DNA of 64,000 bases from Bacillota bacterium (GTDB lineage: Bacteria; Bacillota_I; Bacilli_A; RF39; UBA660), in contig SVAS01000001.1 of assembly GCA_015059285.1 (NCBI GenBank), forward strand, positions 68,217 to 132,216, written 5' to 3'. The notes below the pieces were generated by a model. The model did no database searches, had not been told where the DNA came from, and saw only the letters and a program-made list of their open reading frames with translations. Both the position numbers and the translations under genes were made by a program. This document shows, in pieces, positions 1-64,000 of the stretch. Each line of letters starts with the position of its first letter. Position 1 is the stretch's first letter.

Positions 1-38
1 AATGTTTGGTATAATGCTAATAGATAAGTGGTGATTTT

Positions 39-395
39 ATGAAAGAAGAAGAATTAGAATATTTAGCAAACACATTATATGAACAAGAGCGTGAAAGAAT
101 TAATAATGCTCATTGGGCTGATTTAACGTTAGATGAAATGGAATTAATTGAAGATAAAAAGAAAAAGGTAGAGTATAAAAAAGAACAAAGAAAATTTCAT
201 ATTCATATTATTAATCCCTTAGCTAATTCAGTACCCCGAAAATTCAAATTTTCTGTACCCGATGAAAGTCTAACTTATCGTATTATGATGAATGATTATA
301 TGAAATTTTTCTATGGTAAGGGAATGACAAGAGACCAAATTATTGAAATGATGATTAAAAATAGAACTATTGTTAGTCGTAGAAAGAATAAATAG
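39..395 (+). CDS. hypothetical protein (118 aa, charged, Lys/Glu-rich)
   Basis: ORF with GGTGA RBS about 6 nt upstream and a TATAAT -10 box at positions 11-16; no recognisable motif. Confidence 0.4.
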   Translation: MKEEELEYLANTLYEQERERINNAHWADLTLDEMELIEDKKKKVEYKKEQRKFHIHIINPLANSVPRKFKFSVPDESLTYRIMMNDYMKFFYGKGMTRDQIIEMMIKNRTIVSRRKNK

Positions 396-1487
396 ATGAA
401 AAGTGCATATATTCATATACCTTTTTGCCATTCTATTTGCTCTTATTGTGATTTTTGTAAATTATATGACAATAAAGTGTGGATTAAAAAATATCTAGCT
501 TCTTTAGAATTAGAAATAAAAGAAAAATATCATAATGAAGCATTAGATACAATTTATATTGGCGGTGGAACGCCTAGCTGCTTAAGTATTGAATCTTTAA
601 AACAATTATTTTTAAGTTTAAATATTTTAAAGAAATCACCTCAAATTGAATTTACTTTTGAGTGTAATATTGAAGATATTAACTTAGAAAAAATAAAAAT
701 CCTTAAAAATAATGGGGTAAATCGTATTAGCATTGGTGTTCAAAGTTTTATACCTAAAAATATTAAATTATTAAATCGTCATCACACTAAAGAAGAAGTT
801 TTTGAAAAAATAAAATTATTAAAAGAAAACGGGTTTGAAAATATTAATATAGATTTAATATATGCTATTCCAGGAGAAACAATAGAGGATTTAGAATATG
901 ATTTAAATTGTTTTTTAGAACTTGATATTGCTCATATTTCCACATACTCTTTAATTATAGAAGAAAATACTAAATTATTTATTGATGGTTATACTGAAGT
1001 AGATGAGGAACTAGATTTAGAAATGTATAAATTAATTAATCAAAAACTATCTAATTATCATCACTATGAAATTAGTAACTTTGCAAAACCAAAGTATGAA
1101 TCAAAACATAACTTAACCTATTGGAATAATGACAGTTATTATGGATTTGGTCTTTCGGCTGTTGGTTATGATGGTATGTATAGATATTCAAATACTAGAA
1201 ATTTAAACAAGTATTTAGCTGGAAATTGGTTACAAGAAAAACGTGTAGTTGATGAAACTGAAAAAATAGAAAATGAGTTTATCTTAGGTTTTAGAAAGAT
1301 CGATGGTATAAATATAGAAAAGTTTAATCAAAAATATAATATAGATCTTGACACATTAAAAATGGTTAGTAAATTAATAAATGAAGGGAAGCTTATTAAA
1401 AATGGTAATTATATTAAAATAAGTGATGATTATATATATACATCTAATGATATTTTAGTTGAATTTATAGGAGGTAATTATGAATAA
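396..1487 (+). CDS. hemW: radical SAM heme chaperone HemW (HemN-like family)
   Basis: N-terminal radical SAM CxxxCxxC (IPFCHSICSYCDFC), GGGTPS motif, HemN-type C-terminal domain. Confidence 0.85.
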   Translation: MKSAYIHIPFCHSICSYCDFCKLYDNKVWIKKYLASLELEIKEKYHNEALDTIYIGGGTPSCLSIESLKQLFLSLNILKKSPQIEFTFECNIEDINLEKIKILKNNGVNRISIGVQSFIPKNIKLLNRHHTKEEVFEKIKLLKENGFENINIDLIYAIPGETIEDLEYDLNCFLELDIAHISTYSLIIEENTKLFIDGYTEVDEELDLEMYKLINQKLSNYHHYEISNFAKPKYESKHNLTYWNNDSYYGFGLSAVGYDGMYRYSNTRNLNKYLAGNWLQEKRVVDETEKIENEFILGFRKIDGINIEKFNQKYNIDLDTLKMVSKLINEGKLIKNGNYIKISDDYIYTSNDILVEFIGGNYE

Positions 1488-2058
1488 GCATGAAGAATTT
1501 AAAGTAGAAATAAACTACATAAAAGATGAAAATTATAAAAATAATATTAAAATATTATTAGATTTATTACCTGATTATTTTTATGAAGTAGCAGCTAGTT
1601 CTACTGGTAAATATCATCCTAAATATACTTTAGGTTTAGGAGGATTAGTAAGACATACTAAAGCTGCTGTAAAAGTAGCATATGATCTTTTAAATAATCA
1701 AATTATAGGTTCAAAATTTGCTCCAAGAGAGAAAGATTTAATGATAATGTCTTTACTAGTTCATGATGGATTAAAACATGGAATTACAAAATCTACTTAT
1801 GCTGTTTTTGATCATCCTTTAATTATGGCTAGTTTTATAAGAGAAAATAAAAATAAATTAACACTATCCAATGATGATATTGAATTTATGGCTAGTGTAA
1901 TAGAAACCCATATGGGTGAATGGAATACTAATCCATATTCTAACGTTATATTGCCACTTCCAAATAATAAATATCAAAAATTTGTTCATATGTGTGATTT
2001 CTTAGCAAGTAGAAAGTTTGTTAATATAAATTTTGAAAATAACAATATTGTTGAGTAA
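1480..2058 (+). CDS. HD-domain phosphohydrolase
   Basis: HD motif (SLLVHDGLKHG), GGAGG RBS, start overlaps hemW stop. Confidence 0.65.
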   Translation: MNKHEEFKVEINYIKDENYKNNIKILLDLLPDYFYEVAASSTGKYHPKYTLGLGGLVRHTKAAVKVAYDLLNNQIIGSKFAPREKDLMIMSLLVHDGLKHGITKSTYAVFDHPLIMASFIRENKNKLTLSNDDIEFMASVIETHMGEWNTNPYSNVILPLPNNKYQKFVHMCDFLASRKFVNINFENNNIVE

Positions 2059-2069
2059 GGAGATTTTTT

Positions 2070-2753
2070 ATGAGAGGAAAACTAATTGTAATTGAAGGAA
2101 CTGATTGTTCGGGTAAAGAAACTCAAACAGATTTACTTATGAGAATACTTGAAAATAATGATATTCCTGTTACTAAATTTTCTTTTCCTAACTATGATAG
2201 TCCTACTGGTAAAATAGTTGGAGGCCCTTATTTAGGAAAAAATTATATTGATAAAAGTTGGTTCTATGAAGGAGCAAGTAATGTTGATGCAAAAGTAGCT
2301 TCCTTATATTATGCAGCTGATCGTAAATATAATTTAAAAGAAATAGTTAAAGCTTTAGATTATGGAATTAATGTTGTTTTAGATAGATATTCGTACTCTA
2401 ATATGGCACATCAAGGTGGAAAACTAGAAACTAAATTAGAACGTGAAGAATTATACGATTGGATTGAAAAGTTAGAATTTGAACTTTTGGAACTTCCTAC
2501 ACCAGATATAAGAGTTTTTTTGCATATGCCGTATAAAGGAACTATGATTTTAAAAGGAAATCGTAGTGAAGATACTATAGATGAACATGAAAAAAATGAA
2601 GAGCATTTGAAAAGAGCAGAGATGGCTTATTTTGAAATAGCAGATCGCTTTGATTTTCATATTATTGAATGTATGGAAAATGATAAAATAAAACGCATTG
2701 ATGAAATTCAAGAGGAATTATCTGATTTCGTATTAAAAGAAATAAAAAAATAA
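2070..2753 (+). CDS. tmk: thymidylate (dTMP) kinase family protein
   Basis: P-loop IEGTDCSGKETQ and DRY motif (VLDRYSYS) typical of Tmk; AAGGAG RBS. Confidence 0.6.
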   Translation: MRGKLIVIEGTDCSGKETQTDLLMRILENNDIPVTKFSFPNYDSPTGKIVGGPYLGKNYIDKSWFYEGASNVDAKVASLYYAADRKYNLKEIVKALDYGINVVLDRYSYSNMAHQGGKLETKLEREELYDWIEKLEFELLELPTPDIRVFLHMPYKGTMILKGNRSEDTIDEHEKNEEHLKRAEMAYFEIADRFDFHIIECMENDKIKRIDEIQEELSDFVLKEIKK

Positions 2754-2771
2754 TAAATGTCAAAAATATGT

Positions 2772-2799
2772 AAAGAGTAAAAAATACTCTTTTTATTTT
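2772..2799 (+). terminator. rho-independent terminator
   Basis: hairpin aaagagtaaaaaatactcttt followed by T-run. Confidence 0.6.
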
Positions 2800-2876
2800 G
2801 TTAATATTTTTTAAAATCTTTTATTTTTCCTTTTAAAATAATAAGCTTAATGATATAATTAATAATAGGTGATAGT

Positions 2877-4292
2877 ATGAATAAGACTAAAATAATCGCA
2901 ACCATAGGTCCAGCTAGTAGTGATAAGAATATTTTGAAGAAAATGATACAAACTGGTATAGATGTTGTACGTATTAATTTAAAGCATACTAATTATAACT
3001 TTTGTAAAGATATAATTAAAAAAATAAATGAATTAAATGCTGAATTAAAAACTAGTGTAGCTGTTATGTTAGATACAAAAGGACCTGAAGTTAGAATAGG
3101 AAAATTTGCAAGCGGACATGCTTATTTAAAAAAAGATTCTAAAATTAGAGTTTATATGGAAGAATTAGTAGGTGATAGTACTAAATTTTCTGTTAATTAT
3201 TCTGGTCTTATTAATGATGTTAAATATGATACTATTTTAAAATTAGATGATGGTTTAATAGAATTAAAAGTTTTAGATAAAGGTGATGGATATTTATTAT
3301 GTCAAGTTTTAAACGATGGCATGATTAGCGACAACAAAGGAATGAACATTCCAGACATTCATTTAAATATTCCTTTTTTATCAGACAAAGATAGAGAAGA
3401 TATTAAATTTGCTTGTAAAAATAATGTTGACTTTTTAGCGCTTTCTTTTGTAGAGAATGCTGAAGATATATTAGAAGTTAACGATTTACTAATTGGTCAT
3501 GGTAATGATCATATAGGAATAATTGCTAAAGTAGAAAACAGTAGAGCTTTAGATGATATTGATGAAATTATTAGAGTTAGTGAAGGTGTAATGGTAGCTA
3601 GAGGGGATTTAGGAGTAGAACTTCCACTTGAACGAGTTCCAGGTATTCAAAAGGCTATTATTAATAAGTGTCATTTAGCTGGAAAAGTTAGTGTAGTCGC
3701 AACTGAGATGTTATCATCTATGGAAAATGTTGTAAGACCAACTAGAGCAGAAGTATCTGATGTTGCTAATGCAGTACTTGATGGTGCTGATGCTGTTATG
3801 TTAAGTGGTGAAACTACAATTGGTAAATATCCAATTGAAACATTAGAAACAATGGAAAGAATAATTAGAGCTGCTGAGGTAGATATAGATTATTTAGATT
3901 TATTAGAAAAAATGATTAAAGTTGAAAAGCAAGATGTTACAGGAATTCTTTCTTATAACGTAGCGGAAACGGCAACTAGACTTAATTGTAAAGCTATTAT
4001 AACTCCAACAGTAAGTGGTTATACTGCTAGAAAAATTAGTAGATTTAGACCAAAATGTCCAATTATTGCCTCAACTCCTAATTATGAAACCGCAAAATCA
4101 TTAATGCTTCATTTTGGGGTTTATCCAATAATTATAAGTGAACTTAAAAACTTTGATAAAATAATTGATCATTCAAGAAAAATTACTAGTGATTTACTTG
4201 ATATTAATAAAGGAGATAAAATCATTATTACAGGTGGTTATCCTTTTAAAGAAGTAAAACATACTAATTTTATGGAAATAGAAGAATTATAA
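2877..4292 (+). CDS. pyk: pyruvate kinase
   Basis: IIATIGPAS..., MLDTKGPEVR, full PK barrel and C-terminal domain (471 aa, lacks PEP-utiliser extension). Confidence 0.9.
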   Translation: MNKTKIIATIGPASSDKNILKKMIQTGIDVVRINLKHTNYNFCKDIIKKINELNAELKTSVAVMLDTKGPEVRIGKFASGHAYLKKDSKIRVYMEELVGDSTKFSVNYSGLINDVKYDTILKLDDGLIELKVLDKGDGYLLCQVLNDGMISDNKGMNIPDIHLNIPFLSDKDREDIKFACKNNVDFLALSFVENAEDILEVNDLLIGHGNDHIGIIAKVENSRALDDIDEIIRVSEGVMVARGDLGVELPLERVPGIQKAIINKCHLAGKVSVVATEMLSSMENVVRPTRAEVSDVANAVLDGADAVMLSGETTIGKYPIETLETMERIIRAAEVDIDYLDLLEKMIKVEKQDVTGILSYNVAETATRLNCKAIITPTVSGYTARKISRFRPKCPIIASTPNYETAKSLMLHFGVYPIIISELKNFDKIIDHSRKITSDLLDINKGDKIIITGGYPFKEVKHTNFMEIEEL

Positions 4293-4319
4293 AAGAATAA
4301 AAGAAAAGGGGTGAAGCTT

Positions 4320-6731
4320 ATGTACAATTTAGGTGAACAATTTAAGTTTGATTATGAAAAAGCTAAACCAAATAAAGATTGTGTTTTTCAAGGAAATAAA
4401 TATCGTATAACAGTTTTAACGGAAAGGTTAGTAAGACTAGAATATGATGAAAATGGTTTTTTTGAAGATAGACCAACAGAGTTAGTTTGGTATCGTAATT
4501 TACCTAAACCAGAGTTTAAAGTAAATGAAGATAATCGCTTTTTAGAAATTACTACTAAATACTTTACTCTGACGTATGCTAAAGGGAAAAACTTTTATGG
4601 TGGAAAAGCTAATCCTACAGGGTATTTAAAAATATCAGTAAATAATTCTGATCGTTATTGGTATTATAAACATCCTGAAGTTAGAAATTATGGTTCACCA
4701 TCTTTAACTTTAAGTGAAAATGGGAAAGTCAAATATCATAAAAGTTTATACTCTATAGATGGTTTTACTAGTATTGATGATAGCATGAGTAAAATTATGA
4801 CGCAGACTGGAGAAATAGTTGAAAGAGATAATAAAGAAATAGATACTTATGTTTTTATTTATTTAAAAGATTTTTATGAGTGTTTACAAGATTATTTTAA
4901 GATTACAGGTTCGCCTGCGTTAATTCCTAGATATGCTTTAGGAAATTGGTGGAGTAGAAATAATACCTATAATGATAAGCAGTTATATGATTTAATAGAC
5001 CAATTTGAAAAAAAGAAAATACCTTTATCAGTTTTAATGCTAGATAAGGATTGGCATATTAGAAATTTTAAAGATAAAAAGAAATTAAAAACAGGGTTTA
5101 CATTTAATAAGGAATTATTTGCATCGCCTTATGAAATGATTTCTTATCTTCATTCAAAAGGCATTCGTTTAGGACTTAATGTAAATCCAACTGAAGGAAT
5201 TTATCCGACAGAAGAATTATATAAAATTATTAAAGAATATTTGAATGCTTTAGAAGATGGAGTTATTCCATATAATATTTATAATCCTAGATTTATTGAT
5301 GCTTATTTAAAAATATTAATACATCCTTTGGATGCCTTAGGAGTAGATTTCTTTTGGATTGACTATTTTGATAAAGCTAAATTGGAAGAGATATTTTTAC
5401 TTAAACATTATCATTTTTATGATATGATGCGTAATTATAAAAGAAGACCGATGGTATTTGGATATAATACTAATATAGGAGCGCATCGTTACCCAGTTTT
5501 ATATTCTGGTAAAACAATTGTTAGTTGGGACACATTAAAATTAATTCCACTTCATAATTTAAATGCTAGTAATAGTGGTGTTACTTGGTGGAGTCATGAT
5601 ATTGGTGGGTATTTTAAAGGGATTGAAGATAATGAACTTTATATTCGTTTTGTTCAATTAGGTGTATTTTCACCAATATTAAAATTTGGTGCAGATGTTG
5701 GAAAATATTATAAAAGAGAACCTTGGAGATGGAGTATTAAAACATATAGTATTGTAAAAGACTATTTAACACTTCGTCATCGTTTAATACCTTATATTTA
5801 TACAGAGGCTTATAAATATCATAAAGAGGGAAAACCTTTAATAGAACCTGTATATTATCGTTTCCCTGAAATGTATGATGATCCTCTTTATAAAAATGAA
5901 TATTATTTTGGAAGTCAGCTTTTTGTCTCACCAATTGTTAAACAAAAAGATTATGTTATGAATCGTGTTATTCATAAATTCTTTATGCCAGATGGTATGT
6001 GGTATGATATTGTAACAGGTAAAAAATTTCCTGGTGGAAGAAATTATGTATCTTTCTTTAAAGATCAAGATTATCCTGTGTTTGCTAGAAGTGGTGCTAT
6101 CATTCCGTATGGGGATAATGAAAATATTAATGATACAACCCCACCAAAAGACTTAGAAATTCAAATTTTCCCAGGTAGAAGTAATACATACCATTTGTAT
6201 GAAGACGATGGTTTAAGTGATTTATATAAAAAAGGTTATTATTTACTAACTTCAATTGATTATAATTATTTACCTAATAACTATACAGTAATTATAAGAG
6301 CAATTGAAGGAAAAAGTGGTATTGTACCAGAAAAGCGTAATTATAAAATTACTTTTAGAAATACAAAACGTGCTAATGATGTTATTGCTTATTTTAATAA
6401 TGATAAAATTGAATATAACGCGTATGTAAATGGTCCTGATTTTATTGTTGAACTTAAAAATGTACCAACTATTGGGCAAGTAACTTTAAATTGTAAGGGA
6501 AAAGATATTGAAATAGATGCTGTAAGAATAATTAATGAAGATATTGAAACTATTATAAGTGATTTACAAATAACAACAGAATTAAAAGAAAAATTAGATA
6601 AAATATTATTTAATGCAGAACTATCTATTAAGAAAAAAAGAATAGAAGTTAGAAAACTTAAAAATGTTGGTTTAGAAAGTAAATTCGTAAAATTATTCTT
6701 AAAATTACTTGAATATATTAACCAAGTGTAA
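4320..6731 (+). CDS. glycoside hydrolase family 31 (alpha-glucosidase/alpha-xylosidase-like)
   Basis: GH31 catalytic signatures (DFFWIDYF, WWSHDIGGY); ATG at 4320 preferred over GTG at 4311 because of RBS spacing. Confidence 0.8.
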   Translation: MYNLGEQFKFDYEKAKPNKDCVFQGNKYRITVLTERLVRLEYDENGFFEDRPTELVWYRNLPKPEFKVNEDNRFLEITTKYFTLTYAKGKNFYGGKANPTGYLKISVNNSDRYWYYKHPEVRNYGSPSLTLSENGKVKYHKSLYSIDGFTSIDDSMSKIMTQTGEIVERDNKEIDTYVFIYLKDFYECLQDYFKITGSPALIPRYALGNWWSRNNTYNDKQLYDLIDQFEKKKIPLSVLMLDKDWHIRNFKDKKKLKTGFTFNKELFASPYEMISYLHSKGIRLGLNVNPTEGIYPTEELYKIIKEYLNALEDGVIPYNIYNPRFIDAYLKILIHPLDALGVDFFWIDYFDKAKLEEIFLLKHYHFYDMMRNYKRRPMVFGYNTNIGAHRYPVLYSGKTIVSWDTLKLIPLHNLNASNSGVTWWSHDIGGYFKGIEDNELYIRFVQLGVFSPILKFGADVGKYYKREPWRWSIKTYSIVKDYLTLRHRLIPYIYTEAYKYHKEGKPLIEPVYYRFPEMYDDPLYKNEYYFGSQLFVSPIVKQKDYVMNRVIHKFFMPDGMWYDIVTGKKFPGGRNYVSFFKDQDYPVFARSGAIIPYGDNENINDTTPPKDLEIQIFPGRSNTYHLYEDDGLSDLYKKGYYLLTSIDYNYLPNNYTVIIRAIEGKSGIVPEKRNYKITFRNTKRANDVIAYFNNDKIEYNAYVNGPDFIVELKNVPTIGQVTLNCKGKDIEIDAVRIINEDIETIISDLQITTELKEKLDKILFNAELSIKKKRIEVRKLKNVGLESKFVKLFLKLLEYINQV

Positions 6732-6789
6732 TATAATAATAAATAATTATTTAAAAACGAAGAAAAAGAGTAGTAATAAGTAACTTTAT

Positions 6790-6948
6790 TTAAAGAGAGA
6801 AAGTGGTTGGTGAAAACTTTCATTAAAGTCTTATGAACTTGCTTTGGAGTTTGATCCGCTTGTAGCGTTAAAACATTTGAGTGCATAAGTATTATGAAAT
6901 AAGGTGGTACCACGGGTAAAACTCGTCCTTATACATAATACTTTTTTG
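6790..6948 (+). promoter_or_regulatory. T-box riboswitch leader (Leu specifier CUU) upstream of leuS
   Basis: Stem I start agagagaaagtggttggtgaaaac, T-box motif aaggtggtaccacgg at 6901-6915, downstream U-run; candidate specifier context gaaCUUg/gtCUUa. Confidence 0.8.
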
Positions 6949-6964
6949 TATTTAAGGAGGATTT

Positions 6965-7306
6965 ATGGAAGAAGTTTTATTTAGTTTAGGTATATTTGTT
7001 TTATTATATTTATTTTATTTAATAACTGTAATTTGTAGAAAACAAAAATTAGATAAATTTATGGAAGGTGCTGAAGTAACTTATTTAAAAAGAAGATATA
7101 ATTTATCTTTAAAAAAAGTTAGTAAAAAACTTTTAGCAAACATTATAGCTTTAACTAATTCATTTGTTATTAGTTTAACTTGTTTATCTTTAGTTTTAAT
7201 TAAAAATTATATTTTAAAATTAATGGTAGCGTTTATAATATTAGTTCCTTTAATAATTATTTCTTATCATATAATTGGAACTATATTAAAAAGAAAGGAA
7301 AGATAG
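6965..7306 (+). CDS. small Leu/Ile-rich membrane protein (113 aa, about 3 TM helices) between T-box and leuS
   Basis: Starts in the same aggaggatttATG context that follows the pheS and alaS-operon T-boxes; hydrophobic helices; no homolog recognised. Confidence 0.5.
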
Positions 7307-7307
7307 T

Positions 7308-10127
7308 ATGTTTAATCATAGTGAAATAGAAAAAAAATGGAGAGAATATTGGGAAGAACACAATACTTTTAAAACTGATGTATGGGACTTTTCTAAACCA
7401 AAGTTTTATGCATTAGATATGTTTCCATATCCATCAGGAGTAGGTTTACATGCAGGACATCCTGAAGGATATACCGCAACTGATATTGTGTCTCGTATGA
7501 AAAGAATGCAAGGATATAATGTACTTCACCCAATGGGATTTGACTCTTTTGGTCTTCCTGCTGAACAATATGCAATAAGCACTGGAAATCATCCAGATGG
7601 ATTTACTAACGATAATATTAAAACTTTTAAAGAACAATTAAAATTATTGGGTTTATCTTATGATTGGGATAAAGAAGTATCAACTTGTGATCCAAATTAT
7701 TATAAATGGACACAATGGATATTTAAAAGGTTATATGAAGATGGACTTGCTAAATACGTTGATATGCCTGTAAACTGGTGTGAAGAATTAGGAACTGTAC
7801 TTGCTAATGATGAAATCATTGATGGTAAAAGTGAAAGAGGAGGATATCCTGTTGTTCGTAAAAATATGAAACAATGGGTTATAGATATACCTAAATATGC
7901 TGAAAAACTATTAGATGGTTTAAATGAAATTGATTGGCCAGAATCAACTAAAGAAATGCAAAGAAATTGGATTGGTAAAAGTATAGGAGCACATGTTAAA
8001 TTTAAAGTAAAAGATACTGATAAATCATTTACAGTATTTACTACTAGATGTGATACTTTATTTGGTGCTACTTACTGTGTTTTATCACCAGAACATGAAC
8101 TTGTAGATTTAATTACAACTAGTGATAAAAAAGAAGAAGTAGATGCTTATAAAAAGGTATGTGCTACTAAATCAGAAATGGAAAGAACAGAGCTCAATAA
8201 AGAAAAAACAGGTGTATTTATAGGAGCATATGCTATTAATCCTGTTAATAATAAAGAAATTCCTATTTGGATTTCAGATTACGTTCTAGCAACCTATGGA
8301 ACAGGAGCTATTATGGCAGTTCCTGCTCATGATGAAAGAGACTATGAATTTGCTAAAAAATTTAATATTGATATTATTCAAGTATTAGAAGAAGTTACAG
8401 GAACTCCTCATGAAAACGAATCTACAAAAAATAGTATCGTAGCTATTTTATATGATGAAAAAAACAATAATTATTTAACAATCAATTGGGGTAATTTAGG
8501 TGGTAGATTATTTATTGGGGGAAGCATTAAAGAAGGTGAAACACCTTTAGAATGCGCTATTAGAGAAGTAAAAGAAGAAACAGGCTATGTAAATATAGAA
8601 TTATTACAAGAATTACCTAAAATTAATCATCATTATTATGCTTATAATAAAGATAAATATTTTAATATTGAAAGTACTGGTTTTGTTTTCAAATTAGTTA
8701 ATGATGAAAAAATAGAACAAAACTTAGATGAAGATGAAAAATTCACTGTAGAATGGGTTTCAGAAGAAACAGTAAATAAAGAAATTACTGAACAATTACA
8801 TAAAAAGACTTATGAATATTATTTAAATAATGGTGCTATGTGTGGAGATGGTATTCACATTAATTCTGACTTTTTAAATGGTTTAAATAAAGAAGATGCT
8901 ATAAATAAAATGACTGAGTGGCTAGAAGAAAATAAGTTTGGTAATAAACAAATAAATTATCGTTTAAGGGAATGGATTTTTGCCCGTCAAAGATATTGGG
9001 GAGAACCAATACCAGTAGTTCATTTTGAAGATGGAACAAGTGCATCCATAGACGATTCTGAATTACCTTTAGTACTTCCAGAATTAGAAGATTATAGTCC
9101 AAGTAAAAGTGGAGCATCTCCACTTGAAAAAGCAACTGATTGGGTAAATGTAGAAATAGATGGTAAAAAAGCAAAAAGAGAAACTAGTACAATGCCTGGT
9201 TCAGCGGGTTCTAGTTGGTATTTCTTAAGATATATTGACCCACATAATGAAAATGCAATAGCAGATAAAAAACTATTAGAACATTGGTTACCAGTAGATC
9301 TTTATGTAGGTGGACCAGAACATGCAGTAGGTCATTTACTTTATTCTAGAATGTGGAATAACTATTTATATGATATAGGAGTTGTTCCAGTAAAAGAACC
9401 ATTTAAAAAATTAGTACATCAAGGAATGATATTAGGTGAAAATGGAATTAAAATGGGTAAAAGATATCCAGAATTTGCTGTTAACCCTAATGACATTGTA
9501 AAAGAATATGGTGCTGATACATTAAGGCTTTATGAAATGTTTATGGGACCTTTAGAAGCTGATAAACCATGGAGTAAAAAAGGTGTTGAAGGAGCTAGAA
9601 GATTTTTGGATCGTATATATAGACTATATACAGAAGAAAATAAAATTCAAGAAACACAAAATACAAATTTAGAAAAAATCTACAATCAAACAGTTAAAAA
9701 AGTAACAGAAGATTATGAAACATTAAACTTTAATACAGCAATTAGTAGTATGATGATATTCGTAAATGCAGTTTATAAAGAAGACATATTCCCAAAAGAA
9801 TATGCAGAAGGATTTGTTAAATTATTAAATCCAGTAGCCCCTTACTTAGCTGAAGAATTATGGAACTTATTAGGTCATAATGATACAATTGCATACGAAT
9901 CTTGGCCTACTTATGATGAAACTAAAATTGTAGATGAAACTTATACTATGATTGTACAAGTTAATGGTAAAGTACGTGGAAAAATAGAAGTTTCTACTGA
10001 TACAACAAATGACCAAATGGAAGAACTTGCTAAAACAAATGAAAATGTTATTAAAAATATTGAGGGAAAAGAAATTGTTAAAGTAATTGTTGTTCCTAAA
10101 AAATTAGTTAATATTGTAGTAAAATAA
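7308..10127 (+). CDS. leuS: leucyl-tRNA synthetase with inserted Nudix hydrolase domain
   Basis: Aligns end to end with B. subtilis LeuRS ([12 protein letters not shown] motif, KMGKR KMSKS motif), but about 145 extra residues lie between FEFAKKF and [14 protein letters not shown] and contain the Nudix box [23 protein letters not shown]. Confidence 0.95.
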
Positions 10128-10152
10128 ACACTAGAAAATCTAGTGTTTTTTA
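10128..10152 (+). terminator. leuS terminator
   Basis: hairpin acactagaaaatctagtgt followed by T-run. Confidence 0.7.
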
Positions 10153-10159
10153 AATTTTT

Positions 10160-10212
10160 ATTTATGTTGTACTTCTGTTCTAAATAATAAAAGTATGTAT
10201 AATAAAACTTGT
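10160..10212 (+). promoter_or_regulatory. conserved promoter of pilin-like paralog 1 (extended -10 TGTATAAT)
   Basis: tttatgttgtacttctgttc...gtatgTATAATaaaacttgttagaataggagtg is nearly identical to the region upstream of paralog 2. Confidence 0.6.
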
Positions 10213-10230
10213 TAGAATAGGAGTGAGTTT

Positions 10231-11307
10231 ATGAAGAGAAAAGGATTTACCTTAATTGAACTGTTAGCAGTAATAGTAATACTAGCAATTATAGCGCTTA
10301 TTGCAGTGCCAGTTATTATGAACATTATCAGCAGTGCAAGAAAGAGTGCATTTGAGGATACAGCATATGGATTAATAAGTGCAGGGGAAATGTACTATGC
10401 AAACAATATATTAAGTGGAGCCACTTCTGATGATGTAGAATTTACAATTACAAATGGAGAATTTGTAGGAGAAAACAAATTAGAAGTAAAAGGTTCATTA
10501 CCAGCAAGTGGGAAAGTAAAGGTTACAAAAGATGGAAAAGTTGCAATTGCTGTAAATAATGGAAATTATTGTATAACAAAAGCAACAAGTGAAAGCAAAA
10601 TACAAACAGAAGAACTTGCAGGAGAATGTACTTATAGAAAGGTATTAAATCCAATAGTCACATCAACTGAGGCATGTATTACAAATGTAAATGAAATATG
10701 TGGTGATGATGTAATAAAAGCAGGAATCGCTGTTCAAGTAAAAGTAAATGATAAAGAAGAAGCAAAAACATTCTATGTGGTAAAAGATAATGCTACAACA
10801 GGAACATTAACATTAATCATGGATAGAAACATAGATCAAACAACAGTAGCGTGGATAACAAAAGAGGAATATTTAAGTGCAGGGGGAACAGAAGCAGAAT
10901 GGAGTTATGATGCTTATGGTTTTGGCACAGAAGGAAACTCTAATAAAGGTCCAATCACAGCGTTAAATTATTTAGAAAGCAAAACAGCAAATTGGACAAA
11001 CATTCATACTAAAAATTATACAGTTTCTGATGAACACGGAAAGTATATAGTAGAAAGAACAAACGCAAGGGCAAGAATGCTTTCAAAAACAGAAACATTG
11101 AGTTTAGGTTGTGTAATGTATGATGCAGGATGTCCAGTTTGGTTATATAATGGAATTGGATACTGGTTAAGTACTTCTGATACAGATTTCCCTATAACTG
11201 ATGCTTTAAATATGCCTAGTAGTGGTTATGTATCTGGTCTACCAATCTATCGCGATGATTATAGAGGTGTACGCCCAGTAATAGAAATACCTAAAACTAT
11301 AATATAA
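10231..11307 (+). CDS. type IV pilin-like protein paralog 1 (358 aa): prepilin N-terminus plus conserved C-terminal domain
   Basis: MKRKGFTLIELLAVIVILAIIALIAVP class III signal (G/F cleavage site, Glu at +5); C-terminal motifs TLIMDRNI, GPITALNYLE, ARARML, CPVWLY, GVRPVIEI. Confidence 0.85.
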   Translation: MKRKGFTLIELLAVIVILAIIALIAVPVIMNIISSARKSAFEDTAYGLISAGEMYYANNILSGATSDDVEFTITNGEFVGENKLEVKGSLPASGKVKVTKDGKVAIAVNNGNYCITKATSESKIQTEELAGECTYRKVLNPIVTSTEACITNVNEICGDDVIKAGIAVQVKVNDKEEAKTFYVVKDNATTGTLTLIMDRNIDQTTVAWITKEEYLSAGGTEAEWSYDAYGFGTEGNSNKGPITALNYLESKTANWTNIHTKNYTVSDEHGKYIVERTNARARMLSKTETLSLGCVMYDAGCPVWLYNGIGYWLSTSDTDFPITDALNMPSSGYVSGLPIYRDDYRGVRPVIEIPKTII

Positions 11308-11315
11308 TAATATAA

Positions 11316-11343
11316 AGTCTCAATAATTATTGAGATTTTTTTA
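11316..11343 (+). terminator. terminator after pilin-like paralog 1
   Basis: tataaagtctcaataattattgagatttttttattt hairpin plus T-run; resembles the pheT terminator that precedes paralog 2. Confidence 0.7.
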
Positions 11344-11388
11344 TTTATTTATGATAAAATAAAATTGATGTAACAATGGAGGGTTTTT

Positions 11389-12777
11389 ATGTATGATGTA
11401 GTAATTGTTGGGGCAGGACCTGCTGGTATGTTTTCTGCTTATGAATTAATGGAAAATAATCCTAAATTAAAAGTATTATTAATAGATAAAGGTAAATTCG
11501 CATCTAATCGAGTTTGTCCTATGAAAAAAACAGGTAAATGTGTTAATTGTAATCCATGCGGAATATTATCTGGTTATGGTGGTGCTGGTACTTTTTCAGA
11601 TGGTAAATTAAATTTTATACCTAAATTAGGTAAATCAGATTTATTTAAATATATGAGTATTAGTGATGCTAATAAATTAATAGATGATACAGAAAAAATA
11701 TTTAATAAATTTAATATGGATAGTGATACTTATCCTACTAATATGGAAGAAGCAAGAAAAATAGGAGAAAAGATTGCTAAAGAAGGTGCTAATTTATTAA
11801 TTATAAAACAAAAACATTTAGGTTCGGATAAACTTCCTACTTATATTTCTGATTTTACTAATTATTTAAAAGAAAAAGGCGTAGAAGTTTTAGAAAATGC
11901 TGATGTGATTGATATTGAAGAAAATATTAATTATATCGTAAAATATAAAGAAAATGGTATTGATAAAGAAGTAAAAGCTAAATATGTTGTAGTAGCACCT
12001 GGTAGAACAGGAGCTAAGTGGGTACAAGAACTTGCTGATAAATATAAAATACCATATACTTCTCAAAGTATAGAAATAGGGGTTAGAGTAGAAGTTAGAA
12101 AAGAAGTTATGAAAGATTTATGTTCTATTATTTATGATCCTACAATATTTATTAAAACAGATACTTATAATGATCAAATAAGAACTTTTTGTACTAATCC
12201 AGAAGGTTTTGTGGCTAAAGAAAATTATTATGGATATATATGTGTGAATGGGCATGCTTTAAAAGATATTAAATCTAATAATTCTAATTTTGCATTTATT
12301 TCTAAAGTAGATTTAACTCATCCTGTAACTAATACTAGAGAATACGGTGAATCAATTGCTAAAATTGCCAATACACTTGGAGATGGAAAACCAATTGTTC
12401 AATCATTAAAAGATTTAAAAATGGGTAGACGTTCTACTATTGAAAGAATTAGTAGAGGTTTTATAGAACCTACTTTAAAAGATGTAGTAGCTGGAGATTT
12501 AGCATTAGTTTTACCTCATCGTATTATTAAAAATATTTTAGAGGGCTTAGAAACATTAGATAAAATTATTCCAGGTGTTAATAATGGAGAGACTTTATTA
12601 TATGGCCCTGAAATTAAATTCTTTAGTAATGAAATAACAACTGATAATAATATGAAATTAGAAGGTCATAATATTTATTTTATAGGTGATGGTGCTGGTA
12701 AAGCAGGAAATATTGTAGCTGCGGCCGCAACTGGACTTATTGCTTCTCGTGATATTTTAAGAAGGGAACAAATATGA
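11389..12777 (+). CDS. FAD-dependent oxidoreductase (COG2509-like)
   Basis: N-terminal Rossmann fold VVIVGAGPAGMFSA, Cys cluster CPMKKTGKCVNCNPCG, C-terminal GDGAG. Confidence 0.7.
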   Translation: MYDVVIVGAGPAGMFSAYELMENNPKLKVLLIDKGKFASNRVCPMKKTGKCVNCNPCGILSGYGGAGTFSDGKLNFIPKLGKSDLFKYMSISDANKLIDDTEKIFNKFNMDSDTYPTNMEEARKIGEKIAKEGANLLIIKQKHLGSDKLPTYISDFTNYLKEKGVEVLENADVIDIEENINYIVKYKENGIDKEVKAKYVVVAPGRTGAKWVQELADKYKIPYTSQSIEIGVRVEVRKEVMKDLCSIIYDPTIFIKTDTYNDQIRTFCTNPEGFVAKENYYGYICVNGHALKDIKSNNSNFAFISKVDLTHPVTNTREYGESIAKIANTLGDGKPIVQSLKDLKMGRRSTIERISRGFIEPTLKDVVAGDLALVLPHRIIKNILEGLETLDKIIPGVNNGETLLYGPEIKFFSNEITTDNNMKLEGHNIYFIGDGAGKAGNIVAAAATGLIASRDILRREQI

Positions 12778-13394
12778 TAGATTTATATGAGTATGAAAAT
12801 AATTTATATGCACAAAATATTAATTATATAGGTGGCGTTGATGAAGTAGGGAGAGGCCCTTTAATTGGTCCTGTTGTTGCATCTTGTGTAGTGCTTCCTA
12901 AAGATTTTATATTGGAAGGTTTAACTGATTCTAAAAAACTAAGTGAAAAGAAAAGAGATAAATTTTATTCTTATATTATAGAAAACGCTTTAGCTTATGG
13001 AATTGGTATTATAGGTCCTGAAATTATAGATCAAGTAAATATTTATCAAGCTTCTAAATTAGCAATGCTTGAAGCAATTAAACAGGTTAAGGAAAAGCTT
13101 CCTTTAGAACATGTATTAATAGACGCTATGCCTCTTGATTTAGATATTCCTTCAACTTCTATCATAAAAGGGGATAGTAAAAGTATTTCTATCGCTGCTG
13201 CAAGTGTAGTAGCAAAAGTCGTACGAGATAAAATGATGTATGATTTAGATTTAAAATATCCAGAATATGGATTTGCTAAACATAAAGGTTATCCTACTAA
13301 ATTACATTTAGAAAAAATAAAAGAATATGGACTTATTGATGGTTACCGTAAAACTTATGGTCCTATTAAAGAGTTAATGGAGGAGACAAAATGA
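12774..13394 (+). CDS. rnhB: ribonuclease HII
   Basis: GVDEVGRGPLIGPVV catalytic motif, correct size. Confidence 0.85.
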   Translation: MIDLYEYENNLYAQNINYIGGVDEVGRGPLIGPVVASCVVLPKDFILEGLTDSKKLSEKKRDKFYSYIIENALAYGIGIIGPEIIDQVNIYQASKLAMLEAIKQVKEKLPLEHVLIDAMPLDLDIPSTSIIKGDSKSISIAAASVVAKVVRDKMMYDLDLKYPEYGFAKHKGYPTKLHLEKIKEYGLIDGYRKTYGPIKELMEETK

Positions 13395-13633
13395 GTGATT
13401 TATTTTTTAGTAAAAATAAATTTGTAAATAATGAACCAGCAAAACTTGCTAAACCAATTGAACACGATCCTACTAAATTAGGTAGAAGAACAGTTGATGA
13501 TATTAAATTTGATATGCATATAATGAATAAACCTGAACTAAAAAAAGAACCTATTAAGGTTCAACCTACTAGAGCTAATCAAAATAATCAACTGGGTTCA
13601 TTAAAAGCATTTAAAGAGTGGAATAGAAAATGA
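13391..13633 (+). CDS. hypothetical protein (80 aa)
   Basis: translationally coupled ORF between rnhB and an MBL hydrolase; no motif. Confidence 0.4.
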   Translation: MSDLFFSKNKFVNNEPAKLAKPIEHDPTKLGRRTVDDIKFDMHIMNKPELKKEPIKVQPTRANQNNQLGSLKAFKEWNRK

Positions 13634-14151
13634 TTGTTGATACTTTTGTGCTAGGACCTTTACAAACAAATACTTATTTAATAAAAAAAGATAATAAGTG
13701 TTTAATAGTAGATCCGGCTTACGATTTTGAATTTATAAAAAGCCAAATAGGTAATTTAAATCTAGAAGCTATTTTAATTACTCATTATCACTTTGACCAT
13801 ATTGGAGCTTTAGACGTTTTAAAAAATTATTATAAAGTTCCTATTTATGATTATAGTACTAGCGAAAGTAACTCTAGTTTTAATTTCAAAATTATTCATA
13901 ATCCAGGACACACTTTAGATTCTGTTTCTTTTTATTTTGAAGAAGACAAGATGATGTTTGTAGGAGATTTTTTATTTAAAGGTTCTATTGGAAGAACTGA
14001 TTTAGATACTGGAAATGATTTTGATATGACAAATAGTTTAAAAAATATTATTAAGTATAATGATGATATTATTATTTATCCAGGACATGGTGAAAAAACA
14101 GTTTTAGGTTTTGAAAAAGAAAATAACCTATATTTAAAAAGACAAAAATAA
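13630..14151 (+). CDS. MBL-fold metallo-hydrolase
   Basis: HYHFDHIG (HxHxDH) metallo-beta-lactamase motif. Confidence 0.75.
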   Translation: MIVDTFVLGPLQTNTYLIKKDNKCLIVDPAYDFEFIKSQIGNLNLEAILITHYHFDHIGALDVLKNYYKVPIYDYSTSESNSSFNFKIIHNPGHTLDSVSFYFEEDKMMFVGDFLFKGSIGRTDLDTGNDFDMTNSLKNIIKYNDDIIIYPGHGEKTVLGFEKENNLYLKRQK

Positions 14152-14182
14152 TTGAGTACAGAATTAATTTATTAAACGTCAA

Positions 14183-14428
14183 TTACATTTTTGTCTTTTT
14201 GTTTTGTTCTTTATAGTTTTTAATATTAGTTCTTCCTACTATGTAATCTAAAGAAACATTATAGATATTTGATAAAGTAATAATATATTCTAATGGCATT
14301 TCTCTTTTACCAGATTCATATAAAGAATATTGTTGTTGAGTAATATGCAGAATTTTAGCTATGTCCGTTTGCGTCAAATCACGATCTTCCCTTAAATCTT
14401 TAATCCTTTGTAGATACATATTTATCAC
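14183..14428 (-). CDS. XRE-family helix-turn-helix transcriptional regulator
   Basis: LTQTDIAKILHITQQQYSLYESGKR HTH_3 pattern. Confidence 0.75.
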   Translation of the reverse strand: MINMYLQRIKDLREDRDLTQTDIAKILHITQQQYSLYESGKREMPLEYIITLSNIYNVSLDYIVGRTNIKNYKEQNKKTKM

Positions 14429-14633
14429 CCATAATTATTTTTTCATATGTTTGAGTTAATTTGGGTAATTTACATTTAAAAATGTGTATAAATGTGCCAA
14501 ACTTAGCTTCATATGTTTAAAAAAAAGCTTTTTATGCTTAAAAATATTATGGCTAATTTTTAGTAATTATATAGATATTCTTTATTTTTTATAAAATTAA
14601 TTGTATAATTATATTAGAATAGGGGCGAAAGTA

Positions 14634-15896
14634 ATGAGTGGCTTGAAAATTCCAAAATATAAAGAAATGTCAATGAAACATAAATTAAATGTTTATAGTA
14701 AACCTAAATATGTGTATATTCCTTTAATAAGTAGTAATGATGAAAATATCACAGTTTTAGTGAATATTGGTGATTATGTTTTTAAAGGTAGCCAAATAGG
14801 AAGAAGAAAAGGTAATTTTAAAACACCTATTTTTTCTAGTGTTAGTGGTAGTGTTATTGGTTTTGAAAAACGCACTATCTCTAGCGGAAAAAGTGTTAAA
14901 TGCGTTGTTATCGAAAATGACTTTAAAGAAAAAATAGAAAAAGGTTTTAAACAAGTTAAAAAATTAAATAATATAACAAAAGAAGAATTTGTTGAGACTA
15001 TAGAAAATTGTGGCATTGTTGGATTAGGTGGTGCTGGATTTCCTACATATGTAAAATATAGTACTCATCAAAAAATTCATACTTTAATTGTAAATGCGGT
15101 TGAATGTGAACCATATATTACAGCTGACTATTTTATTATTAAAGAAAAATGTGAAGAAATATTAGAAATGATAGATGCTATATTAGAAATCAACAATATT
15201 GATAACTGTATTATAGCTATTAAAACAACTAATAAATCTTTGATGACAATTTTTAACAAATATATAGGTACTTATTTAAAAATAAAAGTAGTACTAGTTC
15301 CAAACATTTATCCTATGGGATGGGAGAGAAAACTTATTAAAGAAGTAACTGGTATTACTTATGAAAAAATACCAAGTGAAAAAGGAATTATAGTAAATAA
15401 CGTTTCAACTATATATGCTATGTATCAAGCTTTAAAACTTAATAAACCAATGATTGAAAGAATTGTAACGTTTTCTGGATTTGGACTAAAAAAACCTCAA
15501 AATGTTTTAGTTAAAGTAGGAACTCCAGTAGATGAAGTAATTAATTATATTGGTGGTAGTTATAAAACTAAAAAATTGGTTATGATTGCTGGAGGACCCA
15601 TGATGGGTACTAAAGTAGATGATTTAGTTATTACTCCTGAGGTAAATTCTGTTTTAATTATGGAAGATGATTTTGAGTGTGACGTACAAGAATGTTTAAG
15701 ATGTGGAAAATGTATAAATGTATGTCCTGCTAATATATGTCCTGTTTTAATTAAAGATAATATAGATGATACTAGTGCTTTAAAGAGTATGAATGTAGAT
15801 AAATGTATTAGTTGTGGACTTTGTTCTTATATATGTCCTGCTAAAATAAATGTTAGAGAATATGTTAGTATAGCTAAAGAAAAGGTGGGTAAATAA
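14634..15896 (+). CDS. rnfC: Rnf complex subunit C
   Basis: GLGGAGFPT NADH-binding motif plus two CxxCxxCxxxCP ferredoxin motifs; ATG at 14634 preferred over 14601. Confidence 0.85.
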   Translation: MSGLKIPKYKEMSMKHKLNVYSKPKYVYIPLISSNDENITVLVNIGDYVFKGSQIGRRKGNFKTPIFSSVSGSVIGFEKRTISSGKSVKCVVIENDFKEKIEKGFKQVKKLNNITKEEFVETIENCGIVGLGGAGFPTYVKYSTHQKIHTLIVNAVECEPYITADYFIIKEKCEEILEMIDAILEINNIDNCIIAIKTTNKSLMTIFNKYIGTYLKIKVVLVPNIYPMGWERKLIKEVTGITYEKIPSEKGIIVNNVSTIYAMYQALKLNKPMIERIVTFSGFGLKKPQNVLVKVGTPVDEVINYIGGSYKTKKLVMIAGGPMMGTKVDDLVITPEVNSVLIMEDDFECDVQECLRCGKCINVCPANICPVLIKDNIDDTSALKSMNVDKCISCGLCSYICPAKINVREYVSIAKEKVGK

Positions 15897-15897
15897 C

Positions 15898-17322
15898 ATG
15901 GATAAAATAAAAGGTCCTTATATGAAATCTAAAAATACTACTAATAAAATGATGATGCATTTAGTTATTTCTTTAATTCCAATTATTTTATTTAGTTTTT
16001 ACAAAAATGGAATACTTCCATATTATCACAATAAAACAACTTTATTAGGTATGTATTATCCATTAATATTTATTTTAATTTCTACTTTCGCAACAACTTT
16101 ATTTGAAGGATTGTACGCCAAAATATTTTTAAAAGAAAAAAATTTAAAAAAATATTCAATTAACTCTTATAGTTTTATACCAGGTTTATTTTTAGGACTT
16201 ATTTTACCTATAAATACTCCAATATCTATTTTAATATTTGGTTCAATGGTTGCTAGTATATTAGGAAAAATGTTGTTTGGTGGATTTGGTAATAATATTT
16301 TTAATCCTGCTTTAATAGGTAGATTATTTATTATATCTACTTATGCGATAGTAATAACTAATAATGGAGGATATTTAAATAGTTATGAAGTAGATACAAT
16401 TAGTAAAGCAACACCTTTATCAAATGTTGCAACTGTTACTGGAATTGGATCTTATGAAACTTTAGTAGAACCATATGGAAGTTTAACTGATTTTTTCGTA
16501 GGTACTATTCCAGGCGCAGTAGGTGAAACTAGTGCATTATTATGTATTATTGCTTTTATTTATTTAACCATTACTAAAACAATTAAATGGCGAATTCCAC
16601 TCTTTTATATAAGTACAGTGTTTATAATGACTTTATTAATAGGATCTATTAATAAAGTAGGTATTTGGTATCCATTATTTCAAATATTTAGTGGAGGATT
16701 AATGTTTGGAGCTATATTTATGGCAACCGATCCGGTAACTAGTCCTACTACTAAAATGGGACAAATAATATATGGGTTATCTTTAGGTATTTTAACAGTT
16801 GTATTTAGATATTTAACCCCTTATCCAGAGGGTGTTTTAACAAGTATTTTAACCATGAATATGTTAGTATTCATTATTGATAAAATTGGTTTAAAGGCTA
16901 AAATGGATTATAAAAAAGCTATTTTACCACTTATATTCCTTGCTATTTTAATTATTGAATTACCAATTTCTATCTCTACTAGATATAAAGTAGAAGATGT
17001 AGGAGATCCTAATTTTAATATTATTAGTAGTAAAGAAGAAAATAATAATGTAATTTATGTAGTTACTCAAAAAGGATATGTAGGAGATATAAAAGCTCAA
17101 ATTACAATTAATAATTCTAAAATAACTTCTTTAGAGATTTTAGAACAAAATGAAAGTTTCTATCAAAAGATAGTGGACGCTAATTATATTAATAAGCTAT
17201 TAAATGAACAAAACAATATAGATAATGTTGATACTGTAAGTGGAGCAACTATTACTTCTTCTGCTATTAAAAAAATGGTTATAAATACTTTAGAAGATTA
17301 TGGTGAAAAATATGAAGGATAA
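15898..17322 (+). CDS. rnfD-rnfG: Rnf subunit D fused to Rnf subunit G (FMN-binding)
   Basis: RnfD core (FGGFGNNIFNPA, MATDPVTSP), then an extra TM helix and an FMN-binding domain with SGATITS. Confidence 0.8.
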   Translation: MDKIKGPYMKSKNTTNKMMMHLVISLIPIILFSFYKNGILPYYHNKTTLLGMYYPLIFILISTFATTLFEGLYAKIFLKEKNLKKYSINSYSFIPGLFLGLILPINTPISILIFGSMVASILGKMLFGGFGNNIFNPALIGRLFIISTYAIVITNNGGYLNSYEVDTISKATPLSNVATVTGIGSYETLVEPYGSLTDFFVGTIPGAVGETSALLCIIAFIYLTITKTIKWRIPLFYISTVFIMTLLIGSINKVGIWYPLFQIFSGGLMFGAIFMATDPVTSPTTKMGQIIYGLSLGILTVVFRYLTPYPEGVLTSILTMNMLVFIIDKIGLKAKMDYKKAILPLIFLAILIIELPISISTRYKVEDVGDPNFNIISSKEENNNVIYVVTQKGYVGDIKAQITINNSKITSLEILEQNESFYQKIVDANYINKLLNEQNNIDNVDTVSGATITSSAIKKMVINTLEDYGEKYEG

Positions 17323-17406
17323 AATAAAAGGTATAATTGTTTTAACTTTAACTGCTTTAATTTGTTCTAGTATACTTTATATAATTTTAAAAAGTGTAGG
17401 TGAAAT

Positions 17407-18051
17407 ATGAAAACAATAGTAAATGGAATAATAAAAGAAAATCCTACTTTTGTATTACTTTTAGGATTGTGTCCAGCATTAGCAGTTACTACAAAAGTAG
17501 AAAATGCTTATTTAATGGGATTATGTGTATTAATAGTTTTATTGATATCTTCATTAATTGTATCAATTATAAAAAAGTTAATACCAGAGAGTGTAAAATT
17601 ACCAGTATATATTTTAATAATTGGAACTATTGTTACAGTATTAGAAATAATTTTAAAAAACTATATTCCAGTATTACATCAAATACTAGGTATTTATTTA
17701 CCGTTAATTGTTGTTAATTGTATTGTTTTAGGTAGAATAATTTCCGTGTCATCTAAAGAAAAAATAGGTTATAGTTTAAAAGATGCATTAGGAATCGGAT
17801 TAGGTTTTACTCTAGCAATTACCGTAATAGCACTATTTAGAGAAGTGCTTGGAACTGGTTTAATTACTTTAATGGATGCGACAAGTTCAATAACAGGTTA
17901 TAGGGCAATTTACCAAATAATTCCTAGTAATAATCTTTTACCTATATCTATTTTAACTACTCCTGCAGGAGCATTCTTAATACTAGGTTTATTAATACCA
18001 CTATTTAATTATATAAAAGATAAAGGGGGTAAGAAAAGTGAACTTAATTAG
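17407..18051 (+). CDS. rnfE: Rnf subunit E
   Basis: NPTFVLLLGLCPALAVTT signature of the RnfE/NqrD family. Confidence 0.85.
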   Translation: MKTIVNGIIKENPTFVLLLGLCPALAVTTKVENAYLMGLCVLIVLLISSLIVSIIKKLIPESVKLPVYILIIGTIVTVLEIILKNYIPVLHQILGIYLPLIVVNCIVLGRIISVSSKEKIGYSLKDALGIGLGFTLAITVIALFREVLGTGLITLMDATSSITGYRAIYQIIPSNNLLPISILTTPAGAFLILGLLIPLFNYIKDKGGKKSELN

Positions 18052-18607
18052 TTTGTTTATTACCGGAATGCTCACTGAAAACGTTATTTTATCTAAGTTT
18101 TTAGGATTGTGTCCTTTCTTAGGAAGTTCTAATAAAGAAAAAACTGCTTTATATATGGGTAGTAGCGTAACTATTGTTGTAACTTTATCTAGTATTTTAA
18201 CATATTTAATTTATCATTATATATTAGTTCCAACTAACACCACTTATTTAAGAACTTTAATGTTTATTTTAATTATTGCATTTTTAGTTCAATTAGTAGA
18301 ACTTATATTAAAAAGATTTCTACCAAATATTCATAAAAGTTTAGGTATTTATCTACCGCTTATTACAACTAATTGTGCAGTACTTGGTATCACATTATTA
18401 AATATTAATAATAGTTTTACTTTCTGTGAAATGTTAGTATATAGTATAGCTTCATCTTTAGGGTTTACACTTGTTATTTATATTTTCGCAACTATTCGTG
18501 AAAGATTAGAAAAGTGTAAAGTGCCTAAATACTTTAAAGGTATTCCTATTGCTTTAATAACAGCTTTTATTATGTCGCTTTTATTTGGAAGGTATATACC
18601 AAGTTGA
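18038..18607 (+). CDS. rnfA: Rnf subunit A
   Basis: NVILSKFLGLCPFLG signature of the RnfA/NqrE family. Confidence 0.85.
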   Translation: MNLISLFITGMLTENVILSKFLGLCPFLGSSNKEKTALYMGSSVTIVVTLSSILTYLIYHYILVPTNTTYLRTLMFILIIAFLVQLVELILKRFLPNIHKSLGIYLPLITTNCAVLGITLLNINNSFTFCEMLVYSIASSLGFTLVIYIFATIRERLEKCKVPKYFKGIPIALITAFIMSLLFGRYIPS

Positions 18608-18704
18608 TAGCATTTATCTTACTTATCATTTTATTTAGTTTAACTTGCTTTTTATATACTAAAAATAAAAATCATAATTGTTTAAATTGCAAGGGGTGTA
18701 AAAA

Positions 18705-18956
18705 ATGATAGGAATATTAATATTAACAATCACGGCCTTCATTTTAAGTATTATTCTAGTGCTTTCAATTGAAGAAAGTAAACTAGATGATAAAGAAATA
18801 CTTAAAAATTTGCCAGGTTTAAACTGTGGAACATGTGGCTTTGGAAGTTGTAAAGGAATGGTAGAAGCTATAAAAGAAAATAAAGATAATTATTTAAAGT
18901 GTCGACCTTTAAGAGGAGAAAAGAAAGAAAACTTAGAAAGAATATTAAATAAATAG
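18705..18956 (+). CDS. rnfB: minimal RnfB (83 aa; TM helix plus N-terminal Fe-S domain only)
   Basis: LPGLNCGTCGFGSC-x16-C matches the RnfB N-terminal C-x2-C-x4-C-x16-C cluster; no ferredoxin domains follow. Confidence 0.65.
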   Translation: MIGILILTITAFILSIILVLSIEESKLDDKEILKNLPGLNCGTCGFGSCKGMVEAIKENKDNYLKCRPLRGEKKENLERILNK

Positions 18957-19003
18957 TGGACAAAATAAATTAATTTATAAAAATCATATTCTTAATTAGG
19001 AGT

Positions 19004-19708
19004 GTGATTTTTTTGTTTAAAAAAATATTGAAGTTATTATTTAAAGATTTTTATTTGTTTTCTGCGGCTTATTCTAATAATCTTTTTCCAGAACCTTTGA
19101 CAAAAGAAGAAGAGAATGAATGTGTTAAAAAAGCTAAATTAGGAGATAGTGAGGCTAGGAACAAACTTATTGAACACAATTTAAGATTAGTCGCTCATAT
19201 TGTAAAAAAATATGATCATAAAAAAGAAGAAATTGATGATTTGATTAGTATAGGAACTGTAGGTTTAATAAAGGGAGTTGATAGTTATTCTTATAAACAT
19301 GGAACCCGTATTACAACGTACTGTGCTAGGTGTATTGAAAATGAAATATTAATGTATTATCGTAGTGATAAAAAAAATAATAAAAATATAAGTATAAATG
19401 AATCTATTGGTTTTGATAAAGATGGTAATGAAATAACTTTTTTAGATATATTAAAAACACCAAAACCAGATTTCGCATTAGATATTCATAAGCAGAATAA
19501 TATAGAAGCTTTAAAAGAGTATTTTAATGTTTTAAATGAAAGAGAAAAAGAAATTATTATTAAAAGATATGGACTTAATAATGAAGATGAAAAAACACAA
19601 AAAGAAATAGCTTCAGATTTGGGTATTTCTAGAAGTTATGTATCGCGTATTGAAAAAAGAGCTTTAACTAAAATGCTTAAAGAATTTATAAAAAACAAAG
19701 ATAATTAA
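19004..19708 (+). CDS. sigK: sporulation-type sigma factor with pro-sequence (SigK-like, SigE/SigK family)
   Basis: LFPEPLTKEEE...NKLIEHNLRLVAHIVKKY...LISIGTVGLIKGVDSY...CIENEILMYYR closely matches B. subtilis pro-sigma K; the start may be TTG at 19013 rather than GTG at 19004. Confidence 0.75.
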   Translation: MIFLFKKILKLLFKDFYLFSAAYSNNLFPEPLTKEEENECVKKAKLGDSEARNKLIEHNLRLVAHIVKKYDHKKEEIDDLISIGTVGLIKGVDSYSYKHGTRITTYCARCIENEILMYYRSDKKNNKNISINESIGFDKDGNEITFLDILKTPKPDFALDIHKQNNIEALKEYFNVLNEREKEIIIKRYGLNNEDEKTQKEIASDLGISRSYVSRIEKRALTKMLKEFIKNKDN

Positions 19709-19753
19709 AAGTATAAATTTTTGTTAATTGTGAATAATAAAAATGGTGATAAT

Positions 19754-20302
19754 ATGTCAAGATGTTTAATTGTAGTAGGATCTAGAAGAGATGGTAACTC
19801 TTTAAAACTTGGTAAAAAAATAAAAGAAGAATTAAAAAAAGAAAGAATAATAAGCAATATAATTGTGCCTGGTAATCAAAAAATATATGTGTGTACTGGT
19901 TGTATGGATTGTGACCAAAATGGTGTTTGTGATTTTTATGATGATATGATTTCTAATATAGATAAAGTAAATAAAGCAGATACAATTATTTTTATAACTC
20001 CAACTAGATGGAATTTACTTTCAGGTGATATTAAAATATTTATGGATAGATTAAATCCATTATATGTTCCTAAAAAATTAGAAAATAAAAAAGCAATAGC
20101 AATTGCTATAGGAAGTTCATCTAAAGAAAATTTTAGTACAAATGGAGCTCTTAGTTCTATAGATAGTTTTTGTGAAAATGCTAAAATGAAATTAATATTA
20201 AAATATCAGTTTAATAATTGTTTAGATAGTGATGATATTTTAAGTAAAACAGAAGATATTAATAAAATGTTAAACGAAATAAAGAAAAAATTAAAAAACT
20301 AG
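19754..20302 (+). CDS. flavodoxin-like NADPH-dependent FMN reductase / iron-sulfur flavoprotein family
   Basis: MSRCLIVVGSRRDGNS flavodoxin-like fold N-terminus; GGTGA RBS; ATG at 19754 preferred. Confidence 0.55.
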   Translation: MSRCLIVVGSRRDGNSLKLGKKIKEELKKERIISNIIVPGNQKIYVCTGCMDCDQNGVCDFYDDMISNIDKVNKADTIIFITPTRWNLLSGDIKIFMDRLNPLYVPKKLENKKAIAIAIGSSSKENFSTNGALSSIDSFCENAKMKLILKYQFNNCLDSDDILSKTEDINKMLNEIKKKLKN

Positions 20303-20317
20303 ATATTTATTTTTTAA

Positions 20318-20343
20318 GAAAAGAAGATATCTTCTTTTTTTTG
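20318..20343 (+). terminator. rho-independent terminator
   Basis: aagaagatatcttctt hairpin plus T8. Confidence 0.7.
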
Positions 20344-20379
20344 TTACTAAAATATGGTAAAATATATTTGGTGATTTAA

Positions 20380-21156
20380 ATGGATAATATTCAAAAATTA
20401 ACAGAATCATTTCAAGCTAATACAAAGATTGATGAAAATACTAAAGGAAACTTAGAATACTTAATAAGTGTTTTTCAAAAACGTTTTCCAAGCGTATCTT
20501 TAGATAATTTTTGTGAAAGATTAAAAACATTGCAAGTTGTACGTGGTAGTAAATATGTATTTGAAGAAGCTACTCAATATAATCCTAAAGATAATACCAT
20601 CGTAATTAATCAAGGATTATTACAACAAGAAAAAGTTGATGCACGTCATAGTATGATGAAAACTTTATTATCAATTATAACTGCTAAAGATTTGAGTTAT
20701 GGTTTTGCAACTAATAGAAGTTTAGAAGCTTTAAATGTAGGTTTTTGTGAAATCGTTGCAAATAACTTAGTTGGTAATGAAGGTGAGAGTAGTTATGAAG
20801 ATGAACAAATACTTGTAAATTCTATAGGTAGTTCTATTGGTTTAGAACCATTTATTGATGCGTTTTTCACTAATAATTCAGATTTACTTATAACAAAATT
20901 ATTTGCAAGATGTGGATCTTCTGTAGCTTTAGATAAATTTTTAAGTCAAGCAAACCATAATATGCATACAAGAAAGCAAATGGGTACTAGTAGATTATTT
21001 GCTTTACAACAAGATGCTTATTTAATGTTTGGTTCAGGTTATGATTTTATAATGAATAAAAGAACAATGGAAGAAACAATAGGTTTAAAATATCCAGAAA
21101 GTGAAAAATTAGAACAATTATCCAAAACAGATTTAGTTGAAACAATGAAAAGGTGA
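20380..21156 (+). CDS. hypothetical protein (258 aa)
   Basis: ORF immediately upstream of gltX with 4-nt spacing; no motif recognised. Confidence 0.4.
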   Translation: MDNIQKLTESFQANTKIDENTKGNLEYLISVFQKRFPSVSLDNFCERLKTLQVVRGSKYVFEEATQYNPKDNTIVINQGLLQQEKVDARHSMMKTLLSIITAKDLSYGFATNRSLEALNVGFCEIVANNLVGNEGESSYEDEQILVNSIGSSIGLEPFIDAFFTNNSDLLITKLFARCGSSVALDKFLSQANHNMHTRKQMGTSRLFALQQDAYLMFGSGYDFIMNKRTMEETIGLKYPESEKLEQLSKTDLVETMKR

Positions 21157-21160
21157 TAAA

Positions 21161-22585
21161 ATGAAAGTAAGAACAAGATTTGCACCAAGTCCTACAGGAT
21201 TTATGCATATAGGTAATTTAAGAACAGCTATATTTGAATACTTAATTGCTAAAAAAAATGATGGTGACTTTATTTTGAGAATTGAAGATACTGATCAAAC
21301 TCGTAAAGTAGATGGCGCTATTGATTTTATTTATAAAACATTAGAATTATGTAATTTTAAAATAGATGAAGGACCTAATAATGAAGGTAGTGTTGGTCCT
21401 TATATTCAAAGTGAAAGAAAAGATTTATATCGTAAATATGCTATGGAATTAGTTGATAAAGGTGCAGCGTACTTCTGCTTCTGTACCGAAGAAGATTTAG
21501 ACCTCATGAGAAAAGAAGCAGACGAAAAGAAAATAGCATTTTTATATGATGGTAGATGTAGCCATTTAACAAAAGAAGAAATAGAACAAAAAATTAATAA
21601 TGGTGAAAAATATGTTATAAGACAAAAAATGCCAAAAGAAGGAACAACTACAGTAAATGATTTAGTTTATGGCAATGTAGTAATAGAAAATAAAATATTA
21701 GATGATCAAATTCTTCTTAAATCTGACGGTTATCCAACTTATAACTTTGCTAATGTAGTAGATGATCATTTAATGAAAATAACTCATGTTATAAGAGGTC
21801 ATGAATATTTAGATCAAACAGCTAAATATAATTTACTTTATGAAGCATTTGGTTGGGAAGCACCAACTTATATCCATGTTGCTATGGTACTTGGAGAAGA
21901 TGGTACTAAGCTTTCTAAGCGTAATGGGGATGCATCATTTATGGATTTATATAATGATGGATACTTGCCAGAAGCAATCGTTAATTATTTAGTATTATTA
22001 GGATGGAGTCCAAGTACTAATCAAGAATTATTTACAATGGAAGAACTAATTAAAGAATTTGATCCAAGTAGAATTAGTAAATCTTCTAGTCAATACGATG
22101 TTAAAAAATTAAATTGGATGAATTCACATTATATAAAAAAATTAGATATAGATGCTTTATTAAAAATAACATTACCTCATTTAAAAGAAACTTACGATTT
22201 ATCTAATAAATCAGATGAATGGATAAAACACTTAGTATCTATTTATAAAGACCATATTAGTTATGGTAAAGAAATAGTAGCATGTACTGAACTTTTCTTT
22301 AAAGATGAAATTGATATTACAGGAGAAGCTTTAGAATTTATGAATGATGAAACTATTCCAAATACATTAAAAGTATTTAAAGAAGAAATAGAAAATATTA
22401 ATGATTGGACTGTAGAGAATATAAGTAATGCAATTAATAGTACTAAAGAAAAAGCAAATGCTAAAGGTAAGATGTTGTATATGCCGATAAGAATTAAAGT
22501 TAGTGGTATTATGCATGGGCCAGAACTTCCAGATACTATTTATTTACTAGGTAAAGAAACAATTCTTAATCGCTTAAGTAAATAA
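21161..22585 (+). CDS. gltX: glutamyl-tRNA synthetase
   Basis: RFAPSPTGFMHIGNLRTA (HIGH motif), KLSKRNG (KMSKS motif). Confidence 0.95.
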   Translation: MKVRTRFAPSPTGFMHIGNLRTAIFEYLIAKKNDGDFILRIEDTDQTRKVDGAIDFIYKTLELCNFKIDEGPNNEGSVGPYIQSERKDLYRKYAMELVDKGAAYFCFCTEEDLDLMRKEADEKKIAFLYDGRCSHLTKEEIEQKINNGEKYVIRQKMPKEGTTTVNDLVYGNVVIENKILDDQILLKSDGYPTYNFANVVDDHLMKITHVIRGHEYLDQTAKYNLLYEAFGWEAPTYIHVAMVLGEDGTKLSKRNGDASFMDLYNDGYLPEAIVNYLVLLGWSPSTNQELFTMEELIKEFDPSRISKSSSQYDVKKLNWMNSHYIKKLDIDALLKITLPHLKETYDLSNKSDEWIKHLVSIYKDHISYGKEIVACTELFFKDEIDITGEALEFMNDETIPNTLKVFKEEIENINDWTVENISNAINSTKEKANAKGKMLYMPIRIKVSGIMHGPELPDTIYLLGKETILNRLSK

Positions 22586-22692
22586 TTTACAAAAATAAAA
22601 TAATGTGCTAAAATGTATATAGATGAAGTTATCTTCATAAAATAAAAAAGGAATACTTAACTTCGCTTGTTGGGTATCTACCTAAAATTGGT

Positions 22693-22735
22693 GAGACACT
22701 TTATTACGAAAGTAATTGGGTGTCTATTTCTTTAT
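22693..22735 (+). terminator. probable gltX terminator, overlapping the 3' end of a convergent small ORF
   Basis: gagacac...gtgtct stem with nested hairpin, followed by atttctttat. Confidence 0.45.
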
Positions 22736-22813
22736 AATTAAAACTAACAATGTAATAATTAGTAAAGTGATAATAAAAAGAAGTATGAATACAAGTAAGT
22801 CTTGTTTTCTCAT
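22724..22813 (-). CDS. 29-aa hydrophobic peptide, candidate type I toxin (MRKQDLLVFILLFIITLLIITLLVLIIKK)
   Basis: Strong AGGAGGT RBS 7 nt upstream of ATG; single TM helix with a terminal KK; extended -10 TGGTATAAT on the minus strand at 22878-22886; 14-bp inverted repeats at 22669-22682 and 22843-22856 pair the mRNA 5' and 3' ends. Confidence 0.45.
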   Translation of the reverse strand: MRKQDLLVFILLFIITLLIITLLVLIIKK

Positions 22814-23029
22814 TATTATTACCTCCTCTCTATAAGAGATTTGGTAGACACCCAACAGTTAAATATTTCTAACAACATTATACCACTTGTCTATGTTCAA
22901 GTGAATTAAAATAGTTAATTATTTGTGAAAATATTAAAATACAAATTGGTATTTCAATATTTGTAAAATTGTGTTATAATATAAGCAGTTTAAAGGCAAA
23001 GACGAAGAAGTAGTAATAAAATTAATTAT

Positions 23030-23212
23030 TTAAAGAGAGTTAGTGGTTGGTGAAAACTAATAATAATATTTTATGAATTCATCTTCAGAGCTTTATATAC
23101 TAAATATATAACGGTAACGCGTTACAGTTTTAAGGCAAGTTGATAGACTTGTAAATTAAGGTGGTACCACGTAAACACGTCCTTATTGGATTGTGTTTTT
23201 TTTAATAATTAG
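23030..23212 (+). promoter_or_regulatory. T-box riboswitch leader (Phe specifier UUC) upstream of pheST
   Basis: agagagttagtggttggtgaaaac stem I start, gaaUUCa specifier context, T-box aaggtggtaccacg at 23158-23171, T-run; extended -10 TGTTATAAT at about 22968-22976. Confidence 0.8.
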
Positions 23213-23220
23213 GAGGATTT

Positions 23221-24264
23221 ATGAAAGATTTAGAACAAATTTTAATTGAAGTAAAGGAAAAATTAGAAAGTATTACAGATTTAAATGAACTAAATAATTT
23301 AAAAGTAGAATACTTAGGTAAAAAGGGTAGTATTAGTTTACTTTCTTCTAAAATTGCTACTTTACCAGTAGAAGAAAAGAAAATTTTTGGAGCAGAAATG
23401 AATAAGCTAAAAACAGAAGTAACTACTTTAATAGATGATAAAAGATTATTTTTGGAAAATAAAAAATTAGAAGAAAAATTAAAAAATGAAAAAATAGATG
23501 TTACTTTACCAGCAACCAAAATTCAAGTTGGTTCACCTAATATTTTAGAAAAAATAATTGAAGAAGTAGAAGAAGTATTTATGAGTATGGGTTATGATGT
23601 TGTAGATGGTCCTGAAATAGAAGAAGATCGTTATAATTTTGAACTTTTAAATATCCCTAAGGGACATCCTGCTAGAGATGCACAAGATACTTTCTATATT
23701 AAAGATGAAGAAATTTTATTACGTAGTCAAACTAGTCCAGTACAAGTTAGAACAATGCTAGATGCTGGTGGTGAAGAACCAATCAGAATGATTTGTCCTG
23801 GTAAAACCTATAGAAGAGATGATGATGATGCAACTCATTCACATCAATTTATGCAAATAGAAGGTCTTTTAGTTGATAAAGATATTAGTTTATCTGATTT
23901 AAAAGGAACTTTTGATACGATTGCTAAAAGATTATTTGGTGAAGATTGTGTTACTCGTTTTAGACCAAGTTATTATCAATTTACAGAACCTTCAGTAGAA
24001 ACAGATATTTCATGCTTTAAATGTAAAGGTGAAGGATGTAGTTTATGTAAAAACACTGGATGGATAACTGTATCTGGAGCTGGTATGGTTCATCCTAATG
24101 TTTTAAAAAATTGTGGTTATGATCCAAATATTTGGACAGGGTTTGCCTTTGGTTTTGGTGCTGAAAGACTAGCTATGCTTAAATATGGCATTAATGACAT
24201 AAGAACATTTTATAATACAGACTTAAGAGAACTTAAAGAATTTGATAGAAAGGATTGTGAATAA
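23221..24264 (+). CDS. pheS: phenylalanyl-tRNA synthetase alpha subunit
   Basis: class II motifs, FRPSYYQFTEPS, GFAFGFGAERLAML. Confidence 0.95.
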   Translation: MKDLEQILIEVKEKLESITDLNELNNLKVEYLGKKGSISLLSSKIATLPVEEKKIFGAEMNKLKTEVTTLIDDKRLFLENKKLEEKLKNEKIDVTLPATKIQVGSPNILEKIIEEVEEVFMSMGYDVVDGPEIEEDRYNFELLNIPKGHPARDAQDTFYIKDEEILLRSQTSPVQVRTMLDAGGEEPIRMICPGKTYRRDDDDATHSHQFMQIEGLLVDKDISLSDLKGTFDTIAKRLFGEDCVTRFRPSYYQFTEPSVETDISCFKCKGEGCSLCKNTGWITVSGAGMVHPNVLKNCGYDPNIWTGFAFGFGAERLAMLKYGINDIRTFYNTDLRELKEFDRKDCE

Positions 24265-24265
24265 T

Positions 24266-26641
24266 ATGATTAGTTTAAATTGGGTAAAAGATTATATTGA
24301 TTTATCTGGTGAAGATTTAAAAGAATTAGCTGTTAAAGTAACTAAAGCAGGCGTTAATGTTGAAAAAGTTATTACTAATCATATTGACAATTTAGTAGTG
24401 GGACATGTACTTGAATGTAGACCACATCCAGATAGTGATCACTTAAATATATGTCAAGTTGATGTTGGAACTGACGTTCGTCAAATTGTTTGTGGAGCAT
24501 CAAACGTTAGAAAAGATTTAAAAGTAATAGTTGCACTTCCTGGTGCTATTCTTCCAGGAAACTTTGAAATTAAGGCAGGACGTATTCGTGGTGAAGAATC
24601 AAATGGTATGATTTGTGCTTTATTTGAATTAGGTTTAGAAGAAAAAACAGAAGAAAATTATAATAAAGGTATAACTGAATTAGAAGAAAATGCTCCAGTT
24701 GGCATAGATGCCTTAGACTATTTAGGATTAGATGACACATTATATGAACTAGATGTTCATAAACATCGTAATAATGATTGTTATTATCATATTGGTTTTG
24801 CTTATGAAATTGGTTCAATTATTGATAAACCAGTAACTTTACCTATTTCTGATTATAGTGAAATAGAAGATAATATTAATAATCATTTTAGTTTAGAAGT
24901 AAATACTGATAAGTGTCCTTACTATTTAGCTAAAATGGTAAAAGATATTAAAATAAAAGAATCTCCTGATTTTATTAAAAAAAGATTAATATCTGCTGGT
25001 ATGAGACCAATTAATAACGTAGTGGATATTTCTAATTATGTAATGTTAGAATATGGTCAACCTATGCATTTTTTTGACAAAGATAAATTAGGAAATAAAA
25101 TAGTTGTAAGAGATGCTTTAGAAAATGAAGAAATTATTACTTTAGATGGTAAAAATAGAGTTTTAAATACAAATGATATTGTTATAACAGATGGAATGAG
25201 GCCTGTTTGTATAGCTGGTGTTATGGGTGGAGAAAATACTGATGTAGATGAATCTACAAAAAATATTTTAATTGAAAGTGCTATTTTTGATGCTGTTAGT
25301 ATTAGATATACAGCTAGTAAACTAAATTTAAAAAGTGAAGCAAGTATTCGCTACGGTAAAGGTTTAAATTATGAATACACTTTAAAAGCTATTAATAGAG
25401 CTTGTCACTTACTTGAAAAATACGCAGATGCTAAAATATTAACTGGTATAGTTACTCATGATAAAGTTGATAAAACACCTAAAGTAGTAGAATTCAAAGC
25501 TAGTGAAGTTAATAAATTATTAGGTATTACTATAACTGATCAAGAGATGGAAAAAGAATTAGATAGATTAGGTTTTGAATATAAACTTGATAAAGATAAA
25601 TTTATAGTTACTATTCCAAATAGAAGATTAGATATGGACCCTAATATTGCTGATATAGCTGAAGAAATAGGAAGACTTTACGGATATCATAATCTAGTTT
25701 CTACACTACCACGTGTAAAAACTAGAAGAGGAGTATATGTAGGAGATGTATTATACCGTAAAGAAGTTTCAAAAAGACTTAGAACATTAGGTTTAAATGA
25801 AGTTAAAACATATACATTAACTTCACCTGAAATGTCTAAATTATTTAAGTATGGTAATTTAGAAAACATTGTTTTACCAAATCCTATGAGCGCTGATAAA
25901 TCAGTTATTAGAACATCTATCTTGCCATCACTTTTAAATGTTTATGACTATAATAAAGCAAGAAATATAAAAGATATTAATATTTATGAAATTAGTAAAG
26001 TATATGATATTAATTATAATGAAGAAATAAAAGTTTCTGCATTAATGAAAGGTAATTATATAACTAATAATTGGAATAATTCAACTATAAAAGTAGATTT
26101 CTATATTGTAAAAGGAATAATTGAAAATATTTTAAATTATTTAGGATTTAAAAATAGATATGAATTTGTAGTAAATGAATTAAATGATATGCATCCAGGC
26201 ATGAGTTCAGAAATATTAGTAGATAGAGAACCAATTGGATTTTTAGGAAGAATTCATCCAACATTAAAAAAAGATGAAATTTATGTATTTGAATTTAGTT
26301 TAACTAAATTAATAAATAAAAAAACAAAACCACTAAAATTCAAAGAAGTATCTAAATATCCAGAAGTTAATAAAGATTTAGCCTTTATTGTTAAAAAAGA
26401 AGTTACAGTAAAAGAAATAATGGATCAAATCAAAAAATCAGGAGGAAGATTACTAACAAATATTGATGTATTTGATGTTTATGTTGGAGAAAATGTAAAA
26501 GAAGATGAAAAATCAATAGCATTCTCACTTACATTCTCAGATCCAACTAAAACATTAAGTGATGAAGAAGTTACTCTTGTATTTGATAAAATTATTAAAG
26601 AAGTTGAAACCAAATTAAATGCTCAATTAAGAAGTAAATAA
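24266..26641 (+). CDS. pheT: phenylalanyl-tRNA synthetase beta subunit
   Basis: N-terminal tRNA-binding domain, B3/B4, B5 and FDX-ACB domains; ATG at 24266 directly after the pheS stop. Confidence 0.9.
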   Translation: MISLNWVKDYIDLSGEDLKELAVKVTKAGVNVEKVITNHIDNLVVGHVLECRPHPDSDHLNICQVDVGTDVRQIVCGASNVRKDLKVIVALPGAILPGNFEIKAGRIRGEESNGMICALFELGLEEKTEENYNKGITELEENAPVGIDALDYLGLDDTLYELDVHKHRNNDCYYHIGFAYEIGSIIDKPVTLPISDYSEIEDNINNHFSLEVNTDKCPYYLAKMVKDIKIKESPDFIKKRLISAGMRPINNVVDISNYVMLEYGQPMHFFDKDKLGNKIVVRDALENEEIITLDGKNRVLNTNDIVITDGMRPVCIAGVMGGENTDVDESTKNILIESAIFDAVSIRYTASKLNLKSEASIRYGKGLNYEYTLKAINRACHLLEKYADAKILTGIVTHDKVDKTPKVVEFKASEVNKLLGITITDQEMEKELDRLGFEYKLDKDKFIVTIPNRRLDMDPNIADIAEEIGRLYGYHNLVSTLPRVKTRRGVYVGDVLYRKEVSKRLRTLGLNEVKTYTLTSPEMSKLFKYGNLENIVLPNPMSADKSVIRTSILPSLLNVYDYNKARNIKDINIYEISKVYDINYNEEIKVSALMKGNYITNNWNNSTIKVDFYIVKGIIENILNYLGFKNRYEFVVNELNDMHPGMSSEILVDREPIGFLGRIHPTLKKDEIYVFEFSLTKLINKKTKPLKFKEVSKYPEVNKDLAFIVKKEVTVKEIMDQIKKSGGRLLTNIDVFDVYVGENVKEDEKSIAFSLTFSDPTKTLSDEEVTLVFDKIIKEVETKLNAQLRSK

Positions 26642-26649
26642 CATATATA

Positions 26650-26679
26650 AAGTCTCTAGATTTTCTAGAGATTTTTTTA
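26650..26679 (+). terminator. pheT terminator
   Basis: tataaagtctctagattttctagagattttttt hairpin plus T-run. Confidence 0.75.
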
Positions 26680-26740
26680 TTTGCAATTTATGTTGTACTT
26701 CTATTCTAAAAAGTAAAAGGATGTATAATAAAACTTGTTA
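26680..26740 (+). promoter_or_regulatory. conserved promoter of pilin-like paralog 2
   Basis: atttatgttgtacttctattctaaaaagtaaaaggaTGTATAATaaaacttgttagaataggagtg is nearly identical to the region upstream of paralog 1. Confidence 0.6.
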
Positions 26741-26756
26741 GAATAGGAGTGGGAAA

Positions 26757-27863
26757 ATGAAGAAAAAAGGTTTCACGTTAATTGAACTATTAGCAGTAAT
26801 AGTAATACTAGCAATAATAGCGCTTATAGCAGTACCAGTAATAATGAATATTATAAGTAGTGCAAGAAAGAGCTCGTTTGAGGATACTGCATATGGAATA
26901 ATTAGTGCCGGTGAATTATACTATGCTGAAAAGTTGCTTGAACCAAATGGAATGACTAGTGATGCAGAATTTACATTTACAAATGGAAGAGTTACTCCAA
27001 CAGGATTAAATGTAAAAGGTTCATTACCAAAAAGTGGTTCAATGGTAGTAACAAAAGAAGGAAAAATAGCAATCGCAATAACTAATGGAGAATTATGTAT
27101 AACAAAAGGATATGATGATAGCAAAATAGAAACATTAGAAGAATTTGAAAGTTGTGACTTACCAGCAAAAAAATTAAGTGAGCTTGTAAAAACAAATGAT
27201 TTTGCGGAAAGTGTAGATGCGTGTGCGACGAGCGGAACATGTTCATCAGGAACGCCATTTGCAATCGAAGTAGCCCCTGGAAATATTCAAAATTTCTATG
27301 TAATCAGTGATGTAAATAATGTAGTAACACTAATTATGGATAGAAACATTGGTAATACAGTGGCTTGGATTACTCAAGGTGATTATAATGACGATGATTC
27401 TTGGGAAGTTTGTTATGAAGAAGGTACTATAGAAGAGTGGTGTGAATATGGAAATAGTAATAAAGGACCAATAACAGCATTAAATTACTTAGAAATACAA
27501 ACATCAGGATGGACAAATATAGAGGCAAAGAATTACACATTAACAGATGATAATACAACACCAAAATACACAATTGAAAGAACAGGAGCTAGAGCAAGAA
27601 TGTTAACCAAAACAGAAGCGTTAGCAGTAGGATGTAGTGGATGGTATGACGGAGATGAAGCTACATGTCCAGACTGGTTATATGGTAATTTAGATGATAA
27701 TGCAGTTCCTTGGGGTTACTGGACAAGTTTTGCTGATGCGGACACTACTCACCTCGTTTGGTTTGTAGAAAATGATGGTTCTATGAACTTAACCGACCCG
27801 GAATATGGCTACTATGATGGCTACTACTATGGTGTGCGCCCAGTTATTGAAGTTTCAAAATAA
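26757..27863 (+). CDS. type IV pilin-like protein paralog 2 (368 aa)
   Basis: MKKKGFTLIELLAVIVILAIIALIAVP; C-terminal motifs TLIMDRNIGNTVAW, NSNKGPITALNYLE, GARARMLTKTE, CPDWLYGNL, YGVRPVIEVSK. Confidence 0.85.
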   Translation: MKKKGFTLIELLAVIVILAIIALIAVPVIMNIISSARKSSFEDTAYGIISAGELYYAEKLLEPNGMTSDAEFTFTNGRVTPTGLNVKGSLPKSGSMVVTKEGKIAIAITNGELCITKGYDDSKIETLEEFESCDLPAKKLSELVKTNDFAESVDACATSGTCSSGTPFAIEVAPGNIQNFYVISDVNNVVTLIMDRNIGNTVAWITQGDYNDDDSWEVCYEEGTIEEWCEYGNSNKGPITALNYLEIQTSGWTNIEAKNYTLTDDNTTPKYTIERTGARARMLTKTEALAVGCSGWYDGDEATCPDWLYGNLDDNAVPWGYWTSFADADTTHLVWFVENDGSMNLTDPEYGYYDGYYYGVRPVIEVSK

Positions 27864-27873
27864 TAAATTTATA

Positions 27874-27904
27874 AAGAATAGTAAAATTTACTATTCTTTT
27901 TTTA
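27874..27904 (+). terminator. terminator after paralog 2
   Basis: agaatagtaaaatttactattct hairpin plus T-run. Confidence 0.75.
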
Positions 27905-27989
27905 TTTAGAAGGAATTTATAAATAAAAGATGTATATTATTAGTAACATATTTTCACAACTCCCTTAATAAAATTATAGGGGTGAGACT

Positions 27990-28229
27990 ATGAAATTAAT
28001 TAATAGTTTTAGAAACTATATTTTAGATGAAGAATTTAAAATTAATATTTATAAAGATAAAGTAAATATAGTTAATTATACTGATATAGTTAATTTCACC
28101 TCTAAAGAAGTGGTTGTTAAATATGAAGATGGGCATGTCTTTGTGTTTGGCAAAAATTTATCTATTTCAAGATTATTAATTGATGAAGTATTAATTTCTG
28201 GAGTAATTGAAAAAATAGAGCTAAGGTGA
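27990..28229 (+). CDS. yqfC: YabP/YqfC-family sporulation protein
   Basis: 79-aa protein with YabP-like pattern, immediately upstream of a yqfD homolog as in B. subtilis. Confidence 0.6.
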   Translation: MKLINSFRNYILDEEFKINIYKDKVNIVNYTDIVNFTSKEVVVKYEDGHVFVFGKNLSISRLLIDEVLISGVIEKIELR

Positions 28230-28233
28230 TAAT

Positions 28234-29412
28234 GTGAATAATATAGAATACAAATTAAAAAGTAAAATTAGGATAAAGGTAACAGGAAGAAAAGTAGAAT
28301 ATTTTTTAAAAAGATTAATGTCTTATAAAATAGAATTATTAGATATTAAAGTTATTAATAGTAAAGAAGTTATTCTTTTAATTTATAAAAGAGATTATGA
28401 AAGATTGGAACAGCTAAAAAGTATTTATGAATTAGAAATAGTTAATTATGAAGGAATATTAAAGTTAAAGCAAATTATTAATATAAATAAATTTATTATC
28501 TTATTTAGTCTTTTAGGACTAGCCATATTAATATTTTTAAGTAATATAATTTTTAAAGTAGAAGTAGTTCATAATGATAAGAGTATTAGAACACTACTAA
28601 TTAAAGAACTAGCTAATTATGAAATAGAACCTAAAAAATTAAAAAAAAGTTTTAAAGAAATAGAAAAAATAAAAAAGAAGATACTTGAAAAACATCGTGA
28701 AAAAATAGAATGGTTAGAAATAGAAAATATAGGAACAAAATATATTGTTAAAGTAGAGGAAAGAAAAATTATTGATATAAAAAAGGACTATATTAAACAA
28801 AATGTAGTTGCGAAAAAATCCGCAATTATTAAAAAAGTTTTTGCTAAAAATGGAGTAATTGTTAAAAATGTTGATGATTATGTTAAAGCAGGAGATGTTA
28901 TTATAAGTGGCGAAATTTTACTTAATGAAACCATTAAAGATACAATAAAAGCAGAAGGGGAAATATTTGGCGAAGTTTGGTACAATATAAAAGTAGAGTA
29001 TCCATATATTTATAGTGAGAAAAAAATGACTGGTAAGAAAAATAATGTATTTGCTATTAAGTTTTTAAATAAAACACTAGAATTATTTAATTTTAATAAA
29101 TATAAAGATAAAATTATAGATGAGGAAATTCTTTTAAATCATATATTTTTACCTATATCTTTTGTTAAACAAAAACCAAAAGAAATTGAAATAATAGAAT
29201 ATGTAGCAACTGAAGAAGAAGCAATCAATAAAGCTTTAGAAAAAGGACGTATGCAAATAAAAAGTCAATTAAATGACAACGAATACATAATAAGTGAAAA
29301 ACAATTGAAAGTTGATATAAAGGAGAGTAAAATAGTATTAGATATATTTTATGCAGTATATGAAAATATAACAGATTATATGGAAATAAAAGAACAAGTA
29401 TTAGAAGAATAG
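28234..29412 (+). CDS. yqfD: YqfD-family stage IV sporulation protein
   Basis: N-terminal region (IRIKVTGRKVEYFLKRL...YKIELLDIKV) and single TM helix typical of YqfD; conserved synteny. Confidence 0.65.
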   Translation: MNNIEYKLKSKIRIKVTGRKVEYFLKRLMSYKIELLDIKVINSKEVILLIYKRDYERLEQLKSIYELEIVNYEGILKLKQIININKFIILFSLLGLAILIFLSNIIFKVEVVHNDKSIRTLLIKELANYEIEPKKLKKSFKEIEKIKKKILEKHREKIEWLEIENIGTKYIVKVEERKIIDIKKDYIKQNVVAKKSAIIKKVFAKNGVIVKNVDDYVKAGDVIISGEILLNETIKDTIKAEGEIFGEVWYNIKVEYPYIYSEKKMTGKKNNVFAIKFLNKTLELFNFNKYKDKIIDEEILLNHIFLPISFVKQKPKEIEIIEYVATEEEAINKALEKGRMQIKSQLNDNEYIISEKQLKVDIKESKIVLDIFYAVYENITDYMEIKEQVLEE

Positions 29413-29422
29413 GAGATGTAAT

Positions 29423-30034
29423 ATGTTTCGTAATAGTATTTTAGAAATTTTTTCACAAACGTGGCCTATGATTTTGATATGCACTGTAATAATTGTTTCA
29501 ATGCGCATTATATATATTATCAAAAACAAAAAAGAATTTATTTTTTATAAAGAGATGATGATGTTATTATTTATTATATATGTTATGTGTATGTTCTATG
29601 TGGTAACATTTCAAGATGTTAGTTGGTCTAGTTCTAACTATATTCCGTTTAAAGAAATGTTTAGATATGAATTTGGAAGTCGCTTATTTTTTAAAAATGT
29701 AATTGGTAATATGATTATGTTTTTACCATATGGATTTTTTGTAAGTTATTTTCTTAAAATAGATAAGAAAAAAATGATTTTAATTTTATCAGTAATTACT
29801 TCTTTTACAATTGAATTTACACAATTAAAAATAGGAAGGGTTTTTGATATTGATGATATTTTATTAAATGTATTAGGTGGTATGATAGGATATTTCCTTT
29901 ATATTTTCTTAACTAAAGTCCAAGATAGACTTCCTAAATTCTTGAAAAAGCCTATTTTTTATAATATAATGGTACTAGCAATATTGGTTATTTTTATACT
30001 TTATTTAACCAATTATTTAAAGTTAGGAGTATAG
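29423..30034 (+). CDS. VanZ-like membrane protein
   Basis: 4 TM helices, NVIGNMIMFLPYGFF and NVLGGMIGY motifs. Confidence 0.55.
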   Translation: MFRNSILEIFSQTWPMILICTVIIVSMRIIYIIKNKKEFIFYKEMMMLLFIIYVMCMFYVVTFQDVSWSSSNYIPFKEMFRYEFGSRLFFKNVIGNMIMFLPYGFFVSYFLKIDKKKMILILSVITSFTIEFTQLKIGRVFDIDDILLNVLGGMIGYFLYIFLTKVQDRLPKFLKKPIFYNIMVLAILVIFILYLTNYLKLGV

Positions 30035-30035
30035 A

Positions 30036-30482
30036 ATGAATAATATAGGTATATTTAATGAAACTAATAAGGAAATTAAAGAATTAAATAAGTTAAAAGA
30101 AGTTATTGATAAGGCTATAGAAATAGAAAAAGTAAATAATATTGAATTTAATATTATTATTGTGGGTAATGAAAAAATACATGAAATTAATAGAGAATAT
30201 CGTCATATAGATAGACCTACAGATGTAATTAGTTTTGCTTTAGAAGATGATGAAAGTTTTCCAGGAATGGAAGTAAGAGTCCTTGGAGATATTTATATTT
30301 CAATTGATAAAGTTTATGAACAAAGTGAAGCTTATGGACATTCATTTTTTAGAGAATTAGCATTTTTAACTGTTCATGGTTTTTTACACCTTTTAGGTTA
30401 TGATCATATAAAGTTAGAAGATGAAAAAGAGATGTTTAGTCGTCAGGAGTTGATTTTAAGTGAAGCCGGTATTAAGAAATAA
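30036..30482 (+). CDS. ybeY: rRNA maturation endoribonuclease YbeY
   Basis: HGFLHLLGYDH metal-binding motif. Confidence 0.9.
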   Translation: MNNIGIFNETNKEIKELNKLKEVIDKAIEIEKVNNIEFNIIIVGNEKIHEINREYRHIDRPTDVISFALEDDESFPGMEVRVLGDIYISIDKVYEQSEAYGHSFFRELAFLTVHGFLHLLGYDHIKLEDEKEMFSRQELILSEAGIKK

Positions 30483-30858
30483 AGATAAGGGGACTATTTT
30501 AGAAAGATACTTTAAAAGTTTTATTCATGCTTTAGAAGGAATTGTGTATGCTTTTAAGTATGAACATAATATGATTATAATAGGGCTTGCTGCAATTGTT
30601 GCTATACTAGCAGGATTTATTTTTGGAATATCTAGTGCAGAATGGTTTTTTGTATTAATTATCATTGGTTTAATTGCAGCAACAGAAATGATTAATACAG
30701 CAATAGAAGCTTTAGTTGATTTAGTTACAACTAAAACTCATCCACTTGCTAAAATAGCTAAAGATACAGCTTCTTCTGCAACTTTAATTTTATCAATGAC
30801 AGCATTCGTTGGAGCGCTTGTTGTATTTGTACCTAAAATAATAGAACTTTTAAAGTAG
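30460..30858 (+). CDS. dgkA: diacylglycerol/undecaprenol kinase family protein
   Basis: 3 TM helices, EMINTAIEALVD motif. Confidence 0.75.
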   Translation: MKPVLRNKDKGTILERYFKSFIHALEGIVYAFKYEHNMIIIGLAAIVAILAGFIFGISSAEWFFVLIIIGLIAATEMINTAIEALVDLVTTKTHPLAKIAKDTASSATLILSMTAFVGALVVFVPKIIELLK

Positions 30859-30867
30859 GAGGTTTTT

Positions 30868-31251
30868 ATGAAAGAAAAATTATTAAAACTTTTAGAAAAT
30901 TCATATTCTCCATATTCTAATTTTCCAGTATCTGCTATCGTAGTTATGAAAGATGGTAAAGAATTTAATGGAGTAAATGTGGAAAACGCTTCTTATGGAG
31001 CAGCTATATGTGCAGAAAGAAATGTTTTTACAACTGCTATTGCATATGGATATAAACCTAAAGATTTTGAAAAATTATATATAATGACTAAAGGTAATGT
31101 TAGTACACCTTGTTTTATTTGTCGTCAGTTCATTACAGAACTATTTGATAAAGATAAAGAAGTTGTTTGTATGAATGAATTAGGTGAAGAAAAAGTATAT
31201 AAAGTAAGTGATTTGTGTCCGTATCCATTTAATGAGGATGATTTAAAATGA
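30868..31251 (+). CDS. cdd: cytidine deaminase
   Basis: CAERNV and PCFICRQF zinc-binding motifs. Confidence 0.85.
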   Translation: MKEKLLKLLENSYSPYSNFPVSAIVVMKDGKEFNGVNVENASYGAAICAERNVFTTAIAYGYKPKDFEKLYIMTKGNVSTPCFICRQFITELFDKDKEVVCMNELGEEKVYKVSDLCPYPFNEDDLK

Positions 31252-32132
31252 GAAGTGGTTTTGTTAGTTTAATTGGAAGACCTAATGTAGGTAAATCCAC
31301 CTTATTAAATAGTATTGTTGGTAAAAAAGTAGCGATTACTTCAAATAAACCTCAAACAACAAGAAACATAATTCAAGGTATTTATAATGAAGAAGACACA
31401 CAAATTGTGTTTGTAGATACACCAGGTATACATAAACCTAATCATAAATTAGGTAAATATTTAAATAAACAAGCTTATTATTCAATTGATGATGTAGATG
31501 TTATTTTATTTTTAGTAGATGCTTCTTTAGGTTTAGGTGCAGGAGATAAATACATTATTGAAAAATTTAAAAAAGTTAATAAACCCGTTATTTTAATTAT
31601 TAATAAAATAGATAAATTAAGTAAAGAACAAATCCTACTTAAAATAAATGAATATAAAGATTTATATAACTTTAGTGAAATTATACCGGTTTCTGCTTTA
31701 AAAAAAGACAATGTTAAAACTGTTGTTAATGTACTTAAAAAATATTTACCTGATAGTGTTAGGTTTTATGGTGAAGAAGAAATTACTAATAAACCAATGC
31801 ATTTTTTAATAGCAGAAATGGTTAGAGAAAAAGTATTTAATTTAACAGAAGAAGAAGTTCCTCATTCTATTACTTGTTATGTTGAAAATATTGATAACAA
31901 AAAGAATAGCTGTAATATCAATGCCGTAATAGTAGTAGATAGAGAAGCTTTAAAAAAAATTATTATAGGGGCTAGAGGAAGTAAAATAAAAGAAATAGGA
32001 ACTCTTGCTAGAACTGATATAGAAAATTTATTAGGTAAAAAAGTATATTTAGAATTGTTTGTTAAAGTCATTAAAAAATGGCGTGATAAAGAAAAGTATT
32101 TATCAGAGTTTGGTTTTAATGAGTTTGAATAA
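31248..32132 (+). CDS. era: GTPase Era
   Basis: GRPNVGKST P-loop, DTPG, NKID, C-terminal KH domain. Confidence 0.95.
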   Translation: MRSGFVSLIGRPNVGKSTLLNSIVGKKVAITSNKPQTTRNIIQGIYNEEDTQIVFVDTPGIHKPNHKLGKYLNKQAYYSIDDVDVILFLVDASLGLGAGDKYIIEKFKKVNKPVILIINKIDKLSKEQILLKINEYKDLYNFSEIIPVSALKKDNVKTVVNVLKKYLPDSVRFYGEEEITNKPMHFLIAEMVREKVFNLTEEEVPHSITCYVENIDNKKNSCNINAVIVVDREALKKIIIGARGSKIKEIGTLARTDIENLLGKKVYLELFVKVIKKWRDKEKYLSEFGFNEFE

Positions 32133-32250
32133 AAATAAGTTATATTGACCACTATATAATTAGGTGATAATATGACTAGAAAAATGTTATGGGATTTATT
32201 TACTCATACTGGAAAAATTGAATACTATATAAAGTATAAGGAGTTAGAAA

Positions 32251-32493
32251 ATGAGGCAAATAGAAGTAGGAAAAAAGTATAGACATTTTAAAAATAAATT
32301 ATATGAAGTAATTGCTATTGCTTATTACCATGAATCTGCTAGTGATAATTTAAAAAAAGTAGTAGTATATAAAGCTTTATATGGTGACTGTGATATTTGG
32401 GTTAGAGATTATGATGATTTTGCTTCAAAAGTAGATAAAGAAAAATATCCAGAAGTAAACCAAGAGTATAGATTTGAATTAGTTGATGAATAA
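32251..32493 (+). CDS. DUF1653-like small protein
   Basis: YRHFKNKLYEV...VVVYKALYGD...WVRDY...EKYPEVNQEYRFEL pattern; located between era and recO. Confidence 0.5.
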   Translation: MRQIEVGKKYRHFKNKLYEVIAIAYYHESASDNLKKVVVYKALYGDCDIWVRDYDDFASKVDKEKYPEVNQEYRFELVDE

Positions 32494-33236
32494 TGATTGA
32501 AAAAATAGAAGGTATAGTAATTAATGAACGAGATTTTAGTGAAACAAGTAAAATTATAAATGTTTTAACTAAAGATCGTGGCATAATTGGTATTATGTGC
32601 AAAGGGGCTAAAACTTTGAAAAGTCCTTTTAGAAGTGTTACTGGGAAACTTACTTACGGAGTATTTAATGTTTACTATAAAAAAGATAAATTATCTACTT
32701 TAATTAGTGTTGATATAATTAATAATTTTAAAAACATAAAAAAAGATATTGAAAAAATTAGTTATGTTAGTTTTTTATTAGAACTATCTGAACAAGTTAC
32801 TAAACAAAGTTATAATAACGATATTTATAATTTACTTATAGATGGACTTGTAAAAATAGATGAAAATTTTGATCCTTTAATTATTACAAATATTATTGAA
32901 TTAAAATATTTAGATTATTTAGGAGTTATGCCTGTTATTGATAGATGTAGTATTTGTGGTAGTGTTAATTCTATCGCAACACTTTCTTCAACTAAAGGTG
33001 GATATGTTTGTAACAGATGTCTAACAACTGAAAAAATAGTTAATGAAAAAACAATTAAATTAATAAGAATGTTTTATTATGTAGATATTAGTAAAATTAC
33101 TAAAATGAATATAAATCCTTTATCTAAATTGGAAATAAATTCTTTTTTAGATGAATATTATGAACAATATACAGGATTATATTTAAAATCAAAATCATTT
33201 ATCAATGATTTAAAAAAAATAAGTATTAAGGAGTAG
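32493..33236 (+). CDS. recO: DNA repair protein RecO
   Basis: N-terminal OB fold, CxxC...CxxC zinc motif (CSICGS...CNRC). Confidence 0.85.
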   Translation: MIEKIEGIVINERDFSETSKIINVLTKDRGIIGIMCKGAKTLKSPFRSVTGKLTYGVFNVYYKKDKLSTLISVDIINNFKNIKKDIEKISYVSFLLELSEQVTKQSYNNDIYNLLIDGLVKIDENFDPLIITNIIELKYLDYLGVMPVIDRCSICGSVNSIATLSSTKGGYVCNRCLTTEKIVNEKTIKLIRMFYYVDISKITKMNINPLSKLEINSFLDEYYEQYTGLYLKSKSFINDLKKISIKE

Positions 33237-33239
33237 AAT

Positions 33240-33683
33240 ATGAAAGATTATGTATATTTATTAGTGCCATTTACATCACTTGTTTTAGCTCAAATAATTA
33301 AATTTACAATTGAATCAATAAAAGCAAAAAGATTAGTTTGGGAAAGACTTTTTAATGGAAGTGCTGGTATGCCAAGCAGTCACGCCTCATTTAGTTTTTC
33401 ATTAACAGTTATAATTTTATTTATTCATGGACTAACTTCTCCTTTATTTGCAATTTCACTTATTTTTTCTTTTATTGTAGCATATGACTCTATGGGAGTT
33501 AGAATGGAAAGTGGGAAACAAGCAGTAGCGATTAATACCATTGTTGGTGAAATGGTTGAAACAAATTCTAAAATTACTATAGCTAAACTCAAAGAAAAAC
33601 TAGGACATAAACCTTTAGAAGTACTTATGGGAATGTTACTTGGAACAATTGTTGGTCTTATTTACTTTTATATTTTATTTTAA
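33240..33683 (+). CDS. divergent PAP2 / DUF212-family membrane protein
   Basis: GMPSSHASFSF phosphatase-like motif, 3-4 TM helices. Confidence 0.5.
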   Translation: MKDYVYLLVPFTSLVLAQIIKFTIESIKAKRLVWERLFNGSAGMPSSHASFSFSLTVIILFIHGLTSPLFAISLIFSFIVAYDSMGVRMESGKQAVAINTIVGEMVETNSKITIAKLKEKLGHKPLEVLMGMLLGTIVGLIYFYILF

Positions 33684-33689
33684 AATATA

Positions 33690-33718
33690 TTGACTAATAA
33701 CTATTATTTATATATAAT
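33690..33718 (+). promoter_or_regulatory. sigma-A-type promoter of glyQS (TTGACT-17-TATAAT)
   Basis: perfect spacing, seen directly in sequence. Confidence 0.6.
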
Positions 33719-33724
33719 ACTAGT

Positions 33725-33838
33725 ATCAATGCGATGACGGATGTGGAAAATCCAGAGCAATATATATTAAAGCTGATCTTCTAGATAAGTAAGGTGGAAC
33801 CGCTCAAAAGAGTCCTTACATTTCTAGGAGATTTTTAT
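33725..33838 (+). promoter_or_regulatory. probable short T-box leader of glyQS
   Basis: aaggtggaaccgc T-box-like motif at 33791-33803, GA motif gcgatgac, possible GGA specifier, U-rich tail; shorter than the other four leaders. Confidence 0.45.
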
Positions 33839-33852
33839 TTAGGAGGAATAAT

Positions 33853-35223
33853 ATGGAAAAAATTACAATGGAAAAAATGGTTAATTTATGTAAACAATAT
33901 GGTTTTATATTTCAAGGTAGTGAAATATATGATGGACTTGCTAATACTTGGGATTATGGACCTCTAGGAACTCGTTTGAAAAATAACATTAAAGATGCTT
34001 GGAGAAAAAGATTTATTCAAGAAAGAAAAAATAGTTATGAAGTAGATGCTGATATTTTAATGCATCCTCGTGTTTGGGAAGCTAGTGGACATGTTTCTTC
34101 TTTTAGTGACCCATTACTTGATTGTAAAGAATGTAAAACAAGACATAGAGCAGATAACTTAATTGATGATTTTGATGAAAACGCTCATGCTGATGGTATG
34201 ACACAGGAAGAAATGCTAACTTTTATTAAGGAACATAAAATACCTTGTCCAAAATGTGGGAAATCAAATTTTACAGATATAAGACAATTTAATTTAATGT
34301 TTCAAACATTTAGAGGGGTAACTAATGATTCTAAAAGTATTATTTATTTAAGACCAGAAAATGCTCAAGGTGAATATGTTAACTTTTTAAATGTTCAAAG
34401 AAGTATGAGAGCAAAACTACCATTTAGTATTGGTCAAATTGGTAAAGCATTTAGAAATGAAATAACACCAGGTAACTTTACATTTAGAACAATAGAATTT
34501 GAACAAATGGAATTCCAAACATTCTGTAAAGAAGGGACTGATTCTGAACTTTATGCATATTTTAAAGAATATGGTAGAAAATTTTTTATGGATTTAGGTT
34601 TAAGTGAAGAACATTTAAGATTCCATGATCATGAAAAACTTGCTCATTATGCGAAAGAAGCTTGTGATATTGAATATAAATTCCCATTTGGTTGGGGAGA
34701 AATTAATGGTACTCATAACCGAACTGATTTTGACTTAACCAGACATCAAGAATATAGTGGAAAAAGTCAAGAATATTTAGATCCTGAAACAAATGAAAAA
34801 TTTATTCCATATATTATTGAATCAACTTATGGTTTAGATAGAACATTCTTAGCTGTAATGTTTGAAGCTTATGATTTAGAAACATTAGCTGATGGAACTA
34901 CTAGAGAAGTATTAAGATTAAGTCCTGCTTTAGCTCCTTATAAAGTAGCAATCTTACCACTTATGAAAAAATATCATAGTGAAAAAGCTTTAGAACTTTA
35001 TGAAACATTATCTAAACATTTCATGGTATCTTACGATGAAACAGGAAATATTGGTAAACGTTATAGACGACAAGATGTTATAGGAACACCTTTTTGTATA
35101 ACTATTGATGAAGAAACATTAAATAATAACACTGTTACAGTAAGAGATAGAGATACAATGGAACAAGTTGTAATTAAAGTAGAAGATATTGAAAAATATA
35201 TCTCTGAAAAGATAAAATTTTAA
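33853..35223 (+). CDS. glyQS: glycyl-tRNA synthetase (dimeric GlyQS type)
   Basis: class II motifs, GLANTWDYGPLG, FRNEITP; era-recO-glyQS synteny. Confidence 0.95.
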   Translation: MEKITMEKMVNLCKQYGFIFQGSEIYDGLANTWDYGPLGTRLKNNIKDAWRKRFIQERKNSYEVDADILMHPRVWEASGHVSSFSDPLLDCKECKTRHRADNLIDDFDENAHADGMTQEEMLTFIKEHKIPCPKCGKSNFTDIRQFNLMFQTFRGVTNDSKSIIYLRPENAQGEYVNFLNVQRSMRAKLPFSIGQIGKAFRNEITPGNFTFRTIEFEQMEFQTFCKEGTDSELYAYFKEYGRKFFMDLGLSEEHLRFHDHEKLAHYAKEACDIEYKFPFGWGEINGTHNRTDFDLTRHQEYSGKSQEYLDPETNEKFIPYIIESTYGLDRTFLAVMFEAYDLETLADGTTREVLRLSPALAPYKVAILPLMKKYHSEKALELYETLSKHFMVSYDETGNIGKRYRRQDVIGTPFCITIDEETLNNNTVTVRDRDTMEQVVIKVEDIEKYISEKIKF

Positions 35224-35237
35224 TAAATATATAAAAA

Positions 35238-35274
35238 AAGAAAACATTTAATAAAAATTGTTTTCTTTTTTTTT
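35238..35274 (+). terminator. glyQS terminator
   Basis: gaaaacatttaataaaaattgttttc hairpin plus T9. Confidence 0.7.
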
Positions 35275-35327
35275 CTTTTGTGATAGAATTATATATAGAG
35301 TGTAGACATAAAGGTAGGAGGATAACA

Positions 35328-35744
35328 ATGGGTTTAAATATTAAAAAATGGTTTAAAGAAGAAGATGAAGATGTTTTTGCAGCTAATAGTTTAACGGATC
35401 AATATTACAATATAGAAACAGAAGAAGCCTTAAAAGAAAATGATGGTAACAGTAAAATGATTTTGCTTGAGCCTCGTGCTTATTCTGAATCTCAACAAAT
35501 AGCAGATCATTTAAAAGCTCGTAATACAGTAGTAGTTAATTTAAAAAGAGTAACTTCTGATCAAGCTAAAAGAATAGTAGATTTTTTAAGTGGAACTATA
35601 TATGCAATCGGTGGAGATTTACAAAAAATTGGCGGTGGAATATTTTTATGTACACCAAATAATGTAAATATTCAAGGTAAAATAACTGATGAAAAAGAAG
35701 GTAAAGATATCCACGATAATAATGATATAAACATTGAATGGTAA
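35328..35744 (+). CDS. sepF: cell division protein SepF
   Basis: [19 protein letters not shown]...VVVNL...[23 protein letters not shown] matches SepF/DUF552; AGGAGG RBS. Confidence 0.85.
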
Positions 35745-35749
35745 AATAC

Positions 35750-35778
35750 TTGATAATATTAAAAAACTGTGCTACAAT
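35750..35778 (+). promoter_or_regulatory. sigma-A-type promoter (TTGATA-17-TACAAT) upstream of the divIVA-domain gene
   Basis: seen directly in sequence. Confidence 0.5.
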
Positions 35779-35800
35779 ATGTAGCGCCTAGAGGTGAGTT

Positions 35801-36259
35801 ATGGAGAAATTTAATCGAACACTTCGTGGCTATGATCCAGAAGAAGTAAATGCTTTTGTAGATCAAGTCATTGGCCAAGTTGAAAAGATGGTTAGTGAAG
35901 GTAAACTTAAAGATGCTAAAATAAAAGAACTAAAGTCTTTAGAAGTAGAAAATGTACGTTTAAAAGAAAAAATTGCACAATATGAACGTATGGAAGGAAC
36001 TTTAAATAAAGCTATATTAATGGCCCAAAAGACTTCTGATCAAATAAAGACTAATGCTCATAGAGAAAGTGAAATTATTTTAGAAGATGCTAAACGAAAT
36101 GCTAGTCGTATTGTTAATGAAGCTTTACTTAGAGCTGAAAAAACAGAGATGGAAGCAAATATGTTAAAACGTAATATTAATATATTTAAACGTCGTTTAA
36201 GAAGTATTATCGAACAACAACTTGAAATGGTTAATGATATTGAAAAAGTAGATTTTTAA
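35801..36259 (+). CDS. divIVA: DivIVA-domain protein
   Basis: FNRTLRGYDPEEVNAFVDQV N-terminal DivIVA motif, coiled coil. Confidence 0.8.
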   Translation: MEKFNRTLRGYDPEEVNAFVDQVIGQVEKMVSEGKLKDAKIKELKSLEVENVRLKEKIAQYERMEGTLNKAILMAQKTSDQIKTNAHRESEIILEDAKRNASRIVNEALLRAEKTEMEANMLKRNINIFKRRLRSIIEQQLEMVNDIEKVDF

Positions 36260-36294
36260 AACAGATGATAGAGACGATATACAAATTAGTCTTG

Positions 36295-36462
36295 CTAGAG
36301 AGTTAGTGGTTGGTGGAAACTAATGAAGAAGGTTGTATATAGATCACTCTAGATGTTTCTAATATAGAACGGTGACGCGTTATAGTTTTGAGTGTATAAT
36401 TTTTATAAAATAAGGTGGTACCGCGGGTAAAACTCGTCCTTAATTGGATGAGTTTTTTTGTT
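36295..36462 (+). promoter_or_regulatory. T-box riboswitch leader (Ile specifier AUC) upstream of ileS
   Basis: agagagttagtggttggtggaaac stem I start, tagAUCa specifier context, T-box aaggtggtaccgcgg, terminator actcgtcc/ggatgagt plus U7. Confidence 0.85.
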
Positions 36463-36493
36463 TTAAAAATATAATTATAATAGGAGGGTTAAT

Positions 36494-39400
36494 ATGAAAA
36501 AATTTGAAGAATTAGATAAAAGACAAGTGAGTGAAGTAGAAGACAGTATATCTCAATCTTGGGAAAGTATTAATGCAATGCATGATGCTCAAGTGAAAAA
36601 GAATGAAAATAATGAAACATTCGTTTTTTATGATGGACCAGCATTCGCTAATGGTTTTCCAGGATTACACCATATGGTTTCTAAAAATTTAAAAGACTGT
36701 GTAACTAAATATCATGTAATGAATGGTAAAAAAGTTATTAGAAAAATAGGATGGGATACACATGGATTACCAATTGAAAACCATGTTGAAAAGAAATTAG
36801 GAATTTCATCTAAAAAAGAAATTGAAGCTTTAGGTGTTGAAAAATTTAATGAAGAATGTCGCAAAAGCGTAAGAGCAAATGAAGATGCCTTTACAGACTT
36901 AACTAGTAAAATGGGACAATTCTTTGATGTTGAAGATCCATATTTAACATATAAAAATGAATATATTGAAACTGAATGGTGGATTTTAAAACAAATGTTT
37001 GAAAGAAATATGTTCTATGAAGGAACTAGAGTTGTACCATATTGTCCACATTGTGGTACTGGTCTTGCTACTCATGAAGTTGCGCAAAATTATCAAACTG
37101 ATACAGCTTTAACAGTTTATGTGCCATTTAAATTAAAAGATAAAGATGAGTATTTCTTAGTATGGACAACAACACCTTGGACATTAATTGCCAATGTTGC
37201 ATTATGTGTAAATCCAGATGAAGAATATATAAAAGTAGAAAGTCAAGGTTATAAATTTATACTAGCTTCTTCTTTAGCGCATAAAGTATTAGGTGAAGAA
37301 TATGAAGTTTTAGAAACTTATAAAGGAAAAGATTTAGAATACACTGAATATGAACAATTAATACCATCATTTGAAGTAGATAAAAAAGCATTCTTTGTAA
37401 CATGCGATACTTATGTAACTATGGAAGATGGAACAGGTATTGTACATATTGCTCCAGCGTTTGGTGAAGATGATGCTAATGTAGGTAAAAATTATGATTT
37501 ACCTTACTTAAATCCAGTTGGTAAAGATGGCTGCTATGTTGGTGGAATGTGGGATGGAAAATTTGTTCATGATGTAAATGAAGAAGTAGTAAATTATTTA
37601 AAAGAAAATGATAAATTATTCAAAAGACAAAAAGTTGCTCACGAATATCCACATTGTTGGAGATGTGATACTCCACTTTTATATTATTCAATGCCAAGTT
37701 ATTATATAAGAGTAAGTGAAATGACAGATAAGTTAGTAGAAGCCAACTCTAAAGTTAATTGGTATCCTGCTTATGTAGGTGAAAAAAGATTTGCTAACTG
37801 GTTAGCTAATGCTAGAGATTGGAATGTATCTCGTAGTAGATATTGGGGTAGTCCAATTCCTTATTGGAAATGTGATTGTGGACATAATCACATGGTTGGA
37901 TCAATAGCTGAATTAAAAGAAATGGCTATAGAAAAAATTGATGATGATTTTGATTTACATAAACCATATATTGATAATGTTCATTTAAGATGCGAAAAAT
38001 GTGGAAAAGAAATGACACGTATTCCAGATGTACTTGATTGCTGGTTTGACTCAGGTGCTATGCCATTTGCTCAATACCATTATCCATTTGAAAATCAAGA
38101 ATTATGGGATGAACAATTCCCAGCTGATTTTATTTGTGAAGGAATTGACCAAACTCGTGGATGGTTCTATACATTAATGGTAATTTCAACATTCGTAAAA
38201 GGTTGTTCACCATTTAAAAACGTATTAGTAAATGACTTATTATTAGATGCCGAAGGTAAAAAAATGAGTAAATCTCGTGGTAATATAGTTGAACCATTTA
38301 CAACTATAAAAGAATATGGAGCAGATACAGTAAGATTTTATTTACCATATGTATCTCCAGTATGGACACCACTTAAATTTGATATGGAAGGATTAAAAGA
38401 AGTTTATTCTAAATTCTTTAATCCACTAAAGAATACATATAGCTTCTTTGCTATGTATGCCAATATTGATAATATTGATACAAATGAATGTCAAGTAAAA
38501 TATGAAGATAGAGAAGAAATAGATTTATGGTTATTATCTAAATATAATAAATTAGTAAAAAATGTAAGAGACTCATTTGATGAATATGATTTAAATAAAG
38601 TAGTTCATTATTTATCTTCATTTGTTTCAGAAGATTTATCTAATTGGTATATTAGAAGAAATAGAAATAGGTTCTGGGGTAGTGAATTGAATACTTCTAA
38701 GAAAAGTGTTTATATAACAACTTATGAAGTATTAGTTGGTTTATCTAAATTAATAGCTCCAATTACACCATTTATATCTGAAGAACTATATCGTAAATTA
38801 ACTGGTGAAGAATCAGTACATTTATCTGATTATTCAACTTGTAATGATAGTTTAATTAATGAACACATTGAAGCAAAAATGGATTTAGTAAGAAATTTAA
38901 TTTCTATTGGTAGATATGTTCGTGAAGAAACTAAAATAAAGGTACGTCAACCAATAAGTGAAGCATTACTTGATGGTAAAAATAAAGAATTAATTTCTGA
39001 TTTAGTATCACTTATTGAAGAAGAATTAAATATCAAAAAAGTAATGTTTGTAGATGACTTAAATGAATATATGAACTTATCTGTTAAACCTAACTTTAAA
39101 GTAGTAGGTAAACTATTTGGTTCATTGATTAAAGAATTCCAAAGTAAATTAGAAAATTTAACAGAACAAGAAATAACTTCATTACAAAAAGGTGATAGTA
39201 TTACTATGAATATTGGTGATGAAACTAAAGAAATCACAAGTGACATGATAGAAATTAGAATATCTTCTAAAGAAGGCTTTAATGTTGGTATGGAAAATAA
39301 TAACTTCATTATTTTAAATACTGAACTTTCGGAAGAACTTATTATGGAAGGTATTGCTCGTGAAATGATTTCTAAAGTTCAACAACTTCGTAAAAATAAT

Positions 39401-39595
39401 GACTTTGATATTGTTGATCGTATAAACATTTACTATCAAGGAAATGAAGATTTTGAAAAAACACTAAATAAATACGTAGATTATATTAAAAATGAAACAT
39501 TAGCTATTGAAATCGTATCTAAAGAGGGATTAACTAATAAATTTGATTTAAATGGCTTAGAAGTTTACTTAGATGTTGAGAAAAATAATCAATAA
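36494..39595 (+). CDS. ileS: isoleucyl-tRNA synthetase, type 2 (eukaryote-like) form
   Basis: FANGFPGLHH HIGH region and KMSKS motif, 1033 aa; the N-terminal signature resembles type 2 IleRS rather than the Bacillus type 1 form. Confidence 0.9.
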   Translation: MKKFEELDKRQVSEVEDSISQSWESINAMHDAQVKKNENNETFVFYDGPAFANGFPGLHHMVSKNLKDCVTKYHVMNGKKVIRKIGWDTHGLPIENHVEKKLGISSKKEIEALGVEKFNEECRKSVRANEDAFTDLTSKMGQFFDVEDPYLTYKNEYIETEWWILKQMFERNMFYEGTRVVPYCPHCGTGLATHEVAQNYQTDTALTVYVPFKLKDKDEYFLVWTTTPWTLIANVALCVNPDEEYIKVESQGYKFILASSLAHKVLGEEYEVLETYKGKDLEYTEYEQLIPSFEVDKKAFFVTCDTYVTMEDGTGIVHIAPAFGEDDANVGKNYDLPYLNPVGKDGCYVGGMWDGKFVHDVNEEVVNYLKENDKLFKRQKVAHEYPHCWRCDTPLLYYSMPSYYIRVSEMTDKLVEANSKVNWYPAYVGEKRFANWLANARDWNVSRSRYWGSPIPYWKCDCGHNHMVGSIAELKEMAIEKIDDDFDLHKPYIDNVHLRCEKCGKEMTRIPDVLDCWFDSGAMPFAQYHYPFENQELWDEQFPADFICEGIDQTRGWFYTLMVISTFVKGCSPFKNVLVNDLLLDAEGKKMSKSRGNIVEPFTTIKEYGADTVRFYLPYVSPVWTPLKFDMEGLKEVYSKFFNPLKNTYSFFAMYANIDNIDTNECQVKYEDREEIDLWLLSKYNKLVKNVRDSFDEYDLNKVVHYLSSFVSEDLSNWYIRRNRNRFWGSELNTSKKSVYITTYEVLVGLSKLIAPITPFISEELYRKLTGEESVHLSDYSTCNDSLINEHIEAKMDLVRNLISIGRYVREETKIKVRQPISEALLDGKNKELISDLVSLIEEELNIKKVMFVDDLNEYMNLSVKPNFKVVGKLFGSLIKEFQSKLENLTEQEITSLQKGDSITMNIGDETKEITSDMIEIRISSKEGFNVGMENNNFIILNTELSEELIMEGIAREMISKVQQLRKNNDFDIVDRINIYYQGNEDFEKTLNKYVDYIKNETLAIEIVSKEGLTNKFDLNGLEVYLDVEKNNQ

Positions 39596-39597
39596 TT

Positions 39598-39628
39598 TAA
39601 AACGCTCTCATTTTAGAGCGTTTTTTGT
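39598..39628 (+). terminator. ileS terminator
   Basis: aaacgctctcattttagagcgtttttt. Confidence 0.8.
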
Positions 39629-39685
39629 TTGCTATTAACTACAAATAAATTAACTAATATCATATGATATTGTAGAGGTGATAAA

Positions 39686-40021
39686 GTGTTAGATATTAAT
39701 TTAATTAAAAATATATTAATTGTATCAATTGCTACAAGTATTATTACAACCGCATTTGTACAAAAAGTAAAAGAAACTATTAAATTTAAAAAAAGTAATC
39801 GTTTAGTATTTGTTTCTTTTATTGTTTCTATGATTTTAGGTCCATTATTTTCTCTTTCTTTTAGTAATGTCAGTATAATCAATTCTTTATGGGTTGGTTT
39901 GATTTCATTTTTAGGTGCTGATATGCTTTATAAAATGTTTGAAGAAAAAGTTTTTACTCCTTTCAGCAAGATCTATGAAGATGGTACCATTGAAATTCCT
40001 AAAGAAAATGAAATTAGGTGA
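39686..40021 (+). CDS. phage-type holin
   Basis: 111 aa, 2-3 TM helices, charged C-terminus, directly upstream of a peptidoglycan hydrolase. Confidence 0.6.
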   Translation: MLDINLIKNILIVSIATSIITTAFVQKVKETIKFKKSNRLVFVSFIVSMILGPLFSLSFSNVSIINSLWVGLISFLGADMLYKMFEEKVFTPFSKIYEDGTIEIPKENEIR

Positions 40022-40024
40022 TTT

Positions 40025-40867
40025 ATGGCAACAAAATGTAGAATTTTAAAAGGTGGTTATTGTGAAATCACACAATATTATGGTGGAGAAAATAATCATT
40101 TGGGAATTGATATAGTTGGGAAAAATTATACTATTGATACTGTACTTGCTCATACTTCTGGAACAGTAGTTTTAATTCAAACAGGTCAAGTAAATAATCA
40201 AGGCTCAACAGGGAATGCTAGTTATGGTAATTTTGTAAAAATAAATCATGGTAATGGATATTATACATTGTATGCCCATTTGAATAATGTAAGTGTAAAA
40301 ATAGGAGATAAAGTAAAAATTGGTCAAGAATTAGGTGAAATGGGTAATACTGGTAATAGTTATGGGTCGCACACTCATTTTGAAGTTTTTAAAAATAATG
40401 TTAGAGTAAATCCTTTGGAATATTTAGATAAAGATTTGTTTAATAGTGTTACTGAAAGTGTTACTAGAGATGAAAATAAAAACCAATTGAGAGTTAATGT
40501 TGATAATCTAAGAGTGAGAAAAGAAGCGTCTATTAATTCTGAAATTATTGGAGCTGCTAAACAAAATGCCATTTATAACTTTTATGAAAAAGTAAATAAA
40601 GATGGTTACACATGGTATCGTATTGATGATAACGAGTGGGTTGCTAATAAAGATAATTGGCTTACAATTTATGACATAAATAGTAATAGTGATAATAATG
40701 AAATCCAAATATTAAAAGATAAAATTACTTTATTAGAAAAAGAAAATCAACAATTAAAAGAAATGAATAATCAGTTCAATACTTTTGTAGCAAGTAAAAC
40801 AGATTTTTATTATATAAAACTGAGTGAGAATGAAAAATTAATATATAAAAGAATTTCTGAGGAATAA
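40025..40867 (+). CDS. M23 peptidase (lysostaphin-like) with SH3b-like domain; endolysin-type
   Basis: HLGIDI...HxH zinc motif (YGSHTHFEV), C-terminal GYTWYRIDDNEWVANKDNWL SH3b pattern, coiled-coil tail. Confidence 0.8.
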   Translation: MATKCRILKGGYCEITQYYGGENNHLGIDIVGKNYTIDTVLAHTSGTVVLIQTGQVNNQGSTGNASYGNFVKINHGNGYYTLYAHLNNVSVKIGDKVKIGQELGEMGNTGNSYGSHTHFEVFKNNVRVNPLEYLDKDLFNSVTESVTRDENKNQLRVNVDNLRVRKEASINSEIIGAAKQNAIYNFYEKVNKDGYTWYRIDDNEWVANKDNWLTIYDINSNSDNNEIQILKDKITLLEKENQQLKEMNNQFNTFVASKTDFYYIKLSENEKLIYKRISEE

Positions 40868-41006
40868 CAAATTTTATTGATTTGTTATTCCTTTTTTTAT
40901 AAAACCAAAAAATTGTAATAAATAAACTAAAAAAATAAATATATTTTAAGATCTGTTTTTAATATTTTGTCATTAGCTTTAATCTTTTACATTTGCTATA
41001 ATTCAT

Positions 41007-41902
41007 GTGATTTATATGAAAGGAGTATATATGAAAAATAAAATTACCATTAAGATTAATGTAAAAGATAATTTGATAGGTATTATGAGAATTAATAATA
41101 AGGATTATATTTCTTTAACAGATTTGGCTAGATACAAAAACAAGTTAAATCCAGGAGATGTTATAATTAAATGGATGAGCAATAAAAATTCTTTTGATTT
41201 CTATTGTTTATGGGAATAGTTATTTAATGAAGATTTTAAACTAGCGGAATCTCGCGAGTTTAAAAATGATTCCGCAAATCAGGCTTTTACAATGATCCCG
41301 TCAAGGTGGATTAATATGACAAATGCAAAAGGTTTTGTAAGTAAAAGAGAAAAATATGATGGGGGGTACTTTTGCACATCCGGATATTGCTCTTGAATTT
41401 GCTTCTTGGCTTGATCCTGCCTTTAAACTGTATTTGATACAAGAGTTTGAAAGACTAAAATACAATGAAAATTACCAGGAACAAATTGAATGGTCTGTAA
41501 GAAGAAGTTTATCTAAAACAAATTTATAAAATTCATGTAAATAGTATTAAAGAGAATATAGTACCAGAATTAACTGAAAGTCAAAAGAATTTTATTTACG
41601 CTAGTGAGGCAGATATTATAAATGTCGCACTTTTTGGTATGACAGCTAAAGAATGGAGAGAACATAATCCTAATTTGGAGGGTAATATTAGAGATTATAT
41701 TGACATATTACATTTAGTTGTACTTAGTAATTTGGAAGTTTTAAATGCTAGTATGATAGAAAATAATATAAGCCAAAAGGAAAGATTAGAAAAATTAAAT
41801 AGCACAGCAAAAAAACAATTGAAAATTCTTATTAATGATAAAAATATTATGGGAATAGAAAAATATTATAACAAACCAAATGTAATAGGGAATAAAAAGT
41901 AG
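41007..41902 (+). pseudogene. degraded phage antirepressor (KilA-N N-terminal plus Bro/KilAC C-terminal), split into about 4 frames
   Basis: ISLTDLARYKN...FYCLWE then TAG at 41217; GGTFAHPDIALEFASWLDPAFKLYL becomes readable only after a +1 shift at the G6 run at 41361-41366; the C-terminal part ...IYASEADIINVALFGMTAKEWREHNPNLEGNIRDY is again in another frame. Confidence 0.75.
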
Positions 41903-41904
41903 TA

Positions 41905-41935
41905 CAAGTATTATTTTCAAACAAAAAAACTGCTA
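41905..41935 (-). terminator. rpmB terminator
   Basis: minus-strand agctgcttaatagcag hairpin plus T-run. Confidence 0.55.
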
Positions 41936-42118
41936 TTAAGCAGCTATTTGATTTTGTTTTTTCATTGTTCTTAAATCTCTTGCAGTAACTACAACTTTAG
42001 TACCATCTACTAAAGTAACTTTTTGATAGTTTGGTTTTTGTGCATGTCTTGTAGCATTACAAGCATGACTTCTTCTATTTCCAAATAATGGAGTTTTATT
42101 TGTCATTTTTTTAGCCAT
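41936..42118 (-). CDS. rpmB: 50S ribosomal protein L28
   Basis: 60 aa, GNRRSHACNATRH motif. Confidence 0.85.
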   Translation of the reverse strand: MAKKMTNKTPLFGNRRSHACNATRHAQKPNYQKVTLVDGTKVVVTARDLRTMKKQNQIAA

Positions 42119-42248
42119 AATCCATTTCCTCCTTTAATACTAGTATATTTCCTTGCTTTATAACTTTATCATATTATTTAAAATAAGTCAATTTTTTTCT
42201 TTGAAAAACCATTATTTTATAGTAAAATTATATTAGGGAGGCGAAACT

Positions 42249-45161
42249 ATGTACACACCACTTTATATTAAAACGAATAATTCATTACTTACTAGTATGA
42301 TAAAAATAGATGAACTAGTTAGTTTCGCTAAAACAAATAATATTAAATCTTTAACTATAACTGATAATACGATGTATGGGGTTATGGAATTTTATAAAGT
42401 TTGTAAAAAAGAAAATATTAAACCAATTATTGGTTTAGAAGTAGAATTAGATACTACTATTGTATTATACGCTAAAGATTATGATGGTTATAAAAATTTA
42501 ATTAAACTATCTACACTACAATCTGAAAGAACTTTAACTTTAAATGATTTGAATAATTATAGCAGTAATTTAATTTGTATTGTCCCATATGATAGTTTGA
42601 GTCTATATAATGATTTAAATAAAATATATGTTGATATATTTAAAGGATATTCTAATAAAACAGAACGAAATAATTTAGATGGAGATAATTTAGTATACAT
42701 TAAACCAATTTATTATTTAGAACCATCTGAAGAAGAATATATTAGATATTTATTAGCAATTAAAAAAGGGGTTACTGTTGATAATATTATTATGAATGAA
42801 AATAATAACTTTTTAGTTTTAGAAAATGTTATTGACAAATACTTTCATGAAGATATGCAAAATAATAAAAAAATTACTGATATGTGTAATGTTGAAATAG
42901 TTTATCAGCCAGATTTACTTCCAATTTATGATACACCCAATAATATGGATAGTTATTCTTATTTAAAGGAACTTTGTAAAGAAGGATTAAGACGTTTATT
43001 TGGTAGTACAGTTCCTAGAGTTTATGTTGAACGTTTAAAATATGAATTAGAAATTATTAATAAGATGGGATTTTGTAATTATTTCTTAGTTGTTTCTGAT
43101 TTTGTAAGCTATGCTAAAGATAATAATATTTTAGTAGGTCCAGGAAGAGGCAGTGCGGCTGGCTCTCTAGTTTCATATCTTTTAAATATTACAACAATTG
43201 ATCCTATAAAATATAATTTATTATTTGAAAGGTTTTTAAATCCTGAACGTGTTACTATGCCAGATATTGATATAGATTTTGAAGATATATATCGTGATAA
43301 AGTTATTGATTATTGTATTAAGAAATATGGCATTAAAAAAGTTGTTCCGATTATTGCCTTTGGTACACTTGGTAGTAAGCAAGCTATTCGCGATGTTGGA
43401 AGAGCTATGGATATTGATTTAAAAACTGTTGATAATATATGTAAATTAATTGATTCTAAATTATCTTTAAGTGAAAACTATAATAATCCAAAATTAAAAC
43501 AATTATTAAATAGATCTGATGAGCTTAAAAAAATGTATGATATTGCTTTAAAATTTGAAGGATTAAAAAGACATACAACTATTCATGCTGCAGGTATTGT
43601 TATGTCTAATAAAGATATAGATGAAATTATTCCACTTGATAAAAATCATGATAATTTTTATACAACAGCTTATTCTATGGATTATTTAGAAGAATTGGGT
43701 CTTTTAAAAATGGACTTTTTGGCTATTCGTAATCTTACGATAATAAATAATATTCTTAAAGAAATAGATAGTGGAATTACTTTTGATAATATTCCTGAAA
43801 ATGATAAACTTGCACTTGATATATTTACAAATGTTGATACTTTGGGAATATTCCAATTTGAATCAGCTGGTATGATGAACTTTCTTTCTAAATTTAAACC
43901 TAATACTTTTGAAGATATATTTGCAGCTTTAGCGTTATTCCGTCCAGGACCTATGCAAAATATTGACTCTTATATAAAAAGAAAACAAGGAAAAGAAAAA
44001 ATAGATTATATAGATCCGTCGTTAATGAATATCTTAAAACCAACTTATGGTATTATTGTATATCAAGAACAAATTATGCAAATTGCGAATATTATGGCTT
44101 CTTATTCGTTAGGAGAAGCAGATATTTTAAGAAGAGCTATGAGTAAGAAAAAAGCAGATGTTTTGATTAAAGAAAAAGAAAAGTTTGTAAGTCGTAGTAT
44201 AAAAAATGGTTATAGCGAAGATGTGGCTATCAAAGTTTATGAATTGATTTTAAAATTTGCTTCATATGGCTTTAATAGATCTCACTCTGTAGCGTATGCT
44301 TTCGTTGCTTATAAAATGGCTTACTTAAAAGCACATTATCCTCTAATATTCATGAAAAATTTATTATCTAACTTTTTAAATAATGAAAGTAAAACTAGAG
44401 AGTATATATATGAATGTAAATTAAAAAATATTAATGTTTTAAAACCAGATATTAATTATAGTATGTCTTATTATAATATTGAAAATGATAGTATTAGATA
44501 TCCTTTAACAGGAATAAAAGGGATAGGAGAATCTTTAGTAAAACAAATAACAGAAGAAAGATTAAAAGGAAGTTTTAAAGATATATATGATTTCTTTGCT
44601 AGAACATATAAAATAGTTAATAAAAAAATAGTTGAAAACTTAGTATATGCTGGTTGTTTTGATAGCCTAAATATAAATAAAAAAACTATAATAGAGAACA
44701 TGGATGTTTTAATTAATTATGCTGAACTAGCATCTTTCTTAGATACAGAATATGCTTTGAAACCAGAATTAGTAAATTATCAAGAATATTCTAAAAAAGA
44801 ATTAATGGCACAAGAATTAAATGTTTTTGGTTTTTATTTAAGTAATCATCCAGTAACTGAATATAAATTAAAAAATAATAATATTATGCATTTAAATGAA
44901 ATAGACAAATACTTTGATAAATTTATGAATACTGTAATCTTAGTAGATAAAATAAGAGAAGTTAATACTAAAAATAATAGTAAAATGTTATTTATCAGTG
45001 GTAGTGATGAATTAACCACTATTGATTTAGTATTATTTCCAAAAGTTTACGAAAAATATAATAATATAGAAAAAGGTATGGTTTTATTAATTAATGGTAA
45101 AGTAGAAAAAAGATTTGATAAATATCAAATAGTTGTAAACGATATAAAAATATTGAATTAA
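42249..45161 (+). CDS. dnaE: DNA polymerase III alpha subunit (DnaE type, 970 aa)
   Basis: N-terminal PHP domain, palm motifs (GPGRGSAAGS, MPDIDIDF), OB fold. Confidence 0.9.
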   Translation: MYTPLYIKTNNSLLTSMIKIDELVSFAKTNNIKSLTITDNTMYGVMEFYKVCKKENIKPIIGLEVELDTTIVLYAKDYDGYKNLIKLSTLQSERTLTLNDLNNYSSNLICIVPYDSLSLYNDLNKIYVDIFKGYSNKTERNNLDGDNLVYIKPIYYLEPSEEEYIRYLLAIKKGVTVDNIIMNENNNFLVLENVIDKYFHEDMQNNKKITDMCNVEIVYQPDLLPIYDTPNNMDSYSYLKELCKEGLRRLFGSTVPRVYVERLKYELEIINKMGFCNYFLVVSDFVSYAKDNNILVGPGRGSAAGSLVSYLLNITTIDPIKYNLLFERFLNPERVTMPDIDIDFEDIYRDKVIDYCIKKYGIKKVVPIIAFGTLGSKQAIRDVGRAMDIDLKTVDNICKLIDSKLSLSENYNNPKLKQLLNRSDELKKMYDIALKFEGLKRHTTIHAAGIVMSNKDIDEIIPLDKNHDNFYTTAYSMDYLEELGLLKMDFLAIRNLTIINNILKEIDSGITFDNIPENDKLALDIFTNVDTLGIFQFESAGMMNFLSKFKPNTFEDIFAALALFRPGPMQNIDSYIKRKQGKEKIDYIDPSLMNILKPTYGIIVYQEQIMQIANIMASYSLGEADILRRAMSKKKADVLIKEKEKFVSRSIKNGYSEDVAIKVYELILKFASYGFNRSHSVAYAFVAYKMAYLKAHYPLIFMKNLLSNFLNNESKTREYIYECKLKNINVLKPDINYSMSYYNIENDSIRYPLTGIKGIGESLVKQITEERLKGSFKDIYDFFARTYKIVNKKIVENLVYAGCFDSLNINKKTIIENMDVLINYAELASFLDTEYALKPELVNYQEYSKKELMAQELNVFGFYLSNHPVTEYKLKNNNIMHLNEIDKYFDKFMNTVILVDKIREVNTKNNSKMLFISGSDELTTIDLVLFPKVYEKYNNIEKGMVLLINGKVEKRFDKYQIVVNDIKILN

Positions 45162-45175
45162 TAAAAGGAGAGTTT

Positions 45176-45805
45176 ATGGCATCAGCAATCATACATATAG
45201 CAGTCGCAAATGAAGTTAATAAAAAATTAAAAAGAGATAGTTCTAAATTACTTATCGGTTCTATCGCACCTGATTTATCTAAATTAGTAGGTCAAAATAA
45301 AATAGCTTCTCACTTTTTAGATAATGAAACAGATATTCCTAATATAGATTTATTTTTAAATAAGTATAAAAACTATTTAGATGATGATTTTGTTTTGGGA
45401 TATTATATTCACTTGTACACAGATTATTTATGGTTTAAATATTTTGTAACAGAAATAATAAATAATGATTATATTACTAAAAAAGATGGTACTATAGTTA
45501 AATTAAATGGAAATATGAAATGTCTTTATATTTATAATGATTATACTAATTTAAATATTCAGTTAATTGATAAATATAATTTAAATTTAAAAATATTTTA
45601 TAATGAAATTCCAACTTTAGAATATATTATTGAAGAAATACCAATGGAAAAATTAAATTTATTAATTAATCAAGCAGGTGTTATTATAGAAAATTCTAAA
45701 GAAAACAAAAACTTTATTTTTGATATTAAAAATGTAAGTAAATTTATTGAAACTTCTACAAAACTAATTTTAGCTGAAATAGAGAAAATTAATTCAAATA
45801 ATTGA
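45176..45805 (+). CDS. hypothetical protein (209 aa)
   Basis: ORF with GGAG RBS; no confident motif. Confidence 0.35.
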   Translation: MASAIIHIAVANEVNKKLKRDSSKLLIGSIAPDLSKLVGQNKIASHFLDNETDIPNIDLFLNKYKNYLDDDFVLGYYIHLYTDYLWFKYFVTEIINNDYITKKDGTIVKLNGNMKCLYIYNDYTNLNIQLIDKYNLNLKIFYNEIPTLEYIIEEIPMEKLNLLINQAGVIIENSKENKNFIFDIKNVSKFIETSTKLILAEIEKINSNN

Positions 45806-45867
45806 TAACTAAAAACTTGCACACAAATTTAGAATATATTATAATAAATGTATGAAAGGATGAATTT

Positions 45868-46410
45868 ATGGAAAATATATTAATGGAAGCAGAAATGAAG
45901 ATGGAAGCATCTATAGAAAATATGGAAAAAAGATTACTTAATATTAGAGCTGGTAGAGCAAATCCAGCTATATTAGATAGTGTAATGGTTACTTATTATG
46001 GAGCACCAACACCACTTAAACAACTTGCTACTATTTCTGTTCCTGAAGCACGTCAACTATCTATTAAACCTTTTGATCGTTCAACAATCAATGATATTGA
46101 AAAAGCTATTTTTGAAGCCAATATTGGTTTAACTCCAAATAATAATGGGGAAGTAATTATATTAAATATTCCTGCTCTTACTGAAGAAACAAGAAGAGAA
46201 TATGTTAAACAAGCAAAAGGAATTGCTGAAGAATGTAAAATAGCTTTAAGAAACATTCGTCAAGACAGTAATAACGATATTAAAAAACTTGAAGTTCCAG
46301 AAGATAACATTAAAAGTGGAATGGATGAAGTTCAAGAATTAATTAATAAATATAATAAAATAGTTGATGAAAAATTAAAAGTTAAAGAACAAGAATTAAT
46401 GACAGTATAA
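45868..46410 (+). CDS. frr: ribosome recycling factor
   Basis: RAGRANPAILD...VTYYGAPTPLKQLA matches Frr. Confidence 0.9.
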   Translation: MENILMEAEMKMEASIENMEKRLLNIRAGRANPAILDSVMVTYYGAPTPLKQLATISVPEARQLSIKPFDRSTINDIEKAIFEANIGLTPNNNGEVIILNIPALTEETRREYVKQAKGIAEECKIALRNIRQDSNNDIKKLEVPEDNIKSGMDEVQELINKYNKIVDEKLKVKEQELMTV

Positions 46411-46444
46411 GGGAGTAATCCCTTTTTTATGTAGGAGAGATTTT

Positions 46445-47101
46445 ATGAATAAATTAAAAATATGTTTATTTAGTATAGTTGCACTAATTATATGCATAAT
46501 AACTAGTATGTTTATTATAAATTTTTATGTAAAAGAAAGTACTAAAGATCAAATTAAAAATATTAATGAATTAAAAGATATTGAAGCTATTGTAGTACTG
46601 GGTGCTAGTATTAGAGAAGATGGTAGTTTAAGCCCTATGCTTAAAGATAGGCTAGTAACTTCAGTAGAAGCCTATAATTCTTCAATTTCTTCTAAAATTA
46701 TTATGAGTGGAGATCATACAACTAAGAATTATGATGAAGTAACAGCTATGAAAAATTATGCAATAGATAATGGTGTTTCTTCAGAAATTATTTATTTAGA
46801 CCATGCAGGAATTTCTACTTATGATAGTATATATCGTATGAAACATATTTTTAAATTAAAGAAAATTGCTATTGTAACTCAAGAATATCATTTGTATAGA
46901 GCTTTATATATAGCTAATAAATTAGGAATAGAGGCATATGGAATAGATGCTACTAAAGCTATATATAGCGGTCAAGGTTATCGTGATATTAGAGAAATTC
47001 TTGCTAGAAATAAAGATTTCATTAAAGTTTTATTTAAACCAAAATCCAAGTATTTAGGAGATCCTATTGATATAAATGCAAGCGGTGATTTAACTAATTA
47101 A
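46445..47101 (+). CDS. DUF218 (SanA/YdcF/ElyC-family) protein
   Basis: N-terminal TM helix, AIVVLGASIREDGSLSP...IIMSGDH DUF218 core. Confidence 0.7.
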   Translation: MNKLKICLFSIVALIICIITSMFIINFYVKESTKDQIKNINELKDIEAIVVLGASIREDGSLSPMLKDRLVTSVEAYNSSISSKIIMSGDHTTKNYDEVTAMKNYAIDNGVSSEIIYLDHAGISTYDSIYRMKHIFKLKKIAIVTQEYHLYRALYIANKLGIEAYGIDATKAIYSGQGYRDIREILARNKDFIKVLFKPKSKYLGDPIDINASGDLTN

Positions 47102-47133
47102 ATATATAATAGCGTAAGTTAGATATAAGTACT

Positions 47134-47165
47134 AAAAAACTTCTAGAATTTCTAGAAGTTTTTAT
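47134..47165. terminator. bidirectional terminator between convergent genes
   Basis: near-perfect palindrome aaaacttctagaatttctagaagtttt. Confidence 0.7.
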
Positions 47166-47178
47166 CTATTTAAAATAT

Positions 47179-48045
47179 TTAAGCCCTCTTTTTATTTTTT
47201 ACTTTTTCAAATACTACTATTAATATACATCCTATTATAAACATTAAAGTAGAAGATAATGTGTTTATTAAAGAGTAACCATTAGTAGGTAAGATAATAA
47301 TAGAACTCATTATTATTAAACCAATAATAAAACTCATAGTATTTTGTTTGAAATTTTTTAGTAAGTAGCTAGTTATTTTAGCACTTAATATAATTCCAAG
47401 GCCAACTCCAATTGCAATGAATACAAGTGGAATAAGAATATTTAATTCAAAAGTTGTTAAATTAGCTACATATCCTTTAAATAAATGATATTTACCTATA
47501 ACTAGTAAAACCATTGAACCAGAAATACCTGGAAAAATCATAGTAGCACCACTAATAGCTCCAATTCCAATTAATGATAAAAGATAAGTTAATCCTAATT
47601 TTGTATTAAGTAAAGTTTCTAATTTTACAATATTACCGCTTTCACCAGGATTTAAAAAAGCAATAATTCCAATTAGTAATATACCAAGTATAAAATAAAT
47701 TGGTTTAATTTTACTATTATCCATTTCCTGTTTTTTTAACATAGGTACACTAGCAATTATTAATCCTGCAAAGAAAAATAGTGTTTGCATTTCAAATTTA
47801 ACAAATAAGAATTCTAAAACTTTTGCAAATCCAACTAATCCAATCACTAGACCAATTCCTATTTGCATTAAAAATGTCAAACATTTTAATCTTTCTTTAA
47901 AACTAACTTTAATTTTAAATAAAGTTGAAATAGAGTTCATAACTTTATCAAATAAACCTAAAATGACAATAATAGTACCACCTGAAACCCCAGGAATTAT
48001 ATTTGCAATACCTATTAATATACCGCCTATTAAATTTTTAATCAT
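47179..48045 (-). CDS. polytopic membrane protein with duplicated PGxSGxxxxV motif (DUF368/UppP-like)
   Basis: 8 or more TM helices; internal repeat IPGVSGGTIIV / FPGISGSMVLLV. Confidence 0.5.
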   Translation of the reverse strand: MIKNLIGGILIGIANIIPGVSGGTIIVILGLFDKVMNSISTLFKIKVSFKERLKCLTFLMQIGIGLVIGLVGFAKVLEFLFVKFEMQTLFFFAGLIIASVPMLKKQEMDNSKIKPIYFILGILLIGIIAFLNPGESGNIVKLETLLNTKLGLTYLLSLIGIGAISGATMIFPGISGSMVLLVIGKYHLFKGYVANLTTFELNILIPLVFIAIGVGLGIILSAKITSYLLKNFKQNTMSFIIGLIIMSSIIILPTNGYSLINTLSSTLMFIIGCILIVVFEKVKNKKRA

Positions 48046-48193
48046 GATATCACCAATAAAATTATATCACATTTTAAACTAGTATTGTAAATTAAAATTA
48101 GATTATACAAATTGTTTACGGATAATAAAAGCGCATTCAAAAAAATATTTACTTTAAAAGGGGTAAATGCTATAATGAAACTAGAGGTGACTT

Positions 48194-49336
48194 ATGAAAA
48201 TACTTAAAAAAGATAATCAAGAACTTGACGTAAAAAAAATTAATGAAGTTGTTGGAGTGTCTAAAAGGATTCTTAAAATAGCTTATATTTTGTTTATTGT
48301 TTTAGCTATCTATGTTTTTATTAAGGTAAGCAAAGAACTAAATATAATGAATTTTTTAATAACACTTTTGAAAATAGTTTCACCACTATTTATTGGTATT
48401 GTTATAGCATGGCTATTTAATCCGATTGTTACATATTTACAAAAAAAAGGTATGAGAAGAGGTTTAGGAGCAACACTTTCATATTTTGCATTAGTTGGTT
48501 TATTAACTATTGTAATTTGGTCTATAGTGCCAACCTTATCTGAACAAATAAATGATTTTGCTGGTATGATACCACAATTATTCGATACTATAAAGGAGTG
48601 GATTGATACTATTTTTGAAGGATTAAATAATATTGAAAGTTTTGATGCTCTTGCTATCAAATCCGATTTATTTAAAGCCATTGAAGAATTTGGGGTTAAT
48701 TTAACTAATTCACTTCCAACGATGGTAGTTAATATTATTAGTTCATTGTTTTCAGGACTTGGTACAATTTTAATTGGGTTAGTGATAGGATTTTATTTAT
48801 TAATTAGTGTTGATGGAACTGATAATCTAATTAATTTATTACCTAAGAAGATGCAAGAGACAACTCGTGATTTATTAACTGAAATAGATGGTTCTTTTAG
48901 AAGTTTTGTTCAAGGGGCGCTTTTAGATTCAACATTCGTATTTATTATTACATCTATTGGATTTTCTTTAATAGGATTAAAAGCACCACTATTCTTTGGA
49001 CTTTTCTGTGGAATTACTAATGTTATTCCATATGCAGGACCTTATATAGGTGGGGCACCTGCTGTTATAGTAGGTTTTTCACAAGGAATTCCAACAGGAA
49101 TATTAACTTTAGTGGTAATTGTTTTAATTCAATTTTTAGAAGGTAATTTCTTACAACCTTTAATAATGAGTAAAACAACTAAATTACATCCTGTTACAAT
49201 CATGTTAGGTCTTTTAGTCTTTGGTTATTTCTGGGGAATTATTGGTATGGTTATTTCAACTCCAATAATTGCTGCTTCTAAAGCAATTTTGATGTTTTTA
49301 GACGAAAAATATGATATACTATCATTTAGTGATTAA
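48194..49336 (+). CDS. AI-2E family transporter (UPF0118/PerM)
   Basis: 8 TM topology and conserved Gly-rich C-terminal half typical of AI-2E. Confidence 0.7.
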   Translation: MKILKKDNQELDVKKINEVVGVSKRILKIAYILFIVLAIYVFIKVSKELNIMNFLITLLKIVSPLFIGIVIAWLFNPIVTYLQKKGMRRGLGATLSYFALVGLLTIVIWSIVPTLSEQINDFAGMIPQLFDTIKEWIDTIFEGLNNIESFDALAIKSDLFKAIEEFGVNLTNSLPTMVVNIISSLFSGLGTILIGLVIGFYLLISVDGTDNLINLLPKKMQETTRDLLTEIDGSFRSFVQGALLDSTFVFIITSIGFSLIGLKAPLFFGLFCGITNVIPYAGPYIGGAPAVIVGFSQGIPTGILTLVVIVLIQFLEGNFLQPLIMSKTTKLHPVTIMLGLLVFGYFWGIIGMVISTPIIAASKAILMFLDEKYDILSFSD

Positions 49337-49371
49337 AGCGATGAAGAAAGAAAGTAGAATAATTTGTTTTT

Positions 49372-49530
49372 AAAGAGAGTTAGTGGTTGGTGGAAACTAA
49401 TAAATAAATTATTTGAAAGCTACTTTCTGAGTATAGTAAAAACTATCGGAAAAATCCGTTATCAAAATTAAGAACAAATTAGGATGGTACCACGGTTTTT
49501 TCGTTCCTAGAAAATAACCGTGGTTTTTTT
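49372..49530 (+). promoter_or_regulatory. T-box riboswitch leader (Ala specifier GCU) upstream of the dNMP-kinase-like/cmk/alaS operon
   Basis: agagagttagtggttggtggaaac, gaaaGCUa specifier context at 49429-49431, T-box ggatggtaccacgg, terminator ccacggtt...aaccgtgg plus U7. Confidence 0.85.
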
Positions 49531-49542
49531 ATAGGAGGATTT

Positions 49543-50094
49543 ATGGAGTTTAATAAAAGAAATACTAAAATTTACATCTTATCTGGTAAAGCTAAAAGCG
49601 GTAAGGATTTAGTAAGTAAAATTATCACTAATTATTATCGTGATAAAAAATGTATATGTCTTTCATATTCATATTATCTTAAAGATTATATAAAAAGAAT
49701 TACTGGATGGGATGGTAGTGAAGAGAATAAACCTAGAGAAATGTTACAAAAGGTTGGTATTGAACTTATAAAAAATAAAATAAATAATAAGCTGTTTATA
49801 AATAGATTATTAGAAGATATTGATGTTTTTTCTTATTTTTATGATATTATAGTAGTCACCGATGCAAGGTTAATAGAAGAAGTTGAAATACCAAAAGAAA
49901 AGTTAGATAATGTTATAACAATTAGAATTAATAGAGATAATATTGATAATAATTTGACAAATGAACAAAAGAGTCATTTAACAGAAATAGCTTTAGATAA
50001 TTATTCTAATTTTGACTATATTATTGATAATAATAAAGATTATAGTTATTTAGAAAATAAAGTAAATAAGATATTGGAGGGTAATTATGAGTAA
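49543..50094 (+). CDS. phage T4-type deoxynucleoside monophosphate kinase-like P-loop protein
   Basis: Walker A LSGKAKSGKD with Asp after GK, as in T4 gp1 dNMP kinase (LSGVKRSGKD); 183 aa. Confidence 0.55.
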   Translation: MEFNKRNTKIYILSGKAKSGKDLVSKIITNYYRDKKCICLSYSYYLKDYIKRITGWDGSEENKPREMLQKVGIELIKNKINNKLFINRLLEDIDVFSYFYDIIVVTDARLIEEVEIPKEKLDNVITIRINRDNIDNNLTNEQKSHLTEIALDNYSNFDYIIDNNKDYSYLENKVNKILEGNYE

Positions 50095-50737
50095 AATAGT
50101 TGCGATAGATGGTCCTGCTGGAAGTGGTAAAGGAACAGTTGCTGAAATACTTTCAGAAAAATGTAATTTAATCAATATTGATACAGGAGCTACTTATAGA
50201 TGTGTAGCACTAGCCGCCTTAAATAATAATTTAACTTTAGATAATGTAGATGAAATAGTAGAATTATCTGGTAAAATCAAAATAGAATTTACACCTGATA
50301 AACGTGTTTTATTAGATAATAAAGATGTAACTGATGCAATTAGAAGTAAAGAAGTAACTAGTATAGTGTCTCCTATTTCTAGTATTTTAAAAGTTAGAGA
50401 AAACATGGTTAAACTTCAAAGAGAAATGGCAAAAAACTATGATGTTGTAATGGAGGGAAGAGATATTACAACAGTAGTTTTACCAAATGCTAATTATAAA
50501 TTTTATTTAGATGCCACATTAGAAGAAAGAGCAAATAGAAGATATAAACAATATCAAGAAAAAGGAATTGATATGACTTTAGAAGAAATAAAAGAAAATA
50601 TATCAAAAAGAGATTATAATGATATGCATAAAGAAGTGGGTTCACTAATTAGAACAGATGAACAAGTATATATAGATTCTACTAATATGACGATTGAAGA
50701 AGTAGTAAATAAAATGATAGAAGTAATTGAGGAGTGA
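50087..50737 (+). CDS. cmk: cytidylate kinase
   Basis: IAIDGPAGSGKGT, full Cmk fold. Confidence 0.9.
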   Translation: MSKIVAIDGPAGSGKGTVAEILSEKCNLINIDTGATYRCVALAALNNNLTLDNVDEIVELSGKIKIEFTPDKRVLLDNKDVTDAIRSKEVTSIVSPISSILKVRENMVKLQREMAKNYDVVMEGRDITTVVLPNANYKFYLDATLEERANRRYKQYQEKGIDMTLEEIKENISKRDYNDMHKEVGSLIRTDEQVYIDSTNMTIEEVVNKMIEVIEE

Positions 50738-50741
50738 TATA

Positions 50742-52490
50742 ATGAATTTAAAAGATTTATATATTGATTTTTTTGTTAGTAAAGGGCATAAACAAATACC
50801 TTCTGCGCCTGTAATACCTGAAAATGACCCTTCAGTGCTATTTAATACAGCAGGTATGCAACCTTTAATTCCATATTTAATGGGTCAAGCTCATCCATAT
50901 GGAAAAAGATTAGTTGATTATCAAAAATGCATTAGAACTAATGATTTAGATAGTATTGGAGATACAACTCATCATACTTTTTTTGAAATGTTAGGTAATT
51001 GGAGTTTAGGCGATTATTTTAAAAAGGAAAGTATTTCTTGGAGTTTTGAATTTTTAACAAGTGTTTTAAAAATACCTGTTGAAAAACTAGCTGTAACAGT
51101 ATTTGCAGGTAATAATGATATCCCTGAGGATACTGAATCTATTGAAATTTGGAAAAGTTTAGGAATAAAAGAAGGAAGGATTGCTAAAACAGTAGAAGAT
51201 AATTTTTGGATTGCAGGTGAAACAGGACCTTGTGGACCAGATACTGAAATATTTTATTTCCGTAGTGAAGATGAAATTCCTGAAATATTTGATCCAGAAG
51301 ATAATCGTTGGGTAGAAATTTGGAATAATGTTTTTATGCAATATAATAAAAGTTTAGATGGAAGTATTTCTGAACTTCCAAATAAAAATGTTGATACAGG
51401 AATGGGTGTTGAAAGAGTTGTAGCAATATTAGAAGGTGTTAATGATAACTATACAACTTCTATTTGGAAAGATGTTATAAATAAAATTGAAGAATTATCA
51501 AATATTAAATATGAAGAAAATAAAGAAAGTATGCGTATTATAGCGGATCATTTAAGAACAGCTGTATTTATCTCTGCTGACCCAACTGGTATAAAACCTT
51601 CTAATACTGACCAAGGCTATATTTTAAGAAGATTAATTCGTAGAGCTATTAGACATGCTAAAAAATTAAATATAGATATGAATAGTGATTGGGAACAAGA
51701 GATAGCTTTAATTATTTTAGATAAATATTCAAAATATTACAGTGAATTAGAAGCTAATAAACAAGTAGTATTAGAAGTATTAAAAAATGAAAGAATTAAA
51801 TTTAATCGTACTTTAGAAAAAGGTTTAAGAGAATTTGAAAAAATAGCTAGTAATATTACAGATGGAAAACTAAATAAAGATTTAGCTTTTAAACTTTATG
51901 ATACTTATGGTTTTCCAATTGAACTTACAGTAGAACTAGCAAGTGAATTAAATTTATTAGTAGATGTAGATGGATTTAAAGAAAAATTTAAAGCACATCA
52001 AGAACTTTCAAGAGCAGGAGCTAGTGCTAAATTTAAAGGTGGTCTAGCTGGAGATGGAGAGGCTGAAACTAAATATCATACAGCAACACATTTACTTAAT
52101 GCTGCTTTAAAAGTTGTTGTAAATGAAGATGTTCATCAAAAAGGAAGTAATATTACATCTGAAAGGATGCGTTTTGACTTTTCTTGTGACCATAAATTAA
52201 CAGCTGAAGAAAAACAAAAAGTAGAAGAGTTAGTAAATAAGTGGATTAAAGAAGAAATTCCTATAACTAAGGAAGAAATGAATAAAGAAGAAGCTTTAAA
52301 ATCAGGTGCTGAGTGTATGTTCATAGAAAAATATCCAGATGTTGTAACAGTATATAGTATTGGTAATATTTCTAAAGAATTATGTGGTGGACCACATGTA
52401 GAAAATACTAAAGAATTAGGTGTTTTTGAAATTAAAAAAGAAGAAGCTAGTAGTGCTGGTGTAAGAAGAATAAAAGCTATTTTAAAATAA
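50742..52490 (+). CDS. alaS: minimal alanyl-tRNA synthetase (583 aa: catalytic, tRNA-recognition and editing core; no beta-barrel, no C-Ala)
   Basis: FNTAGM, FEMLGNWSLGDYFK, GVERV class II motifs; the editing HTATHLL ... CGGPHVENT ... AGVRRIKA follows directly after AKFKGG. Confidence 0.85.
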   Translation: MNLKDLYIDFFVSKGHKQIPSAPVIPENDPSVLFNTAGMQPLIPYLMGQAHPYGKRLVDYQKCIRTNDLDSIGDTTHHTFFEMLGNWSLGDYFKKESISWSFEFLTSVLKIPVEKLAVTVFAGNNDIPEDTESIEIWKSLGIKEGRIAKTVEDNFWIAGETGPCGPDTEIFYFRSEDEIPEIFDPEDNRWVEIWNNVFMQYNKSLDGSISELPNKNVDTGMGVERVVAILEGVNDNYTTSIWKDVINKIEELSNIKYEENKESMRIIADHLRTAVFISADPTGIKPSNTDQGYILRRLIRRAIRHAKKLNIDMNSDWEQEIALIILDKYSKYYSELEANKQVVLEVLKNERIKFNRTLEKGLREFEKIASNITDGKLNKDLAFKLYDTYGFPIELTVELASELNLLVDVDGFKEKFKAHQELSRAGASAKFKGGLAGDGEAETKYHTATHLLNAALKVVVNEDVHQKGSNITSERMRFDFSCDHKLTAEEKQKVEELVNKWIKEEIPITKEEMNKEEALKSGAECMFIEKYPDVVTVYSIGNISKELCGGPHVENTKELGVFEIKKEEASSAGVRRIKAILK

Positions 52491-52491
52491 C

Positions 52492-52513
52492 AGATTTTAT
52501 ATCTGTTTTTTTT
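52492..52513 (+). terminator. alaS terminator
   Basis: cagattttatatctg hairpin plus T8. Confidence 0.7.
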
Positions 52514-52519
52514 GTTTGT

Positions 52520-52640
52520 GATTTATGTTATAGAAACCACTTTAATTATAGTTTTATGTATAATAAAAATGTCAACGATAGCAAAATAAAACATAATGTT
52601 ATTGACAACAAAATATTTATGTTATAAAATTATTTTAGAA
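52520..52640 (+). promoter_or_regulatory. conserved dual promoter and long leader of pilin-like paralog 3
   Basis: extended -10 TGTATAAT at 52557-52564; TTGACA-16-TATAAA at 52602-52629; repeated tTATGTTATA motifs; about 85% identical to the region upstream of paralog 4. Confidence 0.6.
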
Positions 52641-52718
52641 CAATATGTTATACAAGGTAAATAAATGTATAAAAGGATAAAAGGTTGTTCAAAATAAGAA
52701 AGAAGGAGTGGAAAGAAA

Positions 52719-53711
52719 ATGAGACAAAACAAAAAAGGATTTACTTTAATTGAATTACTAGCAGTAATAGTGATACTAGCAATAATAGCACTAATAGCAG
52801 TACCAGTTATAATGAATATAATAAGTAGTGCAAGAGAAAGTGCATTTAAAGATACTGCTTATGGACTTGTGAAAGCTGGAGAGTTATACTACGCAAATCA
52901 ATTACTGACAACAGGTGGGATGATAGAAGATAAAGTTTTTACTTTTGATGATGGAAATGTTGAACCAACAGGTTTAGATATCAAAGGAAATTTGCCAACA
53001 ACTGGTTCAATGACAATTACCAAAGATGGAAGTGTGATTTTAAACGTTTCAGATGGTCAATTTCTTGCAACTAAAAACGAGCATCAAACTGATGTTGTTG
53101 TTATAAAAGGGAATGTTAGCAAACCTATTCCAAATTCAAATATAATCTCAGACAATAAGTGTGCAGTAGATGAAACTCAAATCTGTGCGGAAGGTACTTT
53201 AATAACTTACAAAGTAAATGATAGTCAAACTTATGACTTTTATGTAATAAAAGATACAGGTAGATTATTAACTTTGATTATGAATAGTAATTTAGGATTA
53301 AATGATGTTTCTTGGAATACTTCTGGTTTTGCTAGTGATGGTCCTACTGGGGTACTGAAAGCTTTAGAAGAACGCACGAATAATTGGACAAATGTAAATA
53401 TAATTTCTGAATATACTTATGTAGATACAAATGGAAATAACCAATATTCAGCCTTTACTAAAACTAATGTTAGATCTAGATTATTATCAAGTACAGAATA
53501 TGATATCAGTAAAACTTGGTTAACTTCAAATTTAGTAAATTATGATGCTTGTGGCTGGACTGAAAATGACGCTTGTGGTTATTGGACTGGAGAATCTATT
53601 TCTAATACTCCTGAAGGTTTTGGTTTATGCCTTACTTCTTATGGACCATATACATGTTCTGGAATGTATGGTATACGTCCAGTAATTGAAGTATCTAAAT
53701 TAGCAAATTAA
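52719..53711 (+). CDS. type IV pilin-like protein paralog 3 (330 aa)
   Basis: MRQNKKGFTLIELLAVIVILAIIALIAVP; C-terminal TLIMNSNLG, WTNVNI, CGYWTG, YGIRPVIEVSK. Confidence 0.85.
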   Translation: MRQNKKGFTLIELLAVIVILAIIALIAVPVIMNIISSARESAFKDTAYGLVKAGELYYANQLLTTGGMIEDKVFTFDDGNVEPTGLDIKGNLPTTGSMTITKDGSVILNVSDGQFLATKNEHQTDVVVIKGNVSKPIPNSNIISDNKCAVDETQICAEGTLITYKVNDSQTYDFYVIKDTGRLLTLIMNSNLGLNDVSWNTSGFASDGPTGVLKALEERTNNWTNVNIISEYTYVDTNGNNQYSAFTKTNVRSRLLSSTEYDISKTWLTSNLVNYDACGWTENDACGYWTGESISNTPEGFGLCLTSYGPYTCSGMYGIRPVIEVSKLAN

Positions 53712-53766
53712 GATGTTTATCAAATAGTGTTAGTGAACAATGATTTGATATGGATAACTGTATAAG

Positions 53767-53796
53767 AAAGGATGATAAAAATCATCCTTTTATAAT
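53767..53796 (+). terminator. terminator after paralog 3
   Basis: aaaggatgataaaaatcatccttttat; the same hairpin core follows the dacF-like gene upstream of paralog 4. Confidence 0.65.
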
Positions 53797-53804
53797 GCCT
53801 TTAA

Positions 53805-54030
53805 TCAAGAAAATTCGTGCGATAAAGTAATCATACTTTCTATAACAAAAGGTAATTCTTTTAAGTATTTTAACTTTACAAATTTTTTAACCCCCCATTT
53901 AATAATATTGTTATCAGAATCATTAACAGAACCACAATGTGGACAAAATTTGTGTTTATAGGTTAAAATTGTTTCAATTACCTTATAATTTTTAATAACT
54001 TTTTCTTCAATGTTATTTAAAATAAATAGA
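53805..54030 (-). pseudogene. probable ISL3-family transposase N-terminal remnant (zinc-finger region only)
   Basis: The minus-strand frame gives NIEEKVIKNYKVIETILTYKHKFCPHCGSVNDSDNNIIKWGVKKFVKLKYLKELPFVIE, which resembles the ISL3 transposase N-terminal zinc-finger region; it has no start codon and no catalytic part. Confidence 0.35.
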
Positions 54031-54498
54031 TTAAGATATTTAATATTTAGTAAATTTTATATATAATTATTATTAGATATGTTTCAGTGTTTGTTTTGTT
54101 GCTTACATTGTATCAGACTAAACATCTTTTTTAACAAAAAATAGTTGAGCGAGATTTTCTAACCAACACTATTTATAATACAACCCAAACAAAACTTCAA
54201 GGCTTGTTTTGTTATAATATGAAGAAAGTACTTCTATAGAAAACCTATTATTCACTTAGTAGTAAGTGAATTTAAAGTTACATAAACTAAAGGTTGATGC
54301 AGTGAGTTTAATTTAGGTGAGTTTATATTGAAAGATGAACCAAATAATGATAAGATTTTTTAAAATAGTAAAGGTCAATTAATTATAATAGATTTAAACT
54401 AGGTACATAATAATGTTTTTTTAATAAATACAAATACTAATTGAAAAAAGTTATTATTCGTGATAAAATGTAGGTGTATTCATAAAGTAGGTGAAATT

Positions 54499-54738
54499 AT
54501 GGGTGAAACAAAAATATATAGTGCTGATGAAATTCAAAATGCTTTAATTGCTGATGTTATTAAAGAAGTTGCAAGTATTTTAGAAGAGAAAGGTTATAAT
54601 CCTATAAATCAAATAGTTGGTTATTTGATGAGTGGAGATCCTGGTTATATTTCTAGTTATAAAGATGCTAGAAAAAAAATTTCTAAATTAGATAGAACTA
54701 AAATACTAAATGTATTAGTAAGTGATTTTGTTAAATAA
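54499..54738 (+). CDS. ireB: IreB-family regulatory phosphoprotein (UPF0297, YrzL)
   Basis: KGYNPINQIVGYLMSGDPGYISSYKDARK matches UPF0297; synteny with ruvX-yrzB-mltG. Confidence 0.85.
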   Translation: MGETKIYSADEIQNALIADVIKEVASILEEKGYNPINQIVGYLMSGDPGYISSYKDARKKISKLDRTKILNVLVSDFVK

Positions 54739-55166
54739 TGCGTTATATAGGTTTAGATTTAGGCACAAAAACTTTAGGGATTTCTATTAGTGATGAAACT
54801 AAAACAATAGCTTCACCATTCAAAACAATTAGGTTTTCTGAAAATAATAATGATGAAGTTTTAGATGAATTAAAAGAAATTGTTAAAGAGTTTCATGTGG
54901 AAAAAATAATATTAGGTCTACCTAAAAATATGAATAATACAATTGGAGATCGTGCTTTAGAAACTATGGATTTCCAAAAAAAACTTAATGATTTATTAAA
55001 AATTGATGTTGTTTTGCAAGATGAAAGATTATCTACTGTTTCTGCGCACAACTACTTATTAGAAGCTAATGTTTCTCGTAAAAAAAGAAAAGGTGTTGTA
55101 GATAAGATGGCAGCAAATATCATCTTACAAACATATTTAGATAAAGAGAAAGGAATGTTAAAATGA
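54738..55166 (+). CDS. ruvX: YqgF/RuvX putative Holliday junction resolvase / pre-16S rRNA nuclease
   Basis: MRYIGLDLGTKTLGISISD RNase H-like N-terminus. Confidence 0.85.
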   Translation: MRYIGLDLGTKTLGISISDETKTIASPFKTIRFSENNNDEVLDELKEIVKEFHVEKIILGLPKNMNNTIGDRALETMDFQKKLNDLLKIDVVLQDERLSTVSAHNYLLEANVSRKKRKGVVDKMAANIILQTYLDKEKGMLK

Positions 55167-55453
55167 ACGAAGAAATGACTTTTAAAATGGTTGATGAAAA
55201 TGGTAAAGAAAAAGAATGTGAAGTTTTATTTACATTTGAATCAGATGAAACACATAAAAATTATATAGTATATACTGATAATACTACTGATGAATCAGGA
55301 AATACTAGAGTATATGCTTCAATCTTTGATCCAAAGGATCCTAATTCAAAACTACTTCCAATTGATACTGAAAAAGAATGGTCAATTATTAAAACAATTT
55401 TAGCAGAAATTCAAAACGAAGTTAGAGAAAGTTACGCTAGCGAGCAAGAATAA
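55163..55453 (+). CDS. DUF1292 (YrzB-family) protein
   Basis: 96 aa, acidic, conserved position after ruvX. Confidence 0.6.
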   Translation: MNEEMTFKMVDENGKEKECEVLFTFESDETHKNYIVYTDNTTDESGNTRVYASIFDPKDPNSKLLPIDTEKEWSIIKTILAEIQNEVRESYASEQE

Positions 55454-55467
55454 GCTCGCTTTTCCTT

Positions 55468-56538
55468 ATGAAAAAGTTAATTAAAATAATTATTGCATGC
55501 GTTTTGTTTTTTGTTTTAGTGGTTGGTAGTTTAGTGATATGGTATTTTTCTAGTTTAGGTAGAGTAAATAGTGGTAAAGAAAAAATAGAATTTATTGTGG
55601 ATAAAAATGCAACATTTTCAACACTCGGTCAAAAATTAGAAGAAAGTAAATTAATTAAATCTGAGCTTGCTTATAAGATTTATATTAAGTTATCAAAACC
55701 TGGTAATTTAAAAGCGGGCACTTATGAATTAGATGGTAGTATGGGCGTTAAAAAGATAGTAGAAATATTATCAGAGGGAAATAGTTATAATCCTAATATT
55801 GTTTCTGTTACTTTTAGAGAAGGTTTAAACATGCGTGCTATTGCAGAAATAATAGAAAGTAATACAGAAAACACTTATGAAGACGTTTTTAGACTTTTAA
55901 AAGATGAAGCATATTTAAATGAAGTTATAAATAATTATTGGTTTGTAACTGAAGAAGTAAAAAATAAAAACTTATATTATTCATTAGAAGGATATTTATT
56001 TCCTGATACTTATCAAATAGATAAAACTTGGTCTATTAAGGGTATTTTTAAACTTATGCTTGATCGTATGGAACAAGAACTAGATGTTTATAAAAAAGAT
56101 ATTGAAAAAAGTAATTATAATGTTCATGAACTTTTAACTTTAGCATCTATCATTGAATTAGAAGCAGGAACTAGTAATGAACGAAGTGGAGTGGCAGGAG
56201 TATTTTATAATCGTTTAAGGGATGGTTGGACTTTAGGTAGTGATGTTACAACTTATTACGCAGCTAAAAAATCATTTAAAGAAGATTTGACGTATGCTGA
56301 ACTTAACGATTGTAATTATTATAATACACGTGGAACTTGTTTTACAGGGCTTCCAGTAGGACCTATATCTAATCCTGGTAGTGAATCTATTAAAGGAGTA
56401 ATGAATCCTACAAGTCATAATTATTATTATTTTGTAGCTGATAAAAATGGTAAAACATATTTTAATACTAATAGTTATGGACATAGTGCTACAATAGCTG
56501 AATTAAAGAGTAACAATTTATGGTACGTTTACGAATAA
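55468..56538 (+). CDS. mltG: endolytic murein transglycosylase MltG (YceG-like)
   Basis: N-terminal TM helix, YceG-like domain, conserved position. Confidence 0.8.
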   Translation: MKKLIKIIIACVLFFVLVVGSLVIWYFSSLGRVNSGKEKIEFIVDKNATFSTLGQKLEESKLIKSELAYKIYIKLSKPGNLKAGTYELDGSMGVKKIVEILSEGNSYNPNIVSVTFREGLNMRAIAEIIESNTENTYEDVFRLLKDEAYLNEVINNYWFVTEEVKNKNLYYSLEGYLFPDTYQIDKTWSIKGIFKLMLDRMEQELDVYKKDIEKSNYNVHELLTLASIIELEAGTSNERSGVAGVFYNRLRDGWTLGSDVTTYYAAKKSFKEDLTYAELNDCNYYNTRGTCFTGLPVGPISNPGSESIKGVMNPTSHNYYYFVADKNGKTYFNTNSYGHSATIAELKSNNLWYVYE

Positions 56539-57098
56539 TTGAAGATTATGCTTATGAAAATAATATTCCTATTATGGAAAAAGAAGGAATAGATTTTCTA
56601 ACTAATTACATAAAAGAACATAATATTAAGCATATTTTAGAAATTGGTTCAGCGATTGGTTATTCCGCAATCAAAATGGCTTTAGTAGATAGTAATATTA
56701 AAATTACAACTATTGAAAGAGATGAAAAAAGATATAAAGAAGCTTTAAAAAATATAAAAGACTTTAATTTAGAAGATAGGATTAATATTATTTTAGAAGA
56801 TGCTTTTAATGTAGATTTAGAAGAGTCTTTTGATTTAATATTTATAGATGCTGCTAAAAGTCAATATATTAAATTCTTTGAAAAGTTTAAAAAGAACTTA
56901 AATTTAAATGGTGTAATTATTTCTGATAATTTAGATTTTCATGGACTTGTTAATGGTGATTATGAAACTTATAGTAGAAATGTTAAAGGAATTGTTAGAA
57001 AACTAAAAAACTATATTAACTTTTTAAAAGAAAACGAAGAATTTAAAACGGAGTTTATTAATATTGGCGATGGAATTGCTATAACAAAGAGAAAGTAA
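56520..57098 (+). CDS. class I SAM-dependent O-methyltransferase (YrrM-like)
   Basis: LEIGSAIGYSAIKMA SAM-binding motif. Confidence 0.7.
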   Translation: MVRLRIIEDYAYENNIPIMEKEGIDFLTNYIKEHNIKHILEIGSAIGYSAIKMALVDSNIKITTIERDEKRYKEALKNIKDFNLEDRINIILEDAFNVDLEESFDLIFIDAAKSQYIKFFEKFKKNLNLNGVIISDNLDFHGLVNGDYETYSRNVKGIVRKLKNYINFLKENEEFKTEFINIGDGIAITKRK

Positions 57099-57158
57099 GT
57101 GCTTTCTCTTTTAATATAAAAATGGTATAATATATATTAATTTTAAAGGAAATGTGGG

Positions 57159-58034
57159 ATGTATATGAAATTAATGATAATGCCTAATAGTTTAGATATG
57201 GTAAAAAACATGATTGATAAATATGATGCAGTTATGATAGGTATTGAAAATTTAAGTATCAATATGCCTAAATATTATTCTTATGAAGAATTTAAAGAAA
57301 TGTATGATATCTGTAAACAAAATGGTAAAGAAGTGTTTGTTGCATTAAATAAAAATATGCATAATAAAGACTTAGATTATTTAAAAGAAATAATGTTTAA
57401 ATTAGAATATTTAGATGTTTCTGGAATTATGTATTATGATGTAGCTTTAGTTAATATAAAATTAGAAAACAATTTAAAAACATCTTTAGTTTGGGGACAA
57501 GAACATTTAACAACAAATGCTATAACAAGTAATTTTTGGAATTCTTATGGAGCTGATTATACACTTGTTTCAAGCGAAATCACATCAGATGAAGTACTAG
57601 AAATGCAAAAAGAAAGTAAGTCTAAATTAATAGTAACGGTATTTGGACATTTACCAATGTTTGTATCCGAACGTCATTTAGTTAAAAATTATCTAAAAAC
57701 ATTTGATTTAAAAGATAATTCTGAAATTAATTATATAGAAAACAGTGGTAATATATATCCTATTATTGATAATGATTTAGGTACTATCTCTTATTCTTCT
57801 CATGTTTTAAATGGTATAAATGAAGTTTTAAAATTTAGGGAAATTGGTATTAATTATATTCTTTTAAATCCTTTTTTAATAAGTGATAATGATTTTAAAA
57901 TAGTATTAGATTTATTTAATAGTGTTAATGGTGATAATATAGAAAATTATTCTAAACAAATAGAGGAAATGTTTAATACAGATTATGGGTTCTTTAATAA
58001 AGAAACTATATATAAGGTGAAGAAAAATGATTAA
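57159..58034 (+). CDS. peptidase U32 family protein (YrrN-like)
   Basis: conserved position and size relative to B. subtilis yrrN. Confidence 0.55.
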   Translation: MYMKLMIMPNSLDMVKNMIDKYDAVMIGIENLSINMPKYYSYEEFKEMYDICKQNGKEVFVALNKNMHNKDLDYLKEIMFKLEYLDVSGIMYYDVALVNIKLENNLKTSLVWGQEHLTTNAITSNFWNSYGADYTLVSSEITSDEVLEMQKESKSKLIVTVFGHLPMFVSERHLVKNYLKTFDLKDNSEINYIENSGNIYPIIDNDLGTISYSSHVLNGINEVLKFREIGINYILLNPFLISDNDFKIVLDLFNSVNGDNIENYSKQIEEMFNTDYGFFNKETIYKVKKND

Positions 58035-59259
58035 TGGAATAAATGAATTAAAAAAGAATATAATAAAAAAACCAGAGTTATTAGCGCCGGCTGGTGATAT
58101 AGAAAGATTAAAAATAGCTTTCCATTATGGAGCTGATGCAGTTTATTTAGGTGGCAGTTTATTTGGTCTTAGAGCAAATGCTATTAACTTTAGTTTAGAT
58201 GATATTAAACAAAGTGTAGAGTATGCTCACTCTTTAGGTAAAAAAATATATGTTACTGTTAATATTGCTTTACATAGTAAAGAATTACAAGATTTAGAAA
58301 ACTATTTGAAAGAACTTGATAAGATAAAAGTAGATGCTATTATTGTAAGCGATCCTGCTGTAATTGAAATGGCTAAAAAACATACATCTTTAGAAATTCA
58401 TCTTTCAACTCAAGCTTCAACTTTAAATATTGAAGCCGTTAAGTTTTTTAAAAAACAAGGAGTAACAAGAATTGTTTTAGGTCGCGAAGCAAATAGGGAA
58501 GAAATAAAAAATATTATTGATGAAACAGGAATTGAAATAGAAACTTTTATTCATGGTGCTATGTGTTCTTCAATTAGTGGTAGATGTGTATTATCTAATT
58601 TCTTCACATTAAGAGATTCTAACCGTGGTGGATGTAGTCAAATATGTCGTTGGGATTTTAATTTATTAAATGAAAAAAAGGAAAAATTAGAAGGAGAAAA
58701 ACCATTTACTTTCTGTACTAAAGATTTGTCTCAATTAAAATACATTAAAGACATGATTAATAGTGGTATCGCATCTTTTAAAATAGAAGGAAGAATGCGT
58801 TCAATTTATTATATCGCAACTATAGTTGGAGTTTATAGAAAAGTAATTGATAATTATTGTAACCAAACTATTAACTATGAATATAATTTAAAAGATGAAC
58901 AAATACTTAGAAGTTGTGCTAATAGGGATGCAGTAAGTCAATTTTATGATGGTACTAATGATCATACTTGTCAATACTATAATGGTCGTGAAGAAGTTTC
59001 TAATCAAGACTTTTTAGGTGTCATTTTAGAATATAAAAAAAGTACTAAACTAGCTAAAGTAGAACAACGTAATTATTTTAAAATAGACGATAAAATAGAA
59101 ATATTTGGACCCAATATTGAAGATATTAGTTTTTCTTTAAAAGAAATTTTTGATGAAGATATGAACCCTATAGAAATAGTAAGACATCCAAAACAAATTG
59201 TTTATTTTAAAGTGGATAAAGAAGTATATCCTAACGATTTAATTAGAATTAAAAAATAG
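58027..59259 (+). CDS. peptidase U32 family protein (YrrO-like)
   Basis: LLAPAGDIERLKIAFHYGADAVYLGG, Cys-rich U32 signature, C-terminal DUF3656-like tail. Confidence 0.75.
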   Translation: MINGINELKKNIIKKPELLAPAGDIERLKIAFHYGADAVYLGGSLFGLRANAINFSLDDIKQSVEYAHSLGKKIYVTVNIALHSKELQDLENYLKELDKIKVDAIIVSDPAVIEMAKKHTSLEIHLSTQASTLNIEAVKFFKKQGVTRIVLGREANREEIKNIIDETGIEIETFIHGAMCSSISGRCVLSNFFTLRDSNRGGCSQICRWDFNLLNEKKEKLEGEKPFTFCTKDLSQLKYIKDMINSGIASFKIEGRMRSIYYIATIVGVYRKVIDNYCNQTINYEYNLKDEQILRSCANRDAVSQFYDGTNDHTCQYYNGREEVSNQDFLGVILEYKKSTKLAKVEQRNYFKIDDKIEIFGPNIEDISFSLKEIFDEDMNPIEIVRHPKQIVYFKVDKEVYPNDLIRIKK

Positions 59260-59325
59260 TTGACAAAATAGTAAAAGTGTAGTATTATTTTGTAGATTTG
59301 AAAATTAATAAACGAGGTGGAATAT

Positions 59326-59796
59326 ATGTCAAATACAAAAGAAATTTATTTAACAAATGAAGGTTTAGAAAATTTAAAATCAGAGTTAGATGAACTTAAA
59401 AATGTTCGCCGTCCAGAAGTAATTGAAGCTTTAAAAGAAGCTCGTGCTTTAGGTGATTTAAGTGAAAATGCAGAGTATGATGCAGCGCGTAATGAACAAG
59501 CTGTAATTGAAAATAGAATTAAAGAAATTGAAGTTATGTTAGAAAATGCAACTGTTATTACAGATGTAAAAACTGATAAAGTTGGTATTGGAAATAAAGT
59601 AACGATTGAATATGTAGATGATAATGAAAAAGAAGAATATTTTATTGTTGGAAGTAAAGAAGCTGATCCTTTTGCTAATAAAATTTCTAATGAATCTCCA
59701 ATCGCTAAAGCCATTTTAGGATTTAAAGTAGGAGACGTTAGATCTGTAGATAGTCCTAATGGAAGTTACGATGTAAAAATCGTTGAAATTTGTTAA
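59326..59796 (+). CDS. greA: transcription elongation factor GreA
   Basis: N-terminal coiled coil YLTNEGLENLKSELDELK and C-terminal FKBP-like domain; ATG at 59326 with GAGGTGG RBS. Confidence 0.9.
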   Translation: MSNTKEIYLTNEGLENLKSELDELKNVRRPEVIEALKEARALGDLSENAEYDAARNEQAVIENRIKEIEVMLENATVITDVKTDKVGIGNKVTIEYVDDNEKEEYFIVGSKEADPFANKISNESPIAKAILGFKVGDVRSVDSPNGSYDVKIVEIC

Positions 59797-59816
59797 GCAC
59801 TTATGTGCTTTTTTTG
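59795..59816 (+). terminator. greA terminator
   Basis: aagcacttatgtgctt hairpin plus T-run. Confidence 0.7.
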
Positions 59817-59882
59817 CTATAAAGCTTGTAAAAAAACTTAAAATATTATATACTATATAAGAACTTTGGAAGGAGAATACTT

Positions 59883-61136
59883 ATGGAAAATAAGAATGAA
59901 AGAAAAATAAATATTAAAATTGAAGGAGAAAAATGGCAAGATGCTTTAGATAAAGCTTTTGAAAAAGCAAATAAAAAAGCTAAAATAGATGGTTTTAGAC
60001 CTGGAAAAGCTCCAAAAGATGTATTTTTAAAAAAATATGGAATCGAATCATTATTTATGGATGCAGGAGATTTAGTATTAGAAGATGCATATAAACAAAT
60101 GTTAGAAGAAAATAAGGATGCTTTAATAGTAGCGCAACCAGATATTGAACTTAAATCAATCGATGAAAAAGGTGTTGAATTTACTTTTACACTAACTTTA
60201 AAACCAGAAGTTAAATTAGGTAAATATAAAGGATTAAAAGTTAAAAAAGATGCTGTTAAAGTATCTAAAGAAGAAATTGATAATACTATTTTAGAAATGC
60301 GTAATAGATATGCAGAAAATGTTGTTAAAGAAGATGCTATTGAAAATGGTGATATAGCTATTATTGATTTTGAAGGATTTAAAGATGGTGTTGCTTTTGA
60401 GGGAGGAAAAGGTGAAAACTATTCTTTAACTATTGGTAGTGGAACATTTATTCCAGGATTTGAAGAACAATTAATTGGTCTTAAAAAAGATGAAGAAAAA
60501 GAAATAGAAGTAACATTCCCAGAAGATTATCATAGTGAAGATTTAAAAGGAGCAAAAGCTACATTCAAAGTAAAAATCAATGAAGTAAAACAAATTAGTA
60601 TTCCAGAATTAAATGAAGATTTCTTTGCTGATTTAGGTTTAGAAGGAATTAATGATGAAGAAAGTTTACGTAACCAAGTAGAAGAAACTATTAAAGTACG
60701 TAAAGAAACAGAAAGTGATAATAAATATATTGATGATTTATTAGAAGCGGCTTCAAAAGAAGTAGAAGTTGAAATTCCTCATGCTATGATTCATGATGAA
60801 ATTCATCGCATGATGCATCAATATGAAGAACATTTAAAAATGCAAGGTTTAACTTTAGAACAATTCTATCAATTTACTAATTCTGATAGAAATGCTTTAG
60901 AAGCTCAAATGCATGACGAAGCAGAAAAAAGAGTTAAATATAGATTAATGCTTGAAGAAATTGCTAAAGTAGAAAAAGTAGAAATTTCTGAAGAAAAAGC
61001 TTTAGAAGAAGCTTCAACTTTAGCTGAAAAATATGGAATGGATAAAGATGAATTCTTAAAAGCATTTGGTGGCATTGATATGATTAAATATGATTTAACA
61101 ATGCGTGCTGTAATTGATATCTTAAAAGGCGAATAA
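59883..61136 (+). CDS. tig: trigger factor
   Basis: N-terminal ribosome-binding motif GFRPGKAP, PPIase and C-terminal domains. Confidence 0.9.
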   Translation: MENKNERKINIKIEGEKWQDALDKAFEKANKKAKIDGFRPGKAPKDVFLKKYGIESLFMDAGDLVLEDAYKQMLEENKDALIVAQPDIELKSIDEKGVEFTFTLTLKPEVKLGKYKGLKVKKDAVKVSKEEIDNTILEMRNRYAENVVKEDAIENGDIAIIDFEGFKDGVAFEGGKGENYSLTIGSGTFIPGFEEQLIGLKKDEEKEIEVTFPEDYHSEDLKGAKATFKVKINEVKQISIPELNEDFFADLGLEGINDEESLRNQVEETIKVRKETESDNKYIDDLLEAASKEVEVEIPHAMIHDEIHRMMHQYEEHLKMQGLTLEQFYQFTNSDRNALEAQMHDEAEKRVKYRLMLEEIAKVEKVEISEEKALEEASTLAEKYGMDKDEFLKAFGGIDMIKYDLTMRAVIDILKGE

Positions 61137-61194
61137 TCGTCTTTTTTTGTGCTTTTTTTTATAATCATTTCATAAAGTTTATTAGAGGTGAATT

Positions 61195-62346
61195 ATGAAA
61201 AAGATATTAGTTTTATTACTCATTAGTTTTATGTTTATTCCAAATATAAAAGCAGAGGAGGCAAGTACACTTGCTGAAAATAGCAAAAGTGCTATTTTAT
61301 TAGAACCAACAACAGGTGAAATTATATATGAAAAAAATATTCATGAAAAATTACCTCCTGCTTCTATGACTAAATTAATGTCAATGTTACTCATTATGGA
61401 AAGTATTGATAAAGGAGTTATTAAATGGGATGAAATGGTTACCGTATCCTCAAATGCATCAGGAATGGGAGGAAGTCAAATACTACTTGAAACTGGAGAA
61501 CAAATGACAGTAGAAGATTTATTTAAAGGAGTAGCAATCGCAAGTGGTAATGATGCTGTAGTCGCTCTAGCTGAAAAAATTGCTGGTACTGAAGAAATGT
61601 TTGTTAAAATGATGAATGATAAAGTAAAAGAATTAGGATTAAAAAACACTAATTTTAAAAATCCTCATGGATTAGATGCGGCTAACCATTATTCTACTGC
61701 TTATGACATGGCTATGATTGCTAAAGAACTTATTAAACATGAAAAAGTATTAGAATATACATCTATATATGAAACATATTTAAGACAAAACTTACCAACT
61801 AAAATATGGCTTGTTAATACCAATAGATTAGTACGTTTTTATAGTGGTTTAGATGGACTTAAAACAGGGTATACTGGAGAGGCTGGTTATTGTTTAACTT
61901 TTACAGCTAAAAATGGTAATATGAGATTACTTGGTGTTGTTATGGGAGAACCAACTAGTGATACAAGAAATGAAGAAGTAAAAGAAATGCTTGATTATGG
62001 ATTTGCACAATATGAAGTAGAAACAATGTTATCAACTAAAAGTATTTTAGATACTAAAGAAGTAGATAAAGGTAAAAAAAGATATGTTAATTTAGTACCA
62101 AAAGAAGATATTAATTTTTTAAATAAAAAAACAGATGGCAAAAGAAATGCTAGTTATGAGGTTAAAATAGATAATTTAAAAGCTCCTTTAAAAGTAGGCG
62201 ATAAAGTAGGTACATTAATTATTAAAGAAAATAATAACACTAGGAAAGTAGATATAACTGTATCAGAAAACATAGAAAAAGCTAATATATTAGAATTATT
62301 TATAAGACATTTGGAGGATATAATAACTGGTAATATTAAGTTTTAA
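61195..62346 (+). CDS. D-alanyl-D-alanine carboxypeptidase (PBP5/DacF-like, S11 family)
   Basis: signal peptide, SMTKLM (SxxK), SGN, KTG motifs. Confidence 0.85.
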   Translation: MKKILVLLLISFMFIPNIKAEEASTLAENSKSAILLEPTTGEIIYEKNIHEKLPPASMTKLMSMLLIMESIDKGVIKWDEMVTVSSNASGMGGSQILLETGEQMTVEDLFKGVAIASGNDAVVALAEKIAGTEEMFVKMMNDKVKELGLKNTNFKNPHGLDAANHYSTAYDMAMIAKELIKHEKVLEYTSIYETYLRQNLPTKIWLVNTNRLVRFYSGLDGLKTGYTGEAGYCLTFTAKNGNMRLLGVVMGEPTSDTRNEEVKEMLDYGFAQYEVETMLSTKSILDTKEVDKGKKRYVNLVPKEDINFLNKKTDGKRNASYEVKIDNLKAPLKVGDKVGTLIIKENNNTRKVDITVSENIEKANILELFIRHLEDIITGNIKF

Positions 62347-62372
62347 AGGATGATTAAATTCATCCTTTTATT
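62345..62372 (+). terminator. terminator after the carboxypeptidase gene
   Basis: aaaggatgattaaattcatcctttt hairpin. Confidence 0.65.
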
Positions 62373-62377
62373 TATGT

Positions 62378-62500
62378 TATAGAAACCACTTCAAATAAAG
62401 TTTATGTATAATAAATATGTCAATGATAGTAAAGTAAAACAATATATTATTGACACCGAAATGTTTATGTTATAAAATTAATCTAGAACAATATGTTATA
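62378..62500 (+). promoter_or_regulatory. conserved dual promoter and long leader of pilin-like paralog 4
   Basis: about 85% identical to the region upstream of paralog 3, including TGTATAAT, TTGACA...TATAAA and repeated TTATGTTATA motifs. Confidence 0.6.
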
Positions 62501-62565
62501 CAAACTAAACAAATGCATAAAAGAATAAAAAGTTGTTCAAGATAAGAAAGAAGGAGTGGAATAGT

Positions 62566-63621
62566 ATGAAGAAAAAAGGATTTACATTAATAGAATTACT
62601 AGCAGTGATAGTAATACTAGCAATAATAGCATTAATAGCAGTACCAGTTATAATGAATATCATAAGTAGTGCAAGAGAAAGTGCATTTGAAGATACTGCA
62701 TATGGACTTATTGATGCAGGAGAGATGTATTATGCAAGTTCATTATTAGAAAATGGAATGACTAGTGATGTAGAGTTCACAATTGAAGATGGAAAGTTTG
62801 TAGGAGAAAACAAACTAGAAGTAAAAGGAGCACTTCCAACAAATGGAAAAATAACAGTAACAAAAGATGGAAAAGTTGCTATTGCTGTAAATAATGGAGC
62901 ACATTGCGTAACAAAAGCAACAAGCGAAAGTGCAATCACAACAGTTAAATATGAAGGAAGTTGTGAATATAAAAAAGCAGCAAATCCAATCATCACATCA
63001 ACTGAGGCATGTATCACAAATGCAAACGAAACATGTAGTGAAGACGCAATAAAAGCAGGAATTGCAGTAAATGTTAAAGTAAACGAAAAAGAAGAAGCAA
63101 AAACATTCTATGTAGTAAAAGACGATGCTACAACTAACACATTAACATTAATCATGGATAGAAATATTGGAGAAACAGTAGCTTGGATTAGTGAAAAAGA
63201 CTATGGATGTGGAGAAGCCGGAGATTATTGTTCAACAAACGAAAAAGGGCCACTAACAGCCTTAACTTACTTAGAAAGTAAAACAAGTAGTTGGACAAAC
63301 ATCCCAGCAAAAACATATACATTAGCAGACGATCAAGGACAATACACAATAGAAAGAACAAATGCAAGAGCTCGAATGTTAACACATGATGAAGCAATAG
63401 ATTTGTTAGGATGTGTAGAAAATGACACAGGATGTCCAGCATGGTTGTATGGGAATTTAGGAACTAGTAACCCACCATTTGGCTTCTGGCTAAGCTCTGC
63501 TCCTGCGGACGATGCTTACTTCGCTTGGTTCGTGGGCAGCGGCGGTGGCGTTGACGACGGCGTCATCACTGGCTTCTCCGGTGTGCGCCCAGTTATCGAA
63601 ATCTCAAAATCTATCATCTAG
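62566..63621 (+). CDS. type IV pilin-like protein paralog 4 (351 aa)
   Basis: MKKKGFTLIELLAVIVILAIIALIAVP; about 65% identical to paralog 1; C-terminal SGVRPVIEISKSII; ATG at 62566 with GGAGTGG RBS. Confidence 0.85.
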   Translation: MKKKGFTLIELLAVIVILAIIALIAVPVIMNIISSARESAFEDTAYGLIDAGEMYYASSLLENGMTSDVEFTIEDGKFVGENKLEVKGALPTNGKITVTKDGKVAIAVNNGAHCVTKATSESAITTVKYEGSCEYKKAANPIITSTEACITNANETCSEDAIKAGIAVNVKVNEKEEAKTFYVVKDDATTNTLTLIMDRNIGETVAWISEKDYGCGEAGDYCSTNEKGPLTALTYLESKTSSWTNIPAKTYTLADDQGQYTIERTNARARMLTHDEAIDLLGCVENDTGCPAWLYGNLGTSNPPFGFWLSSAPADDAYFAWFVGSGGGVDDGVITGFSGVRPVIEISKSII

Positions 63622-63715
63622 ACTTAAGTATTTGTAGTAATGTAATACGAAGTTAGAAATAAGGTTTTGAAAAGAATGATAATAAGAGCACGTATGTAAG
63701 CATTCTCTGATTTCT

Positions 63716-63748
63716 TGATAAAAAATACGCTTCGCGTATTTTTTTTGC
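63716..63748. terminator. bidirectional rho-independent terminator
   Basis: aaaaaatacgcttcgcgtatttttttt. Confidence 0.75.
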
Positions 63749-63837
63749 ACTTTTGACATTACACATCAAAAGTAAAGTGTAACTTCAAAAACATTTGAAA
63801 TTTTAATTGATGTATGTTTTTTTGTGAAAAAATATCA

Positions 63838-63867
63838 TTGACCTGACAAGTTGTCAGTGGTATACTT
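63838..63867 (+). promoter_or_regulatory. promoter with palindromic operator for the downstream TetR-family gene
   Basis: TTGACC -35, palindrome tgacaagttgtca, TATACT -10. Confidence 0.5.
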
Positions 63868-63894
63868 AAATAGTGCAACATAGGAAGTGATATT

Positions 63895-64000
63895 ATGCCA
63901 ACAAAAGCTTTTTATAATTTAGAAATTAAGAAGCAAAAACAATTATTAGATGCAGCAAGAAAAGAATTTAGCATTCATTTATTTGAAGAAGCTTCAATTA
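63895..64000 (+). CDS. TetR-family transcriptional regulator (N-terminal fragment, runs off the window)
   Basis: LEIKKQKQLLDAARKEFSIHLFEEASI TetR_N HTH pattern. Confidence 0.6.
   Translation, partial: MPTKAFYNLEIKKQKQLLDAARKEFSIHLFEEASI

Follow-up and report, generated by a model that had tools for sequence, protein, structure and literature searches.

A GC-rich, adenine-poor 3' end of a type IV pilin-like gene as the probable variable region of a DGR target

Introduction

Why does a type IV pilin-like gene of an AT-rich genome end in a short and sharply GC-rich patch? The gene, called paralog 4 here, lies in a 64-kb stretch of DNA from a Bacillota bacterium (the window, by which we mean the whole stretch that was analysed), whose assembly (GCA_015059285.1) carries the protein MBE6144073.1. 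A preliminary description of the window had proposed that the patch was recently imported or converted, or that unusual selection acted on nucleic-acid structure at this site, unless the assembly was chimeric. In diversity-generating retroelements (DGRs), a reverse transcriptase (RT) copies an A-rich template RNA whose variable sites are mostly AAC codons and whose scaffold codons lack adenine. The DGR RT misincorporates opposite adenines, and the cDNA then replaces the variable region (VR) of a target gene. We consider, with a probability of about 0.7, that the patch is the VR of a DGR target gene, and the paralog family is best explained as a further member of this known kind of system.

Results

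Recounting confirmed the GC-rich patch at the 3' end of paralog 4, and the contrast is even larger than first described: positions 63481-63600 hold 74 G+C in 120 nt (61.7% GC), against 26.4% for the 64-kb window, which had been put at 28%. The string that had been quoted as 123 nt with about 75 G+C is actually the 113-nt stretch 63482-63594 with 71 G+C (62.8%), so its length and count were wrong while its percentage was right. The sliding-window analysis proposed there placed the patch at the highest GC peak of the 64 kb (z = 6.8 for 113-nt windows; mean 0.264, sd 0.054), the next-highest value elsewhere being 0.47. The maximal-scoring GC segment is 63481-63590 (64.5% GC), and in 120-nt windows the second peak is 27722-27841, at the 3' end of paralog 2. 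Moreover, the patch is the adenine minimum of the window (9.7-11.7% versus a mean of about 40%).

The patch forms the final ~110 nt of the gene (62566-63621), covers amino acids 306-345 of 351, is in frame and encodes conserved motifs of the pilin-like family. Its GC3 is 0.60-0.80, compared with about 0.15 across the remainder of the gene. Codons ending in C make up 21/37 in the patch and 4.8% in the window's ORFs, whereas only one codon in the patch ends in A, versus 43% in the ORFs. The overall tally is 21 NNC, 12 NNT, 5 NNG and 1 NNA. Because NNC is enriched, NNT is kept and NNA has nearly gone, this pattern reflects adenine avoidance, not GC-rich codon usage. The terminal motif is spelled ggtgtgcgcccagttat at 63580 in paralog 4 and at 27831 in paralog 2, ggtgtacgcccagtaat at 11266 in paralog 1 and ggtatacgtccagtaat at 53670 in paralog 3; these spellings, GC-rich in paralogs 4 and 2 and different in paralogs 1 and 3, are as previously stated.

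Paralog 4 (62566..63621, + strand) encodes a 351-aa type IV pilin-like protein that begins with a prepilin N-terminus and, beyond a middle region, ends in a DUF6273/DUF1566-like domain of lectin type. The N-terminus scores 32.2 bits for PF07963 (cutoff 21.2) and 33.6 bits for TIGR02532 (cutoff 16.3), and it combines the prepilin GFxxxE motif and a hydrophobic helix; all paralogs share the motif KGFTLIELLAVIVILAIIALIAVPV without change. By these sequence features, the family belongs among type IV pilin-like proteins (prepilin-type N-terminal cleavage/methylation). Upstream, a promoter-like site, TTGACA-17-TAAAAT (62450..62478, + strand; 11/12 consensus matches), sits in a ~195-nt region conserved between paralogs (repeat family D5), and paralogs 4 and 5 are 88-92% identical from 62371.

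With regard to the C-terminal domain, an AlphaFold2 model (pLDDT 77, pTM 0.74) was compared with a viral structure library, where the best matches were DUF6273 and DUF1566 phage proteins (probability 0.99-1.0, TM 0.39-0.54, E 2e-3 to 1e-2). The top list from the PDB consisted almost entirely of C-type lectins, but with E > 0.1. The model thus suggests, with moderate confidence, a DUF6273/DUF1566 C-type-lectin-like fold. The Pfam profiles DUF6273 (PF19789) and Lcl_C, equivalent to DUF1566 (PF07603), gave no match to paralog 4 even at E <= 10. A phage homolog (P0025) scores 26.5 for Pfam DUF6273, above the cutoff of 23.5, and has a marginal match to Lcl_C (E = 8e-4). PF19789 or PF07603 also stands in the precomputed annotation of many short homologs, and the NCBI name of paralog 5 is 'DUF1566 domain-containing protein'. 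The model predicts a beta-hairpin at the patch (residues 125-150; strands 131-136 and 140-145). The candidate VR therefore lies at the 3' end of the target gene and inside a C-type-lectin-type ligand-binding domain.

The cassette consists of a variable core between two constant segments. The 5' constant flank, ggc ttc tgg cta agc tct gct (63481..63501, + strand), is relatively GC-rich and is common to paralogs 0, 5 and 7 and to the ortholog L005 with few synonymous or near-synonymous differences. In the variable core, PADDAYFAWFVGSGGGVDDGVITGFS (63502..63579, + strand; aa 313-338), NNC-rich variable codons alternate with the fixed scaffold codons gcg, gct, gct tgg, gtg, ggt, gtt and gtc. The 3' constant segment, ggt gtg cgc cca gtt atc gaa atc tca aaa tct atc atc tag (63580..63621, + strand), opens with the GC-rich 13-mer GGTGTGCGCCCAG directly 3' of the core and, judged by position, may be IMH-like. 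It is 100% identical in the ortholog L005 and differs by two bases in paralog 7. Its first 15-17 nt are identical also in paralog 2, the phage L008 and the distant homolog L004, and the 13-mer itself is nucleotide-identical in paralogs 2, 4 and 7, L005, L008 and L004. GC-rich constant segments thus flank the mutable core on both sides, as in DGR targets. A conserved non-coding 3' extension of about 100 nt (63622..63718, + strand; ~90% identity) follows only in the GC-richest copies (paralogs 4, 7 and 0, and L005). It shows no covariation and ends in a weak AT-rich hairpin ~80-100 nt past the stop codon. The terminator-type hairpin behind it, aaaaaatacgc ttc gcgtatttttttt (63720..63747, + strand), was recognised from sequence, is present in the computed fold and has a homologous hairpin after paralog 0. 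No GC-rich inverted repeat was found directly downstream of the 3' constant segment; such a repeat is a common, not a universal, trait of DGRs.

At least eight paralogs, each a full gene with its own promoter, form a graded series in which the GC content of the corresponding 3' block falls from 0.63 to 0.36. Paralog 2 (26757-27863, + strand; block 27714..27845) has a block GC of 0.45, 13/42 NNC codons and the same ggtgtgcgcccagtt 3' segment, and its block appears to be a partly decayed equivalent of that of paralog 4. The block is near background in paralog 1 (10231..11307, + strand; GC 0.38, 5/39 NNC) and at background in paralog 3 (52719..53711, + strand; GC 0.36, 1/34 NNC). The series is read as recently refreshed copies and copies that are no longer refreshed and drift back to AT-richness. 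The signature, NNC-rich and A-poor with a different sequence each time, occurs in at least four paralogs besides paralog 4. Paralog blocks also differ from one another at some third codon positions and at some sites without A, so that not all the paralogs can derive from a single template by pure A-to-N copying. Gene conversion is visible between paralogs 4 and 5 in their N-terminal halves.

The ortholog L005 comes from a diverged strain, with coding flanks ~92% identical to those of paralog 4 and a nearly identical downstream flank. Inside the block, 29.6% of sites differ between the two, distributed 10/13/1 over codon positions 1/2/3, and there are also two 3-nt indels; outside the block, 8.0% of sites differ, distributed 9/8/18 (p = 5e-7 for rate, 1.3e-4 for position bias). 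Similarly, the phages L008 and L009 are identical over 2434 nt save six changes within 14 nt of the block, which adjoin the 3' constant segment and are all at codon positions 1-2 (3/3/0). The block of the host gene L005 and that of the phage L008 differ by 6/8/0 in codon position. An A-poor GC island is present in all seven distinct phage homolog genes, in genomes of 25-31% GC. Across five GC-rich blocks, the invariant columns contain 3 A in 49, versus 31% A in the variable columns, and family-wide entropy peaks in the block (3.12 versus 2.26 bits). Judged from these sequences, variation seems to be limited to the cassette and to codon positions 1-2 on A-poor scaffold bases, as would be the case for the VR of a DGR target.

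The paralog 4 block is identical in three fetched contigs (L001-L003) and in all three cluster variants, and JGI, ENA and NCBI assemblies together have 16 contigs that encode the exact protein, which excludes the chimera considered earlier. Because the block is the same everywhere it is seen, no ongoing hypervariation is visible at paralog 4, though many of the samples may share a source. Different blocks are found in strain-level relatives or orthologs (L005, P0030, P0150).

When the variable columns of the five GC-rich blocks are set to A, an AAC-rich template is obtained. This inferred template resembles a real AAC-rich unit in a relative of 24% GC (L032:10001-10153), which has the same gtgcgcccagtt end. 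By hand comparison the L032 unit has about 11 non-A mismatches to paralog 7, and it is therefore a homolog and not the template of this organism; no + strand promoter was detected for it. In addition, the consensus AWNVNN.GNVNNNNVNN.NNGVRP is common to 27 Asn-rich ORFs of template type from elsewhere. All eight fixed columns of this consensus are conserved in the pilin-like family blocks, and its 13 Asn columns are the variable ones (4.3 versus 1.4 residues).

No RT was found in 484 kb, comprising the window, ~20 kb of flanking sequence, the start of the paralog 7 contig and the phage loci, by tblastn with a confirmed DGR RT, a motif scan and Pfam tables of neighbouring genes; nor was a template repeat found in the same 484 kb. 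Within the window, blastn (word 7) and a repeat search returned the paralogs only. There was no RT within ~10 kb in seven distinct phage contexts (nine gene tables including host flanks) or in the neighbourhood of the template-type ORF P0041. The viral collection gave no template matching the 49-kb phage, degenerate template-tolerant patterns had no match in viral contigs, nor in genome and metagenome collections that lack even paralog 4 itself, and scaffold-only scans of the viral contigs recovered phage VRs and no template. One hit, L023, was set aside as a chance match in a phage of 63% GC. When the AAC-run core of the template-type sequences was scanned against viral contigs, one scan was empty and the other gave the positive-control cassettes L037 and L038. 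The phage L037 has a canonical cassette with a confirmed RT (RVT_1, 1.3e-21) and only A-to-N mismatches in the aligned core; its VR is 42% GC and 19% A, versus 32% GC and 35% A in its template. GenBank phages gave no DNA or protein match, and the search for related loci gave 0 relatives in the genome collection and 1 in the metagenome collection, neither of which holds this lineage.

Discussion

The compositional signature of the patch, the kind of domain, the cassette-restricted change at codon positions 1-2 in orthologs and near-identical phages, and the fit to real templates support the view that the patch is a DGR variable region. The target would be a type IV pilin-like surface protein with a mutable core of ~80 nt in its C-type-lectin-like domain, between two constant segments. 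Adenine-mutagenic copying would leave NNC at ligand-contacting positions, adenine-free codons in the scaffold and very little A in total, and such a lack of A amounts to a GC island in an AT-rich genome. The RT and the template would exist, or would recently have existed, elsewhere in the genome and act in trans on several paralogs.

Within this reading it is possible, though on the whole doubtful, that the cassette was written by a DGR that the lineage has since lost and that the patch is now a stable coding segment not yet drifted to AT, a special case of the DGR reading and not an addition to it. The identical block in every copy of paralog 4 seen, the 484 kb with neither RT nor template and the paralogs grading towards background composition agree with such a relic, and published phages retain DUF6273 targets after loss of the DGR (bioRxiv 10.1101/2024.10.15.618418). 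On the other hand, a GC content of 64% where the genome has 26% implies that the block was written very recently or is still being refreshed, the strain-level orthologs L005, P0030 and P0150 carry different blocks, and two otherwise identical phages differ in the block only. More speculative, and unlikely in our estimate, is an extended scheme in which one DGR remote from all its targets acts in trans on eight or more dispersed chromosomal genes for type IV pilin-like adhesins and on the DUF6273 gene of the same host's phage, with host and phage recognition proteins rewritten from one template. That template would perhaps be free-standing and remote from the RT, as the L032 unit suggests, and the ~100-nt 3' extension would mark targets that are still competent.

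Among the alternatives to a DGR, recombination deserves the most attention. Neisseria pilE/pilS and the R64 shufflon (PilV C-terminal switching) vary by recombination via silent cassettes or a site-specific recombinase, and they resemble our case in having a variable C-terminal part, with conserved flanks, in a type IV pilin or pilin-like adhesin. Cassettes might likewise be exchanged across the conserved flanks, without reverse transcription, between paralogs, phage copies or silent cassettes, together with diversifying selection on binding loops. The at least eight paralogs with conserved flanking segments, the conversion between paralogs 4 and 5, the scaffold common to a phage copy and the lack of RT or template in the 484 kb would suit this explanation, but we consider it improbable, since no variant block among those compared is a copy or mosaic of another. 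Moreover, exchange among AT-rich paralogs would leave unexplained why the blocks are NNC-rich and A-poor, why A is confined to variable columns and why these columns are the Asn columns of real templates. The pilE/pilS and shufflon mechanisms would not yield an adenine-specific NNC signature either, and around the blocks we saw neither promoterless or silent cassettes nor a recombinase nor inverted repeats. For this reason, and for want of donor copies, we rejected models of the shufflon and silent-cassette kind. The earlier idea of a converted segment came close, but templated adenine-mutagenic replacement, namely a DGR variable region, fits better than ordinary gene conversion.

The idea of a recent import, in which homologous DNA of a GC-rich organism replaced the 3' end, has in its favour the sharp compositional boundary and the synonymous GC shift even at conserved residues (gtg cgc cca gtt atc versus gtt cgt cca gta ata). 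It is nevertheless very improbable: the codons avoid adenine, with NNC and NNT, few NNG and almost no NNA, unlike the codons of a genome with 60-65% GC, and the island recurs in several paralogs and in 7/7 phage homolog genes of 25-31% GC genomes, its sequence differing from case to case. GenBank phages and the viral scan yielded no similar DNA, and neither did the genome and metagenome scans, whose collections are without this lineage. Structured RNAs are often GC islands in AT-rich genomes, so that an RNA gene or structure embedded in the ORF might be imagined; yet the segment is in frame and encodes conserved motifs of the family, its RNA folds no more stably than shuffled sequences do (z = -1.28), and it has no Rfam or tRNA matches. 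The proposed selection on nucleic-acid structure finds no support in these results. Together with a chimeric assembly, against which stand the identical protein in independent assemblies and the identical DNA in the contigs fetched, this explanation can be practically neglected.

The DGR reading places the family near known systems. In DGR targets of DUF6273 type, the VR maps to the DUF6273 C-terminus (PMC11792537; bioRxiv 10.1101/2024.10.15.618418), and this domain has a C-type-lectin-like fold (PMC10743442). Such targets are known in gut Firmicutes phages, including Faecalibacterium prophages, 'tentaclin'/target-2 proteins and Toutatisvirus; a single template can supply two or more targets, the distance between template and target can exceed 17 kb, and targets also persist where a DGR is absent (PMC11792537, PMC10743442, bioRxiv 10.1101/2024.10.15.618418). 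Our family shares with them the C-type-lectin-like kind of domain, a VR at the extreme C-terminus, a block ending in ...GVRP and NNC-type variable codons. It differs from them in the type IV prepilin N-terminus to which the domain is joined, in its presence as at least eight dispersed chromosomal paralogs with their own promoters, and in that no RT, Avd or template was found near the paralogs. A survey of DGRs described the DUF1566 target class, together with constant flanks rich in GC, AAC codons, indels of 3n length and targets remote from the element, including the CLec2-class targets (DUF1566/DUF823/Fib_succ_major, Legionella LdtA type) and multi-target DGRs with remote targets, such as that of Treponema denticola with seven targets (PMC5758913). 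These are similar to our case in the C-terminal VR in a DUF1566-like domain, the GC-rich flanks on both sides, the AAC-derived codons, the 3n indels next to AAC runs and the several remote targets per element, although here the link to one RT and template is inferred and LdtA is a lipoprotein whereas paralog 4 is a pilin-like protein. Moreover, Bacteroides Type V pili are reported to have DGR-diversified pilus adhesins (bioRxiv 10.1101/2024.11.15.621889). There, too, the adhesive part of a pilus is what the DGR acts on, but the pilus system here is type IV-like, in another phylum and another domain context.

Finally, where the genome is AT-rich, a sharp GC-rich, A-poor and NNC-rich island at the 3' end of a lectin-type domain can reveal a DGR target far from its retroelement. 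Standard DGR finders start from the RT and the template, and remote or orphan targets would therefore be missed. The paralog series may record when each copy was last rewritten. If the scaffold common to host and phage reflects one template, the retroelement would edit both sides of the phage-host interface. The finding points to programmed diversification of type IV pilin-like protein tips in an uncultured spore-forming gut Firmicute.

Composition of the 3' end of paralog 4

Paralog 4 (62566-63621, + strand) encodes a 351-aa pilin-like protein with a prepilin-type N-terminus (PF07963, TIGR02532), and a strong promoter-like site lies upstream of it at 62450-62478. On recounting, 74 of the 120 nt at 63481-63600 were G or C (61.7%, against 26.4% for the window), with the maximal GC segment at 63481-63590 (64.5%). 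The preliminary description gave the percentage of its quoted string correctly but not its size, which is 113 nt (63482-63594) with 71 G+C and not 123 nt with about 75; the codon spellings that it stated for paralogs 1-4 were correct on re-reading. At the length of that string, the patch reached z = 6.8 among same-length windows, the next peak being 0.47, and with 120-nt windows the second GC peak was the 3' end of paralog 2 (27722-27841). The adenine minimum of the window was also at the patch (9.7% vs 40%), where GC3 climbed from ~0.15 to 0.60-0.80. Written out in codons, the patch runs ggc ttc tgg cta agc tct gct in its 5' part, cct gcg gac gat gct tac ttc gct tgg ttc gtg ggc agc ggc ggt ggc gtt gac gac ggc gtc atc act ggc ttc tcc in its middle part and ggt gtg cgc cca gtt atc gaa atc tca aaa tct atc atc tag in its 3' part. 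NNC codons account for 21/37 in the patch vs 4.8% in the long ORFs of the window; the remaining patch codons are 12 NNT, 5 NNG and 1 NNA, while NNA makes up 43% in those ORFs.

This codon usage is adenine avoidance combined with C-ending codons and is unlike that of a GC-rich donor, so that the suggested import of the segment, taken as coming from such a genome, is very unlikely. The chance that the patch is an assembly artefact or an RNA element is negligible. The worry about a chimera was unfounded, since 16 contigs of JGI, ENA and NCBI assemblies carried the exact 351-aa protein, and the three that were fetched agreed at every base of the patch. The patch is in frame and codes for motifs common to all paralogs (GxW.S ... 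GVRPVIE). Rfam and ARAGORN gave no match to a structured RNA or tRNA gene in it, and its RNA fold was no better than shuffled sequence (z = -1.28), which speaks against the proposed selection on nucleic-acid structure.

The C-terminal domain of paralog 4 itself had no Pfam match. Its AlphaFold2 model (15-sequence alignment, pLDDT 77) best matched gut-phage DUF6273 and DUF1566 proteins (probability 0.99-1.0, TM 0.39-0.54), and the top list of the PDB ranking was almost all C-type lectins, none of them significant. A phage homolog (P0025) passes DUF6273, and paralog 5 is named a DUF1566 protein by NCBI. The patch corresponds to model residues 125-150, a predicted beta-hairpin; in published DUF6273 targets of diversity-generating retroelements (DGRs), the variable region (VR) sits at the equivalent place (PMC10743442, PMC11792537).

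Variation in the block and its fit to templates

An ortholog of paralog 4 in a diverged strain (L005) has a nearly identical downstream flank. Inside 63499-63579, 29.6% of sites differ between the two (codon positions 10/13/1), compared with 8.0% outside the block (9/8/18; Fisher p = 5e-7 for rate and 1.3e-4 for position bias), and two 3-nt indels separate the two sequences. Among five equal-length GC-rich blocks, A accounted for 3/49 in invariant columns vs 31% in variable columns, and writing A at the variable columns gave '... aac aac gaa ggt aac gta aac aac aac aac gaa aac aat gac aac aac tac ggt gtg cgc cca'. Homolog representatives at E <= 1e-30 numbered 106, some matching part of the protein only, and dozens of the best matched the pilin plus domain architecture end to end. 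Over 71 representative full-length homologs, the mean entropy of aa 313-338 was 3.12 bits vs 2.26 elsewhere in the C-terminal domain, being 3.2-3.9 bits at Asn-template positions and low at most scaffold positions except for a variable tryptophan column (2.8 bits); the GVRPVI that comes next was nearly invariant.

Many Asn-rich ORFs that are plainly template repeats came out of a protein search with a short profile, and 27 could be aligned to the consensus A-W-N-V-N-N-x-G-N-V-N-N-N-N-V-N-N-x-N-N-G-V-R-P. Across eight block variants in the pilin-like family, every one of the 8 fixed template columns was conserved (1.4 residues per column), the majority residue being that of the template in 8/8, and the 13 Asn template columns were the variable block columns (4.3 residues per column). 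A relative at 24% GC carries an AAC-rich template-type unit (L032:10001-10153), 'gct tgg gtt gtc ttc aac aac ggc aga gtt aac aac aac aac gtt aat aac aac aac tac ggc gtg cgc cca gtt atg ...', which spans the block and the 3' constant segment only, not a whole gene, and stands alone between tex and bacA. Published templates normally adjoin a reverse transcriptase (RT); none was found within 10 kb of this unit. The unit was rejected as the template of the present organism, with about 11 non-A mismatches to paralog 7 by hand comparison.

As a positive control, a canonical cassette was drawn from the viral collection (phage contigs L037/L038), with a target VR at 913-1018, a 209-aa ORF, a template at 1730-1835 and an RT (RVT_1, E = 1.3e-21). 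Every mismatch in the aligned core is A-to-N, and the VR has 42% GC and 19% A vs 32% GC and 35% A in the template, indicating that adenine mutagenesis alone creates an island of raised GC and lowered A in an AT-rich genome. L038 has two RT-like ORFs of ~29% mutual identity (reverse-complement coordinates 4180-5250 and 8392-9489), which may be two retroelements in one phage.

Paralogs and phage homologs

Eight or more paralogs exist in this organism: besides the four of the window, L001 adds two downstream of it and L019 one upstream, and a further copy sits at the start of a contig from the same samples (L035). Block GC was 0.63, 0.58, 0.56, 0.47, 0.45, 0.44, 0.38 and 0.36 in paralogs 4, 7, 0, 6, 2, 5, 1 and 3, respectively, and GC outside the block was 0.31-0.37 in each gene. 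Past the stop codon, paralogs 4, 7 and 0 and the ortholog of paralog 4 share a non-coding stretch of about 100 nt (window 63622-63718, L035:357-453, L019:5776-5873 and L005:530-625), with ~90% conservation and no covariation detected. This extension is absent from paralogs 1, 2, 3, 5 and 6, its carriers being exactly the copies with the GC-richest blocks. The gradient and the extension suggest that some copies may still be, or recently were, competent targets and that others are decaying.

The paralog 4 block was invariant in all copies seen. Variation among members of the paralog 4 protein cluster lay in the N-terminal half and mirrored paralog 5, indicating gene conversion between the two genes (window 62566-63100 vs L001:16180-16715); one variant (P0003) has paralog 5 residues at 2, 38, 66, 103, 147, 148, 153, 159 and 174 and keeps a paralog 4-type 3' block. 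Between paralogs, identity is 88-92% over the promoter and 5' leader, a stretch of ~160-195 nt (window 62371-62565, 52553-52713 and in front of the other copies), so each paralog is a self-contained promoter-gene unit, and these units are dispersed among housekeeping genes (leuS, pheT, tig, greA). Paralog 0 has two small prepilin-type N_methyl genes beside it (139 and 132 aa; L019:6015-6859, some 3.5 kb ahead of the window), whose products may belong to the same apparatus as minor pilins. On the upstream side of paralog 0, synteny varies by sample, with a tRNA-synthetase gene (tRNA-synt_1) in L019 and spo0A in L020. Repeated leader-like elements (agagagttagtggttggtg.aaactaat ... ggtggtaccgcgg) at window 6769-6955, 23009-23077, 36284-36466 and 49349-49417, near the aminoacyl-tRNA synthetase genes leuS and pheT and two other sites, resemble T-box leaders by eye. 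leuS (window 7308-10127) has a NUDIX-domain insertion in the precomputed Pfam table for L019.

Seven distinct phage genes have the same domain in genomes of 25-31% GC. Every block has 47-63% GC with about one NNA codon, differs in sequence and ends in g[gt]n gtg cgc cca gt[ct] or a close variant. Two phage contigs from two metagenomes also holding the host (L008, L009) are identical across 2434 nt but for six changes in 14 nt of the block, all at codon positions 1-2 and abutting the 3' constant segment. The blocks of L005 and L008 share all third positions (differences 6/8/0), and their genes have no DNA similarity upstream of 'gct tgg'. A ~40-nt stretch (aaatctttgattt..gagggcaagcttgtcttgtc) is common to the downstream flanks of host paralog 7 (L035:430-476) and the phage DUF6273 gene (L008:1450-1497), which suggests that this phage infects the host; the stretch could be an attachment site or a host-phage recombination scar. 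A separate GC-rich block is present in each of the two DUF6273 genes of one temperate phage (L029:2128-2586, 5263-5607; L030:3233-3793), which lie in the early region beside ERF and SSB; no RT was found within the contig. For the second gene, the calls in two sibling samples were 114 aa and 186 aa long, with identical 3' halves.

Discussion

We consider, with a probability of about 0.7, that the patch is a DGR VR of the DUF6273/DUF1566 lectin class in a pilin-like protein; it would be written at the 3' end of the gene from an AAC-rich template located elsewhere. The "converted segment" of the preliminary description comes close to this, the patch having probably been rewritten, here read as adenine-mutagenic copying from a template and not as ordinary gene conversion. 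Recombinational exchange of cassettes is an improbable alternative, because it leaves both the adenine-specific signature and the fit to templates unexplained. As for the DGR, a search of 484 kb, made up of the window with the ~20 kb flanking it, the start of the paralog 7 contig and the phage loci, found neither an RT (tblastn with the L037 RT) nor this organism's template; the sole match to the RT query, a weak one in leuS, was spurious. No template matching the 49-kb phage was found in the viral collection, and there was no GC-rich inverted repeat just past the 3' constant segment. There are published precedents for targets at a distance, for one template serving several of them, for 3n indels and for targets outliving their DGR (PMC5758913; bioRxiv 10.1101/2024.10.15.618418). 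A pure relic of a lost DGR, which the patch may be, is a sub-case of the DGR reading.

DGR targets of pilin type have been noted in surveys (PMC6642488, PMC11661182), and DUF1566/DUF6273 targets are already well described. What is unusual here is that the putative targets are type IV pilin-like genes dispersed as a family of eight paralogs, that host genes have a block scaffold in common with a phage gene for which no template of its own was found, and that a template-type unit is free-standing in a relative.
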